Below, piece by piece: positions 1-64,000 of a DNA stretch of 64,000 bases. Position 1 is the first letter of the stretch. Every line of letters begins with the position of its first letter. A program made the translations under genes and the position numbers. Origin of the DNA: an uncultured Phycisphaerales bacterium (GTDB lineage Bacteria > Planctomycetota > Phycisphaerae > Tepidisphaerales > Tepidisphaeraceae); assembly GCA_963755915.1 (NCBI GenBank), contig CAVWLP010000002.1, positions 320,001 through 384,000 on the forward strand, written 5' to 3'. The notes below the pieces were generated by a model. That model was not told the origin of the DNA. It did not search any database and saw nothing but the letters and a program-made list of their open reading frames with translations.

Positions 1-499
1 CACCGTTCCCGGCTGGACGCGCGTGCAGGCGGTTTGCGATTGGGTGCACAACCATGTGCAGTTTGGATATCAGTTCGCCCGGGTCAACAAGACGGCGTTT
101 GATGTGTACAAGGAGCGACAGGGCGTCTGTCGCGATTTTTCCCACCTCCTGATCGCGCTTCTGCGCTGCCTGAACATTCCCGCCCGGTATGCAACGGGAT
201 ACCTGGGCGACATCGGCGTGCCGATCAATCCCGACCCCATGGATTTCAGCGCCTGGACCGAAGTTTTCCTCGATGGCCGCTGGTACACCTTCGACGCCCG
301 GCACAATATGCCGCGCGTCGGACGCGTCGTCATGGCCCGCGGCCGCGACGCCGTCGACGTGGCCATCACGACTTCATTTGGGCCGACGCAACTCAGCAGA
401 TTCAATGTCATCACCGATGAGATTCCCATGGATGAAGATCACGTTCCTCATCCGATGACCGCTTCGGTGCCGCAGCAGGCGGTGCAGATCACCACCTGA
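1..499 (+). CDS. Transglutaminase-like family protein, 5' end outside window
   Basis: GVCRDFSHL catalytic Cys motif, ARYATGY, DFSAWTEVFLDGRWYTFD; reading frame is open upstream of the listed start. Confidence 0.85.
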   Translation, partial: TVPGWTRVQAVCDWVHNHVQFGYQFARVNKTAFDVYKERQGVCRDFSHLLIALLRCLNIPARYATGYLGDIGVPINPDPMDFSAWTEVFLDGRWYTFDARHNMPRVGRVVMARGRDAVDVAITTSFGPTQLSRFNVITDEIPMDEDHVPHPMTASVPQQAVQITT

Positions 500-512
500 T
501 ATACCCGCAAAT

Positions 513-1183
513 TTATCGCACGCTGATCTGCGGCAAGTGCTCCGGCACGCTATCAATCACCCCGCGTTCCTTCAGCAACTGTGCCATCTCCCCAATATGC
601 GAATTCAGATACGGAATCAGCGCCGGGTTGCTATGCGAATCATGCCCGTTGCGCAGCATCTCCCGCGCCGCCTCGTCCGGATCCCCATGCTCCACCAGCA
701 CCCGGTAGAAAAAGACCGCCCCGTTTGTCCGCTGCGCCCCGCTTGAGCAGTGAACCAGCACCACCCGCCCGGCCCTGCGCCCTCCACCATCTGCTGCACC
801 GCGTTGGCATATTCGTGAATATCCCCCGTCCCGTCCCCCAGCAGCGGATCGACAAACCGCTCGATCCCCATGTCCTTAGCAGCCTGCAATTCCGCCTGCA
901 CGTCGGGATCGGTCGGATCATCCGAAACCAGGGCCACGATCGTGTTGATGTGATTGTCCCCCAACACCCCGCGGATCAGATGCCGATCGATCTGTCCGCT
1001 GGCATACACCTGCCCCGCATCCACTACCCTGAACTTTCGCGGAACAAACCGGTCCTTCCACCGCCCAGCATTGGCGCTGACGTACCACCCCGCCAATCCA
1101 AGCAGTACCAGTGCCACTCCCCATTTCCACCACGCAATCCGCGCCCGCGGCTTGGTATGGGATATTTGCGCATCCTGCGACAT
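513..1183 (-). CDS. Membrane-anchored tyrosine/dual-specificity phosphatase-like protein, one frameshift near 770
   Basis: N-terminal TM segment and PRKFRVVDAGQVYASGQ in ORF 617..1300; P-loop HCSSGAQRT in ORF 513..764. Confidence 0.75.
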
Positions 1184-1212
1184 CAAACTGCCTGCGATCC
1201 TATCACTTTTGC

Positions 1213-4200
1213 TTACGCGCCGCCCGCAACCCTTCCCCTGAATCTCCGCCAAATCCTCCACGCCAGCCACCCCAACGCGGCCCACGGCAGGATCAGGCAA
1301 AGGCCAATCGTCACCAATTCCAAACTGTACGCCAGCCCATGCACGCTAGCGCTGATCCCATTTTTCAAACCCTGCCAGAGCCCGGCATCCGGGCCAACGA
1401 TTCCGCTGCCGGCAGCCAGCGTGACATCCAGCTTCGCCTGGGCGAAATCAGCCGCGGGCACGCTTAAATCTTCGGTGCTCTCGACCGTTTGCACGGTGCC
1501 GCTGTCGCGAACCTGGTTTACATAGTCCGCCCCCTTGCTCAGCGGAACGACGACCACGAGATGCCCCTCATATTTGTCGTTCTTCACCAGGTGCTGCTCG
1601 ACGACGCGTCCCCCCGCCGCCAGGGCGGCCGCCTGCAAATCGCCCAAGGCACTCTCCGGGTCGGAAACCTGCACGTTCATGGTCGTCGTCTGCCGGGCGG
1701 GCAAATCGTTCAAATCCTGGATCGTCAATCGCAGCTCCGATTTTTCATCGGTCGTCGCGTTCATATCCGCCGAGCGGGCGACGCTTTTTGAAATCGTTCC
1801 GCCGCCGGAATCCTGGATTGCCGACTCGACTTTCTCCTTCGCCGCGGCCGTAACGACCAGGTCGAGCTGACCCGATGGGCTCGAAGGATTCGACTGATCG
1901 AGATTGGCCGCGGCGATTTTCGCGCCGGCCTGCTGCGCGACTGCCAGAATCCGCCCGTATGCGCCGCTCACATCGGCAACCGCGATCGTCCGCGCCGTCA
2001 CTTCCCGCGGCTGAAGCGCATCGGCACTGGCCAGCGTCAGGCAATACCCCACCTTGCTGTCGAGCGTGTGCTCCGTATCCGTCGACCGGCTGCTGGAGCG
2101 CGAAATCACCCGCCCATTGGTCCCCACCGCATCCACGATCGCCTGCTCGATTTCGCCCTGATGCTCCCGCCCCACATCAAACGCAAGCGTCGCCGAATCG
2201 GAACCCCCACTTTGCTCCTGGAGCTGGGCCGTCGTCACATTCCCCCCGTCCTTGCGCACGATCGCGAGCATCGCCTGATACGCCTTAGCCACCGATTGCC
2301 CCGGCATCAGCGTGATCTGCGCCGACTCCCGCGGCGCCACCGCCGCCGCCGATGCCAGCGTCAGGTCAAACGCCTGCTTGGCATCGGTGACATTTTCCGC
2401 GTCCGGATTCTCCGTCACCGTAAGCTGCATGACTTCACCCAGCTCCCTGATCTGCGCCAGCAGCGCCCCCGCCTTTTCGCGCGGAACGTCGAAATTCAGG
2501 GACGCATCCGCCTGCTCGGGCTTGATCCGGTTCAGGCTCGAATTCACCACCCGACCCCCCGCATCCGTCACGGCCGAAAGAATCGCGTGATACGCCGTCT
2601 CCACGTCCGGGCAAGCCATCGAAACGCTGCTCGTCTGCCGCGCCGCGACATTCGCCAGGTTGTAAATCGAAATCACCAGTTGCGTATCCAGCCGCTCGAC
2701 TTTCAGCCCCGGCACGGCTGTCGTTCCCTGAGGCAAAGTCTGCTGCCGATTGATATTCATCCGCGCCACTCGCCCCAATCCTCTGAGCTGATCGATGATC
2801 GGCCCCGCCGCATCCGGCGAAACATCCGCCATGATCGTCGCCTGAAATTGCCCGGCATCCAGCTTCTTCAATTCCGCCTGGATAATCCGCGCCTTTACCC
2901 CGTCCAGCGCGGCCATCGCCTGGTCGCGGGCTTTCTCCACATCCGCCGTCTCAATCCCCATGTCCACAACTTCCTGCTCGCTGGCCAGCGCCGCTTGGCG
3001 AAAATCGCGCTCCATCAGCGAAATCTGCAGCGTCGAGAGCGAAACCAGGTTGTTGTCATAGTTGATCTGCCCGGTCACCTGCTCAACTTTTTCCCGCCAG
3101 ACGCCGACCTGGTCTTCCGCGGCCAGCAGTTCCCTCACCGTCCCCTTGCTCGTCTTGATGATCTCCAGCAGCCGGTCCTCCATCGCCTGCGCGGCCCGAA
3201 GCTCGCTCTGAAGATCGGTGTACTGCCGTGCGATGTCTTCCGAGGTAATCTGTTGCGCCTTCAGATCTCCCAGCGCGAAGCTTCAAAACCAGAGTATCCA
3301 GATGCTCGGGCGGCACGCGAACGGTGACGGCGCCGCTCATCTTCCCGTTATCCAGCTTGTTCGAATCCGTGTCGGAAACAAACCCACCCTCCTCGGCGGC
3401 AATCTTGCTGATCTGCACGAAGGCTGAGTCGAAGCTGTCCACTTCGAAGGACATCACGCCATTGCGGATAATTTTTCGCCCGGATTCCGGTTGCCCGGTT
3501 TGATCGGCTTGGGGACTCTCGCTCCGTGACGACTCACCCCCAGCACGACCACCGGCGCCACCCCCCCACCGAATCCGCCGCCGCCAAAACGGCGTGCCTC
3601 GCCGGGCGCAGGCGGCGTTGTCTGGCCCGCGCTTGCCGACGACACCGCGGCCTCCGATTGCAGGTTCTCCACCGATTTTGCCGCATCCACACTCGCAGGC
3701 TCGTAGCTTTCCGCCTCGCCCGGTGCCGGGGCTTTTAGCTCGCTGTCATACGTATATGCCGCCGTCGGCGCCGGCTTGTTTGCGGCAGAGAGTTCATCCT
3801 TTGCACCGTCCTCGGAAAGCGCCTTTTGTGAAATGGTCGAACTCGAAGAGTTACCTGGATAGCCAGACCTGTCGTCCTGGGCACTTTGCTCTTGCGCCTG
3901 CTGTGCCGCGATATCCGCTGCCACCGCAAACGTCGGCTCTAGCCCTTTCCCCATCCGATATCCGCCGCCCAATTCTTTTGTGTCTGGATTCGGGTTTGCG
4001 TAAGAATAGCTCAGCGGCGTTGCCACGGGCTGCGTTGCCGCAAGAGGACCCAAGTTCGGCGTGAGAGTCGCCTGCCCCATCTGCCGCAGGTTGCTCAGAT
4101 CATTCGCTACATACTCTCCCGCCCCCACCCCCTGCTCACGTCTCCCCTGCATCGCCTGCACCGTCCAATACCCCAGCCCCCCCACCAACACAATCGCCGC

Positions 4201-4542
4201 CGCCGCGGTCGCGGCTCGCACGATCACGGGGCGCAGCCGGATCGGCCGCAGCCGGATGGGATTCATCAGCCCCGCCATTTTCCATCCCGATCTCCGCAGC
4301 CGCTGAATCACCCGATCTTCAAACCCCGGGCTCGGCGCGATTTCCGCAAACAAATCGCGCAGCGAATCATCCTCCCCCTTCGCCCACGCCAGCTTTCCGG
4401 CGCATTCCGCGCACCCGGCTGCGTGCGATTCAAACTCGCGGCGCTCTTCCCCGCTCATCCCATCCGTGAGATACGTCGCTATCCGCTCGGCAAACCAGTC
4501 GTGTTGTGATGTTTCAGATGTCATGATTCGATTCTCATTCAA
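1213..4542 (-). CDS. Zinc-finger (zf-HC2) anti-sigma factor fused to DUF4349-like domain and tandem ~100-aa repeats; split by frameshifts
   Basis: HAAGCAEC motif plus TM in 3454..4542; DUF4349-like GGFVSD...VTVRVP in 3083..3457; repeats and C-terminal TM in 1213..3183; directly downstream of an ECF sigma gene. Confidence 0.75.
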
Positions 4543-5098
4543 TGTTCAGCCGTTTCATTTCCGCCCGCAGCATCGCCATTCCGCGGCCCAGCAGGCCGCG
4601 CAGCGAGCCGTTGCTGATGGCCAGCTCCTTGCTTATCGCTTCGTAATCCGCCCCGGCAAGATACCGCATCGTCAGCGGCAATCGATATTCCCTCGGCATG
4701 GACCTCAGCAGCGAAAGCACCGCTTCCCGCCTCTCGCGCGAGGCAGCCGATTCGCGCGGATCGGGCCGAGAATCGGCGACCGCCGCTATCGCCGCATCCC
4801 CATTGCTCTGTTTCACCCGCGCTTCCCGCCGAACGCTTTGCAGCAGCGCGCTATGCCCGATCGAAAAAAGCCACCCGCGAAAGGCCTTCGGATCGCTCAG
4901 CGACCCGATCGACCTCCATGCCAGCAGATACGCTTCCTGGGCAATATCCTCCGCCCGGTGCGAGTCCCCCGTCTCCAGATAAATCTTCGCAAAAAGCCCC
5001 CGGCTCGTTCGGCGCACCAGCTCCTCAAACGCCTCCCGGTCTCCCCTCTTGCTGCACCGCGCCAGCTCCTCGTCTGCCTCGATCAGCGGTCCCATCAC
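4535..5098 (-). CDS. ECF RNA polymerase sigma factor
   Basis: GDREAFEELV, AEDIAQEAYLLAW, FRGWL and region-4 HTH; AGGAGG upstream of GTG/ATG. Confidence 0.9.
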   Translation of the reverse strand: MMGPLIEADEELARCSKRGDREAFEELVRRTSRGLFAKIYLETGDSHRAEDIAQEAYLLAWRSIGSLSDPKAFRGWLFSIGHSALLQSVRREARVKQSNGDAAIAAVADSRPDPRESAASRERREAVLSLLRSMPREYRLPLTMRYLAGADYEAISKELAISNGSLRGLLGRGMAMLRAEMKRLNIE

Positions 5099-5194
5099 CC
5101 TCCTTAGATGCACGAGAGGGGAATTCAGCGCGCAAAATCGCCATTTTTTCAGGAAGGGGCTGAAAATGCGGGAAATACGGCCTCTGGCAGGCGT

Positions 5195-7461
<2,267 letters not shown>

Positions 7462-7973
7462 TTACAGCGGATGGGGGGCCGTCCGGGGCGGTGTTCGTTC
7501 AGTCAATTTTCATCATTCGCGATGGGATGATATGGCGCAGGTGTTTGGGGCAAATATGCCGCGCGGTCTTTCGCGCAGGGCCGCCGCATACGGACCTCGG
7601 GGCATGATTTAATTTTGCGTGCGGTGATTTTTTTGGTTCGGGGGACTTCGAGACAAAATTGGACACTCCGCAATAAACTGGGGTGGATGGGTAAATTGGG
7701 TAAGGGGGAATGGGGCTTTGGACATTTTTTGACCACATAAGAGTCGAAATAATGCCGCGGTTTCTCTTCGCCCGCTTGGAAGTCTTTTCTACTTTTTGTT
7801 TCCGTCAGGTGGCTTCTGGCAGCCAGACATCCACTTTGGCCGTTTGAATGTTGTCACGGGGCGCGCCAAAACCAGCCAGGGCGGGGCGCTTCAAAACCGG
7901 CCAATGTGCTGACGTATTCTATACCGCATCCGTTCTATCCGACGCAACTGTTCCTTGAGTTATTGGTCCCCGT

Positions 7974-8864
7974 TCACGCCGTCTGGCCGGCGGATACCCC
8001 CACATCAGAAGACAACGGCGGCTCTGTCACGGTGTCTTCCGGGGGGGAGCACCCTTCATCGCCGGCGGTACTCCGCCGTCCTTTTGGATTTGTCTTTTCC
8101 GGTGTCCCGGATTGGCCTGCCGTGAGCGAAGTCGAATGGCCCCCATGCCGAAGGCGGTAGCTCTTGCCGGTGATGTTGATGATCGTGGCGTGCTGCAGGA
8201 ACCGATCCAGAATGGCCGTGGCCGCCGGCACGTCGCCGATCAGCTTGGCCCAGTCCTCCAGTGGACGGTTGCTGGTCATCATCGTCGAGCGGTTCTCGTG
8301 CCGGCGCATGACGATCTCCAGCAGGCATTCGCCGCTGCGCCGCGGAAGCTGCTTCATTCCCATGTCGTCGATGATAAGCAGATCAGGCTTGAGATACCGG
8401 GCCAGCGTCTTGTCCTGGGCTCCCAGATCCTCGTCGCCTAAAAAGTCGCGGGCCAGGTCGAAGATGGATCGGTACAGGACCACCAAGCCGCTCTTGATCG
8501 CCTGGTGTCCGATGGCCTGGGCCAAAAACGATTTGCCCACGCCGGGCGGACCCAGCAAGAGCACGTCACGTTTGTCACGAATGAACTGGCCGGCGGCCAG
8601 ATCGTGAATCTGTTTGCGTTTGATGGAGGTGTTGAAGGAGAAGTCGAACTCGTCGAGGTTTTTGGTGTCGCGGAACATCGCCGCCTTGACGCGCCGGCCG
8701 ATCTGCCGGCTGGATCGGACGTTCAGTTCATCCTGAAGGATCAGTTCCAAAAACTCACTGTGGTCGAGCCGATTGCCGGCCGCCTCGCTCAGGCGAACTT
8801 CAAGGCTGCTCGCCAGACCTGAAAGCCGAAGTTGCTTGAGCGTCTGCATCAACGAAGGTCTCAT
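7974..8864 (-). CDS. istB: IS21 helper AAA+ ATPase
   Basis: GPPGVGKS Walker A, LLIIDDMG, TSNRPLEDW, AILDRFL. Confidence 0.95.
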   Translation of the reverse strand: MRPSLMQTLKQLRLSGLASSLEVRLSEAAGNRLDHSEFLELILQDELNVRSSRQIGRRVKAAMFRDTKNLDEFDFSFNTSIKRKQIHDLAAGQFIRDKRDVLLLGPPGVGKSFLAQAIGHQAIKSGLVVLYRSIFDLARDFLGDEDLGAQDKTLARYLKPDLLIIDDMGMKQLPRRSGECLLEIVMRRHENRSTMMTSNRPLEDWAKLIGDVPAATAILDRFLQHATIINITGKSYRLRHGGHSTSLTAGQSGTPEKTNPKGRRSTAGDEGCSPPEDTVTEPPLSSDVGVSAGQTA

Positions 8865-10565
8865 GGGGTGGACTCCCTTCGGCTCTGCTCAGGGCAGGCC
8901 TGTAAAGGTTGTGCGGCAGGCAAAGCCTCCGCTTGGGTGATTGCGTCGCGTACGAACTGTCCGTAATCGGCCAGTCCGCGGATGATTGGATGTTCCTGAA
9001 CAAACTCGAAGTGTTGTTGAACCGGCGCACCGTTTTGGTGTTCGATGAGCTGCCGCAGGGAGCGCAGGTGATACGCGCCATGCCCCAGAGCAATCTCGCA
9101 GGCTCGTTCCACGGCCGGTCGCGGCTGCTGATTGGCCAGCGACAGCAGCCCCATCAACACGCGCACGCCTTCGATGCCGCGATGCTGAAGCATTGACTGC
9201 GCCCACTGCGTGGCGTGCGGCCCGATGCATTCGATCCGCTGGAGAAGCCAGGTCGTTCCACGCTCGATGCCGCTGATCTTCTCCGGCAGGATATGGGCGT
9301 CTTGCGTCGAGAACCTGCCCGGCGGACGCTGCGCGTGCAGAGCGATCGCACGCATCTTCTGATCGAACAGCCGGACCGTGCGCCGTCCCACCGCGCCCAG
9401 ACCCGCTGGCCCAAAAACTCCGGCGGGACCGAATAGTACGCCCCCTTGATCTCCACGTGCCCGTCGCGGTGAACACTGCGCAACGCCTCGGTGAAAAGAT
9501 CGAATCGCACCGGCGGCAGAGCCAACAGTGCCGGCTTCTCTACCTGCTCGAAGACTTCCTTCACCTGCCGCCGCGTCGTGCCGTGGATGCGCGTGTCGGC
9601 CACGCTCTTCTCCCACGTCAGCAGATGCGCGTTCTGATCCGAGAGCGAGGCGAATTGCCGGCCTTTGAGAGCATTGCTCTTCACATAGCCGATGCCCCGC
9701 TCGATCTTCCCCTTGTGCCGCGGCGTGTACGGCTTGGTGGGCAGAATGGCGATTCCATAATGTTCGGCGAACGACCGGACCTTGGGACACAACTCCGCCT
9801 CGAACCAGTCCGCCCGCGTCACCGCCGCGCGAAGATTGTCGATCACCAGCGCTGACGGCATCCCGCCGAAGTGCGTAAAGGCATTTTCCAGACAACGCAG
9901 AAAATCATCGGTCGTCTGCCGCTCCACCGCCTCGGCGTACCCCTTGCGGCTGTGGCTCAGCACAATGCGGAAGACCCAGGTTGCTTTGCGTTTGCCGTCA
10001 GGACCGACCAGGGCGCACCCCGGCCGAAGTCCACCTGCACTCGGCTCCCGGCTCGCATTCCATCCGGCGAAAGGGCGCCGGCGCGGCAGCCGAGAGCTTC
10101 TTGATGAACCGGCGCACGCTGTAATAGCTGCCGGCATAGCCGTGATCGCTGGAGATGTCTTGATAAATCCGCTGGGCCGTCAGCCCGGCTTCCAACTTCT
10201 GAACAATGACCTCACGCCAGGGCGATGCCGTACTGACCGACCCGATGGGCGCACCGGATAACCCGGTGGGCGCGCTCTCCGAGCCGCCTGCGGCGAGCAC
10301 CGTCGAGCCGCCTGCGGCGAGCACCGTCGAGCCGCCTGCGGCGAGCACCGTCGAGCCGCCTGCGGCGAGCACCGTCGAGCCGAGGGGCGCGCTGGCCGGT
10401 TTTGAATCCGATCCGGGCACCGCAGGATCGCCGCCCGACAACCGGATGTGGCGTCCAACGGTCTCCCGGTGAACGCCGAGTTGGCGGGCGATGTTCCGAT
10501 TGGACCAGCCGCTGCGCAAGTGCCAAAATTGCTTGTACTTCCGCCATCTTGAGTTGATTGGCCAT
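8861..10565 (-). CDS. istA: IS21 DDE transposase, several frameshifts
   Basis: N-terminal HTH (WSNRNIARQLGVHRETV), LSHSRKGY, VIDNLRAAV, PRHKGKIER spread over overlapping ORFs. Confidence 0.9.
10281..10382. repeat. 24-bp tandem repeat, four copies plus 6 bp, inside istA
   Basis: gagccgcctgcggcgagcaccgtc repeated exactly; encodes (GSTVLAAG)4 on the minus strand. Confidence 0.95.
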
Positions 10566-10681
10566 CCCACCATTGGCTTGCGGCAACCGCCGAAAGCCAA
10601 GGTCGATAACCCAATCTCCTGTGCCTCAAAATGGCCGGTTTTGGCGCGCCCTCAATTGGCCGGTTTTGCGCCCCCATGACA

Positions 10682-11095
10682 GCCAGCCCCCACGCCTTGC
10701 TCTGGTCCGGCACGGCAGACAGTGCCGTAGATCTCAACCCCAGCGGGTTTGACGACTCAGTTGCCGCTTACACCAATGGCACACTGCAAGCCGGTTACGG
10801 TTATACCGATGGTCAAACGCACGCGCTACTCTGGTCCGGCACGGCCGCGTCAGCGCTCGATCTTCAGGGGCTGCTTCCCTTGGGCGTCCCGCCTTACGAC
10901 TGGCTCGGGTCCTTCGCCAACACGATTGACGCCGAGGGCAATATTTTCGGTTACGCCGACGGAACGTACAACGGGACCAGCGGTTTCTTCGCGGTCGAGT
11001 GGTCGCCGGTGCCGGAGCCTGCTTCGCTAAGCATCTTGACGGTGGGAGCGGTAGGTTTGATGGTCCGTCGCCGGCGCATGGGGGCTGCATTTTAA
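10682..11095 (+). pseudogene. 3' part of a PEP-CTERM protein with HALLWSGT repeats, truncated by IS21
   Basis: Two HALLWSGTA repeats and PVPEPASLSILTVGAVGLMVRRRR; begins abruptly at the IS end with no signal peptide. Confidence 0.8.
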
Positions 11096-11102
11096 CTGGG
11101 GA

Positions 11103-12293
11103 TCATCGCACGGCCTGGTATCCACCGCGGACGCCGTGTTTTGAGAGGACGATTTGCCAAAGCTGATATTTGCGCGATCGGAAGGCCCCGGCGCAGCTGA
11201 GCAGGTAATATTTCCACATTCGATAAAAACGTGAGCCGTATTGTTTTTCGATGGCGGGCCAGCCGCGCTCGAAATTGGCGAACCAGGCCATGAGGGTAGG
11301 ATCGTAATCGCTGCCGAAATTGTGGAGGTCTTCAATGACAAACAAGCCGTCGATGGCGGCGCCGATTTGTTTCAGGGAAGGGGGAACCAGGCCTGGGAAA
11401 ATGTGCTTGACGATCCAGAGGACTTCGGAGTCCTGGGTATTGGGAAGACTGTTGCGGGCGCTGATGAAGTGCAGCAGGCACAGGCCGTCATCGCGCAGGC
11501 AGCGATGGGCCGTTTGCATGAACTGACGATGGTTCTTGGGTCCCACGTGCTCCATACATCCCAGAGACACGACGTGGTCAAAGGGCTCGCTCAGGTCGCG
11601 ATAGTCCTGGAGGCGCACGTCGACCGGGAGTCCGCGGCAGCTTTCGGTCGCAAACTTCACCTGTTCGCTGGAAATGTTAATCGCTACGACGCTTGCGCCA
11701 TGGCGCTCGGCGGCATATTTGGCGAAGCCTCCCCAGCCACAGCCGATGTCCAGCACGCGCTGGCCCTGGCGCAGTCCGATCTTCCGGCAGGCCAACTCGA
11801 CCTTGGCCCCCTGGGCGTCATCCAGCGCGTGGGCGTTCTTCCAATACGCGCAGGTGTACAACATGCGGGGGTCGAGCATGATCTGAAAGAGGTCATTGCC
11901 CAGGTTGTAATGGGCCTCGGCGTTGCGCCGCGATCGGCCTGGGCGTTGAAAATTCCACAGTTTTTGGAGCAGAAATGAGGTTGCAGCGTGCACATCGAAA
12001 GGCAAGCGGCTTGCCAATCCGCTTTGCAGCGCGTGATCGAAGAACTGGTCAATCGCGCCGCAGTCCCACCACCCATCGACGTAGGCATCTCCGAGGGCCA
12101 GCAGGCCGCCCAACATCAGGCGGCGATAGAGCCGCGGATCGTTGACGCGAATATCCCAGGGCCGGTCGCCCCCAACGCGAATGTCGGCAGTAGCCAGCAG
12201 ATCGTTTACGCGACGGGCCAATCGGGGCGCCGATGTGGCAGGCAAGGCGTCGCATGGGGTGGGAATTTTGCTTAGGGCCGCGTCTTTTTGCAT
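11103..12293 (-). CDS. cfa: Cyclopropane-fatty-acyl-phospholipid synthase
   Basis: HYNLGNDLF, YTCAYW, VLDIGCGWGG, RMWKYYLLSCAGAF. Confidence 0.93.
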   Translation of the reverse strand: MQKDAALSKIPTPCDALPATSAPRLARRVNDLLATADIRVGGDRPWDIRVNDPRLYRRLMLGGLLALGDAYVDGWWDCGAIDQFFDHALQSGLASRLPFDVHAATSFLLQKLWNFQRPGRSRRNAEAHYNLGNDLFQIMLDPRMLYTCAYWKNAHALDDAQGAKVELACRKIGLRQGQRVLDIGCGWGGFAKYAAERHGASVVAINISSEQVKFATESCRGLPVDVRLQDYRDLSEPFDHVVSLGCMEHVGPKNHRQFMQTAHRCLRDDGLCLLHFISARNSLPNTQDSEVLWIVKHIFPGLVPPSLKQIGAAIDGLFVIEDLHNFGSDYDPTLMAWFANFERGWPAIEKQYGSRFYRMWKYYLLSCAGAFRSRKYQLWQIVLSKHGVRGGYQAVR

Positions 12294-12520
12294 TGGAATC
12301 CATCCGATTCAGATTTACCCGGGATGTGAGATCCGGATCTCCGCCGAGAACGTCGGCGACATTATTTCTAGGATACCCAGGGTTTGGAGTTTGTCGAAAT
12401 GTTTTTCTTGGCTCACGGCAGGCGGGGACGCGATCTCGGTTTGGGCAGGTCTGCGTGGCGAGAGCAGCCAGTTTGCGTGCCGGCGCAACTGCGCAAGTCA
12501 CAAATAGAGGATAGATCGCG

Positions 12521-12793
12521 GTAGAGTAGAGAACTGAACGACCCGATTGCCGCTCAGCTCTCCCTCTTCGAACCGGACGAGCGGGTTTCCCGCATCCGGC
12601 TCTCACGGTATTGTTCTTCTCAAGCATTCACGGTCGGAACAGGTCGCAGGCTGATGAGGCCCAGACGCTGCAACTGTTCGTACCAGCTCCTCGCTCCGCG
12701 CACACGGAACGGACGCTGGCTGCGACGTTTAAGGTGTCGTTCCAGTCGCTCCTGCACAAATCGGTTGATCTGACGGAACGCCTTGCGCGGATA
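12521..12793 (-). mobile_element. 5'-truncated group II intron copy (end of IEP plus domains V-VI)
   Basis: 12518..12793 appears identical to 24903..25178 (276 bp, including 3 nt of 3' flank). Confidence 0.92.
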
Positions 12794-15174
12794 TTGACAA
12801 TTGCGTTCGTGGTTGCATTGATGGCGCCAGTAACGTCGCTTACGAGCATTGCTCGGAGATTACTTGCTCCCGTAACCACGGAAGTGCCTGCCAGTCTGAC
12901 AAGAGTGTTTCCATATTCTTTGTTGGCTACATCGAAGGATGAGTCACCGTTCAGCGGTAAAATAGGGTTGAGTTGAAGACCACTGTCCTGAGCGGTCTGC
13001 ACAAAGTTATAAGGATCGGTGCCAGCCACAGGCTCGCCGGTTAGGCCATTTGGTTGCGTTATATCGTAGCGAAAACCCATAACTGATTGGTCAGCTTGGG
13101 TGCCGATCGTGTTCTCGTACCAAGTCATCGGATAATCGTGGAAGGGTATGAGATTTATGGCTGTAGGCCCTTGAGTTAAAACCACGTTGACGGCGTTCGG
13201 ATATAAAAGTCCGAAGGCGGAAACGTAGTTTTCAATTGACGCAACGGGAGCAGTGGGAATTGCAGGTGCCCAGGTAGGTGGCGGTTCAACTATCAAGGCA
13301 GACTCCAGACTCGCGGCGTAATTAGCCGCCTCCGCTGCATCAAAAAGTGTATCTTGCACATGCGTTTCGGCGTGATCTTGCGAGTAAAACTCATTTATCG
13401 CTGTCGCATTTACCATCGTGCCGAGACTGTGCCCCAAATAATGGATAGGTAAGTCGTAGTTTGTCCCAAGGTACCCGAGCAATTGCGAGCCAAGCTCGGT
13501 TCCCTCGTTTGGAACATTATCCAAAGCTGTCGTAAGTCCAGGCAAAGATTCGCTAGTTCCCGCAACGGAACTCCAGTTCCAGGCGACGAGATTTACCGGA
13601 GTGCCAGCACCCGCGACATGTCCATTTATTGCCGAATTCATCAACGTCGCCATTTGGGAAGGCCATTGCGTTACGTCGTCTGAGTTCTCGCGCCAGCCAT
13701 GCGTTAGAACAATCGTCGGTTCATTGGGGTTGATATAGCCGGGATTAGTACTCGAAGTGCTTGCTGGATAATCAAAGGTACCGGTCTTCGGATCATATAC
13801 ATCGAGGCTCCCAAGGCTGGTAGCTGTCGGCGGTGGTGTGGTCAAAGAAGCGGGAGCACGCGCATTGGTCGTTTGTGTTGCTAAGCTGGGAATCAACTGA
13901 AATCCATTAATCGAGGCGGTATCATTGCTTCCGCCTTCAGAAGTGTTCGTGAGGCTGATTTCGCCTCCAACCGGACGAACGTTGTTGAATTCAACATAGT
14001 TACCGGTGACCCGAACGTTTGGATTGGTGTTGCTAGCGTTCGAAAAGGCTGGTGTGCCACCCGCGACCGCCTCGTCGGTTACATAGTAAGTGGTCGAACC
14101 GACTGTAATATTTGCATTCACCGATGCGGAAGCAGGGCTATCATTTTCAACATAGGCGACGAGAGTATAGTTCCCAGTTGGCACGTTGTTGAACGTATAC
14201 GTAGCAGTTTGACCGGGAACGGGTCCTTGATTCTGAGACGAATCAGGACCGGATTTGTCCTCACCGTGGAGCAGGATGCCATTGGGTGTCGAGCTGTCGG
14301 TATCGCTATTGTAGCCATCATTGGATATGTGCGTCAGAGTAATGCCAGTTGCCGCACCATCCGAATCAAAGAGGTCCTGCGTCGTTCCTGAGGTACCTGT
14401 GCTATTGTTCACGCTCACGGTATTGAAATCATCCTGGGGATCGACACCAGCAGTTTGGGTAAGACCCAGCTTTGGCCCTGCTTGAACGAACTGAACGCCG
14501 ATCGGTCCGGTCGGTGTAGAGACGGATGTTGAGCTGCCGACGTTCAACGTAAAGCTACCGACGTAATTAGTTATTCCGCTTGGCGTAGGGGTTGTGCTGC
14601 CAACCCGATCCAGGTTGTATACGGTTGGATCTGCCCAAGAGAAATCAGTGAGAGTAACCGGCGTACCATTTATGAGTGCCTTTAGGCTATTGGCACCGAG
14701 AACTGGATTAGGTGTATTTAATCCAAGCGTATTGTTGCTTCCATTCGGCCCGAAGGACGGCTCTGCACTCGAGGAAAGTTCCATGGGCGCAATGACTGAG
14801 ATATCGGGCGAAGTATCGCCATCAAAATATAGATTCATTGCCCAATCACTGTCATTGCCATTCGGTAAAGCGTACATCCAGAATTGATAAGAACCCGGTG
14901 CGAGAGATTCGTTGAGGGCTGTGGACGGGCTGGTTGCTGGGTTGATAAAGGGGGCATCCATCCCGGCATTTGGTGAGGTCAGATATAGATTCCAGGCGCC
15001 GCTGCCAAAATACTGGCTGTGGTCTGTGTCGAAGACATTTGTACCAGTCAATACAACCTGGCCAAGCATCGTTTCTGTGAGCGAAGGTAGCGTAAAAAGC
15101 AGGGCGACAGCAAGACCAATCAAACGGATCATTGAGCGACACATCCCATCCTCCGATCTTCTTTGCCTTCCCAA
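12794..15174 (-). CDS. Large secreted Ser/Thr/Asn-rich protein with an alpha/beta-hydrolase (lipase-like) domain; C-terminus replaced by the intron fragment
   Basis: Signal-peptide-like start, VLTHGW and HYLGHSLG motifs; visibly lower GC than flanks. Confidence 0.65.
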
Positions 15175-15240
15175 TAAGACGAGGGGAAATGCTAGATATA
15201 CCCTGTAGAGCTATATGCATCTTAACGGCATTTTGGGGCC

Positions 15241-15459
15241 GTGCAAGATAGATCAGTCAAGATTGTAGCGAGAATTGTCAGAAAGCTACGAAAAGAGCGC
15301 GGCTGGTCACAGGAGGAATTTGCGGCAAAATGCCATCTTCATCGCACGTACGTTGGAGCCATTGAGCGGGCAGAAGAAAATCTTACCCTTCGCACGTTGG
15401 ACAAGCTGGCAAAAGCTCTTAAGGTGCATCCGGCGGAACTTTTGCGAGAAACGAAGTGA
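15241..15459 (+). CDS. XRE-family HTH transcriptional regulator
   Basis: RKLRKERGWSQEEFAAKCHLHRTYVGAIERAEENLTL. Confidence 0.88.
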   Translation: MQDRSVKIVARIVRKLRKERGWSQEEFAAKCHLHRTYVGAIERAEENLTLRTLDKLAKALKVHPAELLRETK

Positions 15460-15517
15460 ACCGCTAGGCCGTCGCAAACCCTTCGCCCAAATTCGCAATT
15501 TAGCCGCCCCATTTGGG

Positions 15518-16300
15518 CTAAGCGAAAAGCGCATGATTACCGTCATGGACGACTGCACGTTTTGCCGGACCTATATGGTTTTGGTCAACGGTGCGACGTT
15601 CAGCATAGTCTATCGGGCGGGTCCAGATCGCGGCTAACGGATCAGCTTTAAGGGCTTCAAGTTGAGCGAGCCACACCTGCGTTGTAATGGGTGGCGTATT
15701 GTGAAGCAGCCGCAGCGCCAAGTTTCTCCGTCGATCGGCTGATTTACAGACCACGAGAACGCGAAACGGGAATTCTTTGTATTTATCCGGTGTGCCGCCG
15801 AAGCGGACCGCGAGTCCCCCGGTGCGGTAAAAGTCCATGTAGCAGTGAGCCCGTTGGGCGAGAACTTCCAGTGTCTCGGTGGAACGATCGACTTCCAGAA
15901 AAAACATATGTTCGGACAGTCCCCCATCAGGTTCAGTCTCATGAATGCGAATGAAGCCGTCTGGTCTTACGGTTACCCGTTCTCCTTTTGGCTGGCAGGC
16001 TCTGAAATGGTACAAGACGGGCCACGTTGAAAACTCCGCGACTCGAAATTGGGTCGTTCGATTCATCGCGTTGATGATGGCCGCTTTCACGTCCATCACC
16101 TCAAGTTCATGGCGGACGGTCAGATCGCCAACCTGGGCTCGCTTCTCAAAGTTGTTCGGGCCAATCGCTGGATAATCCGTAATGTGACCGTTCTCGCGCA
16201 AGAATCGAAACGCCTTGAGTGTCAGAAAGAGAACGGATGGATCGGATACTGAAGCGTCGGTCCCTTTAGTGGCAGAGTTGGTGGCGCTTCGCCTGCCCAT
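15518..16300 (-). CDS. Replication-relaxation (Replic_Relax) family protein, probably N-terminally truncated
   Basis: HELEVMDV, VRPDGFIRI, FFLEVDRSTET, PFRVLVV motifs. Confidence 0.7.
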   Translation of the reverse strand: MGRRSATNSATKGTDASVSDPSVLFLTLKAFRFLRENGHITDYPAIGPNNFEKRAQVGDLTVRHELEVMDVKAAIINAMNRTTQFRVAEFSTWPVLYHFRACQPKGERVTVRPDGFIRIHETEPDGGLSEHMFFLEVDRSTETLEVLAQRAHCYMDFYRTGGLAVRFGGTPDKYKEFPFRVLVVCKSADRRRNLALRLLHNTPPITTQVWLAQLEALKADPLAAIWTRPIDYAERRTVDQNHIGPAKRAVVHDGNHALFA

Positions 16301-17791
16301 TGCGGCGGGTTGAGCCCATCATCATCCCATACGTTCACGGCGTAGTCCGTGCTCCTCATATATTCCATCGATGGGAATGATCGCCCCCTATTGCGGTCGG
16401 GATCAGGAGAAGAAGGATGCGGTCTGCGGCGCGGAGGGATTGAATTTCTGTCGGACATGCCAACCTCCTATGTTGGAGGCCGTCACCCGAACTGAAAGGA
16501 AATGCTTGCGCCAACGTCCTGCGTATGGCAATATAACGCAAGTTCTTTGCCGGGCAGAGAGTTATGATCTCTATCCGGCAGGTTCGGGGATAGCCAGTTT
16601 ATCTACCGAATCAGCCCTCGCTCCACACCATTTCGGGAGCGGGGGCATTTTCGATTTCGAATGAGCTTAGGGTTGCCGTATATGGTGCATCAATGCAAAA
16701 GTTGTGCATCGGCGATGCATCGATGCACTCGACGGACTTCGAGGGAGTGAAGAGATGAAATCACGGGATAAGCTAGAATTTGTCAAAGCCGAGACGTTGG
16801 ACGAACAGATACGCGCAGCGATCCGCGAGCACGGCGGAAATTTGAAGACTTGGTCAAAAGCGGCGAGCAAAATACCGGATTTCCCGAAGTTGAGAACGCT
16901 CCATCTTTGGAGAGGAGCCGACGGCTACCGCGACTCACGCAACGTTTCAGCATTGAGATTGGCACTTCGGTTACGCCCGATTTAAAGTGGGTTCCCGTTA
17001 CCAACATTTGCTTCACAATCCCTTCTACTACGGGGTTTTCGTCTGGAAGGGGGAAATGTACGAAGGCACGCATCCTCCTCTCATCACCAAGGATCTCTTC
17101 GACAAGGTTCAAGAAGTAATGACTCGTCGCAGCAAACCCACGCCTATCCGCCTCAAAACCTACGTCTATCGCGGATTGTTCCACTGCGGCGAGTGCGGCT
17201 GCGCCATCACCATGGAGACGCAAAAGGGTCATAACTATCTGCGATGCACCAAAAAAGTGTCGCCTTGTTCACAGCCATACCTGCGGGAGGAAGCTATGAC
17301 GACGCAAATCATCACCGCCCTCACAACTGCATCACTCGCCGATGATCTCGCCGATTGGCTCATTCGCGAACTCAACGCCCGCCAAGAAGACGCCGCGAAG
17401 GCATGCGAAACGACAAAAGGAACGATCAAGCGCGAGATCGAGAACATTGACAAGAAACTAGATCGCCTCACGGCGGCATACCTCGATTCAGGAGCATTTA
17501 GCGCCGCCGAATTCCGCAAACGAAAGGACGAAGGCATCAATCGCAAGCGGAAACTCCTAGACGACCTGGCCACTCTTGACCGTCAACGCAATTTGCGGTT
17601 CGAACCGATCACTCGGTTCGTAAATGGCTCCAAACAAATGAAATACGTCGCCGCACGCGGTGATTCCACGGAACTACGGGCGGAAATGCAAAAAGTCGGC
17701 TCGAACCTCCAGGTTCGAGACAGAAAGCTGCACTGGACTCCCCGTGGTGCCTGGAAACTCGTTGTAGATAAAGGTTCCTTTGCCCACGTCA

Positions 17792-17821
17792 ACGCCGCGC
17801 GTGAAATTTCACGCGCGGCGT
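17792..17821. terminator. Perfect 30-bp palindrome just downstream of tRNA-Leu; possible terminator or att-associated hairpin
   Basis: acgccgcgcgtgaaa|tttcacgcgcggcgt. Confidence 0.5.
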
Positions 17822-17853
17822 CTTGTGTTAAAACTCGCCTCTATCCCAACGAG

Positions 17854-17938
17854 TCCGGGCGGCGGGAGTCGAACCCGCACGGGCATTTCTGCCCAACGGA
17901 TTTTAAGTCCGTAGCGTCTGCCATTCCGCCACGCCCGG
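17854..17938 (-). tRNA. tRNA-Leu (TAA), CCA not encoded
   Basis: CCGGGCG/CGCCCGG acceptor stem, acgga-cTTAAaa-tccgt anticodon arm, long variable arm, GGTTCGACTCC T-arm. Confidence 0.95.
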
Positions 17939-18099
17939 TTCGGGCGGGATTATCTTGATTTGTGCGAACTTTTGCCAATCGGCTGGCAGCGGCTTCCACG
18001 CCCCCGTATCCACAAAACTCCCGGGATCCGTGCATCACCACTCAAAAACGGCCCGATACGGCCAATCGCTTCGCGCACCGCGAATGAGCGGATGGGGCC

Positions 18100-19070
18100 C
18101 TATCGCCGCAGCATCACCAGGGCGAAGGTGCCGAATATGATGCAATACCACCCAAACGGCCCCAGCCGGTGGTGGCGGAAATAGCGCATCAGGAAGCGGG
18201 TGCTCAGATAGGCGCAAAGGCCGGCCACCAGCGCTGATACGATTGTCTCGGGGAGCATATGTCGGGCGGCGGGCTTCAGGAGGGACGGGACCTTGAGGAC
18301 GCCGCCAGGCCGATCACGGGCGTGGCGAGCATGAAGGAAAACCGGCAGGCCTGCTCGTAGCTGAGCCCCGCCAGCAGCCCGGCGGCGATCGTCACGCCGC
18401 TGCGGGAAATGCCTGGCACCAGCGCCAGCGTTTGGGTCGCGCCGATGGAGCCGCCTTCGATCAGGGTTAAATCTTCGGCGTTTCGGCGCTGGCTGGCGGG
18501 ATCTTCGGCCGGGTCGCGCTCGTCATCGGCTACGGCTTCGCCGGCGGCGGCGCCAGTGGCCATTTCTGTGGAATCGCCGGTCGGCTCCGGCGCGGCGAGG
18601 GGCGTCTTTTCCTGCTCGCTGGTGCGTCGCTTCAGGACGTCGGCCATCAGCATGACGAAACCGTTGAGAACGAGCACGGCCGCCACGATCCATGTCTTGC
18701 TGGGGTCTTCGAAGAGTTCTCTCAGTTTCTTTTCAAAAACCAGCCCCAGCGCGCCGACGATGACCGTTCCGGCGATCAGGAGCCAGGCGAATTTGCTGGC
18801 GGCGTCGTGGATGAGCTTTCCCTTTTGGAATCCGGCGAAGAGGCCGGCGAGCACATCTTTCCAGTCTTTCCAGAAATAGATGAAGAGCGCGATGGCGGTG
18901 GCGAGGTGAAGGGCGACGACAAAGGCGAGAAAATCCGGCCGCTCACGGCTGCCCAGGTCCCAGCCCAAGAGGGCCGGCAATAATATCGTCTGCGCCAGGC
19001 TGCTGACCGGAAACAGCTCGGATATTCCCTGCAATGCTCCTAAAAAGACCGCTTGCCCGAAAGTCATCAT
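18100..19070 (-). CDS. uppP: Undecaprenyl-diphosphate phosphatase, frameshift near 18300
   Basis: LQGISELFPVSS, PGISRSGVTI, FSFMLATP; C-terminal TM helices (PFGWYCIIFG) in the shifted frame, stop at 18100. Confidence 0.9.
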
Positions 19071-19344
19071 GGAGGAAAGGGTAAGGGAGTGGGGGTGGGA
19101 ATGCCAAATTCGAAGTGGGGCATCCGGCCCCGCGGCATCCAGCCTTCGCGGGTACCGCTCGGAGGCTGGACGCTTCTGCGGCGTATTCGCCGACTACGGC
19201 CCGGAGCCGTCCGCGGCTCCGCCTCCGGCGGAACGGCCTCCGGCCTTAAAAATGCGGAGTACCGCTCCTCGCCTCCGGCTGCGGGGCATTTGGCAATCGG
19301 CGGTCGGCGTTTTATTATGGGATTGCCGGAAAGCAGGATCGCCC

Positions 19345-20398
19345 ATGGTCCTTCAAATACTACGAGCCCTGTTCGTGCTGCTGATGGCCGCCATCGGCTA
19401 TTACTTCCTACAGGAACAGGTCGATTTCCTCGGCATCAGCGCCGTGGCTGATGCTGATGATCACGCTATGCATCGGCGTGCTGGTGGTCTGCATCGACAT
19501 TCTTTCACCGCGAAGAAAACTGGCCATCTTTTCCGGGACGTTTCTGGGGCTGATCGTGGGGATGCTGATCAGCTATGGGTTCAGCTTTATCGTGGCGCTG
19601 CTGGTGGAGCGCTATCTGCCGGATGCGTCGAAGGACCAGGCGGCCGCGATCACCAATTATCTTAATATCGTCATCGCGGTCGTCTTTACCTACCTGGCGA
19701 TCAGCTTCATTCTTCAGACCAAGGACGATTTTCGGTTCATCATTCCCTACGTGGAGTTTTCGAAACAGACGAAGGGTTCGCGGCCAATCCTGCTGGATAC
19801 GAGCGTTTTGATCGATGGCCGCATCGCGGATATCGCCGAGACGGGGATCATGGAGAGCCGGCTGATTGTGCCGCGGTTTGTGCTGGCGGAGCTTCAGACA
19901 ATCGCAGACAGCCCCGACAAGCTCAAGCGCAACCGCGGCCGGCGGGGGTTGGATGTGCTTCAACGGCTCCAGAGCAACAAGCGCACGGAAGTGATTATGT
20001 ATGATTCCTCCGCTCGCGATGCGGGGCCGGAAGATGTGGATGCGAAGCTGATGAACCTCGCGGGGGAGCTGAATGCGCGGGTGCTGACCAATGATTTTAA
20101 TATGAACAAGGTCGCCAGTTTGCGGGGGGTGGACGTGGTGAACATCAACGACCTGGCGAATGCGCTCAAGCCGGTGGTGCTGCCTGGGGAGCGGATGACG
20201 GTGAGATTGCTGAAGCCGGGGGAATCGCCGGGGCAGGGAGTGGGGTATCTGGTGGATGGCACGATGGTGGTCGTCGAACAGGGTCGGCCGCATTTGAATG
20301 AAGAGATTGAGTTCACGGTGACGAGCGTTTTGCAGACGAGCGCGGGGAAAATGATTTTTGGACGGCTGCCGCATGAGGCGCCTTCGAAAGTTTCGTGA
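19345..20398 (+). CDS. PIN/TRAM domain membrane protein (YacL-like), frameshift near 19445
   Basis: LLDTSVLIDGRI, RGRRGLDVL, TNDFNMNKVA, QGVGYLVDGTMVVVE; lies upstream of ispD as is typical. Confidence 0.9.
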
Positions 20399-20564
20399 GA
20401 GCGGCGGGGAAAAAAAATTCTGGTGGGCAGGCCTTCGGTACAAAAGGTAACAGTCCGCAACAAGCTGGGGATTTTGGGGAAATTGGGCGGGGGGAATTGC
20501 CGATTTCGGTTCGACTGAGCTCACCAAAGTCCGATTGCCGATTGCCGATTGGGGGCGGGTGATT

Positions 20565-21251
20565 ATGCCTTTATTCAGCGTCATTCTTCCGGCTGCGGGG
20601 CGCTCGGTGCGTTATGGGGGCGCGACCAGCAAACTGCTCCAGGAGCTCGCGGGGCGGCCGGTGCTGGGGTGGACGCTGGGGGCGTTCGCGCAGCGCGAGG
20701 ATGTGGGGCAGATCGTCGTTGCCACCAGCGATCCGGCGGTGGCGGAGGCGTGCGAGAAAGCAGTCGAGGGAGCAGCGGCGAAAAAGCTGCTGATCGTCGC
20801 GGGCGGGACGTGCCGGGCGGATAGCGTGCGGCTCGCTGCACTGGCGAGCAGCGATTCGATTGAATGGCTGGCCGTCCATGACGCGGCCCGGCCGCTGGTT
20901 TCGCAAGGTTTGATCGACCGCGTTTTTCGCGGTGCCCTGGATCACGGCGCCGCCGCGGCGGCGATGGCGGTGGGGTTGACTGTGAAGCAGGCGACGGGGC
21001 CGCTGCCGGCGAAGGCGAGGCAGACGCTGCCCCGGCATGAGCTTTGGGCGATGCAGACGCCGCAGGTGATGAGAAGGGGGGAACTACTGGAGGCGTTTGA
21101 GAAATGTCCGCTGCCGCTCGATCAGGTGACGGATGATGTGCAGTTGCTGGAGTTGATGGGGAAAGATGTCTGGCTGGTGGAGGGGGAGGAGAGGAATTTG
21201 AAGATTACCACGCGGGTGGATATGCAGATTGCGGGGGCGATTTTGAAGTGA
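20565..21251 (+). CDS. ispD: 2-C-methyl-D-erythritol 4-phosphate cytidylyltransferase
   Basis: ILPAAGRSVRYG, VHDAARP, AMQTPQ, TDD, NLKITT. Confidence 0.92.
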   Translation: MPLFSVILPAAGRSVRYGGATSKLLQELAGRPVLGWTLGAFAQREDVGQIVVATSDPAVAEACEKAVEGAAAKKLLIVAGGTCRADSVRLAALASSDSIEWLAVHDAARPLVSQGLIDRVFRGALDHGAAAAAMAVGLTVKQATGPLPAKARQTLPRHELWAMQTPQVMRRGELLEAFEKCPLPLDQVTDDVQLLELMGKDVWLVEGEERNLKITTRVDMQIAGAILK

Positions 21252-21321
21252 GCGGATACCCGGTACATCCTGGTGACCGGCCGAGCACTCTTAACTTCGA
21301 ACACAAATCGGGTGTCTTTTT

Positions 21322-21442
21322 TTTCAAAGGCAAATACAAATGCAATGCAGGAGGGGCGAGGGGACACCATATAAGGCCCCAAAAGTTTTCCCCTCGCCCC
21401 TCCCGCACCCTCCCCACTCCCCTTCCTTTTCCCCTCAACGCT
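21322..21442. repeat. Solo arm of the intergenic hairpin/polypyrimidine repeat family
   Basis: Reverse complement closely matches 35500-35650 and 58600-58750 but lacks their 27-bp insert. Confidence 0.85.
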
Positions 21443-21485
21443 GGCGGAAAATTCGGGCGGGCAAACCGGTCGGTGACGGTGTGAG

Positions 21486-21841
21486 TTAGCCAGGAACCGT
21501 GATTTTTTTGGCTGGGACGGTGCCGCATTCGGGACAGCGGTCTGGCGTGCGCGCAGGTCGTAGCCGCACTTGAGACAAATGTCCGAATTCTCCCGCAGTC
21601 TGAGGCGCCGGCGTTTGCGCCAGTCAATTGCCCAGATCGCCGGCAGAACCCCCGAACCGAGGGTCCACAAATCCAATCCCCTCAGGAACTGGTCCTGATC
21701 TGAACGTATGATCGGAAGTTGAAAGCTGCCCGTCCTTAGGAAGGAACTCCATCTGCAATAAAGTATCACTGACTGAAGGATTAGGAATATCAAGAAGAGG
21801 ATCAGTGAACATGCGCTAAGCGTGTGGAACGTCAACCGCAA
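21486..21841 (-). CDS. Small membrane protein with C-terminal CxxCGYDLRA..RCPECG zinc ribbon, one frameshift
   Basis: CLKCGYDLRA followed by PDRCPECGTVP in the shifted frame; two hydrophobic segments. Confidence 0.7.
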
Positions 21842-22179
21842 CGGTGATGTTTGCGCCGGACGGGTGAGGGCGATTAGGCCGCATCAATTACATTTTATCG
21901 TGATGGCTTGAATAGCCGTAGCGAATTTTGAATCATTCTTGAAGGTAGTTCACGGCTGCGCCAGAGGATTTGGGAGTTATTTGCGGCCCTCACCCGCGCG
22001 GGCTTTCGCCCGCTTGCCCTCTCCCGGCGTACCGAGAGAGGGGGAAATGCGCGCCGCCGGCGTACGAATCTTGTCACCAATTTTGAATCCGCCTGGTCCA
22101 ATAACAGTATTAACGCAAATCGAATATGCCCGTTGGCGGCCATCTCCCGATGAACCCCGACACTCGCCAAAGGGATTTC

Positions 22180-22839
22180 ATGAAGCTCGCGAAGATCATG
22201 TGCGCCGTAATCGGTGTCGTTATTCCAGCCTTATCAGCTTCCGCCCAGTCAATTGATGTCACGGTGCCTGGCTTGTCTGGTCCGTGGTTATGGCAAAGTG
22301 GCGGTCAAAATTCGTCCTACTCATACAGCGTTGGCGACGAATCCGCTCCCACAGTGGTTACGGATGTCGGCAGCATTTCCATAGCGCCGGCGCAGCAATT
22401 GACGATTGCTTACCTGAGCGGCACAGAGTCGGCGGGACCGACGTGGCCGTTCGTTACGGCTCAGGGTGATACGAGCGTCGTCATCAATAACAATCCCGAT
22501 TACAACGGCACCGGCCCATTCCCCAGCTTCTACATGCCGACCGGAGACTACCCGGTTTACATATCCGAGCTTGTTGGGACATTCGCAGATTCAAGCGGCG
22601 ATATCGTGGGCCTTCCGTTCCCTATCGGCCTCTCGGCGGAGGTAACTGTGCCGAGCGGTGCTTCACAATTACAGCTTGGCGTGAACGATGGCTTATATAG
22701 CGACAACGTCGGTGGATTCAACGTGCAGGTTTCGGAATCGACAGTGCCGGAACCCGCGTCATTTGTGCTGGTCAGCGTTGCTGGGTTTGGGTTGATGGCA
22801 CGCAGGGAGATCGCGCCGCGCGAGAAAGTAGAGCAGTAG
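22180..22839 (+). CDS. PEP-CTERM sorting-domain secreted protein
   Basis: Signal peptide; LQLGVNDGLYSDNVGGF; VPEPASFVLVSVAGFGLMARR. Confidence 0.88.
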   Translation: MKLAKIMCAVIGVVIPALSASAQSIDVTVPGLSGPWLWQSGGQNSSYSYSVGDESAPTVVTDVGSISIAPAQQLTIAYLSGTESAGPTWPFVTAQGDTSVVINNNPDYNGTGPFPSFYMPTGDYPVYISELVGTFADSSGDIVGLPFPIGLSAEVTVPSGASQLQLGVNDGLYSDNVGGFNVQVSESTVPEPASFVLVSVAGFGLMARREIAPREKVEQ

Positions 22840-23013
22840 AGAAAAGCATGTCGTCCCTGCCGCACCCTCCTCACTCCCCGCGCTGCGCGAGAGAGTTGAG
22901 CAGTGGACAGTAGAGCAGTAGAGAAATAGCAATGCGGGGGATAGATAATTGGGTGGGGAGAAGTCCAATTTTCAGTCTGACCTTCCCCACGTTCGGTGGG
23001 CGCGGCCAAATCG

Positions 23014-23874
23014 TCAGTTCAGGCTGGCCTCGAACGCTTCGGGGCTTTGGTAGCCTATCGCCGAGTGACGTCTCTGGCGATTGTAAAACACTTCAATGTA
23101 CTCAAAGATCGAACGCCGAGCCTCCGCTTGCGTTGCGTAGTGCTCGTGATAAATGAGCTCCGTCTTCAGCGTGCTGAAAAAGCTCTCCATCACCGCGTTG
23201 TCGTAGCAATTGCCGGTGCGGCTCATGCTCCGCTCCATCCCATGCTCCGCCAGCATCTGTCGATAAGTCTCGCAGGCGTATTGGACACCGCGATCGGAGT
23301 GGTGCAGCAAACCTCGCTCCGGTCGGCGATGTGTCAGCGCCATCGATATCGCTTCCAGACACAGCTCACTTCGCAGATGATCGGCCATCGACCAGCCGAC
23401 TATTTTCCGACTGCACAGGTCGATCACGGCCGCCAGGTATAGGAATCCTTCATCCGTCGGAACGTAGGTGATGTCGCAGCACCACTTGCGGTTGGGCGCC
23501 TCAGTTGCGAACTGGCGGTCCAGCACATTGGCCGCGACCGGCTCATCGTGATTCGAATCGGTGGTATGGACGACGAATCGCCGGCGAATCCGCGATTGCA
23601 ATCCGGCCTGTTTCATCAGACGCGCCACCGTGTTCACGCAGACGCTCACCTGCCGATCCGCCAGCTCCGCGTGCACCCGCGGGCTGCCGTAGGTATAGCG
23701 ACTCTCCTCATGAACCTCGCGGATCTTCTCAGTCAGCTCTTCCCGGCGCTTGTGCCGCGGGCTGGCTGGACGTTTCAGCCAGGCGTAATACCCGCTGCGG
23801 CTGACTTCCAGCGCATCGCACAATGCGGCCAGATCGAACGGGTCCCAATGTTCTTTGATCCAGGCGAATCTCAT
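23014..23874 (-). CDS. IS3 OrfB integrase core
   Basis: WCCDITY, HSDRGVQY, CYDNAVMESFF. Confidence 0.95.
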   Translation of the reverse strand: MRFAWIKEHWDPFDLAALCDALEVSRSGYYAWLKRPASPRHKRREELTEKIREVHEESRYTYGSPRVHAELADRQVSVCVNTVARLMKQAGLQSRIRRRFVVHTTDSNHDEPVAANVLDRQFATEAPNRKWCCDITYVPTDEGFLYLAAVIDLCSRKIVGWSMADHLRSELCLEAISMALTHRRPERGLLHHSDRGVQYACETYRQMLAEHGMERSMSRTGNCYDNAVMESFFSTLKTELIYHEHYATQAEARRSIFEYIEVFYNRQRRHSAIGYQSPEAFEASLN

Positions 23875-24173
23875 GGGTTCTGGCTGGCGAAGTAGGCCGT
23901 CGCTTTTTTTAAAATCTCCTTCTCGGTTTCGACCCGCCGCAATTGCTTTTGCAACTCGCGGATGCGGGCCTTGAGCAGCGTCGGATCGTTGGTGTCTGGA
24001 AACGCGGGCTCCTCAGCCGCGGGCTTGATCAGTCCACGTTTTTTCATCCAGTGATGCACGATGTGCACCGGAAGGCCCAGTTCCTGGGCCGCTTTCCTTT
24101 GTGTGTAGCCTTGATCGGTGACGAGTTTGCAGGCTTCGTCCTGAAACTCCCTGGAATAATGTTTGCGTCCCAT
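23871..24173 (-). CDS. IS3 OrfA HTH protein
   Basis: YSREFQDEA...EKEILKKATAYFA. Confidence 0.93.
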   Translation of the reverse strand: MGRKHYSREFQDEACKLVTDQGYTQRKAAQELGLPVHIVHHWMKKRGLIKPAAEEPAFPDTNDPTLLKARIRELQKQLRRVETEKEILKKATAYFASQNP

Positions 24174-24320
24174 GGCAATTCGCTCCTTCAGCCGGATTAT
24201 CCGGCTTCAGGCCGCGCCCACCAAACGTGGGGAAGGTCAGTCTGGGAGTTTTGCGTTTGCGATTCCGCCGGTGAGGACACCGGCGGCACTTGATGGACGG
24301 AAAATAGGCGCACGCGTGCG

Positions 24321-24479
24321 GAGAAATGTTCGGTGCCGCTGGATCAGGTGATGGATGATGTGCAGTTGCCGGAGCTGATGGGGAAAGAGGTTTGGCTGGT
24401 GGAGGGGAAGGAGAGGAATTTGAAGATGACGACGCCGACGGACGTTCAAGTGGCGAACACGCTGCTGAGAAACGGGTGA
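24321..24479 (+). pseudogene. Diverged duplicate of the ispD 3' end
   Basis: Translates EKCSVPLDQVMDDVQLPELMGKEVWLVEGKERNLKMTTPTD..., colinear with 21099..21251. Confidence 0.88.
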
Positions 24480-24486
24480 TTTCTGC

Positions 24487-24792
24487 TCAATTTATGTGAT
24501 CGGAAATATATTGCATTAAGACAATGATGGTGACTGCCCAACCTATGGAGGCCAGCATCCCTACCAAAGCCAGGCTGCGTCCGCGTCCGTTTTGCGGTTC
24601 GCCCAATCGAACATGTATGATTGCGCAATTTATAAAGGCAATTAAGCCGAGGATCACGGCCAGAAACTGTCCCATCATGAAGGCCCCGTAGCCAAAGTCC
24701 GGCATCAGACCGAAACGGGCGATCAATAGTGTGACTGGGCCGCTGCATAAGCCAACAGTGAGGGCGGCAATGGCGGAGCCACTGAAGGGCAC
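24487..24792 (-). CDS. Small membrane protein (DUF4190-like)
   Basis: Three hydrophobic segments; GRGRSLALVG. Confidence 0.5.
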   Translation of the reverse strand: MPFSGSAIAALTVGLCSGPVTLLIARFGLMPDFGYGAFMMGQFLAVILGLIAFINCAIIHVRLGEPQNGRGRSLALVGMLASIGWAVTIIVLMQYISDHIN

Positions 24793-24905
24793 ACGCTTTC
24801 CTTAATCGAGTTGAATTCGCTGCTTCACGGGGAGCATTGTATCACTCCTACCTAATCGACGGCCTTGAGGCGTTTGCAGGATAAAAGCGTTTTCGCGCCG
24901 AGGCG

Positions 24906-26878
24906 GTAGAGTAGAGAACTGAACGACCCGATTGCCGCTCAGCTCTCCCTCTTCGAACCGGACGAGCGGGTTTCCCGCATCCGGCTCTCACGGTATTGTT
25001 CTTCTCAAGCATTCACGGTCGGAACAGGTCGCAGGCTGATGAGGCCCAGACGCTGCAACTGTTCGTACCAGCTCCTCGCTCCGCGCACACGGAACGGACG
25101 CTGGCTGCGACGTTTAAGGTGTCGTTCCAGTCGCTCCTGCACAAATCGGTTGATCTGACGGAACGCCTTGCGCGGATAGCCTTTGCCGAAGTAGTTGGCC
25201 CATCCTCTCAGGTGCTCGTTGATCTGTACGATCAACGCCGGGATGGGCACAAAGCCTGCTTCGGGTCCGGTCATCTCCCGCAATTTGTCCCGCTCACGCT
25301 GCATCGACTTGCTCGAAGGACAGAGGTTCAGATAACGCCCCGGCCCGCCTTGCAGGCTCCGGTCGTACCGGAACCTGTACCCGAGAAAGTTCAGACTTTC
25401 GCCCGGCTCTTTCAACTTCACCGTGCGGGTCTTGTCGGTGTTGATCGTCAGATCAAACCGGCCTTGCAGCGTGCGTTCCACGAACTGCTTGATCTGAGGG
25501 CCTATATACCTTGCCATGATGACAAAGTCGTCGGCGTACCGGATCAGCCGGGCGTTCGCCCAGCGATGCGGGCCATCGGATCGGTGGAACAATTTATCAA
25601 ACCAGTGCAGATATAGGTTGGCCAGCAGCGGCGAGATCACTCCGCCCTGCGGCGTTCCCTGTTTGCTCCGGGTGACTTTCGGTGGATCGCCGGGCTTCTC
25701 GCCTTCTTCGACGATCACCGCCTTCAGCCACATCCGGATCAGCTTCAGCACGCTTCCGTCCGTGATCCGCTTCTGGACACACGCCATCAGTTTCTCATGG
25801 GGAATCGTGTCGAAGTACGACTGCAAATCCGCGTCATACACTTCCCTTCGGCCCTGCTGGAGGTTTTGCTTGATCGCCTCCAGCGCATCGTGAGCCGAGC
25901 GACCGGGACGGAATCCATACGAACAGTCCAGGAAATCCGCCTCGAAGATCGGCTCGATGAGCAGCAGCACCGCCATCTGCACCACGCGATCTCGGATCGT
26001 GGGGATGCCCAATGGACGCCGCTTGCCGTTGGCTTTGGGAATGTACACGCGCTTCACCGGCTGCGGGCGGTAGGTGCGGGTCTTGAGCGATTCTTCGATC
26101 TCGCTCAGGAATCCACTGACGCCGTGCTCGGAGTTTTGCACCTTCTCGATGCTCACCCCGTCCAAGCCGGGCGCCCCGCCGTTGGCGGACACCCGGTCCC
26201 ACGCCGCTTCCAGAACATCGCGCCGGCAGATCCGGTCGTACAAGGTGTAAAACCGAAACCCCGGTTCCCGCTTGGCTTTGAGGTATAGCTTCTGTCTCAG
26301 AAGAAAGACTTTCCCCGGCAGACCCCTGGAGTTCACCCTCAGGTGCTCCGGCAAGTCTGTCGGATCATCCGTACTGTCAGGTTGTCCCTGCAAGCGGGCC
26401 TCTCTTCTTCTTACTTCCGCTCGATACCGTCAGGGCTCCTTGGCTCGCGGCAGGCTTCGCCTCCGCTCACGGGCATTACCCCGCTTCTCAGCTACTATGA
26501 GCCCATCCGACTCCCCACGCTTCCCGTCCCTTGGTTATGTCTTTCCAACGAGCCGCACAACGATGCGTGGGGTCTCTCAGTTCCCGATCTTGTCTGTCGG
26601 CACGCGCCGTCCCCATCGACCCCGAGGAGCCGGACGATTGCTCGCACCCGCTGCTTCATCGTCCGCGCCGGCTTGGCCCTCTCTGACGGGTTGGCCACTC
26701 CCATTGGCGTAACGAGGCTGGTTTGGGTTCGCTTAACGCTACGGCTCGCGCCTTCGCCTTCCGGGGCTTCGCGCGACCGATTGCTCCGTCGTCACGCCCG
26801 GGCGGCTACACGGCTAACGGGTCATTCCATGGTGAACTCCTTTCAGTTCACAAGACAAAACCGGTTTCACTGACGCAC
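24906..26878 (-). mobile_element. Full-length group II intron (~1.97 kb)
   Basis: 5' GTGCG at 26878; domain V GAGCCGGATGCGGGAAACCCGCTCGTCCGGTTC; domain VI ending CTACTCTAC at 24906; internal RT ORF. Confidence 0.92.
25005..26393 (-). CDS. ltrA: Group II intron reverse transcriptase/maturase, no endonuclease domain
   Basis: [50 protein letters not shown]. Confidence 0.95.
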
Positions 26879-27011
26879 CAGAGGCGCAAGCGCGGAGGGA
26901 AACAGGGATTTGGATTCCCTCGCCTCTGCGCCTCTGCGTGAGATTTTGATTCAGATGGTGGCAATTAGAGGGCGATCGCATATGGCCCGAAATTCTTTCA
27001 CGGCCCTCACG

Positions 27012-27081
27012 CCCTCACCCCAACCCTCTCCTATTCGAGCCTGAGCCTCAGAGCCGAAGGCCGGAGTACCGGGCGAGGGGG
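27012..27081. repeat. CCCTCTCCC...GGGAGAGGG-type REP-like palindrome with a nested ~30-bp hairpin insert
   Basis: Related uninterrupted copies near 22017-22045, 50344-50370 and 56812-56852. Confidence 0.7.
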
Positions 27082-27105
27082 CAAGATGCGATTGCCCTGT
27101 GGCAA

Positions 27106-28146
27106 TTAGAGGGCAAGCGAATCGCGGATCCGCTGGAAGCTTTCCATCCGCCAGGGCGGGGCGGTTCCCTGCTCTACATCGGGGAAGAATTCGGCAAGAG
27201 TGTCGGACGTCACGCCGTGGAGGCCGAACATTTTCACACCGGGGGTGTCGATCACGTAGCCGCCGATGGAGAGGGGATACCGGCGGGCGGAGGTTGTGGT
27301 GTGGCGGCCCTTTTCGTTGAAATTACTTACCGCGCCGATGCGGATATCGAGGCCGGGCTCGATGGCGGAGATGAGGGTGCTTTTGCCGACGCCGCTGTGG
27401 CCGGCCAGGACGGTTGTTTTGCCTTTGAGGGCCTCTTTGACGCCGAGCACACCGGGATTTTGCGGGTCGATGGCGATGACGCGGAAGGTGGCGATGCCCA
27501 TGGATTGGTAATGGTTCAAAATTTCTTCCGCTTCTTCCGCGGGACCCTCGACGAGATCGATCTTGGTGAGGCAGATGATCGGCGAGAGGCCGCCGGCTTT
27601 GGCGGCGACGAGCATGCGGTCTACGAGCCCCCACTTGACGCGCGGGCGGACGAGGCTGACCACGATCAGCATCTGCTGGGCGTTGGCGACAATCGGATGC
27701 TGGATCGTGCCATGAAAACTGTCGACCCGCGTCAGCACGGTTTGCCGGGGGAGGATCTGCTCGATGACGGCATCCATCCGGCCGGAATCGTCGCGCATCT
27801 GGGCGTCGCGGAAGCGGACTCGGTCGCCGACGACGATTGACGTTTCCTGCAGCTTGCCGAGGGTTTTGCGCGTGGAGCAAATGCGCGGGCCGGTGGGATG
27901 ATCGACTTCGCAAAAAAGGGAGAAGACCTGCACGACGGGGCCGATGGGCAGAGCCTCGCGATCCGCGGTTTGCTGCTCGTTGGATGAACGCAGATGGGCG
28001 GTTTTTTCCATCTTGTTCTGCTGCGCGTTTTTGGACCGGCGACTGAATTTCTGGCTTGATTCGAGGCTGTCGGCGTCCTCGTCGCCGTCGAGGAGGCGGC
28101 GAGTCAGATCTTTTTCACGGGGAGGCTTTCGGGAGCGTTTGTCCAT
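27106..28146 (-). CDS. rsgA: Ribosome small subunit-dependent GTPase A, lacking the Cys/His zinc knuckle
   Basis: VVGDRV, TKIDL, GHSGVGKST, GRHTTT, IDTPG in permuted order. Confidence 0.92.
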   Translation of the reverse strand: MDKRSRKPPREKDLTRRLLDGDEDADSLESSQKFSRRSKNAQQNKMEKTAHLRSSNEQQTADREALPIGPVVQVFSLFCEVDHPTGPRICSTRKTLGKLQETSIVVGDRVRFRDAQMRDDSGRMDAVIEQILPRQTVLTRVDSFHGTIQHPIVANAQQMLIVVSLVRPRVKWGLVDRMLVAAKAGGLSPIICLTKIDLVEGPAEEAEEILNHYQSMGIATFRVIAIDPQNPGVLGVKEALKGKTTVLAGHSGVGKSTLISAIEPGLDIRIGAVSNFNEKGRHTTTSARRYPLSIGGYVIDTPGVKMFGLHGVTSDTLAEFFPDVEQGTAPPWRMESFQRIRDSLAL

Positions 28147-28529
28147 CGTTTGCCGCAACAGCGGAGGGAAAATGGTGGCTTGGTTGCACGGGAATTGCAA
28201 ATTTTACGGGAAAGTTGCGAGTGGCGAGTGAAAGGCAATGTCGTTTACTCGCAGAGCAATCGCATATGGCCTGAGAAAACCGAAAGGCCCCCATTCTAAC
28301 TCCGGACAACTCGGGACTTCGCTTCGCTGTGCCTTGAATCCGCCGGGGAGGCCGGATTTACATTGAAAAAAGAAGGAAGAGTATTTTCGGTTACGGTCTG
28401 GGTGACGAGGAAATGCGGGGGCTCGAATATCCATGAAAGGCTTCCCCGATCAACAAAAAAATTCTCCTCGCGAAAAGCGGTTACTTCTTTTTCATTCCGA
28501 GACCTCTTCGTCCGTCTGCCGGCTGGTGA

Positions 28530-28700
28530 CTGGCCTCTCGGCGGTCCATATATCCATTCGTGCTGGCCGGGCCCGATCAACAGCGTTTGGCCGAGCGGCA
28601 CATGATCTCATCCGGCGCGGGCGGCCCAATTATAACGTGGCCTCTCGAGCCTGAATTGCTTCGGGCTCATGGCCAATTCGAGCCAGGGCTGGCCCACTTC
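28530..28700 (-). ncRNA. Putative bridge/seek RNA of the IS110 element (boundaries approximate)
   Basis: Two internal loops whose strands match the reconstructed target and the circle junction (see findings). Confidence 0.7.
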
Positions 28701-29829
28701 CGGACGAGATCAGTTCCTTATGTCTTTTGCTTCCCGGTCTTGGGGGCGGCACCTCCTGATAATCCTGGTTGTTGTTCCACATTGAATAGACGATCCGACA
28801 TATGCGGTTGGCGACGGTGATGTAGCCGCGACCGCGGTCCTGTTTGCCGTTGTTGGTACGGCGATTGAAAAGTTCTCGCAAAAAAGCGTCCCTTTGCACT
28901 GCCGAGTGGGCGGCCTGAATAAAGGCCCACTGAAGGGTAGTGCGACCGGCGTGACCAAGTCGGCGGCCGATGGGCTTGGCATCGCGATCTTCTCCGCTGT
29001 CGTCGGCCTGCGGCGCCAGCAGGCTGTATTGGAGCAGGCATCGACTGGAGGAGAAACGATCGATTCGGCCGATCTCGGCGACCAGCGTATATCCCAGCAC
29101 GGTGGAGATGCCCGGCACGGTCATCAGGCGCTGGCCGATCTCCGATCGTTTCATGGTCGCGCGGAACCGGCGGGTGGCCCGTGCGATCAGGCGACGCAGA
29201 GAATCCAGCAGCATGAGATCTTCCTTGAGCGTCTGGCGTCCTGAGAGGCTCAGGGTCTTGTCCTCGGTGAGCAGCGACAGGAAACGCCGGCCCTGCACAC
29301 CGAAGAGGTCGGTGAGCTCGCTGACGATTCCATGGCGGTGCAGCGTCGCGTGAATGCGATTTTTCAACTGCGTTTGAGCCTGAACGAGGGTCATCCGATG
29401 GCGCAGCAGCTCCCGCTGATCACGAATCTCGCGTGGGGCCAGCCAGACTTCCCACCAGCGCTTCATGATGCCTCGCTTAAATATCGGTTTTTCGTTCCAG
29501 AGTTCACTGAGCAGGTCGGCATCGACCTTGTTGCTCTTGGCGATCCCGCGTCCTTCCCGCCATGCCGCCACTTTGCGGCTCGAGGCCAGGTGGGGCTGCA
29601 TGTTCAAAATCTGCAACTCATCGCTGAGCCATCCCCAGCCAAATGTCGCTTCCAGGATCACCGGCGTGCCTCGCGGCCACTGAGCGATTCGCTCTCGAAG
29701 CTTTTGGCGATCCAGGTGATCCAGGCGTTCGCGAGCAATGACCTTCCCGGAAGCGTCGCGCAGACTGGCGGACGAGAACTTCCGATGGACGTCCAGCCCT
29801 ACCTGAACTACCTTGTCGTATAACTTCAT
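28630..29829 (-). CDS. IS110 family recombinase/transposase
   Basis: VGLDVH, ILEAT, KSNKVDA, LMTVPGIS, EIGRIDRF, APQADDSG. Confidence 0.93.
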   Translation of the reverse strand: MKLYDKVVQVGLDVHRKFSSASLRDASGKVIARERLDHLDRQKLRERIAQWPRGTPVILEATFGWGWLSDELQILNMQPHLASSRKVAAWREGRGIAKSNKVDADLLSELWNEKPIFKRGIMKRWWEVWLAPREIRDQRELLRHRMTLVQAQTQLKNRIHATLHRHGIVSELTDLFGVQGRRFLSLLTEDKTLSLSGRQTLKEDLMLLDSLRRLIARATRRFRATMKRSEIGQRLMTVPGISTVLGYTLVAEIGRIDRFSSSRCLLQYSLLAPQADDSGEDRDAKPIGRRLGHAGRTTLQWAFIQAAHSAVQRDAFLRELFNRRTNNGKQDRGRGYITVANRICRIVYSMWNNNQDYQEVPPPRPGSKRHKELISSGSGPALARIGHEPEAIQAREATL

Positions 29830-30422
29830 GGCTATCTCCTTGTGTGAATGACACCAAAACCGGAATGTTAACTTCCGGCAGGGAGATGGCCTTTCATGCG
29901 ATTATAAAACGCGGTTCCGCCGCGATAGCACGTGGCTGCCCCGGTGACGTTCGGTGCGACCTTGAGGTGTTGGGCGGGAAAGCGCCGTGCAAGCACGGCG
30001 GCTACACGGGGAGAAGCTGGGAACGGCCTCCGGCCTGAGTTTCGCGGAGTACTGCCCAAGCACCTCCGGTGCTTTCGGCGGCAGGGCGCGTAAGGAGTTT
30101 CGAGCACATGCTCGACCGAGCTCAATCGCCGCTGGGCTTCCGTCAGGAATCCGCCTTGTCCGACCTCCCCGGTGGATACTTTCAATTCGTGGCATTTGTG
30201 GCGAAACAGGGCCGGACGAGGGGGATGGCGCCGTTCGGCCTATATTGCAGGGCTCGGACGATTGGTCTGCGAGGAATATGTGGGTAATGGCAAGCGGAGT
30301 GCGAGGGGAGGGGAGAAAAGGGCACATGGGATTGCCCTGCATTTGCTGGCAGCACGCGACTCCCGGCAATTGAACAATGCCACGCCTACCATTACATTGC
30401 CGCTTTAACGGGAGACAGCGTT

Positions 30423-31874
30423 TTGTCCCTTTCACTTCCCCAGTTGGACCCCGAATACGAAAAGAAGGAGAAATGCGGCCTCTTCGGAATCTGGGGGACG
30501 GCGGATGCTTCCAAGATCACCTACCAGGCGCTGTTTGCGCAGCAGCATCGGGGTCAGGAATCGGCGGGGATGGCCGTCAGCGATGGGACCAACATCACCG
30601 GGCACACGGGAATGGGGCTGGTCAGCCAGGTGTTTACGCCGCGGATGCTGAATGAGGAACTGGCGGGGAAAGCGGCCATTGGACATATTCGATATTCGAC
30701 TACCGGCTCGAGCCAGCTTTGCAATGCGCAGCCGCTGCTTCGGCAATATCTCAATGGCCCCGTGGCGGTGGCGCATAACGGGAACCTTGTGAATGCCACT
30801 TTGCTCCGGCGGATGTATGAGGAGCACGGGCATATCTTCCAGAGCACGACGGACACGGAAATCATCGTGCATCTTCTGGCCAAGCCGACGCATGCGCAGA
30901 AACTCGATCCGCTTCCGCACGTGTTGAAGCATCTTCAGGGGGCGTACAGCCTGGTGTTTCTTTTTCCGGACCGGATCGAAGCGTGCCGCGACCCGTTTGG
31001 CGTGCGGCCGCTGGTGGTCGGGAAAATGCCGGGTGGGCAGTGGTGCGTGGCAAGCGAAACGTGCGCGTTTGACGCGCTGGGGGCGACGTTTGAGCGGGAA
31101 GTTCTGCCCGGCGAAATCGTGCGCATCGACGACGATGGAATCACCGCGCGAAAGTTTGACAACCCGGCGCCGCACGGCGCCAGGTGCGCGTTCGAGCACG
31201 TTTATTTTGCCAACCCCGGGAGCAAAGTCTTCGGACAGACGGTTCACGTGGTGCGGCAGCGCCTGGGCCGGCAGCTTGCCATCGAAGCGCCCGTGTCGGC
31301 GGATTCCATCATGCCGATGCCGGACAGCGGCCGATCGGCGGCGCTGGGATTTGCGCAGCAATCAAAGATTCCGTTTGAGGAGGGGATCGTCCCGAATCGA
31401 TTCGTGGGCCGGACGTTTATCCTGCCCAACCAGATCGCCCGCGACCGGGCGGTGGCGATGAAGCTGAACATCATCGCGGATGTGGTGGAGAACCGGCGGA
31501 TCGTGATCGTGGAGGATTCCGTCGTTCGCGGCACGACCACGCGATCGAAGATGCGGGCCATTCGAGCCGCGGGGGCGAAGGAAATTCATCTGCGCGTCTC
31601 CTGCCCGCCGATCCGGCATCCGTGCTTCTACGGCATCGACTTCCCCACCAGCGAAGAGCTGATCGCCCATAACCGCAGCGTGGATCAGATCCGCGATTTC
31701 CTGGAGGTTGACAGCCTGGCGTATCTTTCGCTGGAGGGCCTGCTCTCCTGCATGAAACCTCCCAAGGACGATTACTGCACCGCCTGCTGGAGCGGGCATT
31801 ACAAAATCCCCATCGACCATCCCCAGAGCAAATTCAGTTTTGAGCGCGACCAGTTGCAAATGTTCGACCCGTGA
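30423..31874 (+). CDS. purF: Amidophosphoribosyltransferase
   Basis: CGLFG after propeptide, QHRGQESAG, GHIRYST, VEDSVVRGTT, PCFYGIDF. Confidence 0.97.
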   Translation: MSLSLPQLDPEYEKKEKCGLFGIWGTADASKITYQALFAQQHRGQESAGMAVSDGTNITGHTGMGLVSQVFTPRMLNEELAGKAAIGHIRYSTTGSSQLCNAQPLLRQYLNGPVAVAHNGNLVNATLLRRMYEEHGHIFQSTTDTEIIVHLLAKPTHAQKLDPLPHVLKHLQGAYSLVFLFPDRIEACRDPFGVRPLVVGKMPGGQWCVASETCAFDALGATFEREVLPGEIVRIDDDGITARKFDNPAPHGARCAFEHVYFANPGSKVFGQTVHVVRQRLGRQLAIEAPVSADSIMPMPDSGRSAALGFAQQSKIPFEEGIVPNRFVGRTFILPNQIARDRAVAMKLNIIADVVENRRIVIVEDSVVRGTTTRSKMRAIRAAGAKEIHLRVSCPPIRHPCFYGIDFPTSEELIAHNRSVDQIRDFLEVDSLAYLSLEGLLSCMKPPKDDYCTACWSGHYKIPIDHPQSKFSFERDQLQMFDP

Positions 31875-31880
31875 GGAGAA

Positions 31881-32618
31881 ATGCTAAATCGAATTGCCCC
31901 CCGCTTGGCGACGGCATTCCTTTTCCTGACCTGCTTCAGTTGCGCGACCACGCCCCCTGAGGCGCCGCCGATTTCGACGACCGTTAGCAAGGCGGAGCAA
32001 TCGGCGATGAGCCCGGACGAGGCGATTCAACGGCTGGAGGCGGGGAACGAGAGATTTGTCGCGGGGCAGATGCTTAAGCGCGATTACACGGCGCAAGTAA
32101 AATCTTCATCAACCGGGCAATATCCATTTGCGGCGGTGCTGGCCTGCCTCGATTCGCGCACGGCGCCGGAGATTGTTTTCGACCAGGGGATCGGCGATTT
32201 GTTCGTGGCACGGGTTGCAGGAAACTATGCGAACGCCGATATCCTGGGCTCGTTTGAATTCGCCACGAAAGTGTCGGGGGCCAAGCTGATCGTGGTGCTG
32301 GGCCACACCAATTGCGGGGCCATTAAAGGGGCTTGTGATAATGTCGAGATGGGAAACCTCACGACGGTGATGCAGGCGATCCGCCCGGCGGTTGATTCGG
32401 TCACTGACGTTCCCGGCGACCGCAATTCGAAGAATGCGCAGTTCGTATATGCCGTGACGATCGCCAACATTCGCCATACCGTTGCTCACATTCGCTCGGA
32501 TAGTCCGATCCTTCGCGAGATGGAAGAGGCGGGGCAGATCAAGATCGTCGGGGCGATGTATGACATCGATACGGGGAAAGTGACGTTTTACGACTGGACG
32601 CCGCCGGCGGAGCAATGA
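31881..32618 (+). CDS. Exported beta-class carbonic anhydrase
   Basis: CLDSR, RVAGN, LGHTNCGAI; lipoprotein-like signal. Confidence 0.92.
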   Translation: MLNRIAPRLATAFLFLTCFSCATTPPEAPPISTTVSKAEQSAMSPDEAIQRLEAGNERFVAGQMLKRDYTAQVKSSSTGQYPFAAVLACLDSRTAPEIVFDQGIGDLFVARVAGNYANADILGSFEFATKVSGAKLIVVLGHTNCGAIKGACDNVEMGNLTTVMQAIRPAVDSVTDVPGDRNSKNAQFVYAVTIANIRHTVAHIRSDSPILREMEEAGQIKIVGAMYDIDTGKVTFYDWTPPAEQ

Positions 32619-32627
32619 TTCGGCGGA

Positions 32628-34451
32628 TCACAAGCCGCTTCCCGGGGGGGGAGTCTGCGAAGCCTGCGGGCGGCTGGAGGCTGCTTTCATTCCCACAGCC
32701 ATCGATTGGAAAACCATGTCCCAGTAGGGATGAAGATCCATGGTGGCGACAATGTCGCTTCCCTTGAGGGTCAGTTTTTCCGATTGGAGGAATCGGGCCA
32801 CGGCGCGGCCCATGGGGGTTGCGGTTTTGGATTCCTCGGCCACCGTACGCGCGAGCCGCGCGTTGCCTTTTACGATCCCCGCCTGCGCCAACGCCGCGTC
32901 CGAATAATGCGAAACACCGACGAGGCACGGCGAAGTCGCCGGTGGCAGGACCATGCTGAGCGACGTCGACTCGACCCCGTCCCACTCATTCTCATCCTTA
33001 AACATTGGAAAATTCCCGCCAGCCATCTTCATGAACATGGAGATGATTTTCGGCATGTTTGTGGGAATGACGGCGGAGCGAATGGGACTGTCGCCGCCGG
33101 AGGCGAGGCCCGCCGCCAGCATATCCCGCGAGCCCGAACCGAGGGCCGGATCCCAGACCGGTGGATTGACGACGACGGCGTTGCCGATCACCGCAGGCGG
33201 CGTGCCACCAGGCGAGGTGAGATATTGGGACAGCTTCGTTGCCGCGTCATTGGAATCCGCCGGGAAAACCAGGGTGATGGCGTGGACATTGAACGGCATC
33301 GCCGATCCGGCGGGGGCGAAAAGCTGGTCCGAGCGGATCACCACATAGACGCTGGTTCCTCCTGCCTGCTGGAAGCCGGCGAACCACCGCTTGCCGTAAT
33401 TCTGCCCCATCAGGAGCATCTGGTTGATGCGCGGCCACGGCCGGGTCAGTCTGCGACTGGCTGAGCTCCGTGCGCATGTCGGTGGCCAGGGCGTCCAGGT
33501 CTAGCTTCGTGACATCGACCGCCAGGATGACGTCGGTGTGCGGGGTCACGTAGGGGGCAACCCGCGGATCGAGGCCGGGCGTAGTATTGTCCGGAGCCGG
33601 CGGAGGAGGCGGAGTCGGGGCAATCACCGCGGCCGGGGGCGTTGGTTGCTGCGCGCCGGTATCCGGCTGCACATTTGATTGCATCGCAAACCTCATCGCC
33701 GCGCCGATTGGGATCACCGCGAGCACAATCAGGACCGCGGCGATTTTCGCTTTTGCCAGGGCCATCATGGTCGAGGTTCCGCCTGCGATCGAAGAGGCCG
33801 CGCCCGAAGCGTTCCCCGGCCCGCAGCCGCCGGCAACGTGCGCGGCGCGGGACGGGTGATATGCGCCGCCAGCACGGCGCTCAGATCGGCCGTGGAAAGC
33901 ACCGACTTGCGGCGCAGGATTCTCCGCAGCTTTTCCATCGTGCGCACGATCCGTACCTTTGCCGCCCCTTCCGAGACGCCCAGCGCGGCCGCCACTTCGG
34001 GCATCTCCTTCTGCTGATAAAAGTGCAGCAGCACGGCGTCCCGGTCCTTCGAATTGAGCCGGCCGATTGAATCATCCAGCACCGGCGAGATTTCCTGCCA
34101 GGTCTGATCGGTTTGGGGCTGGTAGGTTTCGCTCTTTTGCATGGCAGCCCGCCTTTCGTGCTTTTCCCGCCGAGTGCGACTCCGAATGGCATTTGAGGAT
34201 GCGTAGCGCGTGACCTTGAAGAGCCAGCGATGCAGCGGCGCGCGGCCGATGTGTCCGGCCTTATCCGCCAGTATGAGGAAGACCGCCTGAACTACGTCTT
34301 CGGCCAGGTGCGGATCGTGCACCATGCGCACGGCCGCCCAGTAAACCCAGTCGCAGTGGCGCGAAACCAGCGTTGAAAAGGCATCCTGCGAGCGATAGGT
34401 GGCAAATGCCTGGAGGAGTGAAGCGTCGGATTGTTCTGTGATGACGTCCAT
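32628..34451 (-). CDS. ECF sigma factor with TM segment and long C-terminal extension (planctomycete type), frameshifted
   Basis: SQDAFSTLVSRH, AEDVVQAVFLILA, WQEISPVLD; continues via MMALAKAKIAAVL TM (33247..33768) into 32628..33419. Confidence 0.75.
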
Positions 34452-34503
34452 ATACCCAAGTATGTCCGTCCGTCCTGATCTGATACAAAAAAACCGGTCG
34501 CAC

Positions 34504-35079
34504 TTATCCGTGACCCGCCCCTGCGGCCCAGCGATCCACAATATCGCACAAAATATGCACCGTCAGCACGTGCATTTCCTGGACCAGCGAGGTGACATTC
34601 CCCGGAATGACGATGGCATGATCCGCCAGCGAAACCGCTTTTCCCCCATCCCGCCCAAGCAGGGCAACCGTCGTGGCCGATTTTTCCTTCCCAGCTTTCA
34701 ATCCCCGCAGGACGTTTTCCGAATTTCCGGAGGTGCTGATCCCGAAGACAACATCCCCCTTTCCCGCCAATGCCTGTACCTGCCGGGCAAAGACATCTGC
34801 GTAGCCAAAATCGTTTGCGATGCAGCTCATCGCCGGCCCATCGGCGCACAGGGCTGTTGCGGGAAGCGAGCGCCGGGTCCGCAGGAATTTTCCGATCATC
34901 TCCTCGGCGAGGTGCATCGCATCGGCCGCGCTTCCGCCGTTGCCGAAGGTCAGCAGTTTTCCCCCATTTTGAAAGGTCTGGCAGAGTAGATTTCCCACCT
35001 GGACGATTTTCGGCAGAATCTCCCCCGCCACGCGCTGGGTCAGGGCGGTGTGCTGCTCGATATAGGATTTGTAGTCCAT
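34504..35079 (-). CDS. gmhA: Phosphoheptose isomerase (SIS domain)
   Basis: GNGGSAADAMH, ANDFGY, ISTSGNS, VQEMH. Confidence 0.93.
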   Translation of the reverse strand: MDYKSYIEQHTALTQRVAGEILPKIVQVGNLLCQTFQNGGKLLTFGNGGSAADAMHLAEEMIGKFLRTRRSLPATALCADGPAMSCIANDFGYADVFARQVQALAGKGDVVFGISTSGNSENVLRGLKAGKEKSATTVALLGRDGGKAVSLADHAIVIPGNVTSLVQEMHVLTVHILCDIVDRWAAGAGHG

Positions 35080-35268
35080 GGCTCAATCTTCCAGCTTTGC
35101 CTTCCAACTCGCAACATCCAGCCAGTCCCCGCCAAGTCAATGCCAATTTCGGCGAGGAGAGGGCAGGGGTTGATTCCTCGATTCCGATGGATGACGATTG
35201 GTTTCATGCACCTTCGGCGCGATGTCCACGTCGGGAAACATCCACAGCCGATTGCTCCAGCGTGGGGC

Positions 35269-35649
35269 TTTAAATACAAATACAAAATGCAATGCAGGGG
35301 AGGCGGGAGACAACCCATCAGGCCCCAAGGTTTTTCTCCCGCCTCCCCCGCACCCCCTCCACCCACTTTCCCTTCCCCTAACCGTCCAACGCGAAAGGCA
35401 AAATGCGGAAGCGTTAGGCGAAGAATTAGCCCGCCTGGTCCCCGTGGGCATCGTGGCACGCGATTGCCAAATGGCCATCCTAAGCGTGTCTTTTGGGGAG
35501 GCGTTGAGGGGAAAAGGAAGGGGAGTGGGGAGGGTGCGGGAGGGGCGAGGGGGAAACTTTTGTCTTCGACCCTGAGCTCAGACCGAAGGGGGCCTTATAT
35601 TAGTTCCCCCTCGCCCCGCCCGCATTGCATTTGCATTTCGCCTTTAAAG
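35269..35649. repeat. ~380-bp non-coding element with two inverted hairpin arms (copy 1)
   Basis: Colinear with 58371..58749. Confidence 0.88.
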
Positions 35650-35795
35650 GAGCGCCAACCGGCCAACGCATTGGAAAAGTGTCGGGTCGTCATCCCTGAA
35701 GACTGCATCCAAGGTACCCTGTGGAGGTTGAATAACCTGGGATGCCCACAATTTCATAGACGATTCCCTACACCGGTTAAGATAAACACGCACCC

Positions 35796-36793
35796 ATGAT
35801 CTCCATCGTCATCCCGATCTTTAACGAGCAGGAAAACTTGCCCGAGCTTTGCCGCCGGGTCGCGGCGGCCCTGGAAGGGGAGGAGTGGGAAGCGATCCTG
35901 GTGGACGACGGCAGCCGCGACGCCTCGCCGAAGATCCTGGCCGACCTTCACGCCCGCGACGGGCGATTCAAGATCGTTACCCTCTCGCGCAACTTCGGTC
36001 ACCAGCCCGCCGTCTCGGCCGGCATCCATCATGCCGCCGGAGACGGCGTCGTCCTCATCGACGGCGATCTTCAGGATCCTCCCGAAGTCATCCCCCGCAT
36101 GATCCAGAAATGGCGCGAGGGGTTTCAGGTCGTGCTCGGACAGCGACGAAGCCGCGCTGAAGCTGGCGTGCGCGGGATCGGGTTTCGGATGTTTTATCCG
36201 CTGCTTCACCTGGTCAGCGATCTGCCCAGCGGGCCGGATGCGGGAATCTTTGGACTGATGGATCGCAGCGTCATCGAGCAATTCAACCGCCTGCCCGAGC
36301 GAAACCGCTTCATCCCCGGCCTGCGATCCTGGCTGGGATTCCGGCAAACGACCGTCGATTACGACCGCGCCAGCGGGCCGCGGGGAAACCGAAGCAGTCC
36401 CTCGCACGGCTCATTCGCTATGCCCTCGACGCCATGGTCAGCTTCAGCAACAAGCCGCTGCGGGCCGCGACCTGGCTCGGGTTTTTTGTCTCCTTCGTCG
36501 CCTTCTGCCTGGCGATTTTCTATTTCGTCACCTTCTTCGCCTGGCATAAACAGATTGGCGGGTTCACCACCGAAATCGTCTGCATCCTCTTCCTGGGCGG
36601 GGTGCAGCTCATCTCGGTCGGAATCCTCGGCGAATACATCGGGAGGATTTACGAAGAGGTAAAACAGCGCCCCCTTTACATTGTCCGCCAGCGCACGGGG
36701 ATCGACGATCGGCAAACCACCGGCGCAAAGAGAAGCCTCGGACATACGTCGTCCGAGGCTCCTGCGCCAGAAAACATTGGTAGTGGGTCGTAG
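35796..36793 (+). CDS. GT2 glycosyltransferase (GtrB/ArnC-like), frameshift near 36375
   Basis: VIPIFNE, VDDGSRD, SRNFGHQ, DGDLQDPP; two TMs and GEYIGRIYEEVKQRPLY. Confidence 0.9.
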
Positions 36794-36799
36794 AGCGAT

Positions 36800-37137
36800 T
36801 TACCGCCAGTGGCCGCCCCAATACGCCGGCCGGCCGTAATACCCGCCATGCCAGTAGTAGTGCGGGCCGTAATAGCCGTAGTGATAGACCGGCGCGGGGG
36901 CGTAATAGCTAACCACAGGCGCGGATGCCACAACCACAACCGGCGCGGCGCCGGAACCACCACAGGGGCGGGCGCAACCACCACCGGCACAGGCGGCGGA
37001 GCGATGACGACCGGCGCCGGGGCAACCACCACGGGGACCGGGGCGAAGAATCCGAATCCCCAAAATGGCCGGGCCGACGCAAAACTCGGGGCGGCCGCAA
37101 GTAATCCCGTCGCAGCTAACATTGCAAGGCGTTTCAT
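36800..37137 (-). CDS. Small exported Pro/Val- and Tyr/Gly-rich protein, one frameshift
   Basis: Signal peptide MKRLAMLAA..., APVVV repeats, YYGPHYYWHGGYY tail. Confidence 0.65.
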
Positions 37138-37230
37138 GGCTTGTCTCCTTTCAATAATGTCGTACGGGAGATAAACGCGACGGGCGGGGCCCAAAACTGC
37201 AACGGTTATAAGTTATTGAAAGCGTTGTAA

Positions 37231-38652
37231 TTAGCCGGCTGCAAGGATAAGAACCGTTAGAAGCAGGGCATTATTGAAGGCATGGGCCGCCATGGATGCG
37301 ACCAAGCTGTTCCGGTGTATCCGGATCATCGCCAGCACAAATCCAATCGACGCCAGGACCGGTAGTGCGGTCCATCCCTGCGGATGGATCGCCGCGAAGA
37401 CCACGCTGACGACGATCGCCGCCAGAATCCGCGGCCAGCGCACCGTCAGTTGCCGCAGCAGCATCCCCCGGAACATCAGCTCTTCCGTCACCGGCGCAAA
37501 GACGCAGGCGAGGAACAGTAGCAGCAGTCGAATCCATCCCCCTTCGCTAATTTCAAATTCGATGGGGTGGGTCGCGTGGACGCTGGTGAAGCGCGTCAGG
37601 AACATGAAGAGACCAAACCCCACCGCAATCAGCGGCATGCCGGTGATATATCCAGTGATGCCGGCGAAAATTTCGCGGAGAAAGCCCTGGCCGGCGTTCC
37701 ACCCGATGGCCTCGGCGAGGGTCGCGCCCCACACGCCACGGATTCGCAGCCAGATCAGCGCCCCTGCGACCGGAAGCAGCAGGAGGAGAATCAGGCCCGG
37801 ATGCCGGCCCGTGAGATCTCGCCCCAGGATGGAAATCGCCGCCATCAGGCTCAGGTAGATTGCAAACGCCTCCGCGAGCACATCTGACGCCGCCGGATCG
37901 GCCGTGGCGAACCTGACCGGATATTTCCCCTCGGCGCGGCCGGCCAGATAGAGCACCAGCAGCACGACCCCCGCGAACAGAAGCATTCCGCCGAGAACGA
38001 CCACGCAGAGGATGGTGATGAGCGTCAATCGCGCCGCTGAGACCGCGGCCTGCCGGGCGGCGGTGTCGGAGGGATCGATCTGCGAAGCCGCGAGCTGGCC
38101 ATACCAGCCGTAACGCTTCTTGAGGCCTTCAAGCTCGTCCCGATCAAAGCGCCCGAACTGGTATCCCATCTCGAGGGCGCTGGCGTCGTCGCGCAATTGC
38201 GGGCCGGCCGCGGACTCGCTGTATGCAAACCGCAGCGCTGCCGCCTGGGCCTGATCGCGCCCTTCCAATTCATACAGCACCGGAATGATCCGAAACCGGT
38301 CCAGCGGGGAGATCGCTTTGGAGCTGACCTGATCGACCAGCTTGTCCATGTTCGGTGGCGTCACCGAAATGCTCTGCGACATCAGCTTAAAGCCGACCGT
38401 GTACCGGCAGGACATATCGAGCTGCGGATTGGCGGTGAACTGCTGGCTCTGCACCTCTTCGCGAAATCCGTTGGCGGTTGCGATCATCACCGCCGCGGCG
38501 GCAATGCTGACGATCCACGCGAGCCAGACGCCCGCCGTCATCCCCGGCCGGCCCGGCCTATCATCCGGCGGAATCGGCATCGGCGGCGGAGTCGGCAACG
38601 GCGGGATTCCCGGCCATTGGCTCGGCGCCGGAAATGGGGGGAGTGGATTCAA
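37231..38652 (-). CDS. CPBP (CAAX/Abi) intramembrane metalloprotease
   Basis: APVTEELMFRG, FAAIH, AHAFNN. Confidence 0.88.
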   Translation of the reverse strand: MNPLPPFPAPSQWPGIPPLPTPPPMPIPPDDRPGRPGMTAGVWLAWIVSIAAAAVMIATANGFREEVQSQQFTANPQLDMSCRYTVGFKLMSQSISVTPPNMDKLVDQVSSKAISPLDRFRIIPVLYELEGRDQAQAAALRFAYSESAAGPQLRDDASALEMGYQFGRFDRDELEGLKKRYGWYGQLAASQIDPSDTAARQAAVSAARLTLITILCVVVLGGMLLFAGVVLLVLYLAGRAEGKYPVRFATADPAASDVLAEAFAIYLSLMAAISILGRDLTGRHPGLILLLLLPVAGALIWLRIRGVWGATLAEAIGWNAGQGFLREIFAGITGYITGMPLIAVGFGLFMFLTRFTSVHATHPIEFEISEGGWIRLLLLFLACVFAPVTEELMFRGMLLRQLTVRWPRILAAIVVSVVFAAIHPQGWTALPVLASIGFVLAMIRIHRNSLVASMAAHAFNNALLLTVLILAAG

Positions 38653-39773
38653 GCGTTTCTTTCCAGGACGAGGTTGTCGCGATGGACCACCTCATCGTAA
38701 GCCGCCTCCGCCAGAAGCTCCCGCACCTCGCGGGTTTTTTTCCCGCGGATCAGCTCCAGTTGCCCCGACCCGTAATTGCTCAGCCCGCGGGCGATTAGTT
38801 TTCCATCGGACCCGGCAATCCCCACCACATCGCCGCGAACGAAATCCCCCTGGATTTTCACGATTCCGGCGGGAAGAAGGCTCTTGTTGTGCTCGGCCAG
38901 GGCCTTACGCGCCCCGTCATCCACAAAGACCGTCCCGGCCGGGCGCACGGCGCCGATCCATCGGCTGCGCGACGAACGCTTTTTCGCCGCCTCGGTGGCA
39001 AAGAGCGTCCCTAGCTCCTCCCCCGCCAGAAGTCGCGGGAGAATCCGCTCCATCCGTCCATCCGCGACGATCATCGCATCCCCCGCATCATTCAGCGTCC
39101 GGGCCGCCAGGAGCTTCGAATCCATCCCCCCCCTTCCCAGCGGCGATTTTTCTTCGCGGATCAGATCGCGGATATCCTCGGCGCATTTCACCAGCCGGAC
39201 CGATTCGTTGTCTTTCCCCAGCACGCCGTCCACTACGCTCAGGAGCACGAGCAGATCCGCCCGCAGCGCGTGCGAAAGCAGGGCCGCGAGAATGTCGTTG
39301 TCCCCAAAACTGATTTGCACCAGTTCGGCCGTGCTGACCGAGTCGTTTTCGTTAACGATCGGAATGCAGTTCATATCGTGCGCGGCAAGGATGGTGTTGC
39401 GAAGATTCAAGAATCTCGTCCGGTCGTCGATGTCCTCGCGGGTGATGAGGAGCTGCGCCACGGGCAGCTTGTGCGGGGCAAACGCCGCCGCCCAGACGTC
39501 CATCAGCCGCCGCTGCCCCACGGCGGCGACGGCCTGGAGCTTGGCAAGATCGGTCGGGCGAGAAGAGAGCCCCAGTTCGCCCAGGCCGCATCCGATGGCG
39601 CCGGAGCTGACGATGGTCACGCGAATCCCTTTTTCACGCAGCTCCGCCACCTGGTGGGCGATCGTCGCCACAAGTGCCGAATCGAGCCGGCCGTTGCGGT
39701 CGCTCAGCAGTTGCGTGCCCAGCTTGGCGACGACGCTGCGAACCGACTGGAGATATTGCTCGCGCGCGCCCAT
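38649..39773 (-). CDS. proB: Glutamate 5-kinase with PUA domain
   Basis: KLGT, VSSGA, IVNEND, FGDND, GGMDSK, VVHRDNL. Confidence 0.96.
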   Translation of the reverse strand: MGAREQYLQSVRSVVAKLGTQLLSDRNGRLDSALVATIAHQVAELREKGIRVTIVSSGAIGCGLGELGLSSRPTDLAKLQAVAAVGQRRLMDVWAAAFAPHKLPVAQLLITREDIDDRTRFLNLRNTILAAHDMNCIPIVNENDSVSTAELVQISFGDNDILAALLSHALRADLLVLLSVVDGVLGKDNESVRLVKCAEDIRDLIREEKSPLGRGGMDSKLLAARTLNDAGDAMIVADGRMERILPRLLAGEELGTLFATEAAKKRSSRSRWIGAVRPAGTVFVDDGARKALAEHNKSLLPAGIVKIQGDFVRGDVVGIAGSDGKLIARGLSNYGSGQLELIRGKKTREVRELLAEAAYDEVVHRDNLVLERNA

Positions 39774-39779
39774 AGCCGC

Positions 39780-40256
39780 TTAGAACCACGCCTTCTTTTC
39801 GGTCAGATACGTCTGGTAAAATTCGGCGTCGCTGCGGGTGAGGTAGATGATTCCCTCCACGATGGCAATGACGTGCATGATGGGGAAGCCGATACCGGTG
39901 AATGAGAGCACCAGCATTATTATGCCGGCCTTGTTGGCTCCAATGATGAATTTGTGAACGCCCAGCCAGCCGACGAGGATGGCGCAGATTCCGGTGGCCA
40001 GCTTTGTGCCGAAGACACCGCTCAGGTCATACGTCCCCGCGGCGCTCGCATATCCGCCGCCATATTGATAGGGACCGGAGTTAATCGGCGGAGGCGGCGC
40101 GAAGAGGTCGGCCAATTCCGGCATGCTGTCGGCCCGCTGCCACTGCGGCATCCCCTCCTTCCAGACCATCGTGTCGCGCCGCAAAGCCTGGGCAGCCAAT
40201 TGTTCCTTGGTGAAGGGACCGCGATGCTGATCGCCCATGGCATAGTAGTAGTTCAT
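39780..40256 (-). CDS. GYF_2 plus TM2 domain membrane protein
   Basis: GPF...VWKEGMPQW; LGVHKF...EGIIYLT. Confidence 0.85.
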   Translation of the reverse strand: MNYYYAMGDQHRGPFTKEQLAAQALRRDTMVWKEGMPQWQRADSMPELADLFAPPPPINSGPYQYGGGYASAAGTYDLSGVFGTKLATGICAILVGWLGVHKFIIGANKAGIIMLVLSFTGIGFPIMHVIAIVEGIIYLTRSDAEFYQTYLTEKKAWF

Positions 40257-40603
40257 CTGTCGCTCCCGGCCCGCCCCGAAATCTCCGCCTCGACCGCCCG
40301 CATTGTGGCGAGAATCGCCAAGGCTTTCAAACTCCTGTTAACCGCGCATTCGCCAAAAACCCCGTAAACCTTATAAGCTGTTGTTTTCAAACGACTTAAG
40401 GAATTATCGCTGTTTTGTATGTTAAAATAGTGAAGATATTCAAAGGTGATTACCGATACTCCTATTGTCGCAAGTTATCCATTTTAACATGCGACGCCCT
40501 AATACTGGCTCGGCGGCAGGGATGCCTCTGTTACGTTTTGTTACCTTTTGCTCCCTTTGGCTTTCGGAAACGCCATCGGCAGCACATTGTGAGGCTACTG
40601 CCC

Positions 40604-41377
40604 ATGAGCTTGTCCACCCCGTCAATGACTCTCGCCCAGCGTTACACCAAACCCCTTCTCGATGGCGACCGTGCCCAGTGCCGGCAGGTCATCGAGCATG
40701 CCATGTTCGAAGGCGCCAGCGCTTACGAGCTTATCACGGAGCTGCTCTGGCCGACCATGGAAATGCTCCAGCAGCACTACCGAGAAGACCGCATCACCCA
40801 AAGCACCCTGAACCTCGCCACGCGCCTGAATCGGAGCATCACCGACCAGGTCTCCTCGCGCCTCGAGCATAAACCCTCGAACGACCGAAAGGTCCTGATC
40901 TTCTGCGGCGCCGATGAGCCGGAGGAACTGGGTGGCCAGATCACGTCAGACCTCTTCGAAGCCGAGGGATGGACCACGCGCTTCGCCGGCGGCGGCGTGC
41001 CGGATGATGAGGTCCTCAAGCTCATCGGCGAGTACCGCCCCAATCTCCTGGTGATGTTCGGCACGCTTCCCAGCGGCGTCCCCGCCGTGCGAAAGCTCAT
41101 CGACTATCTCCGCGAAGTGAATAGCTGTCCGGAGATGCAGGTGATGTGCTGCGGCGGAATCTACAAGCGGGCGGAAGGGCTGTCCGAAGAAATCGGCGCC
41201 GACCTCTATGCCCCCGATGGCGCCGCGGCCGTGAAAATCGCCGGCGCCAACCCGACGCGGAAAGCGACCGTGGAACAGCAAACCGTCGGGCGTACGCGTC
41301 GAATCCGCAAAGCGGCGGCACGAAAAGCCGCCAGCGCCCAGCGGCACCTGATTAAGACGAACGACAATGAGGGCTGA
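40604..41377 (+). CDS. Stand-alone cobalamin-binding-like domain protein
   Basis: Helical cap followed by Rossmann-like domain (LFEAEGW, GGGVP, EIGADLYAPD). Confidence 0.75.
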   Translation: MSLSTPSMTLAQRYTKPLLDGDRAQCRQVIEHAMFEGASAYELITELLWPTMEMLQQHYREDRITQSTLNLATRLNRSITDQVSSRLEHKPSNDRKVLIFCGADEPEELGGQITSDLFEAEGWTTRFAGGGVPDDEVLKLIGEYRPNLLVMFGTLPSGVPAVRKLIDYLREVNSCPEMQVMCCGGIYKRAEGLSEEIGADLYAPDGAAAVKIAGANPTRKATVEQQTVGRTRRIRKAAARKAASAQRHLIKTNDNEG

Positions 41378-41390
41378 TTCGGCAGCTCTA

Positions 41391-41501
41391 AACCAGAATT
41401 CCGAAACCAGAAACCAGAATCAAATCCGAATGACGAATGACGATTCGGTCATTCGTCATTCGGATTTGATTCGGTATTCTGGTTTCTGGTTTCGGGATTT
41501 C
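41391..41501. repeat. Long heptamer-built palindrome between convergent genes
   Basis: gaatcaaatccgaatgacgaatgac / gtcattcgtcattcggatttgattc; relative at 51001-51122. Confidence 0.8.
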
Positions 41502-41504
41502 CTA

Positions 41505-42716
41505 CTAGTCCCTGATTTCCTGCCACAACTTACTCTGCACGATCTGAAACTGGGCGAAGCTGTCATTCAGATGTCCCATCATCCGCTTCACCTGGTCCGG
41601 ATCGGCGTTGGGGTCCTTCAAAACATCGCGCAATGAAGTGGCCGCGTCGTCCAGTTGATTCGCCCCCTCGGCAAACTGGCGGACGGAGTCATATATATTC
41701 AGATTCGCCACTTCCCCTTCCTTGGGCTGATAGAGCAGGCGCCAGGGACTGTGGCGGATTTCCAGGCTGGCGTCTTTCAGGTTGTCGCTGGTCGACTTGA
41801 GCCCTGCGATAATCGCGTTCAATTTCCCGCGGTTGTCGGTCAGGACAGAATTCAGCGTTCCGGTGGCGGATTTCAGATTCTTGGCCGTCGCCTGGACATC
41901 GACCATCGCGCTGCTGGCCCGGTCGATCACCACGCCGGCCTTGCCCAGAACCGCGTCGAGCTTCTGCACCACCTCGGGCAACTGCACCTTCAGATCGCCG
42001 GTGATGCGATTCAGATTCGCCACCGTCTGGTGGAAATCGCGGCTGGAAGGCCCGACGAAATCGCGGATGGCATCGAGCATTCGATCGGCCGCGGTGACGA
42101 CGGTTTCGTACCGGTCGATGATTTCCGGAATCCGCACCCGCAGGTTCTGGATCGTGGAGGTTGCTTCCATTCCGGTCGTCGTGAATGAATCGGATGTGTT
42201 GCCGAGCTTATCCAGGTCGGTGTTCAGCTTGACGGATGCAACCTTGACGTTGTCGACGATCGTCTTGATGTCCGGCTTAAGCGCCGCAAGCTGGTGCAGC
42301 AGTCCGCCAAGCTGGTCGGGCTGGCCCGCGATATATTCGTTGCTGGCAAGCGCCGGGCCGGTTCCGAATCCCTCGACGTTGATCGAGGAGGATCCCGTCA
42401 ACCCGCGCTGGACGCTCACGGCCGCGTTTTTGGTCAGGACATATTTCGACGGGATATCGATCAGCACGACCACCAACCCTCGCTCCGGATCGATCTCAAT
42501 ATCGCGCACGTTGCCGACTTTCACCCCGCCGATGCGCACATCATCCCCCGCCCGCAGGCCGCCCACATCCGCTTTCAGATCAAAGGCCACGGCATAGGTC
42601 GTGAACGATTGGGTAAATCTCCCCGCCCCGCTGATGGTGACGATGACGAAGATGATCAGCGCCAAGCTGACGATCATGAAGACTCCCGCCCGAAGCGAAT
42701 TGCGTTGCTTGGCCAT
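41505..42716 (-). CDS. mlaD: MCE/MlaD family protein with long helical extension
   Basis: TM, GLRAGDDVRIGGVKVGNV, heptad-rich tail, PWRLL. Confidence 0.8.
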   Translation of the reverse strand: MAKQRNSLRAGVFMIVSLALIIFVIVTISGAGRFTQSFTTYAVAFDLKADVGGLRAGDDVRIGGVKVGNVRDIEIDPERGLVVVLIDIPSKYVLTKNAAVSVQRGLTGSSSINVEGFGTGPALASNEYIAGQPDQLGGLLHQLAALKPDIKTIVDNVKVASVKLNTDLDKLGNTSDSFTTTGMEATSTIQNLRVRIPEIIDRYETVVTAADRMLDAIRDFVGPSSRDFHQTVANLNRITGDLKVQLPEVVQKLDAVLGKAGVVIDRASSAMVDVQATAKNLKSATGTLNSVLTDNRGKLNAIIAGLKSTSDNLKDASLEIRHSPWRLLYQPKEGEVANLNIYDSVRQFAEGANQLDDAATSLRDVLKDPNADPDQVKRMMGHLNDSFAQFQIVQSKLWQEIRD

Positions 42717-42718
42717 AA

Positions 42719-43529
42719 TCAAATCCTTTCCGGCAAACCCAGCAGGTCCTCTTCATACCCCCCGGCCAGCCGGCGGTCCGTCAGCGGACCCTTGGCCAGC
42801 CCAAATACAAACTGATGCACCAGCGGATCGGGATTGGTCGCGCATCTGCTCTCCGGTTCCGTCAGCGATGAATTTGCCGCGGTCCAGCAGCACCATCCGG
42901 TCGGCGATGCGAAACGCCGAATCCATCTCGTGCGTCACCACCACGCTGGTCACTCCCAGCTTTTTGTTCAGGTCCATGATGAGCTGATCGATCTCCGCGC
43001 TGGTCACCGGATCGAGCCCCGCCGACGGCTCATCGTAAAAAAGCACCTTCGGATCAAGCGCAATCGCCCGCGCCAGCCCCGCGCGCTTTTTCATTCCGCC
43101 GGAAAGCATCGATGGCATCTTGTCGGCATGCTGGCGAAGCCCCACCAGCTCCAGCTTGATCTTCACCATGATGTCGATCGTCTCTTCCGCCAGGTCGGTG
43201 TGCTCCCGCAGCGGCAGGGCGACGTTGTCGGCGATGCTCATCGAATTAAAAAGCGCCCCGCTCTGGAAAAGGACGCCCACCGATTTGCGGTAATCATCCA
43301 GCTCCGTTTCGCTCATCTGTTTCAGGCTTTCGCCGAAGGCGATGATATCCCCCGCATCCGGCATGATGTTTCCGATCATCAGGCGCAGCAGCGTCGATTT
43401 GCCTGACCCCGACCCGCCGAGGATCACCAGCGTCTCACCGCGAAAGACGTCGAGGCGGATGGCGTCGAGCACGCCACGACCGTCGAACTTCTTGCTGGCG
43501 TTCATGACCTGGATGACCGCATCGGCCAT
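42719..43529 (-). CDS. mlaF: MlaF/Mkl ABC ATPase, frameshift near C-terminus
   Basis: GGSGSGKS, FQSGALF, LSGGMKKR, YDEPSAGLDP. Confidence 0.88.
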
Positions 43530-43532
43530 GGC

Positions 43533-44345
43533 TCACCAACCCAAAAAGTAGAAGACGCCGGTGAAAATAAGATCGACGGTAATGAGTGCGACGATCGTGT
43601 AGACGACGGTTCGGGTCGTCGCCACGCCGACGCCCTGCGCCCCGCCGGTGACACCCAATCCCAGCCGGCAGGCCAGCGCGCTGATGAGCACGCCAAAGAC
43701 CCCTGCCTTTATCAATCCCGTAATGAAGTCCTTCAGCTTCAGGGCATCGAAGCTGTGATGAAAATACTGCGTCGCACTGGTCCCCAGAAATGTGTTCGAC
43801 GTAGCCAGCCCCCCTATCCCGCCGGCAAAATCACCGACCACGCAGATGCAGACCATCATGATCGTCGTCGCCAAAACGCGCGGCACCACAAGAAACCGCA
43901 CCGGATCAATCGCCTCCGCTTCCAGGGCTTCGATCTCCTCCGAAACCACCATCGTTCCCAGCTCCGCGGCGATCGACGCGCCGGCAAATCCCGTCAGCAC
44001 AATCGCCGAAACCAGCGGCCCCAGCTTGCGCCCCACCGCGATGGAAATGATGTCCGCAACCCTGTCCGCCGCGCCGTACTGCTTGAGGATCGGCGCCATC
44101 TGAAGCGAGAGGATCGCCCCGATGCAGAACAAGACCAGGCAAACGATTGGAATGCTGCGGACCCCCACACGGTTCATCTGCGCCCAGAGATTATCCCACC
44201 CGAGCCGGCGGCCCTGCTTGTGAAAAAGGGAGCGTCGAAATCCCCGCGCCACGTCGCCGACGAGGTAGGTCAGGTCCCCCAGAAACCGGAAGAACCCGGC
44301 CGTTGAGTTCACCACCAGCGCCAGCGGTCGCAGAACGACGTTCAT
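43533..44345 (-). CDS. mlaE: MlaE family permease
   Basis: LGPLVSAIV, AELGTMVVSEEIEAL, GVGVATTRTVV. Confidence 0.9.
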   Translation of the reverse strand: MNVVLRPLALVVNSTAGFFRFLGDLTYLVGDVARGFRRSLFHKQGRRLGWDNLWAQMNRVGVRSIPIVCLVLFCIGAILSLQMAPILKQYGAADRVADIISIAVGRKLGPLVSAIVLTGFAGASIAAELGTMVVSEEIEALEAEAIDPVRFLVVPRVLATTIMMVCICVVGDFAGGIGGLATSNTFLGTSATQYFHHSFDALKLKDFITGLIKAGVFGVLISALACRLGLGVTGGAQGVGVATTRTVVYTIVALITVDLIFTGVFYFLGW

Positions 44346-44707
44346 AACGCCAGCGCCTGCTGCTCATCGGCCGCGAGGACGAACACCGAATCCAGGCGTG
44401 CGATCTCCAGCAGTCCCTTCACCCGCGGCTGAAGCCCGACGAGCATCACCTTCCCGCCGCTGGGCCGCAATTTCTGGAGTGCTTCAACCAGCACCGCCAC
44501 GGCGCTGCTGTCCATGTACGGCACCTGGGCAAGATTGAGGATCAGCCGCTTGGGAATCGGCGAAGAGATCATCGAGAGGATCGCCGTCCGCAGTTCCGGG
44601 CTGTTGTGAAGATCGATCTCCCCCCGCGCCTCGGCAATCACCGCGTCCCCCTGCCTGCGCGGGGCGGAAACGACATCCATATTCGGCTTGGACTGCGACA
44701 TGTTCAC
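44342..44707 (-). CDS. STAS domain anti-sigma antagonist-like protein
   Basis: GEIDL, LNLAQVPYMDSSAV. Confidence 0.88.
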   Translation of the reverse strand: MNMSQSKPNMDVVSAPRRQGDAVIAEARGEIDLHNSPELRTAILSMISSPIPKRLILNLAQVPYMDSSAVAVLVEALQKLRPSGGKVMLVGLQPRVKGLLEIARLDSVFVLAADEQQALAL

Positions 44708-45123
44708 ACCAGTTTCTTCACCATTGTAAGCAGCATGCCGTCCGGCAGGCGCTCGAATTTTACATCATCCATTAATTTCCGGATGCAAACCATTCCCAGC
44801 CCGCCCGGCGACAGCTCGCCGTCAACTTTCCGCTTGATCGAGGCAGGATCAAACGGCTTGCCCCAGTCGCGGATCACCAGGCGAACCTCTCCATTGCCCT
44901 CTTCCGCGGTGACCAGAATCGGCCGGTCGACCGCCCCCTCGTATCCATGCCGCATGACGTTCGCCAGCGCTTCGTTCAGGACGAGCCCGAGGTCCCCCGC
45001 CCGCGGTTCGGTCATGCCGGCCGACATGGCAAAGTCCTCCAGCTCCTTGCGCACCGAGCGGAGGTTAGCCGGGTGGCTCTCGATTTTCCATTGCCGGGTC
45101 ATTGCGGGTGTTTGTTTAGCCAT
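44704..45123 (-). CDS. RsbW/SpoIIAB-like Ser kinase (HATPase)
   Basis: EALANVMRHGY, IRDWGKPFDP, GGLGMVCIRKLMD. Confidence 0.88.
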   Translation of the reverse strand: MAKQTPAMTRQWKIESHPANLRSVRKELEDFAMSAGMTEPRAGDLGLVLNEALANVMRHGYEGAVDRPILVTAEEGNGEVRLVIRDWGKPFDPASIKRKVDGELSPGGLGMVCIRKLMDDVKFERLPDGMLLTMVKKLV

Positions 45124-45422
45124 TGGTACCAGCGGGCGATCGCGGCTTTGCGATCGGTTTCACAAGCATAATAACAATATCCCATATCCGCTCCGGTGAT
45201 TCGTGTGAGCGCCGAATTTGCCGAAAATCGCACCGCCGAATCGTTGCTGCCCAGAAGCGCGATCAGCCGCGGGACAGCGCGATGGTCCTTGTTTGCCGCG
45301 GCCGTCTTAATCGCCGGAATCACCGTCGGCGCGGAATCACTCCACAGCGAGGGAGGGTCGGGAGAAAAACACCCTCCCACCAAACACACGGCGAGAATCA
45401 AGATGCCGGTTTTACAGTTCAT
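45099..45422 (-). CDS. HEAT-repeat lipoprotein
   Basis: Lipobox LVGGC; AVPRLIALL..DSAVRFSANSALTRITG. Confidence 0.75.
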   Translation of the reverse strand: MNCKTGILILAVCLVGGCFSPDPPSLWSDSAPTVIPAIKTAAANKDHRAVPRLIALLGSNDSAVRFSANSALTRITGADMGYCYYACETDRKAAIARWYQWLNKHPQ

Positions 45423-46040
45423 TTCAATCCGGCAGAGCCGTGCGCACATATCGTCGTGATTCCGACGATTGGTATAAAACATCCGTATTATAAGCGGAGG
45501 GAGTGTACCAAGGCAGCGCTTATCGGACTTTCAATCGCTGAATCTCCATATTTGGCGACCGGGACGGGTTCCCCGTAAGTCCCTGTCAGTCTGCTCTTTG
45601 TGATCCCCACACCTGCCCCGCCTTTTCATTCCGCATTTGGCAATCGGCAATCGGCATTTGCGTGAGCGTTACATGGACTGCACGTAGATGATCAATTCAA
45701 CTTTCGCCGCCGCCGGCTCAGTACGCCCACAGTGGGTGGGAATCGTCACATCCTTCGCGCGGGGCGTTTTTCGTCGCGGTAAAATTCAGATGATGGGAAT
45801 CGATTTGCTCGACATTTTCCCGTTTGCTTTCGTCATTGCTGTGGTTTGGAGATTTTCCGTTGTAGCTCTGTGGCACCTAATTACGGCGATTATGCATCGT
45901 GACTGAAGAGCATCGCCGCCGGCGAAAAAGTGACCTGGAGAATTCGAATGAGCCGGGAACTCCCAACCCCTTTGAATTCTCTCCGCGCACAGCAAGCAGC
46001 CTGAACATATCCGCGCCCCACGCACATTTTTGCGATTGCG

Positions 46041-46529
46041 GTGCTTCGCTATGGCGAGATAACCTACGTTATCGTGGATTTAGGGGACGACACAAGTTCG
46101 CCTCCGCCTGAACCGCCAATCGGTCGCACCTGGCGGCTGCTTGTCTGCGACGATTCCCCCATTGAAAGCCTCGCCGTCGCCCATTACCTGCGCGGCAACG
46201 GCTACACCGTCGAGGTCTCGATGGATGCAGAGTCCGCCGTCGAGCTCCTCCAGCACCGCCCAATCGACCTCCTGATCCTCGATCTGCAAATGCCCGGCAA
46301 GGATGGCTTCTTTGTGTTGACGTACCTGCAAAAAAATCGCCCGGGATTGCCCGTGATCCTGCTTTCAGGAATGCCCATCGACGAAATCCAGGAACACATT
46401 CATCAGCTCCCCTCGCGCGAGCTTCCGCCGCTCCTGTTGAAGCCTGTCGATCCGATTCAGTTGCTTGAGCTGATCGCCATGCACCTGGCCGGCGAGCTTC
46501 CGGCTTTTCCGCCTTTTGAAGACAAGTAG
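46041..46529 (+). CDS. Single-domain response regulator receiver (start uncertain)
   Basis: LVCDD, LDLQMPGKDG, VILLS, KP. Confidence 0.85.
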   Translation: MLRYGEITYVIVDLGDDTSSPPPEPPIGRTWRLLVCDDSPIESLAVAHYLRGNGYTVEVSMDAESAVELLQHRPIDLLILDLQMPGKDGFFVLTYLQKNRPGLPVILLSGMPIDEIQEHIHQLPSRELPPLLLKPVDPIQLLELIAMHLAGELPAFPPFEDK

Positions 46530-46570
46530 GAAACTCTTAGGGGTCTGGAGAGCCGGGTCGCTCGCGATCC

Positions 46571-46792
46571 TTTAATCGTAACAACAGTTTATTCGTCGGC
46601 AACGAGCGCGGCGGCCAAACCGCGGCGATCCTGTCGAGCCTGACCAGCACGTGCCGTCGGCACAGCATCGATCCTCAGCGTTATCTGACTCAGTTGATGT
46701 CGAATTTGCCGGCCGCGCCGATCAGCCAACTTGAGCAATGGTTGCCGGACCACTGGATGCGGCGAAATCCGCAGCGTTCGGGTAAGGTCTGA
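46571..46792 (+). pseudogene. IS66 transposase C-terminal remnant (not in the ORF track)
   Basis: Translates RNNSLFVGNERGGQTAAILSSLTSTCRRHSIDPQRYL...WLPDHW. Confidence 0.8.
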
Positions 46793-46800
46793 GCGTCGTC

Positions 46801-47600
46801 ATGCTCAACGATTTCGAACAGCTGGTCCACGACGCACTGCACGCGAACTTTTCCGGCTGGGATTTTGCGTTCCTAGACGAACGGTTGGTCGAGGATCCGC
46901 TCCCGTGGGACTACTTGCAGCGAGTTCGGCAACAGATCTCCACTGCCACCGCGATGCTCGATCTCTGCACTGGTGGCGGTGAGCGCCTAGCTAACCTTGC
47001 CCCATTGCCGCGACTTACCATCGCCACTGAGTCCTACAAACCCAACGTGCTAGTCGCTTCGCGCCGCCTGCGCAAGCTTGGTGCGGTTGTAGTTCATGTC
47101 GATCAAGAAACCCAAAATTTGCATGGACCGTCGGGTGGTCAGGGTGGCCCATATCCCCAAAGGCGTCTTCCGTTTGTAGACTCGTTCTTCGATCTAGTCA
47201 CCTGCCGGCACGGCTCTTACTCATCCGAGGAAGTTGCTCGCCTGCTTCGACCGGGCGGAACATTCATCGCGCAACTCGTTGGAGAAGACAATTATCCCCA
47301 CCTAAACAGCCGCCTTCACGGCCCGCGCACCGTATGGAATCCACCGGGTAGCGCAAAGCCGCCAACACTGGAGGAATTTGGACTCGAGGTGCTTGAGCGT
47401 CAGGAAGCCAAGCCGCAGTCCATCTTCAAGGACATCGGAGCGATAGTCTATTATCTTAAAGCCGTCCCCTGGCAAATTGCCGACTTCGATGTTGAACATT
47501 ATCTCGATCGTCTTCGCCGTCTTTACGAGGAAATGCAGAATACCTGTGGGTTGCGAACGCACTACCACCGTCGTTTCGTCGTGGCGCAAGAGATGAGCGG
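46801..47600 (+). CDS. Class I SAM-dependent methyltransferase (true 3' end uncertain)
   Basis: FSGWDF, LDLCTGGGE, LRPGGTF, YLKAVPWQ; ORF tail beyond ~47600 overlaps the GGDEF gene and looks spurious. Confidence 0.8.
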
Positions 47601-47736
47601 GCTGGCCGGTTGGTCCCCGACGATCTGGTGCGGCTGTTCCGCTTCCGGGCGCTGCGGTTTATTCATGCCGGGCCAGCATGCCGACTCTCGGCGAAAGGAA
47701 AAAGATGTGCTCTACATACCGGACACGCATTTGCCT

Positions 47737-48745
47737 TCACGCCGCCTGCGTCGCGTTCTTCGCCGTTGCCGGTGCGGCTGCACGATGATGAGTCTTCGCC
47801 TCGTACAGGCGCTCGTCGGCCTTTTTGAGAAGATTTGCCGCGGTCGGCTCCGAAAGCTCGGTAATCGCACACACCCCGATCGAAAGCCGCGGCTTGCGCG
47901 ACTTTGTATGTCTCCACCAGCGAATGCACCAGCGATTGCAGCCTCGCCCCCGCTTTTCGAGCCACCGCCGGCTCGCAGCCCGGCAGCAAAATCGCGAACT
48001 CGTCGCCGCCATATCGGCAGCCAAAATCGCTCTCGCGGATCGTGCTGGTGATGATCTGACCTATCGACTTCAGCAGCTCGTCACCCGCCGGATGGCCCAG
48101 CGTGTCGTTCAGCGCCTTGAAGTGATCCACATCGATCATCATCAGGGAAATCTGCTTGTGCTCCGTGGCACAGTGGGCGATGAGCTGCGGCAGAAGCTGA
48201 TCCAGCATCCGCCGGTTGAACAGCCCCGTCACCGGATCGCGAACCACCTGGTTTCGCAAGGTCGCGATCGTTCGCTCCAGCACCGACGTGCGGTTGGCAA
48301 TTCGCTGATGCACTTCCTGCTGCAGCTCGCTCACCGCCTGCCGCTGGTGGCGAAGCTCGTGCAACATGAGTTTCACTTCTTCCGAAAGCTCCCGCAGCGC
48401 GCCGGGCTTGTACTTGGCGAATTCTTCGATCAGCGCGCGCCCCATGCGGATTTCGTGGATGAGCCGGCGCATGTTATCGCTGGGCATCACCCACTGTTTC
48501 CGATGCCGCAGCGCCATGGCGACCGCCATGCAGATCGCCGCCGCCGCCAGCACCACCCGCAGCACCTTGTCGGCGCTGTCGGCCATCACCAGCGGAAGAA
48601 GCTTGGCAATCACCCCCACCGCCGCCACCCCTCCGGCCATGAGAAGCGCGGGCGCCAGCGTCATTTTCAGAAGATTTTTGCTCGGAGCGGCCGCATTATC
48701 GGCCGGTTCGGGCAGCGCAGGCGCAACGCTTTGGGACGGCTCCAT
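47737..48745 (-). CDS. Membrane-bound diguanylate cyclase, frameshift near 47890
   Basis: Two TMs, coiled coil, DPVTGLFNRR, NDTLGHPAGD, RYGGDEF; SIG..ADERLYEAK in the shifted frame. Confidence 0.9.
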
Positions 48746-48915
48746 CTGTCGTACCTCCGCCCTCGTAATCGGCCGTTAATCCTTTCCGGTGGAGTCGAAA
48801 ATGCCGCTCTCCGTTAAATCTCCCCTAATCCGCAAAGTCCCACTTCAACCCCCCATTTCAATCGCCGATATAACGGTGGATTCGCCATCAATTTGGGACG
48901 TGTGCAATGGGCCAG

Positions 48916-50327
48916 ATGGAATATGATTTGGCAGTAATCGGTTCCGGACCCGCCGGGCAAAAAGCCGCTCTCAACGCGGCCAAACTCGGCAAGTCCGTCG
49001 CCGTCATCGAACGCACCGAAAGCCTCGGCGGGGTCTGCATCCACACCGGCACCGTCCCCTCAAAAGCCATTCGCGAAGCGGTCCTTCATCTCACCGGATT
49101 GCGCGAACGCTCCGTCTACGGCTCCAGCTATGCCGTCAAGCACGACATCCACATGTCCGACCTCCTCTACCGCGCCGACCATGTCGTGCGCACCGAGGTG
49201 GAAGTCATCAGCAGCCAGATGGAACGCAACGGCATCTCCCTGATGTTCGGCTCCGCCTCCTTCGTCGATCCGCACACGCTCAACGTCGTTCGCGGCGATC
49301 AAAACACTCAACTGCACGCCAAGTTTATTCTCGTCGCCGTCGGAACCGTCCCCGCGCGCCCAGCCAGGTTCCGTTTACGCCCGGCATCGTCATCGACAGC
49401 ACCGACCTGCTCACGCTGAAGGAACTCCCCCGAAGCATGATCATCGTCGGCGGCGGTGTCATCGGAACGGAATATGCCTGCATGCTCGCCGCCTGCGGCG
49501 TGCGCGTCACCCTCATCGAATCGCGCCCGCGCCTGCTCGAATTCGTCGACGACGAGCTGGCCGAAAATCTCCAGTTCCGCCTCCGCGACATGGGAATCCG
49601 CCTCCGCCTCGGTGAATCCGTCTCCTCCATCGAAGTCATCGAGGGCCATGTCCGCGCCACCCTCGCCAGCAGCAAAATAATCCCCGCCGACTCTCTCATG
49701 TATTGCATCGGCCGCCAGGGGGCGACGGATGCGCTCAACCTCACCGCCGCCGGCTTGCAGGCCGACAACCGCGGCCGGTTGAAGGTCAACGAATCTCTCC
49801 AGACCGCCGTCCCGCACATTTACGCCGCCGGCGACGTGATCGGATTCCCCGCCCTGGCATCGACGAGCATGGAGCAGGGACGCCTGGCAAGCTGCCACAT
49901 GTTCCACGTCCTGGCCAATTCGACCAGCGCCCTTTTCCCGTACGGAATCTACACCATCCCCGAAATGAGCATGGTCGGCCAAAGCGAGCAGCAGCTCACG
50001 CAGCAAAACATCCCCTACGAAGTCGGCCTGGCCCGCTACCGCGAGATCGCCCGCGGGCAACTGATCGCCGACCCCAACGGCCTGCTCAAGCTCCTCTTCC
50101 ACGCCGAAAGCCACCGCCTCCTTGGCTGCCACGCCATCGGCACCGGAGCGACGGAACTGATCCACATCGGCCAGACCGTCATGGCCGCGGGTATGTCCAT
50201 CGAATATTTCGTCGACACCGTCTTCAATTACCCCACGCTGGCCGAATGCTACAAAGTCGCGGCCCTGGATGGACTGAATCGGGTCCGCGCGACGCCGGTG
50301 ATCGAGTTACAAGCCACCGCCGCCTGA
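48916..50327 (+). CDS. sthA: Soluble pyridine nucleotide transhydrogenase, frameshift near 49365
   Basis: GSGPAG, GGVCIHTGTVPSK, GDVIGFPALASTSMEQGR, FNYPTLAECYKVAALD. Confidence 0.93.
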
Positions 50328-50422
50328 AACTCAGCGTTTCTCCCCTCTCCTGGTACTCCGGGAGAGGGGGCAAACAATGGCCGGCCTTTATTGCAGTAGC
50401 GAAATCTCTTAAAATCCAGTCC

Positions 50423-50995
50423 ATGCGCCACGTGATTTCCGCCTTAGTCGTCAACGAACCCGGCGTCCTCGCCAACGTCGCCAGCATGTTTGCCGCCCGC
50501 GGCTTCAACATCGATTCACTCGTCGTCGGCCGCACAGAGGACCCCAAAACCTCCCGGATGACGATCGTCGTCGAAGCCGATGAAAACACCCTCGAGCAGG
50601 TGCGCAAACAGCTCGCCAAGCTCGTTCCCGTAACCCAGGTCAAAGACTACAAAGGCACCGCCTACATCGAGCGCGACCTGGCCCTGCTCACCGTCGGCGC
50701 CGGCCAGGCCAGCCGCCACGAGGTCATCGAAATCGTCAATCTCTTCCGCGGAAAAGTCGTCGACGTCGCCCGCGAGAGCCTCATGGTCGAACTCTCCGGC
50801 ACCGAGGAAAAAATCGAAAAATTCATCGAGCTGATGAAACCCTACGGCATCCGCGAACTCGCCCGCACGGGTGTCATCGCCATGATGCGCGGAATGCAGA
50901 TCGCCAAGGAAGTCGAAATAGCCCCGGCGCCAGGCAGCGCAAAGAGAAAGCGAAGCATTGATGCCCCGCCGACGGCTGCTCTGCCGCCGAGCTAG
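50423..50995 (+). CDS. ilvN: Acetolactate synthase small subunit
   Basis: NEPGVLANVASMFAARGFNIDSLVVG, ELARTG. Confidence 0.93.
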   Translation: MRHVISALVVNEPGVLANVASMFAARGFNIDSLVVGRTEDPKTSRMTIVVEADENTLEQVRKQLAKLVPVTQVKDYKGTAYIERDLALLTVGAGQASRHEVIEIVNLFRGKVVDVARESLMVELSGTEEKIEKFIELMKPYGIRELARTGVIAMMRGMQIAKEVEIAPAPGSAKRKRSIDAPPTAALPPS

Positions 50996-51000
50996 GGGTG

Positions 51001-51122
51001 GAAATCCGAAGCCCGAAACCAGAATGACGAATCAAATTCGAATGACGAAATCCGAATGGCATTTAATTCGTCATTCGGTCATTCGGGTTTGATTCGTCAT
51101 TCTGGTTTCGGATTTCTGGTTT
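51001..51122. repeat. Long heptamer-built palindrome between convergent genes
   Basis: cgaaaccagaatgacgaatcaaa / tttgattcgtcattctggtttcg. Confidence 0.8.
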
Positions 51123-51132
51123 AAGCGCAGCG

Positions 51133-51975
51133 TCACTCCCCCTTCCCCTCCGCCTTATCATCCGCATCATACGCCTGATCCGCGTTCTCCCCGCGCACTT
51201 CAATCCGTTCCATCGAGATCGCCCGCCCCGTCTCCGGATCGATCTCCGCCAGCGCTCCGCACATGCGCACGTCCGCCGTCGCGACCTCAAACGGATGCGG
51301 CATGTTCGTCGTCATGTGCTTCAGCACCCGGTCCTTCCTGCGCCCCAGCACCGAATCGTACGGCCCGCACATGCCCATGTCGGTGATCGCCGCGCTGCCG
51401 CCCGGCAGCACGCGGGCATCCGCCGTCGGGATGTGCGTGTGCGTGCCGACGATAATCGAGCATCGGCCATCCAGCCAATGCTCCATCGCCACTTTTTCGC
51501 TGGTGGCCTCCGCGTGCATATCGCAGACGCACACGCGAACGCTCTCCGGAATCTGCGCCAGAACTTCATCCGCCGCCGCGAAAGGATCGTTGGCCGGGAC
51601 GTTCATGTAAATCCGCCCCAGCAGACAAAACACCGCCACCTTAACGCCGGAATTGGTCGACACGACGGTATACCTTCGCCCCGCGGCTGAGGCGGCAAGG
51701 TTGGCCGGGCGGACGATCCGCTCGCTGCTCTGAAGCGTCGGGATGATATCGGCCTTGCGGTAAAGATGATCGCCGAGCGTCACCACATCCACGCCGTAGC
51801 TGCGGATTTTGTTGAAGAGATTGGCTGTGATCCCGCTGCCCCCCGCGACGTTCTCGGCGTTGGCGACCACCAGGTCGATGGCGCGTTCGCGAACCAGTGC
51901 CGGCAATTTCTGGTGCAGAATCTGCCGGCCGGGACGACCTACCACGTCGCCGAGGCACAGAATTCGAAGGGGCAT
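51133..51975 (-). CDS. YmdB-family metallophosphoesterase
   Basis: GDVVGRPG, NAEN, DMHAEATSEK, GTHTHIPTAD, TDMGMCG. Confidence 0.92.
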   Translation of the reverse strand: MPLRILCLGDVVGRPGRQILHQKLPALVRERAIDLVVANAENVAGGSGITANLFNKIRSYGVDVVTLGDHLYRKADIIPTLQSSERIVRPANLAASAAGRRYTVVSTNSGVKVAVFCLLGRIYMNVPANDPFAAADEVLAQIPESVRVCVCDMHAEATSEKVAMEHWLDGRCSIIVGTHTHIPTADARVLPGGSAAITDMGMCGPYDSVLGRRKDRVLKHMTTNMPHPFEVATADVRMCGALAEIDPETGRAISMERIEVRGENADQAYDADDKAEGKGE

Positions 51976-51982
51976 ATTAGAA

Positions 51983-53841
51983 CTAGGATAGCGGGGAATT
52001 TGGGGATTGATAAGAGTGGTTCACTTCAGGTCCGCCGGATGGGGTCAATCCGAGCGGGGAGCCCGGCGGTACTGCTTCTCCCGCCTTAACGCCCCTGCGG
52101 GACAAATGCCTAGCATACAAGAGCAATCCCACGCCCGCGCCCAGCAGCATTGCCGAGCAGGCGAAGATGCCCAGGCGCCGGAAAGGGGATTGGGAATCAG
52201 CACCAGCACCAGAATGAAGCTGCCGTAGATGCATCCGAGCGTGCCCAGCAATTTGGCCTGGGCATGCGTGTTGTCCGCGCCCACTTCCCGTTGGAAATCA
52301 ACCGGCGTGTTCATGCGGCGGAAAAATTCATCCACCTGGCGCCCATACGCCAGATCATCCGCGGGCCAATACCAGCGGCGCGAGAGCATGAAGAAGCCGC
52401 ACGTCAGCGGAAACGCGATGATGTTGGTGGTGAACAGCGGATTCTTGGCCAGGTAATGGTAAATCCCATGGCCAAGCACGGGAGAAAGCAGACGCTCGAG
52501 TGCCGCCGTCGGAAGAATGTTGTAAAAGAAAATCGCCATCAGGGTGCCGAAAACCACCGCCGTCCACGCGGCCCAGCGCGGCGTTTTTTTCATGATCATC
52601 CCAAGCACCAGCGGCACCGCGATCGGCATCGTGACGTATGCCCCCAGGTAAAGATAAGCATTGCGCAGCGGCAGGTCGGGACGGTGCGCCAGCAGCACCG
52701 CCAGCAGCGCGATCGTCACGGCGCACAGCAGTGTCGCCAGCTTGCCCGCCGCCAGCAGCTCGCCGTCGCCGGCGCTTTTGCGAAGGATCGGCTGATAAAA
52801 GTTCTTCACCAAGAATCCGGCGTTTTTGTTCAGTGCCACGTCCATCGCCGCGATCGTCGCCGAGAACATCGCCGCGATCATCAGCCCGAGCAGCCCGCGC
52901 GGCAGCACCGCGACGCACACCGCGATGTAAGTCGTCTCCCCCGGCTTCAGCATCGAATGCTGAACCAGATGCGGCGCCAGCGTGAATGCCGCCAGCGGTG
53001 GAATGAACCAGAAAATCGGCATGATTATATACCCTACCATCGGCACCAGAGCCGTGCGCCGGGCTTCACGGCCATCCTTGGCGGGAATGTATTTCGAGAA
53101 AATCGCCATGTTGTTTTTGCTGTAGAGCGCCACCGCGATCGTCGAAACGATGTAAAGCCAGTCATATTGCGCTGATCCGAGCGGCTTGAAGAAGACCCAC
53201 CGATCCGGTGGAACCTGGTGCAGGAAGGCGTGAATGCCCCCAACTTTCACCAGCGTCAGCACCGCCGTGACGATCGTGATCCCCATCAGCAGCAGGAGCT
53301 GGATGAAATCGCTGGCCACCACCGCCCAGTTGCCCCCCAGCAACGAAATCACCAGCACCACCGCCGCCGTGCACAGAATGACCGCACCCTGCGGCAGCGC
53401 GAACGCCACCGCCAGGATGATCGAAAGCCCCACCAGCCACACCGCCCCCGTCAAAAGCGCGTTAACGATCTGAAGCCAATTGAAAAACTGCTCGTTAAAC
53501 GGCCCAAAGCGCAGGCGCACCGCGTCCATCGCGGTGATCACCCGCAACTGCCGGAAGCGCGGAGCAAACCAGACGGCGCTGAGGGCGAAGCCCAGAACGT
53601 CCACAAAGCTGACGGCGAAGACCAGGATGCCAAACGTGTAGGCGATGTCGGCCCCGCCGGTGAAAGTCCAGCAACTGAAGTTGGAGATGAATGAGCTGGC
53701 GCCAAGCAGCCACCAGGTCATTTGAAACCCGCCGGCGAAATAATCCTTGCTCCCCCGATTGAATCGCCGGAAGACAAATCCGATCGACGCCAGGAAAACC
53801 AGGTACCCGGCGATGATGAAGTAGTCGTACCTGGAAATCAC
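51983..53841 (-). CDS. Sodium:solute symporter, frameshift near C-terminus
   Basis: DYFAGG, FSCWTFTG, GLMIAAMFSAT; many TM segments. Confidence 0.88.
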
Positions 53842-53866
53842 GGGCGATGTGCAGCCGTTGCCGGCG

Positions 53867-55480
53867 TCACCCTCGGTTGGCCAGCAGTGTTACCACGCTG
53901 TGGGCCGGCACGTCGATCGTATCCGCGGCATTCAGCGGGCCGTGCACGCCCAGGTTTTCGGTGTCCGACGTTATGTACATCATCATACTCGTCGGAAATG
54001 CCGACCCCGCAAACTGCACGCGCAGATGCTCCTCCGCGCCGTCGTTGATATAAACGATCGCGATCTGCCTTCCCGTGGGATCGATGTACGCAGTCCCCAG
54101 CATTCCCTCCGATATGGCCGGCCGGGTCTGCGGCAGATAGTGCCCGCTCAACTTTGGATCCGGAGGCAGCGGCGGATGCGCCGCGTCGTCTCGAAGCGCG
54201 ATCCGCTGCCAGTTGGGCCGAATGAACCGGCTATAGTTGCCCATCGCCCAGAGCATTTTCGACTCAATCACGTTTTCCGGATCGCCGGGCTTGTGCCAAT
54301 CGGTGTACAGCAAGCCGTCCTTGAAATCCGCGTTAGACACGGCCAGCCACCACTGCCACGCCGAGGCGTTCTCGTTGGCCATGCAGGCGTGAATCATCTT
54401 CGCCAACTCGATGGCTGATTTCATCGTCAAATCGCGTTTGGGCTGCATGATGCAGATTTCGCTCATCCACATTTTCCAATCCGCGTGCCCGGCCATCGCG
54501 TGGCCAATCGCCTTGGTTTCAAAGTCCAGCGCCCGCCCGTAGCTGGATCCATAGAGATGGTGGCAGAGCCGATACCCAAGCATCTCTCCCATGCCGGGAA
54601 TGGAAGTGAAATAATCGATGTAGTTCCCAAACTTCGCTCGATACCTTCGCGTGGCCGTCTCATCCGAATGAAGCATCGCCCCGGCCGTGTTACTCTCGGG
54701 AACGATGATGGCGGCCCGCAGCCCATCCGCGACAAGCTGACTGTGCAGCGCCACCACGACTCGCCGGATGCTGTCGTTGTCCATCCGGCACCCTTCCTGT
54801 CCGTTTTGCCAGCTCTCGCCCGGCTCGTTCACCGGGGAAACGTAATCAAAGTCGATCCGGCTGCGCGGATCATTCACAGCCCCGCTATCGCGAAAGTGCA
54901 AAAGAATATCCGCCAGGTATTTCGCGAATTGACCCTCGTAGCCTGATTTTAAATTGGTCGGCGCAGTTTTGTTCGAGCCCATGTTCGTCAGCCCGTTGAG
55001 GGTCATCCGGCCCGGTGGGCTGTTGACAAAAGCCAGGAACTGCTCCACCCCGCGCGCCTTGGCGGCCGCGAGAAACCACTGCTCGGCCCACTGCCGACGC
55101 CAGTCGTACTCGTCACGCCCGATTTCGAAAGTTTCTTCGCTGCGGATCGGATTCGCGATCGTCTTGTGCTGAACGCCCCCGCCGACGTTGAACCGCCAGC
55201 AGGAAAGCCCGATGCCGCTCGTCCGCGAAAAGAGTAGGTCGGCGATCTTCTCCTTGCTCGCCTCCGACCACCCTCCGAGCGCTTGCAGTGTCCAGGCCCC
55301 CGAAGCGCCAAAATTGTCGATCGTCTGAAACCGCGTCCCCGAATCGATCGTCGCCGTCACGTCCCCCATGCCCGCCGATGCGAGAATCGTGCAAAGCAAC
55401 AGAGCAGCCCCGAAAACGCCGCGCAGCCGCTTTGTCACAGTTCGTTTGATGAATGCCCGGTTCCGCCCGTCCGCCGACAT
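53867..55480 (-). CDS. Secreted glycoside hydrolase family 30
   Basis: QTIDNFGAS, GIGLSCWRFNVGGG, SPVNEP, WMSE, GNYSRFIRP. Confidence 0.85.
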   Translation of the reverse strand: MSADGRNRAFIKRTVTKRLRGVFGAALLLCTILASAGMGDVTATIDSGTRFQTIDNFGASGAWTLQALGGWSEASKEKIADLLFSRTSGIGLSCWRFNVGGGVQHKTIANPIRSEETFEIGRDEYDWRRQWAEQWFLAAAKARGVEQFLAFVNSPPGRMTLNGLTNMGSNKTAPTNLKSGYEGQFAKYLADILLHFRDSGAVNDPRSRIDFDYVSPVNEPGESWQNGQEGCRMDNDSIRRVVVALHSQLVADGLRAAIIVPESNTAGAMLHSDETATRRYRAKFGNYIDYFTSIPGMGEMLGYRLCHHLYGSSYGRALDFETKAIGHAMAGHADWKMWMSEICIMQPKRDLTMKSAIELAKMIHACMANENASAWQWWLAVSNADFKDGLLYTDWHKPGDPENVIESKMLWAMGNYSRFIRPNWQRIALRDDAAHPPLPPDPKLSGHYLPQTRPAISEGMLGTAYIDPTGRQIAIVYINDGAEEHLRVQFAGSAFPTSMMMYITSDTENLGVHGPLNAADTIDVPAHSVVTLLANRG

Positions 55481-55693
55481 GAATCCCTCGCACCGCAAAA
55501 AATCCCTGCTCCAACCACCCGTTTAATCGCATTGAAAATTACATGCGATCCATCGAACCAGAATATCCCCCGAAGTTCGCGGCGTTGCAAGAAATAAGTG
55601 CCCCGGCGTCCCCACCAGGCCAGCATGTAATTTACTTCGTCCCCCCGTTCTTTTCCTCACCCCTCACCCCCTCTACAATCGAAATACTGAAAT

Positions 55694-56593
55694 ATGCCCA
55701 TCACCCTCGAAATTCTCCCCAATTCCCCCGATGCCGGCCGTAAGCCCCCCTGGCTGAAGATGAAAATGCCCGCCGGCGAGGGCTTTACGCGCCTCCTCGA
55801 CCTGGTCAACACCCACAAGCTCCACACCGTCTGCCAATCCGCCAAGTGCCCCAACATGGGCGAATGCTGGCACGCCGGCACCGCCACGCTCATGATCCTC
55901 GGCGACGTCTGCACCCGAAGCTGCGGCTTCTGCCACATCGCCACGGGCCGCCCGCCCACCCTCGATCTCGACGAACCCCGCCGCGTCGGCGACGCCGTCC
56001 GCCTGATGGGCCTCAATCACATCGTCATCACCAGCGTCAACCGCGACGAACTCGCCGACGGCGGCGCCAACATCTGGGCCAAAACCATCCGCCAAATCCG
56101 CCTCCAATCCCCCGGCACCAGCGTCGAAGTCCTCATCCCCGATTTCTGCGGCGACTGGAACGCCCTGCAACTCGTCCTCGACGAAAAACCCGAAATCCTC
56201 AATCACAACCTCGAAACCATCCCCCGCCTATATTCAACTGTCCGCCCCCAGGCCAAATATCATCGCTCGCTCAAGCTATTACAGATCTCCAAACAGCAAG
56301 GCTTCATCACCAAAACCGGCATGATGCTCGGCCTCGGCGAAACCGATGCAGAAATCGACCAGGTGCTCGACGACCTGGTAGCCATCGGCTGCGACATCCT
56401 CACCCTCGGGCAATACCTCCGCCCCACCATGCAGCACCTTCCCGTCATTCGCTGGGTCCACCCCGACGAATTTGCCGATTGGAAAAATCGCGGCGAAGCA
56501 AAGGGAATCCGCCATGTGGAATCGGGGCCGCTGGTGCGCAGCAGTTATCATGCGGAGAAGCAGGTGAAGGCGCACGCGGGGGCCCAGCACTAG
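55694..56593 (+). CDS. lipA: Lipoyl synthase
   Basis: CQSAKCPNMGEC, CTRSCGFC, GPLVRSSY. Confidence 0.97.
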   Translation: MPITLEILPNSPDAGRKPPWLKMKMPAGEGFTRLLDLVNTHKLHTVCQSAKCPNMGECWHAGTATLMILGDVCTRSCGFCHIATGRPPTLDLDEPRRVGDAVRLMGLNHIVITSVNRDELADGGANIWAKTIRQIRLQSPGTSVEVLIPDFCGDWNALQLVLDEKPEILNHNLETIPRLYSTVRPQAKYHRSLKLLQISKQQGFITKTGMMLGLGETDAEIDQVLDDLVAIGCDILTLGQYLRPTMQHLPVIRWVHPDEFADWKNRGEAKGIRHVESGPLVRSSYHAEKQVKAHAGAQH

Positions 56594-56745
56594 CGATTCT
56601 TCTGCCGCCTTTTTCGCATGGCGCGCACGCGTTGAATTCGCCGTTCGATTATTGCCATATCCGCGTCAGAAAGGTGAAGGAACTCCTGCACGGTTCCAAC
56701 CTTGAATCCCGCCTTCTCGAGTTTTTTCCGCCTGGAGGTTTTCAT
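56590..56745 (-). pseudogene. 51-aa ORF resembling the N-terminus of XRE/HigA-like antitoxins, no HTH
   Basis: MKTSRRKKLEKAGFKVGTVQEFLHLSDADMAIIERRI... Confidence 0.5.
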
Positions 56746-56958
56746 CTGAGGTTTTCATCTTTCGACCAAATAAGGCTGTAACCAAATATTGTAGCCCATC
56801 ATCTCCTCTTGTCCCCTCCCCTGGTAATCCGGGGGAGGGCTAGGGTGGGGGCTGCCTGCGGTTATCGCAAAATATCACGACATCTTTACTGGCCTCCCCG
56901 CCGGAAAACGATAAGATTCCAACAAGGATTTATCTTGAAATGTTCATGGAGGAACATC

Positions 56959-58248
56959 ATGCCATCCACCCCCATCCGTTGCGCTCCTCTTCTTTTCCTC
57001 ATTAGCACACTGGCCTTCACCGCCTGCACCCCCCAAAAGCCCCAGGAATCCGCCCGACCCATCGACTTCCGCCAACCCCTCCCCGATGGCGCCGTCGCCC
57101 TTCGTAAGATCGATCCCAGCCAATACCCCGATTTCGGCGCCATGCAGGTGGATCCCGTCCGTCTCAGCGAATCGATCGATGGCAGCCTGAGATATCTCTC
57201 GGCCCCCAGCAGCCGCGCCTATTTCCCGTACCTGGATATCTCCCACGACCGCGCCGCCGCCACCCTCACCCGCCTGCGCGACATCTGCAACCAGATGATC
57301 GCCATGGGGCGATGGGATCCGACGTGGTTCAACCAGCAGATCTGCTCCAACTTCGAAGTCTACAAAAGCTACGGCGCGCCTTCACCCGATGGGATGGGCT
57401 ACACCGATCGCGTCCTCTTCACCGGCTACTGCACCCCCATCTACGACGCCAGCCTCACCCCCTCCTCCGAATTCCAGTGGCCGTTGTATAAGCTCCCCTC
57501 CGATCTCGTCCGTGATGCCATGTCCGGCCAGGTCCAGGGCCGCCGCACGCCCGACGGCCGCATCGTCCCCTACTTTACCCGTGGCCAGATTGAAACCGGC
57601 CACGTCCTCGCCGGCGACGAACTCGTCTGGCTCCGCAGCCGATGGGAAGCCTACGTCGTCACCATCCAAGGCTCCGCCCGCCTGCGATTGGTCGACACCG
57701 GCCAGATCAAAGAGATCGGCTTCGCCGGCACCAACGGCTACCCCTACACCAGCCCCGGCCTGCAAATGATCTCCGACGGCGTCATCACCCGCGACCAGCT
57801 CAGCCTTCGCGGCCTCTCCGAATTCTTTTCCAATCACCCCGAAATGATGGACCGCTATCTCCCCATCGACCAGCGCTACGTCTTCTTCACCGACCGCCCC
57901 GGCGGCCCCTTCGGAAGCCTCAACGTCCGCGTCACCCCGCTCGCCACCATCGCCACCGACAAGGAATCAAAAGACATCTACCCCCGCTCCATGCCCGCCT
58001 TCGTCACCACTTCAATCCCCGACCCCACGGATAACCAGATACACCCCTTAGCCAACTTCCTTCTCGACCAGGACACCGGCGGGGCCATCCGCGCCAGCGG
58101 CCGCTGCGACATCTACATGGGCATCGGCCCCGAAGCCCAATCCATGGCCGGCCACGAACTCCAGGAAGGCCAACTCTATTACCTGGCAATCAAACCAACG
58201 CTGATGCAGGAAACCGCCGATATTTCGCCCGCTCTGCCGCGAAATTAA
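56959..58248 (+). CDS. mltA: Membrane-bound lytic murein transglycosylase A
   Basis: Lipobox FTAC, FTGYCTP, IQGS, RYVFF, QDTGGAI, DIYMG. Confidence 0.88.
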   Translation: MPSTPIRCAPLLFLISTLAFTACTPQKPQESARPIDFRQPLPDGAVALRKIDPSQYPDFGAMQVDPVRLSESIDGSLRYLSAPSSRAYFPYLDISHDRAAATLTRLRDICNQMIAMGRWDPTWFNQQICSNFEVYKSYGAPSPDGMGYTDRVLFTGYCTPIYDASLTPSSEFQWPLYKLPSDLVRDAMSGQVQGRRTPDGRIVPYFTRGQIETGHVLAGDELVWLRSRWEAYVVTIQGSARLRLVDTGQIKEIGFAGTNGYPYTSPGLQMISDGVITRDQLSLRGLSEFFSNHPEMMDRYLPIDQRYVFFTDRPGGPFGSLNVRVTPLATIATDKESKDIYPRSMPAFVTTSIPDPTDNQIHPLANFLLDQDTGGAIRASGRCDIYMGIGPEAQSMAGHELQEGQLYYLAIKPTLMQETADISPALPRN

Positions 58249-58370
58249 GAACCCTCAAGAGGTGTCCCAGCGTTGCCTTATGCTCTAGCCGCGCCCCTCT
58301 CATTTCCATTCCCTGGTACCCCATGACGGCCTGACACTTTGTTTGAGTTCGAATACCAGTTGGCCGCTCT

Positions 58371-58749
58371 TTTAAAGACAGATGCAAATGCAATGCAAGG
58401 GAGGCGGGAGACAACCCATAAGGCCCCAAGTTTTTTCTCCCGCCTCCCCCGCACCCCCTCCACCCTCTTTCCCTTCCCCTAACCGTCCAAGGCGAAAGAC
58501 CATGTGCCGAGGTGTTTTGTTAGGAATTCGCACAACTCATCAATGTGAGCAGTACCGCACGCAATTGCAGAAGTACATCGTGCACGAATTTCCGGGGGGA
58601 GGGTTGAGGGGAAAAGGAAGGGGAGTGGGGTGGGCGCGGGAGGGGCGAGGGGGAAACTCTTGTCTTCGACCCTGAGCTCAGACCGAAGGGGGGGCCTTAT
58701 GTGGTTCCCCCTCGCCCCTCCTGCATTGCATTTGCATTTCGTCTTCAAA
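58371..58749. repeat. ~380-bp non-coding element with two inverted hairpin arms (copy 2)
   Basis: Colinear with 35269..35649. Confidence 0.88.
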
Positions 58750-58761
58750 TCGCGAAACCCA

Positions 58762-59097
58762 CTAATTCGCATGCTTCGCCGGCGGCCGATACTTCGCTCC
58801 ACCCGCCTTTTTGAACGCATCGACCCCTTCCGCCCAGGTGAGCAGCGGAGTGGTTCGATATTTATGTACTCCACCGCGCGCCGACACCGCCATCGTCAGC
58901 GCCGCCGCCGACTCGGCATCGGGAAGGTGTGCGATCCCCACAAAATCAAACTCTCCGAATGAGAGCCAGAACCCTTCCATCTTTCCGCCGAAGCTCTCGA
59001 TCAACTTGCGAACCACCACGGAGCGATCCTCGGGCTTCTGCACCATCGCCGCGATCGATTCGGACGTGTAACACCCCTGAAACATAAAAGTTGGCAT
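58762..59097 (-). CDS. GYD domain protein
   Basis: PEDR..VVRKLIESFGGK..FWLSFGEFD. Confidence 0.85.
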   Translation of the reverse strand: MPTFMFQGCYTSESIAAMVQKPEDRSVVVRKLIESFGGKMEGFWLSFGEFDFVGIAHLPDAESAAALTMAVSARGGVHKYRTTPLLTWAEGVDAFKKAGGAKYRPPAKHAN

Positions 59098-59143
59098 GCG
59101 TCCTTCCTTTCAATCTCCGCCCCATCTCCACCAACGAACTTAA

Positions 59144-59422
59144 TCACTTCCCATACACGCTGGCCAGCGCTTTCCCAGCCTCAGCGTCTTCAAGCACAGG
59201 AGTAACCTGAAATTCGAGCAGGTGTTCCCATTCGGCGACATGCTGGGCCAGAGCCGTAGCGTTATTTCCCTCGACAACGGCCCATCCGGTTGCCGAGCCA
59301 GGTGCGTGCCAACGCCCAATCATGGTCAGTCCCTTCGGAGTCGGGGCCCCGCCTTTCAGGAACGCCTCTGCCGCCGACTTGATGTTTCCAGGAGCAATCT
59401 TCCAGGCAAGCATATATTTCAT
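59144..59422 (-). CDS. DUF3303 family protein
   Basis: MKYMLAW..FLKGG..GRWHAPG..VTPVLED. Confidence 0.8.
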   Translation of the reverse strand: MKYMLAWKIAPGNIKSAAEAFLKGGAPTPKGLTMIGRWHAPGSATGWAVVEGNNATALAQHVAEWEHLLEFQVTPVLEDAEAGKALASVYGK

Positions 59423-60065
59423 GGCGCCGCTTGTATCGCAATTTTTTGGAACCGACAAGTCGGTCGCTGCTAAGTAGCAGACCTTGAGCCCGCCATGCGC
59501 GCCTTTATAGCCGCTTCGGTTTCCCACCGATAACACCATCTACCCCTTCGAATCGGATCACTCTTTTTCCGGGAACGCCCACGGACCTCGGCGAGTTTAG
59601 TCGAGCCGCCCCGCCATGGGGAATTCGGAAGCTCATGCCTGAGATCGAACTAACTGACGTAATTTCCCGTCCCTTGCGTGATCTTCATCGGCGTCCGCCG
59701 TGGGTGCCGCCCGTTTCCCCACCGGCGGAAGGTTTTGGATGGGGCCACCAGCTTCCGCCGCTGGGGACATCCAACGCCGAAATTGGCTCGCGACTTTCCT
59801 TATTTGGAGTTTCCCACCTGATATCATTGATATCACCAAAACCGTATACTCAAACCCCCCATCCTTCCCATTTTGTCGCGGACTGTAAAGTTTTGTATCG
59901 TAACCCCCCTCAGCAAAAAAAACCGCCTCCCCAAAAAACTTGCACATCCCACCACCCCAATACCCGACCGATAAAAGTTTAATGCCCCACCCTCGCGATT
60001 CCCTGCAACTTTGGTGATATGCTTCAATTAAACCTCTGGTATACATGGAGGTCTAGAGACTGGGG

Positions 60066-60803
60066 ATGCAGACCATGAAACGGATTGCCGCAATCACATT
60101 TTCGCTGATTCTTGCCATGACGCTAAGCGCATTCGCCGACACCGCCACCACCCAGCCCTCCGACCCGACTCTGGCCAACAAGCTGCAGCTTCAGGCCAAC
60201 GAGGCGATGGGTCGCGGCGACTACGCCGCCGCCGCCGTCCTTCTTCAGAAGGTCGAACAGCTTGTCTCCGACCAGCCCGACGTCCTCGGCCCCGTCATGG
60301 AGCAGCTCCGCGTCTGCCGAAAGCAGGTTTTGGCTGGGAATTCCAAGGGGGGTGGCAATCTCCAGAACTCCGTCCCCATGGCCGTCGATGGCGGCGCGCG
60401 TCATATCCACCCCATTCCCACACCCGGCCAAACCGTCGAATTGCCCATCAAAGAGCTCGGCAATTTCGATTACGACCCCACGGTCGGCGGCGGTATCCCG
60501 GGCGACGTCACCCGCATGGAAGGCTGCCATTTCAAGACCACCGGATATATGATTCCCCTCGACCAGGCCGAGAGCATTTCCGAGTTCGCCCTGGTCCCCA
60601 GCTTATTCGCCTGCTGCTTCGGTCAGCCGCCTCAAATTCAGCACACGATCGTGGTACACTGTCCCAAGAGCAAGGCGCTCGATTATTTCCCCGATGAACT
60701 GGTCGTCGAAGGAACCTTGCACGTGAAGGAAGACCGCGACGGCGGATTCATCGTCAGCATTTTCCAGATGGACGCCTCCAGCGTGAAGGCGGCGCCCCAG
60801 TAA
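60066..60803 (+). CDS. Exported DUF3299-like protein
   Basis: Signal peptide; GYMIPLD, FALVP..ACCFGQPP. Confidence 0.75.
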   Translation: MQTMKRIAAITFSLILAMTLSAFADTATTQPSDPTLANKLQLQANEAMGRGDYAAAAVLLQKVEQLVSDQPDVLGPVMEQLRVCRKQVLAGNSKGGGNLQNSVPMAVDGGARHIHPIPTPGQTVELPIKELGNFDYDPTVGGGIPGDVTRMEGCHFKTTGYMIPLDQAESISEFALVPSLFACCFGQPPQIQHTIVVHCPKSKALDYFPDELVVEGTLHVKEDRDGGFIVSIFQMDASSVKAAPQ

Positions 60804-60839
60804 TATTCGCGAGTAATGTTCGTGGAATAGACAGGACTC

Positions 60840-61433
60840 ATGAGCACAGCCAACCCCCCATCGATCACCCCCGCCGGGCTGACATATCAGCCCCGGCCCG
60901 TCGTCCGCCGCAAACCCTGGTCGCAGCGCCTCAACTGGCGGATACTCGTCTTCATCGCCGTCGTCTTCGTCCCCATCGTCATGGTCTTCGCCTGGTGGCT
61001 GGACGAATACGTCTCCGGCGGCATCCACGATTACGGCGCCTATAAAGAAGTCGACCTCAAGGCGATGAGCTCCTTCGACATGGACCAGATGACCGCCACC
61101 GAAAACGAAATCCCCGCCAAGTGGCGCGCCCTCGACGGCGACAAGATTCTCGCCGTCGGCGAAATGTGGGCCCCGCGCTCCGCCAGCAACAGCGACCGCC
61201 TCGACTATTTCCAGCTCGTCTATTCAAAAACCAAATGCTGCTTCAACGGCCCGCCCCTCGCCCAGCATTTCGTCGACTGCGACGTGGTCCCCAGCGCAAA
61301 GGTCTATTACTACGACGTGCCCGTCCGCGTGTGGGGAACCGAACACACCCGCATCCGCAGAGACCCCCAGACCGGCGTCATCAAGAGCATCTACCACTTC
61401 GATGTGGATAAGATCGAAGCGATCGACAACTGA
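60840..61433 (+). CDS. Membrane-anchored DUF3299-like protein
   Basis: TM; ALDG, GEMWAP, FQLV..KCCFNGPP. Confidence 0.65.
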   Translation: MSTANPPSITPAGLTYQPRPVVRRKPWSQRLNWRILVFIAVVFVPIVMVFAWWLDEYVSGGIHDYGAYKEVDLKAMSSFDMDQMTATENEIPAKWRALDGDKILAVGEMWAPRSASNSDRLDYFQLVYSKTKCCFNGPPLAQHFVDCDVVPSAKVYYYDVPVRVWGTEHTRIRRDPQTGVIKSIYHFDVDKIEAIDN

Positions 61434-61438
61434 TCAGT

Positions 61439-62649
61439 TTACTGCGCCATCGTCATCGGCGACACGGATGGCAACGTCGCCGGCGCTGATTGATCTGAAT
61501 CTGATGCCGGCTTGAATCCCGCCAGCGGCCCGCGCCCGCCGTCAAACAGCAGCAGCACCCCCAGCCACACCTGCACCGCCATCACCGCCACCAGCAAAAA
61601 TGAAAACATGCTCAGCACCACCCGGCTGCGCGGCGCAAAGCGCGTCAGCAGCGCCAGGATTAGACACAGCACGAGAATTGAAGCCCCGAAAACGATATGC
61701 AACCCTTCGGCGCCATCTTCGAATCGCGAATGTTATGCATCGCCCGCATAAAATGATCGCGATTGATGACATACGGCCAGGCCACCAGATAATCCCCAAA
61801 CCACAACCCACTGACGATCGCCGCCAGCGCAATCACCGCCGCCAGCACCCAAAATCTTGACGCCGGAACGCGCGGCCCGACTGGAATCTCATCCCCCGGA
61901 TCGTTCAGCGCCTGAAGCAGCGAGATCGGCTTAATATGCCCCTCCCGCTCCGCTGTCGCCGAAACATCCGTCCGGGGAATCCGCTGCACCAGAACCGTGT
62001 CTGTCGTCACTGCCCGGCGAATCGACAGTGCCAGCGCCGCCGCCGCCAGCGCAAACACAAACCCCGCCATGAGCGTATGAATCTCCCCCTGCGGCGCGAC
62101 ATACTCAATGCGATCCTCCAGATCGGCCGGCTTGGCCGGATGATCCGGCAGCGAACTCAGTCTTCCCGTCGTCGCGAAGTTCAGCCGAAACACCATCTCT
62201 CCCCCATGCCAGGCCCCATCCACCATGAGCCCGACCGCGATGAGAAGCATGACCAGCACCGGAATGCGCAAAATCCGCCGCCACGCATCCGAGCCCCCCA
62301 GCCACACCACCACGGCAAACAGCGCCAGCGCCGTCGCCGCGGAGTTGAGGATGATGTGATATTTCACGAACGTCCAGTCGGTCTGATCGAAATTGCTGCC
62401 CGCCTTGATATCCGCCCACGAATCCCCGCCGCTTCCGTGGGTCATCACGTCGCTGAGCGCGTAAACTCCGGTCGTGACCGCGGGAATCGCCAGCAGCGTT
62501 CCCATGAGAATCATCCATCGCCCCGCGATACGAAACGAGCTGTGACGATAGAGAAAGCTGAAAAGTTCGATGGTGACGCCCAGGATCAGCAGCGCCAGCG
62601 GAAAGTGGATCAGGCAGACGTGAAAATTAGGGATGATGAATTTGTCCAC
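61439..62649 (-). CDS. DUF2231-like polytopic membrane protein, frameshift near 61710
   Basis: FHVCLIHFPLAL, AWHGGEMVF; further TMs in 61439..61702. Confidence 0.7.
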
Positions 62650-62684
62650 GAATTCAAGCTCCTTGCATGGTTTGCTTCAGCGAG

Positions 62685-63845
62685 TCATCTTGCGGGATTC
62701 TTGTTCAAATCGTTCTTTGCCTGCTCGATCACCATAACCGTATAGGCGGTCACAAGCACGGGGTTGTCTTCCATCCATTTGCGCTGGCCGATGAAACTCC
62801 CATCCGGCCGCTGAAGCGTGGGAAGCTTTCGGATCAGCGCCACCCGCCAGTCATGCCGCACGCCATGATCGTCCACGATCACCGGCTCTCCATAAGCGGT
62901 CAGGGCCCGGGCCATCGTGTAGAAATAATAATACAAACCGCCCTGCGCGTTCTCCGGCCCCAGCGCTTCCATCCCCGGATTCTCATCGACGGTGAAATTC
63001 TTGCTGATCCAGTCCCACGCCGCTTTCACCCGCGGATCATCGTGCGACAGCCCCGCGTAAATCATGCTCTTCAGCCCCGCGTAGGTCATCGAGCCATAGC
63101 TGCGCAGCATCCGCCGCCCGCCGATGGCATATTCCCCCGCCGGTGAATTGCCCCCATTCGCCGGCGTATAAATGAATCCCCCATCATCTCCCGCCCACGG
63201 CTGATCGTTGGTCTCGGAAAAATTCTGGCACCGGCTGACAAACTTCAGCGCTGCCGCATACGCCGGATCGCTCGGACTCGCCCCCGCATCGTGCAGCGCG
63301 TCCAGCGCCATCTGAGTATTGCTCAAATCCGGCCGCGAGCCGCGCCCATATCCGAACCCCCCATATTTCACGTCCTTCTCGCCGGCCACGCGCAGTTGAT
63401 CAGGCACTCCCGCGATCTTGTCCGACCACTGAAGCTGATGCAGATAATCCAGCGCCTTCAGCATGGCCGCGCGATAATCCGGCCTCTTGGCATCCGCCAG
63501 CGCGCTGATTGAGATCGCCGTGTTGTAGCACGCCAGCGTATCCTTATAGATTCCCCCGTTCCCGACCTGATAGGAAAGCAGCTTCCCAAACCCGCCCTGA
63601 AGAAAGGACTGCGAGGCGTCGTATTTGGGATCGGCAAGAAAGGCGCGAAGCACCAGCGCCGTGATGCCCGGCGGGTCCGCCTCGTCCTGCCAGCCATAAT
63701 CCGGCTTCTGCTTCGATTTCAAAAAGGCCAGGGCCTTATCGACCGTCGCATCAGCCAGTTGGTTCGGGTCCTGGACATCCGCGCAGACGCCCTGGACCCC
63801 CGCAAAAATGGCCACCAACGCCACCAAAATCCCCAACCGTCTCAT
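62685..63845 (-). CDS. Exported prenyltransferase/squalene-oxidase-repeat protein
   Basis: Signal peptide; GGFGY, DLSNTQMAL, DGGFIY, QRPDGSF. Confidence 0.8.
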   Translation of the reverse strand: MRRLGILVALVAIFAGVQGVCADVQDPNQLADATVDKALAFLKSKQKPDYGWQDEADPPGITALVLRAFLADPKYDASQSFLQGGFGKLLSYQVGNGGIYKDTLACYNTAISISALADAKRPDYRAAMLKALDYLHQLQWSDKIAGVPDQLRVAGEKDVKYGGFGYGRGSRPDLSNTQMALDALHDAGASPSDPAYAAALKFVSRCQNFSETNDQPWAGDDGGFIYTPANGGNSPAGEYAIGGRRMLRSYGSMTYAGLKSMIYAGLSHDDPRVKAAWDWISKNFTVDENPGMEALGPENAQGGLYYYFYTMARALTAYGEPVIVDDHGVRHDWRVALIRKLPTLQRPDGSFIGQRKWMEDNPVLVTAYTVMVIEQAKNDLNKNPAR

Positions 63846-64000
63846 GGATGACCTCCGGTTTCGTGGAATGTCATAAGTTTATCGTACCCTCAGGTTTAGG
63901 GCGACGTGCGAAGCGCAAAAATTGCGCGAACAGGGGCATCTATCCGCATCGCCGGAGTTTTATGCGATGATATATCGGCATGATGACCCTGCGGCGAAAA

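Follow-up and report, generated by a model that had tools for sequence, protein, structure and literature searches.

RNA-guided recombinases of the IS110/IS1111 type are under development as programmable DNA-insertion tools. In IS1111-type elements, as described in passages of PMC11187229, the seekRNA lies 3' of tnp and its top-strand match stands 5' of its bottom-strand match; according to a part of PMC11208160, many IS1111 bridge RNAs hold their donor-binding bases in a multiloop. The subterminal inverted repeats are given as 7-17 bp in the section concerned of Durrant et al. (PMC11208160) and as usually 11-13 bp in that of Siddiquee et al. (PMC11187229). The locus presented here lies in a 64,000-nucleotide stretch of DNA (the window) and was first read, in the original prediction, as an IS110/IS1111 element carrying a bridge RNA with four guide segments.

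The element is a 1475-bp insertion sequence of the IS110 family with IS1111 architecture, read on the minus strand, and its features are collected in Table 1. The genome contains 4 copies that are 100% identical, all of them at the same position and in the same orientation within separate, diverged copies of a 113-bp dispersed repeat, and the element has evidently been active recently. An nhmmer census of this repeat gave 49 hits, composed of 41 uninterrupted ones, which include a few partial copies, and the two halves of the 4 occupied copies. The natural empty copies read GGCTCGAATATAAAACGCGG, so that the target is GGCTCGAA-TA-TAAAACGCGG. A single TA is found in empty sites compared with a TA at both junctions of occupied ones, hence the core is not duplicated; indeed, there is neither a target-site duplication nor an inverted repeat at the very ends, as is characteristic of IS110 elements. 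The core had been named correctly as TA, but the empty target had been written as gggctcgaa-TA-aaacgcgg and the element as 28428..29906, both of which are off by one TA in the light of the empty repeats: one surplus TA had been counted as element, which misplaced the right boundary by 2 nt, and the bounds were corrected to 28430..29904. Nor is the TA core unusual, as had been supposed: 34 loci show both junctions, and in 33 of them each is TA (the lone exception, L087, has AA at its right end), so that TA is the rule in this clade. The consensus fold of the 113-bp repeat is weak on either strand (-5.5 and -6.3 kcal/mol), and the intact repeat matched no Rfam 15 family at a permissive threshold. 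Several homologues target short palindromes (GGGTCCGC..GCGGACC).

Table 1. Features of the insertion sequence and its target repeat, in window coordinates.
Feature	Position	Strand	Basis or remark
Insertion sequence, 1475 bp including one TA core copy	28430..29904	-	Comparison with empty copies; conserved TA at homologue junctions
TA core copies	28428-29 beside right end (RE) and 29903-04		
Left-end subterminal inverted repeat CATGAAAGGC (minus-strand letters)	29889..29898	-	TA-ATCNCATGAAAGGC conserved in homologues
Terminal extension ATCG before left-end repeat	29902-29899	-	
Right-end subterminal inverted repeat GCCTTTCATG (minus-strand letters), then GA, then TA core	28432..28441	-	
-35-like hexamer TTGATC near right end	28448..28453	-	16 nt from junction-spanning GATAAT after end joining
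Recombinase (transposase) ORF, 399 aa	28630..29829	-	Pfam PF01548 (E 7.4e-9), PF02371 (E 1.6e-13)
5' strand GAUCUCGUCCGG	28700..28711	-	Pairs with middle element (fold A) or far 3' element (fold B)
5' target guide (segment 1) GGCUCGAAUU	28675..28684	-	9 contiguous nt complementary to core and right-end flank
Hairpin within target-binding loop (GGCC...GGCC)	28639..28674	-	Closing helix columns 44-47/91-94, 95.7% of cells paired
3' target guide ACGUUAUAAUU	28628..28638	-	UUA = left-end flank, UA = core, AU = first left-end bases; overlapped by segment 2 (28640-28631)
Segment 3 AUGAGAUCAU, candidate right-donor guide	28602..28611	-	Most of fold A 3' strand CCGGAUGAGAUC (28615-28604)
Variable-length hairpin 2 (GUGC...GCAC), between donor-side segments	28560..28601	-	Outer two pairs kept in 28/29
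Right-end guide = left-donor guide (LDG), AUGGAUA plus U at 28550	28550..28557	-	Segment 4; covariation
Fold B 3' strands: CCGGCAG (28522-28516, helix b) and CGGACG..GAG (28514-28504, stem C)	28504..28522	-	
Target repeat, left half (113-bp dispersed repeat)	28377..28429	+	nhmmer census
Target repeat, right half, begins with second core copy	29903..29960	+	nhmmer census

The recombinase matches DEDD_Tnp_IS110 (PF01548, the N-terminal DEDD/RuvC-like domain; 36.0 bits, cut-off 29) and Transposase_20 (PF02371, the C-terminal domain; 51.3 bits, cut-off 21.3). Among 7 aligned homologues D13, E60, D103 and P273-x4-S278-G279 are invariant, whereas D105, at the fourth acidic position, is kept in 5 and replaced by N in 2, which makes it less certain as a catalytic residue. 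Conserved recombinase homology stops near residue 360-380, and the similarity to the solved IS621 and ISCro4 is weak and confined to the C-terminal domain (E about 1e-3). The subterminal inverted repeats are perfect over 10 bp and conserved in homologues; the terminal extensions ATCG and GA together with the 2-nt core make 6+2 or 4+4, depending on how the core is counted. About 200 nt of non-coding sequence follow the stop codon as against 73 nt from the left end to the start codon. The predicted assignment to the IS110 family with an IS1111 layout is thus borne out by the Pfam domains, the subterminal repeats and the long non-coding region 3' of the gene.

Joining of the ends would give a circle junction reading CATGCGAT-TA-TCCATG on the plus strand, that is CATGGA-TA-ATCGCATG in the orientation of the element and, in a longer form, ...GCCTTTCATGGA-TA-ATCGCATGAAAGGC...; the junction proposed earlier, ...gatta-TA-tcc, carries the same one-TA error when set against the natural empty copies. 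End joining had also been read as creating TTGATC-N18-TATAAT; with the corrected bounds the predicted junction promoter is TTGATC-N16-GATAAT. Of 32 distinct right ends, 29 have TTGAC or TTGAT at the corresponding position, and no sigma-70-like promoter was found inside the linear element. Among the assembled contigs examined no circle junction was found. The only joint reported, 28410 to 29903 with 18 other letters between, was rejected as an excision product, being the empty repeat copy of a relative.

The guide RNA region extends over 28714-28500 of the minus strand and was compared across 29 homologues from Planctomycetota MAGs, 26-27 of which were used in the guide-flank comparisons. All four predicted segments, GGCTCGAATT (28684-28675), CCACGTTATA (28640-28631), ATGAGATCAT (28611-28602) and ATGGATATA (28557-28549), referred to as segments 1 to 4, are present, and so are the flanking hairpins GGCC..GGCC and GTGC..GCAC. 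Segment 1 keeps a match of 9/10 against the corrected target and shows strong covariation with the flank adjoining the right end. The mean longest common string of the 5' guide is 7.44 with its own flank and 4.23 in cross pairs (n=27, the flanks comprising at least 12 different sequences), and the own-pair match was reached by 0 of 10000 permutations. The match is poor in 3 of the 27, where its longest run is 4 (L052), 3 (L056) and 5 (L057), and in the guide of the window U stands for A opposite the second core base, a mismatch also present in L060 and L081. A contig from an RNA library, belonging to a relative ~91% identical, spans the RNA region with two matched guide/flank changes, such contigs being assembled ones that may derive from DNA. 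Within the hairpin of the target loop, pair 46/92 is UA in 17 homologues and CG in 7.

Segment 2 is a real guide too. Identity between the 3' target guide and its flank is 26/26 at position -1, 15/26 at -2 and 10/26 at -3, falling to background level farther out, and the permutation test gave 1 in 10000. The 8/10 match ascribed to this segment did not stand, its register being shifted by 2 nt from that of the homologues, in which the match amounts to 1-3 nt plus the core; in the shared register the window's own guide pairs as UUA-UA, with UUA and the core only. Recombination at a neighbouring TA was considered as the source of the shifted register and dismissed, because the empty sites exclude an element 2 nt longer. 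As a check against coincidence, the 290-nt non-coding region and the true 20-nt target, taken on both strands, share at most 9 consecutive nt, and 7 of 1000 mononucleotide shuffles attained this length; what decides the matter is the covariation among homologues and not this shuffle count. The two sides of the internal loop match opposite target strands, overlap at the core and covary, as the sides of such a loop do in bridge and seek RNAs.

On the donor side, segment 4 is supported as a right-end guide. Its G/A position equals that of the own right end in 27/27 homologues, and the base after its core equals the first flank base, again in 27/27 (G 24, T 2, A 1; the window's clade has T and L057 has A). 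About three independent changes underlie this donor-side covariation, and A in place of G at the right end occurs in one group of ten loci only (L070-L082). The complete 9/9 donor match that had been claimed for segment 4 is in fact 7/9, and 8/9 when the junction of right end and flank is taken; the extra base U (28550) matches the first base of the adjacent flank. Segment 3, in contrast, could not be upheld as a right-donor guide. It is complementary to ATCNCAT of the left end at 6/7, but the base opposite N stays A in 28/29 rows (C in L051) while N itself is G, C, T or A, and the segment is a helix strand in the preferred fold. A search for a right-donor guide by covariation among the 29 homologues established none, because the left end varies at one position only and the candidate does not follow it. 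Hence guide-target covariation across homologues, proposed as a check, is seen for segments 1, 2 and 4 and fails for segment 3. Between the donor-side segments, hairpin 2 varies in its inner pairs and its length.

Two conserved folds of the RNA compete; they are nearly isoenergetic and their downstream partner elements are near-identical. Fold A (28711-28604, about 108 nt) is the MFE fold of the window and is the more stable in 20/29 homologues, with pair 11/126 being GC in 22, GU in 5, AU in 2 and unpaired in none. Fold B shows the better covariation (91.1% of cells paired, 13 pairs with double changes): in helix b, pair 119/306 is CG in 25 and UA in 2 and pair 120/305 is AU in 24 and GC in 3, and in stem C pair 13/313 is CG in 18, UA in 8 and UG in 3. 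Taken over the helices, 87.8-91.1% of cells are paired compared with 30-44% when partners are slid by 1-3 columns, and 10-13 helix pairs show changes on both sides. The bridge/seek-RNA architecture predicted for the 3' region is supported for the target loop and the right-end guide, both backed by guide-flank covariation in 26-27 homologues. The RNA region matched no Rfam 15 family at a permissive threshold; an AdoCbl-II match at 29959-30062 was treated as chance (20.2 bits against a gathering score of 36.5).

The recombinase ORF runs into the target loop, as had been predicted, and this overlap is conserved across the clade. Its stop TAA at 28632-28630 consists of the core-pairing UA and the next A of the 3' target guide. 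The ORF enters the RNA region in 28/29 homologues, and in 24/29 it runs through the 5' half of the target loop in one shared frame that gives the conserved tail S-R-P-G-T-G-Q-P-xx-P-M-V; the linkers before this tail vary widely in length and the ORF stays open through them. A different frame is used for these nucleotides in the window's clade, which is evidently active all the same, judging from the four identical copies. Sequence conservation extends ~150 nt beyond the stop. A full-text literature search returned nothing relevant on an overlap of ORF and bridge RNA in IS1111 elements. It is conceivable, though improbable in our estimation, that guide RNA and recombinase gene are interlocked, the programmable guide encoding the 'xx' of the tail with the stop inside the loop, and the two folds, one a short hairpin for the target only and the other a long form with the donor-side bases exposed, acting together with translation to switch the transcript between messenger, short seeker RNA and two-loop bridge RNA while an RNA mimic (AUCUCGU vs ATCNCAT) masks the candidate left-end guide. 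If these elements have anything new to teach about their own regulation, it would come only from this overlap of gene and guide RNA and from the pair of alternative folds.

Considered together, these data make it very probable that the locus is an IS1111-type IS110 element with a promoter-forming circle, a structured 3' guide RNA reading the target and DEDD strand exchange at TA. Its movement most likely proceeds through a circle, and a promoter formed where the two ends meet would drive one transcript with the recombinase gene and, at its 3' end, the structured guide RNA, to which the protein would bind. In the first internal loop, the 5' side would pair with the strand of the TA core and 6-9 nt of the future right-end flank, and the 3' side with the opposite strand, over the core and 1-3 nt of the other flank. 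In the second, multiloop region, AUGGAUA would pair with the right end and core, and one base past it would anticipate the new flank; this product-matching base resembles what is called a handshake guide. The recombinase, through its DEDD domain and Ser-Gly motif, would then exchange strands at TA with no target duplication, and the element would collect in the 113-bp repeat because the matching site sits at the repeat centre.

All four listed guides may be real, with AUGAGAUCAU serving as right-donor guide on the open 5' side of a donor loop that helix b closes, a possibility that we consider somewhat doubtful. Segment 3 is unpaired in fold B, the fold with the better covariation, it is placed where analogy with the target loop expects a right-donor guide, and its 6/7 complementarity to ATCNCAT holds in nearly all homologues. 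The A opposite the variable left-end base is nevertheless kept in 28/29 regardless of that base, most homologues have C as the pyrimidine that should face the A of CAT, most have mismatches at the two core positions, and the pairing of the segment with the 5' strand is perfect, covering 12 bp in the window, with pair 11/126 never unpaired. The missing covariation of this segment would agree with a short single-loop seekRNA, that is fold A, being functional alone, in which case the second region would have no part as a donor-binding loop and the ends would be recognised by the recombinase via the subterminal inverted repeats and flanking target; an 82-nt seekRNA of ISEc11 with target matches alone sufficed for transposition in the experiment reported in a passage of PMC11187229, and fold A is the MFE fold here and the favoured one in 20/29 homologues. 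We hold this to be unlikely, given that AUGRAUA tracks the right end and the next base the flank, each in 27/27, and that helix b and stem C, which exist in the long form only, carry compensatory changes (119/306, 120/305, 13/313).

That the 3' region is conserved simply as the coding sequence of a recombinase C-terminal tail, and that the flank matches are coincidental, seems hardly tenable. The reading of the ORF into the region in 28/29 homologues, its single frame in 24/29 and the conserved tail would fit such a view, but the variable codons are the reverse complement of the own flank (0 of 10000 permutations), the window's clade uses another frame and is still active, and both the compensatory base pairs and the conservation ~150 nt past the stop would be left unexplained.

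The mechanism has been described before and is left unchanged by the element, which is one more example of it; to call the element a new programmable orthologue, as the original prediction did, is a reasonable inference for what is a putative one. An under-sampled phylum thereby gains an orthologue with well-defined bounds and evident activity, and its about 29 relatives give pairing rules via natural covariation: a TA core, a long guide for one flank (6-9 nt) and a very short one for the other (1-3 nt), a single base next to the right-end guide that matches the product and, in the 3' target guide, usually another such base (A) following the core.

Compared with ISEc11, ISPa11 and ISKpn4, as far as these are treated in passages of PMC11187229, the element shares a DEDD recombinase with Ser-Gly, subterminal inverted repeats, a long 3' non-coding region, a guide RNA in which one internal loop holds both target matches, that to the top strand lying 5' of that to the bottom strand, a promoter predicted to arise when the ends join, short and long RNA forms, and insertion without duplication into repeated, partly palindromic sequences. 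It differs from the IS1111 family, in the description given by the same passages (PMC11187229), in its ORF of 399 aa instead of 330-350 aa, its inverted repeat of 10 bp instead of the usual 11-13 bp, its terminal extensions of 4 and 2 nt with a 2-nt core instead of 7+3 or 6+3, and an RNA that starts inside the ORF, whereas IS1111 seekRNAs map after the gene. The host here is a soil planctomycete, and the comparison with the named IS1111 elements is with their descriptions and not their sequences.

With IS621 and ISCro4 (part of PMC11208160; PDB 8wt6, 9t56) it has in common a two-part RNA that would read target and donor, guides that each include the core, the pairing of a loop's two guides with opposite strands, asymmetric guide lengths and one base beyond the core that matches the recombination product. 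Unlike in those systems, the RNA is at the 3' end and not the 5' end, its guides come in the opposite order, the core is TA and not CT, the donor bases lie in the multiloop, no right-donor guide is established and the likeness of the proteins is detectable in the C-terminal domain only (E 7e-4). Finally, the element resembles ISPpu9 and ISPpu10, the REP-targeting IS110-family elements of Pseudomonas putida, in having multiple copies at one position of a dispersed intergenic repeat; according to the portion of their description drawn on here, those elements target a short REP palindrome, whereas the repeat at this locus is 113 bp long and has weak predicted structure.

The genome that holds the window (6.63 Mb, 3 contigs) carries four copies of the element, identical over their whole length, and the flanks of these copies are separate, diverged members of one dispersed repeat. 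The repeat unit is 113 bp long and occurs in ~ 45 copies genome-wide (e.g. G000:C2:1266987-1267100, within this genome), the nhmmer census giving 49 hits, i.e. 41 uninterrupted ones, a few of them partial, and the two halves of the 4 occupied copies. Insertion position and orientation within the repeat are identical in all four cases, and naturally empty repeat copies read ...GGCTCGAATATAAAACGCGG.... The comparison of empty and occupied sites alone leaves three bases (TAT, plus strand) ambiguous; this is resolved by the homologous loci (L0xx handles), where the left end keeps 'TA-ATCNCATGAAAGGC' and the right end 'CCTTTCATG[G/A]A-TA', and where 33 of the 34 loci showing both junctions display TA at each of them (exception L087, with AA at the right end). 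Read from these sequences, the core is TA and the element spans 28430..29904, which is 1475 bp counting one core. The true target on the plus strand is GGCTCGAA-TA-TAAAACGCGG, and CATGCGAT-TA-TCCATG is expected where the ends join. The original prediction had recognised a real, active IS1111-type element, but natural empty sites and homologue junctions place its boundary off by 2 nt: its empty target lacked one TA compared to the natural empty repeat copies and its circle junction contained one TA too many compared to the corrected ends. The element ends carry a perfect 10 bp subterminal inverted repeat (CATGAAAGGC / GCCTTTCATG).

Coordinates of the features in the window
Feature	Coordinates	Strand	Remark
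113-bp target repeat, two halves around the element	28377-28429 and 29903-29960		insertion target
Recombinase ORF	28630..29829	minus	399 aa; both Pfam domains of IS110-family recombinases
Recombinase stop TAA	28632-28630	minus	
Segment 1	28684-28675	minus	5' target guide
Segment 2	28640-28631	minus	3' target guide, register shifted
Segment 3	28611-28602	minus	unproven as left-end guide
Segment 4	28557-28549	minus	right-end guide
Seven-U run	28455-28461	minus	possible terminator
Left-end/start-region pairing	29830-29893	minus	likely translational brake
T-run in target repeat	29924-29910	minus	after terminator-like hairpin
AdoCbl-II riboswitch match	29959-30062	plus	weak, sub-threshold

The exact variant CTCGAATAT-AAAACGCGG is present in 7 of the ~ 45 repeat copies, the class to which all four insertions belong. 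CTCGAATAT itself is found in 13 copies; of the 7 that also have AAAACGCGG, 4 are occupied, versus 0 of the remaining 6, which points weakly to specificity on the AAAACGCGG side. The 11-mer CTCGAATATAA is found six times unoccupied in the same genome. The 113-bp repeat has no match in Rfam and its consensus folds are weak on both strands. Its minus strand shows a terminator-like hairpin, CGCGGCGGAACCGCG, followed by the T-run, so that the element sits just after a possible terminator. The AdoCbl-II match (20.2 bits versus a gathering score of 36.5, E 0.23), placed between the repeat and a purF-like gene at 30423, is probably due to chance.

The recombinase matches PF01548 (E 7.4e-9) and PF02371 (E 1.6e-13). 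Aligned with six homologues, it shows D13, E60, D103 and the P273-x4-S278-G279 motif unchanged, while position 105 is D in five of these sequences and N in two. Similarity to solved structures is confined to the C-terminal domain (IS621 8wt6, E 7e-4; ISCro4 9t56, E 9e-4). The recombinase was found in 12 of 141 same-family genomes, the window's own included, and 61 homologous loci at 29-83% identity came to light when a single genome was scanned for each prokaryotic species, most of them from MAGs labelled Phycisphaerae, Tepidisphaeraceae or other Planctomycetota. From these, 29 non-redundant loci with anchorable 3' regions were aligned (alignment A2, 327 columns); redundant loci with an identical copy of an element already included (L054, L055, L084, L088; L063, L064; L067) and loci lacking the RNA region or diverged too far for anchoring (L072, L074, L077, L086, L087, L089-L109) were excluded.

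The MFE fold of the window RNA displays a long stem around an internal loop, with UGGCUCGAAUU on its 5' side, ACGUUAUAAUU on its 3' side and a GGCC...GGCC hairpin between the two. In A2, pairing reaches 100% of cells in helix columns 28-31/107-111, where three pairs are changed on both sides, and 95.7% in columns 44-47/91-94, pair 46/92 being UA in 17 rows and CG in 7. The 5' target guide is the reverse complement of the core and the flank adjoining each element's own right end. Indeed, when each guide is compared with its own flank (n = 27), the longest string common to the two averages 7.44, against 4.23 when guide and flank come from different elements; the former figure is attained in 0 of 10000 permutations, with right flanks as varied as GGGTCC, GGGTGGG, GCCGGC, GGATGGG, GGTCGGG, GCGCGGG, GCCACGGG, TTCGAGCC and others. 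Segment 1, proposed as a target guide, is thereby supported for the flank beside the right end. Poor matches are seen in L052, L056 and L057 (longest strings 4, 3 and 5); the misfit in L052 and L056 may reflect off-target insertion, mis-set ends or later flank change. In the window, nine contiguous guide bases are matched (GGCUCGAAU), but the next one is U although the second core base calls for A, a mismatch shared with L060 and L081. Furthermore, an RNA-library contig of a relative ~ 91% identical provides an independent case of guide/flank covariation, its guide changes at 28678 and 28683 being matched by flank changes at 28426 and 28421.

On the 3' side of the loop a conserved UA aligns with the core, and identity to the own left flank is 26/26 at -1 (cross-pair frequency 0.78), 15/26 at -2 (0.27) and 10/26 at -3 (0.32), falling to background level beyond; the own value is reached in only 1 of 10000 permutations. 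The window guide matches over UUA-UA, and the following AU corresponds to the first bases of the left end. Segment 2 is thus a real guide but a shorter one, and its predicted 8/10 alignment of CCACGTTATA, 2 nt off the shared register, is explained by the T-rich flank together with the TA that had been left out. Such a short guide agrees with the multi-copy relatives (L053/55/84/88 and L061/63/64), whose right flanks are constant while left flanks vary among copies. These loci insert beside short palindromes, TA-GGGTCCGC....GCGGACC; the palindrome-side flank is fixed and the opposite one almost arbitrary, hence target recognition is strongly one-sided in this clade.

The region downstream of the target loop comprises a variable hairpin (GUGC...GCAC), the conserved string AAUG[G/A]AUA and another small hairpin, the third. 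At its G/A position this string agrees with the right end of the same element (CATGGA or CATGAA) in 27/27 loci, and the base after the core in the donor guide equals the first adjacent flank base in 27/27 (G in 24 loci, T in two, the window and L049, and A in one, L057). The independent events behind these figures are few: the change from G to A is seen in one clade, that of the flank base in two. Given this covariation, segment 4 is a real right-end guide, the left-donor guide of published nomenclature, even though it matches the true donor at 7/9 and not at the predicted 9/9. Segment 3 (AUGAGAUCAU) is 6/7 complementary to the left-end ATCNCAT in almost every homologue, but the base opposite N is A in 28/29 rows, L051 having C, whichever of G, C, T or A stands at N, and its core positions are mismatched in most homologues. 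As no covariation is seen at N, its predicted role as left-end guide is unproven; a covarying left-end guide was sought in the homologues and none was established.

The closest relative, L049 (protein 83% identical), has an inverted repeat of 81 nt, 94% complementary, at its two boundaries (1362-1442 and 2891-2971). On its left side, an inverted right-end tip and half a target repeat replace the normal left tip TA-ATCG. L049 thus has the appearance of an element whose ends are both right-type, which may come from a rearrangement at the subterminal repeats or from an assembly effect.

The RNA 5' strand (GAUCUCGUCCGG) has two alternative pairing partners. In fold A it pairs with a middle element, CCGGAUGAGAUC, which takes in segment 3 from 28611 to 28604 and leaves its two final bases just outside the helix. 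In fold B it pairs with a near-identical element ~ 100 nt further on, and a second long-range helix, GCRCCGG/CCGGYGC, closes the donor region. Across A2, fold A is paired in 87.8% of cells with 10 pairs changed on both sides (pair 11/126: GC 22, GU 5, AU 2) and fold B in 91.1% with 13 such pairs. In fold B, pair 13/313 is CG in 18, UA in 8 and UG in 3, whereas column 13 with 124 instead gives only CG 18 and UG 11; pairs 119/306 (CG 25, UA 2) and 120/305 (AU 24, GC 3) belong to the same fold. Constrained folding favours fold A in 20/29 loci and fold B in 9/29, with a median difference of 3.2 kcal/mol. Fold A corresponds to a short, target-only RNA and fold B to a long form with the donor bases in a multiloop.

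The predicted overlap of the ORF with the target loop is borne out and is general among homologues. In the window the ORF extends 78 nt into the RNA and its stop comprises the core-pairing UA and the next A. In 24/29 homologues the ORF enters the RNA in one common frame, with linkers very different in length, and ends in the tail S-R-P-G-T-G-Q-P-xx-P-M-V with the stop 34-82 nt into the RNA, so that the 5' half of the RNA encodes a conserved tail peptide (equivalent region in the window: 28630-28711). Another frame is used in the window, L049 and L069 and a third one in L060, while the L062 ORF ends 101 nt before the RNA. Although the window's clade reads the tail nucleotides in a different frame, its element is evidently active.

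A sigma-70-like promoter scan of the linear element found none inside. Of 32 distinct right ends, 29 carry a -35-like TTGAC or TTGAT at constant spacing from the end, and end joining would put it 16-17 nt from a [G/A]ATAAT spanning the junction. For the window TTGATC-N16-GATAAT is predicted, N18-TATAAT having followed from the wrong circle junction. Just before this hexamer lies the seven-U run, which the window has in common with L049, L050, L060 and similar loci, some of them with small hairpins ahead of it. The run may serve as a terminator, ending the long transcript inside the element; the terminator scan made no call at this run. At the other end, AGGCCATCTC just inside the left inverted repeat is complementary to the Shine-Dalgarno/start region GAGATAGCC-ATG. 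Matched changes keep this pairing in homologues (ATCTC/GAGAT, GTCTC/GAGAC, GCCTC/GAGGC), with a best match of 8-10 of 10 in 24/30 rows compared, and it is likely to act as a translational brake.

Taken together, the guide RNA of an IS1111-type element had been correctly recognised; three of its four segments are supported, one of these only shortened and in another register, while boundary, empty site, circle junction and junction promoter need the 2-nt correction. The mechanism is the one already published. The guide order is that of IS1111-type seekRNAs, in which, according to PMC11187229, the top-strand match is found on the 5' side of the bottom-strand match, each segment being complementary to the strand named. 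The short and long RNA forms have parallels among these seekRNAs in the same paper, and the multiloop has one among IS1111 bridge RNAs in PMC11208160. A literature search found no description of such a gene/RNA overlap, and in this respect the element differs from the characterised IS1111 members, whose RNAs are described in PMC11187229 as downstream of the gene.
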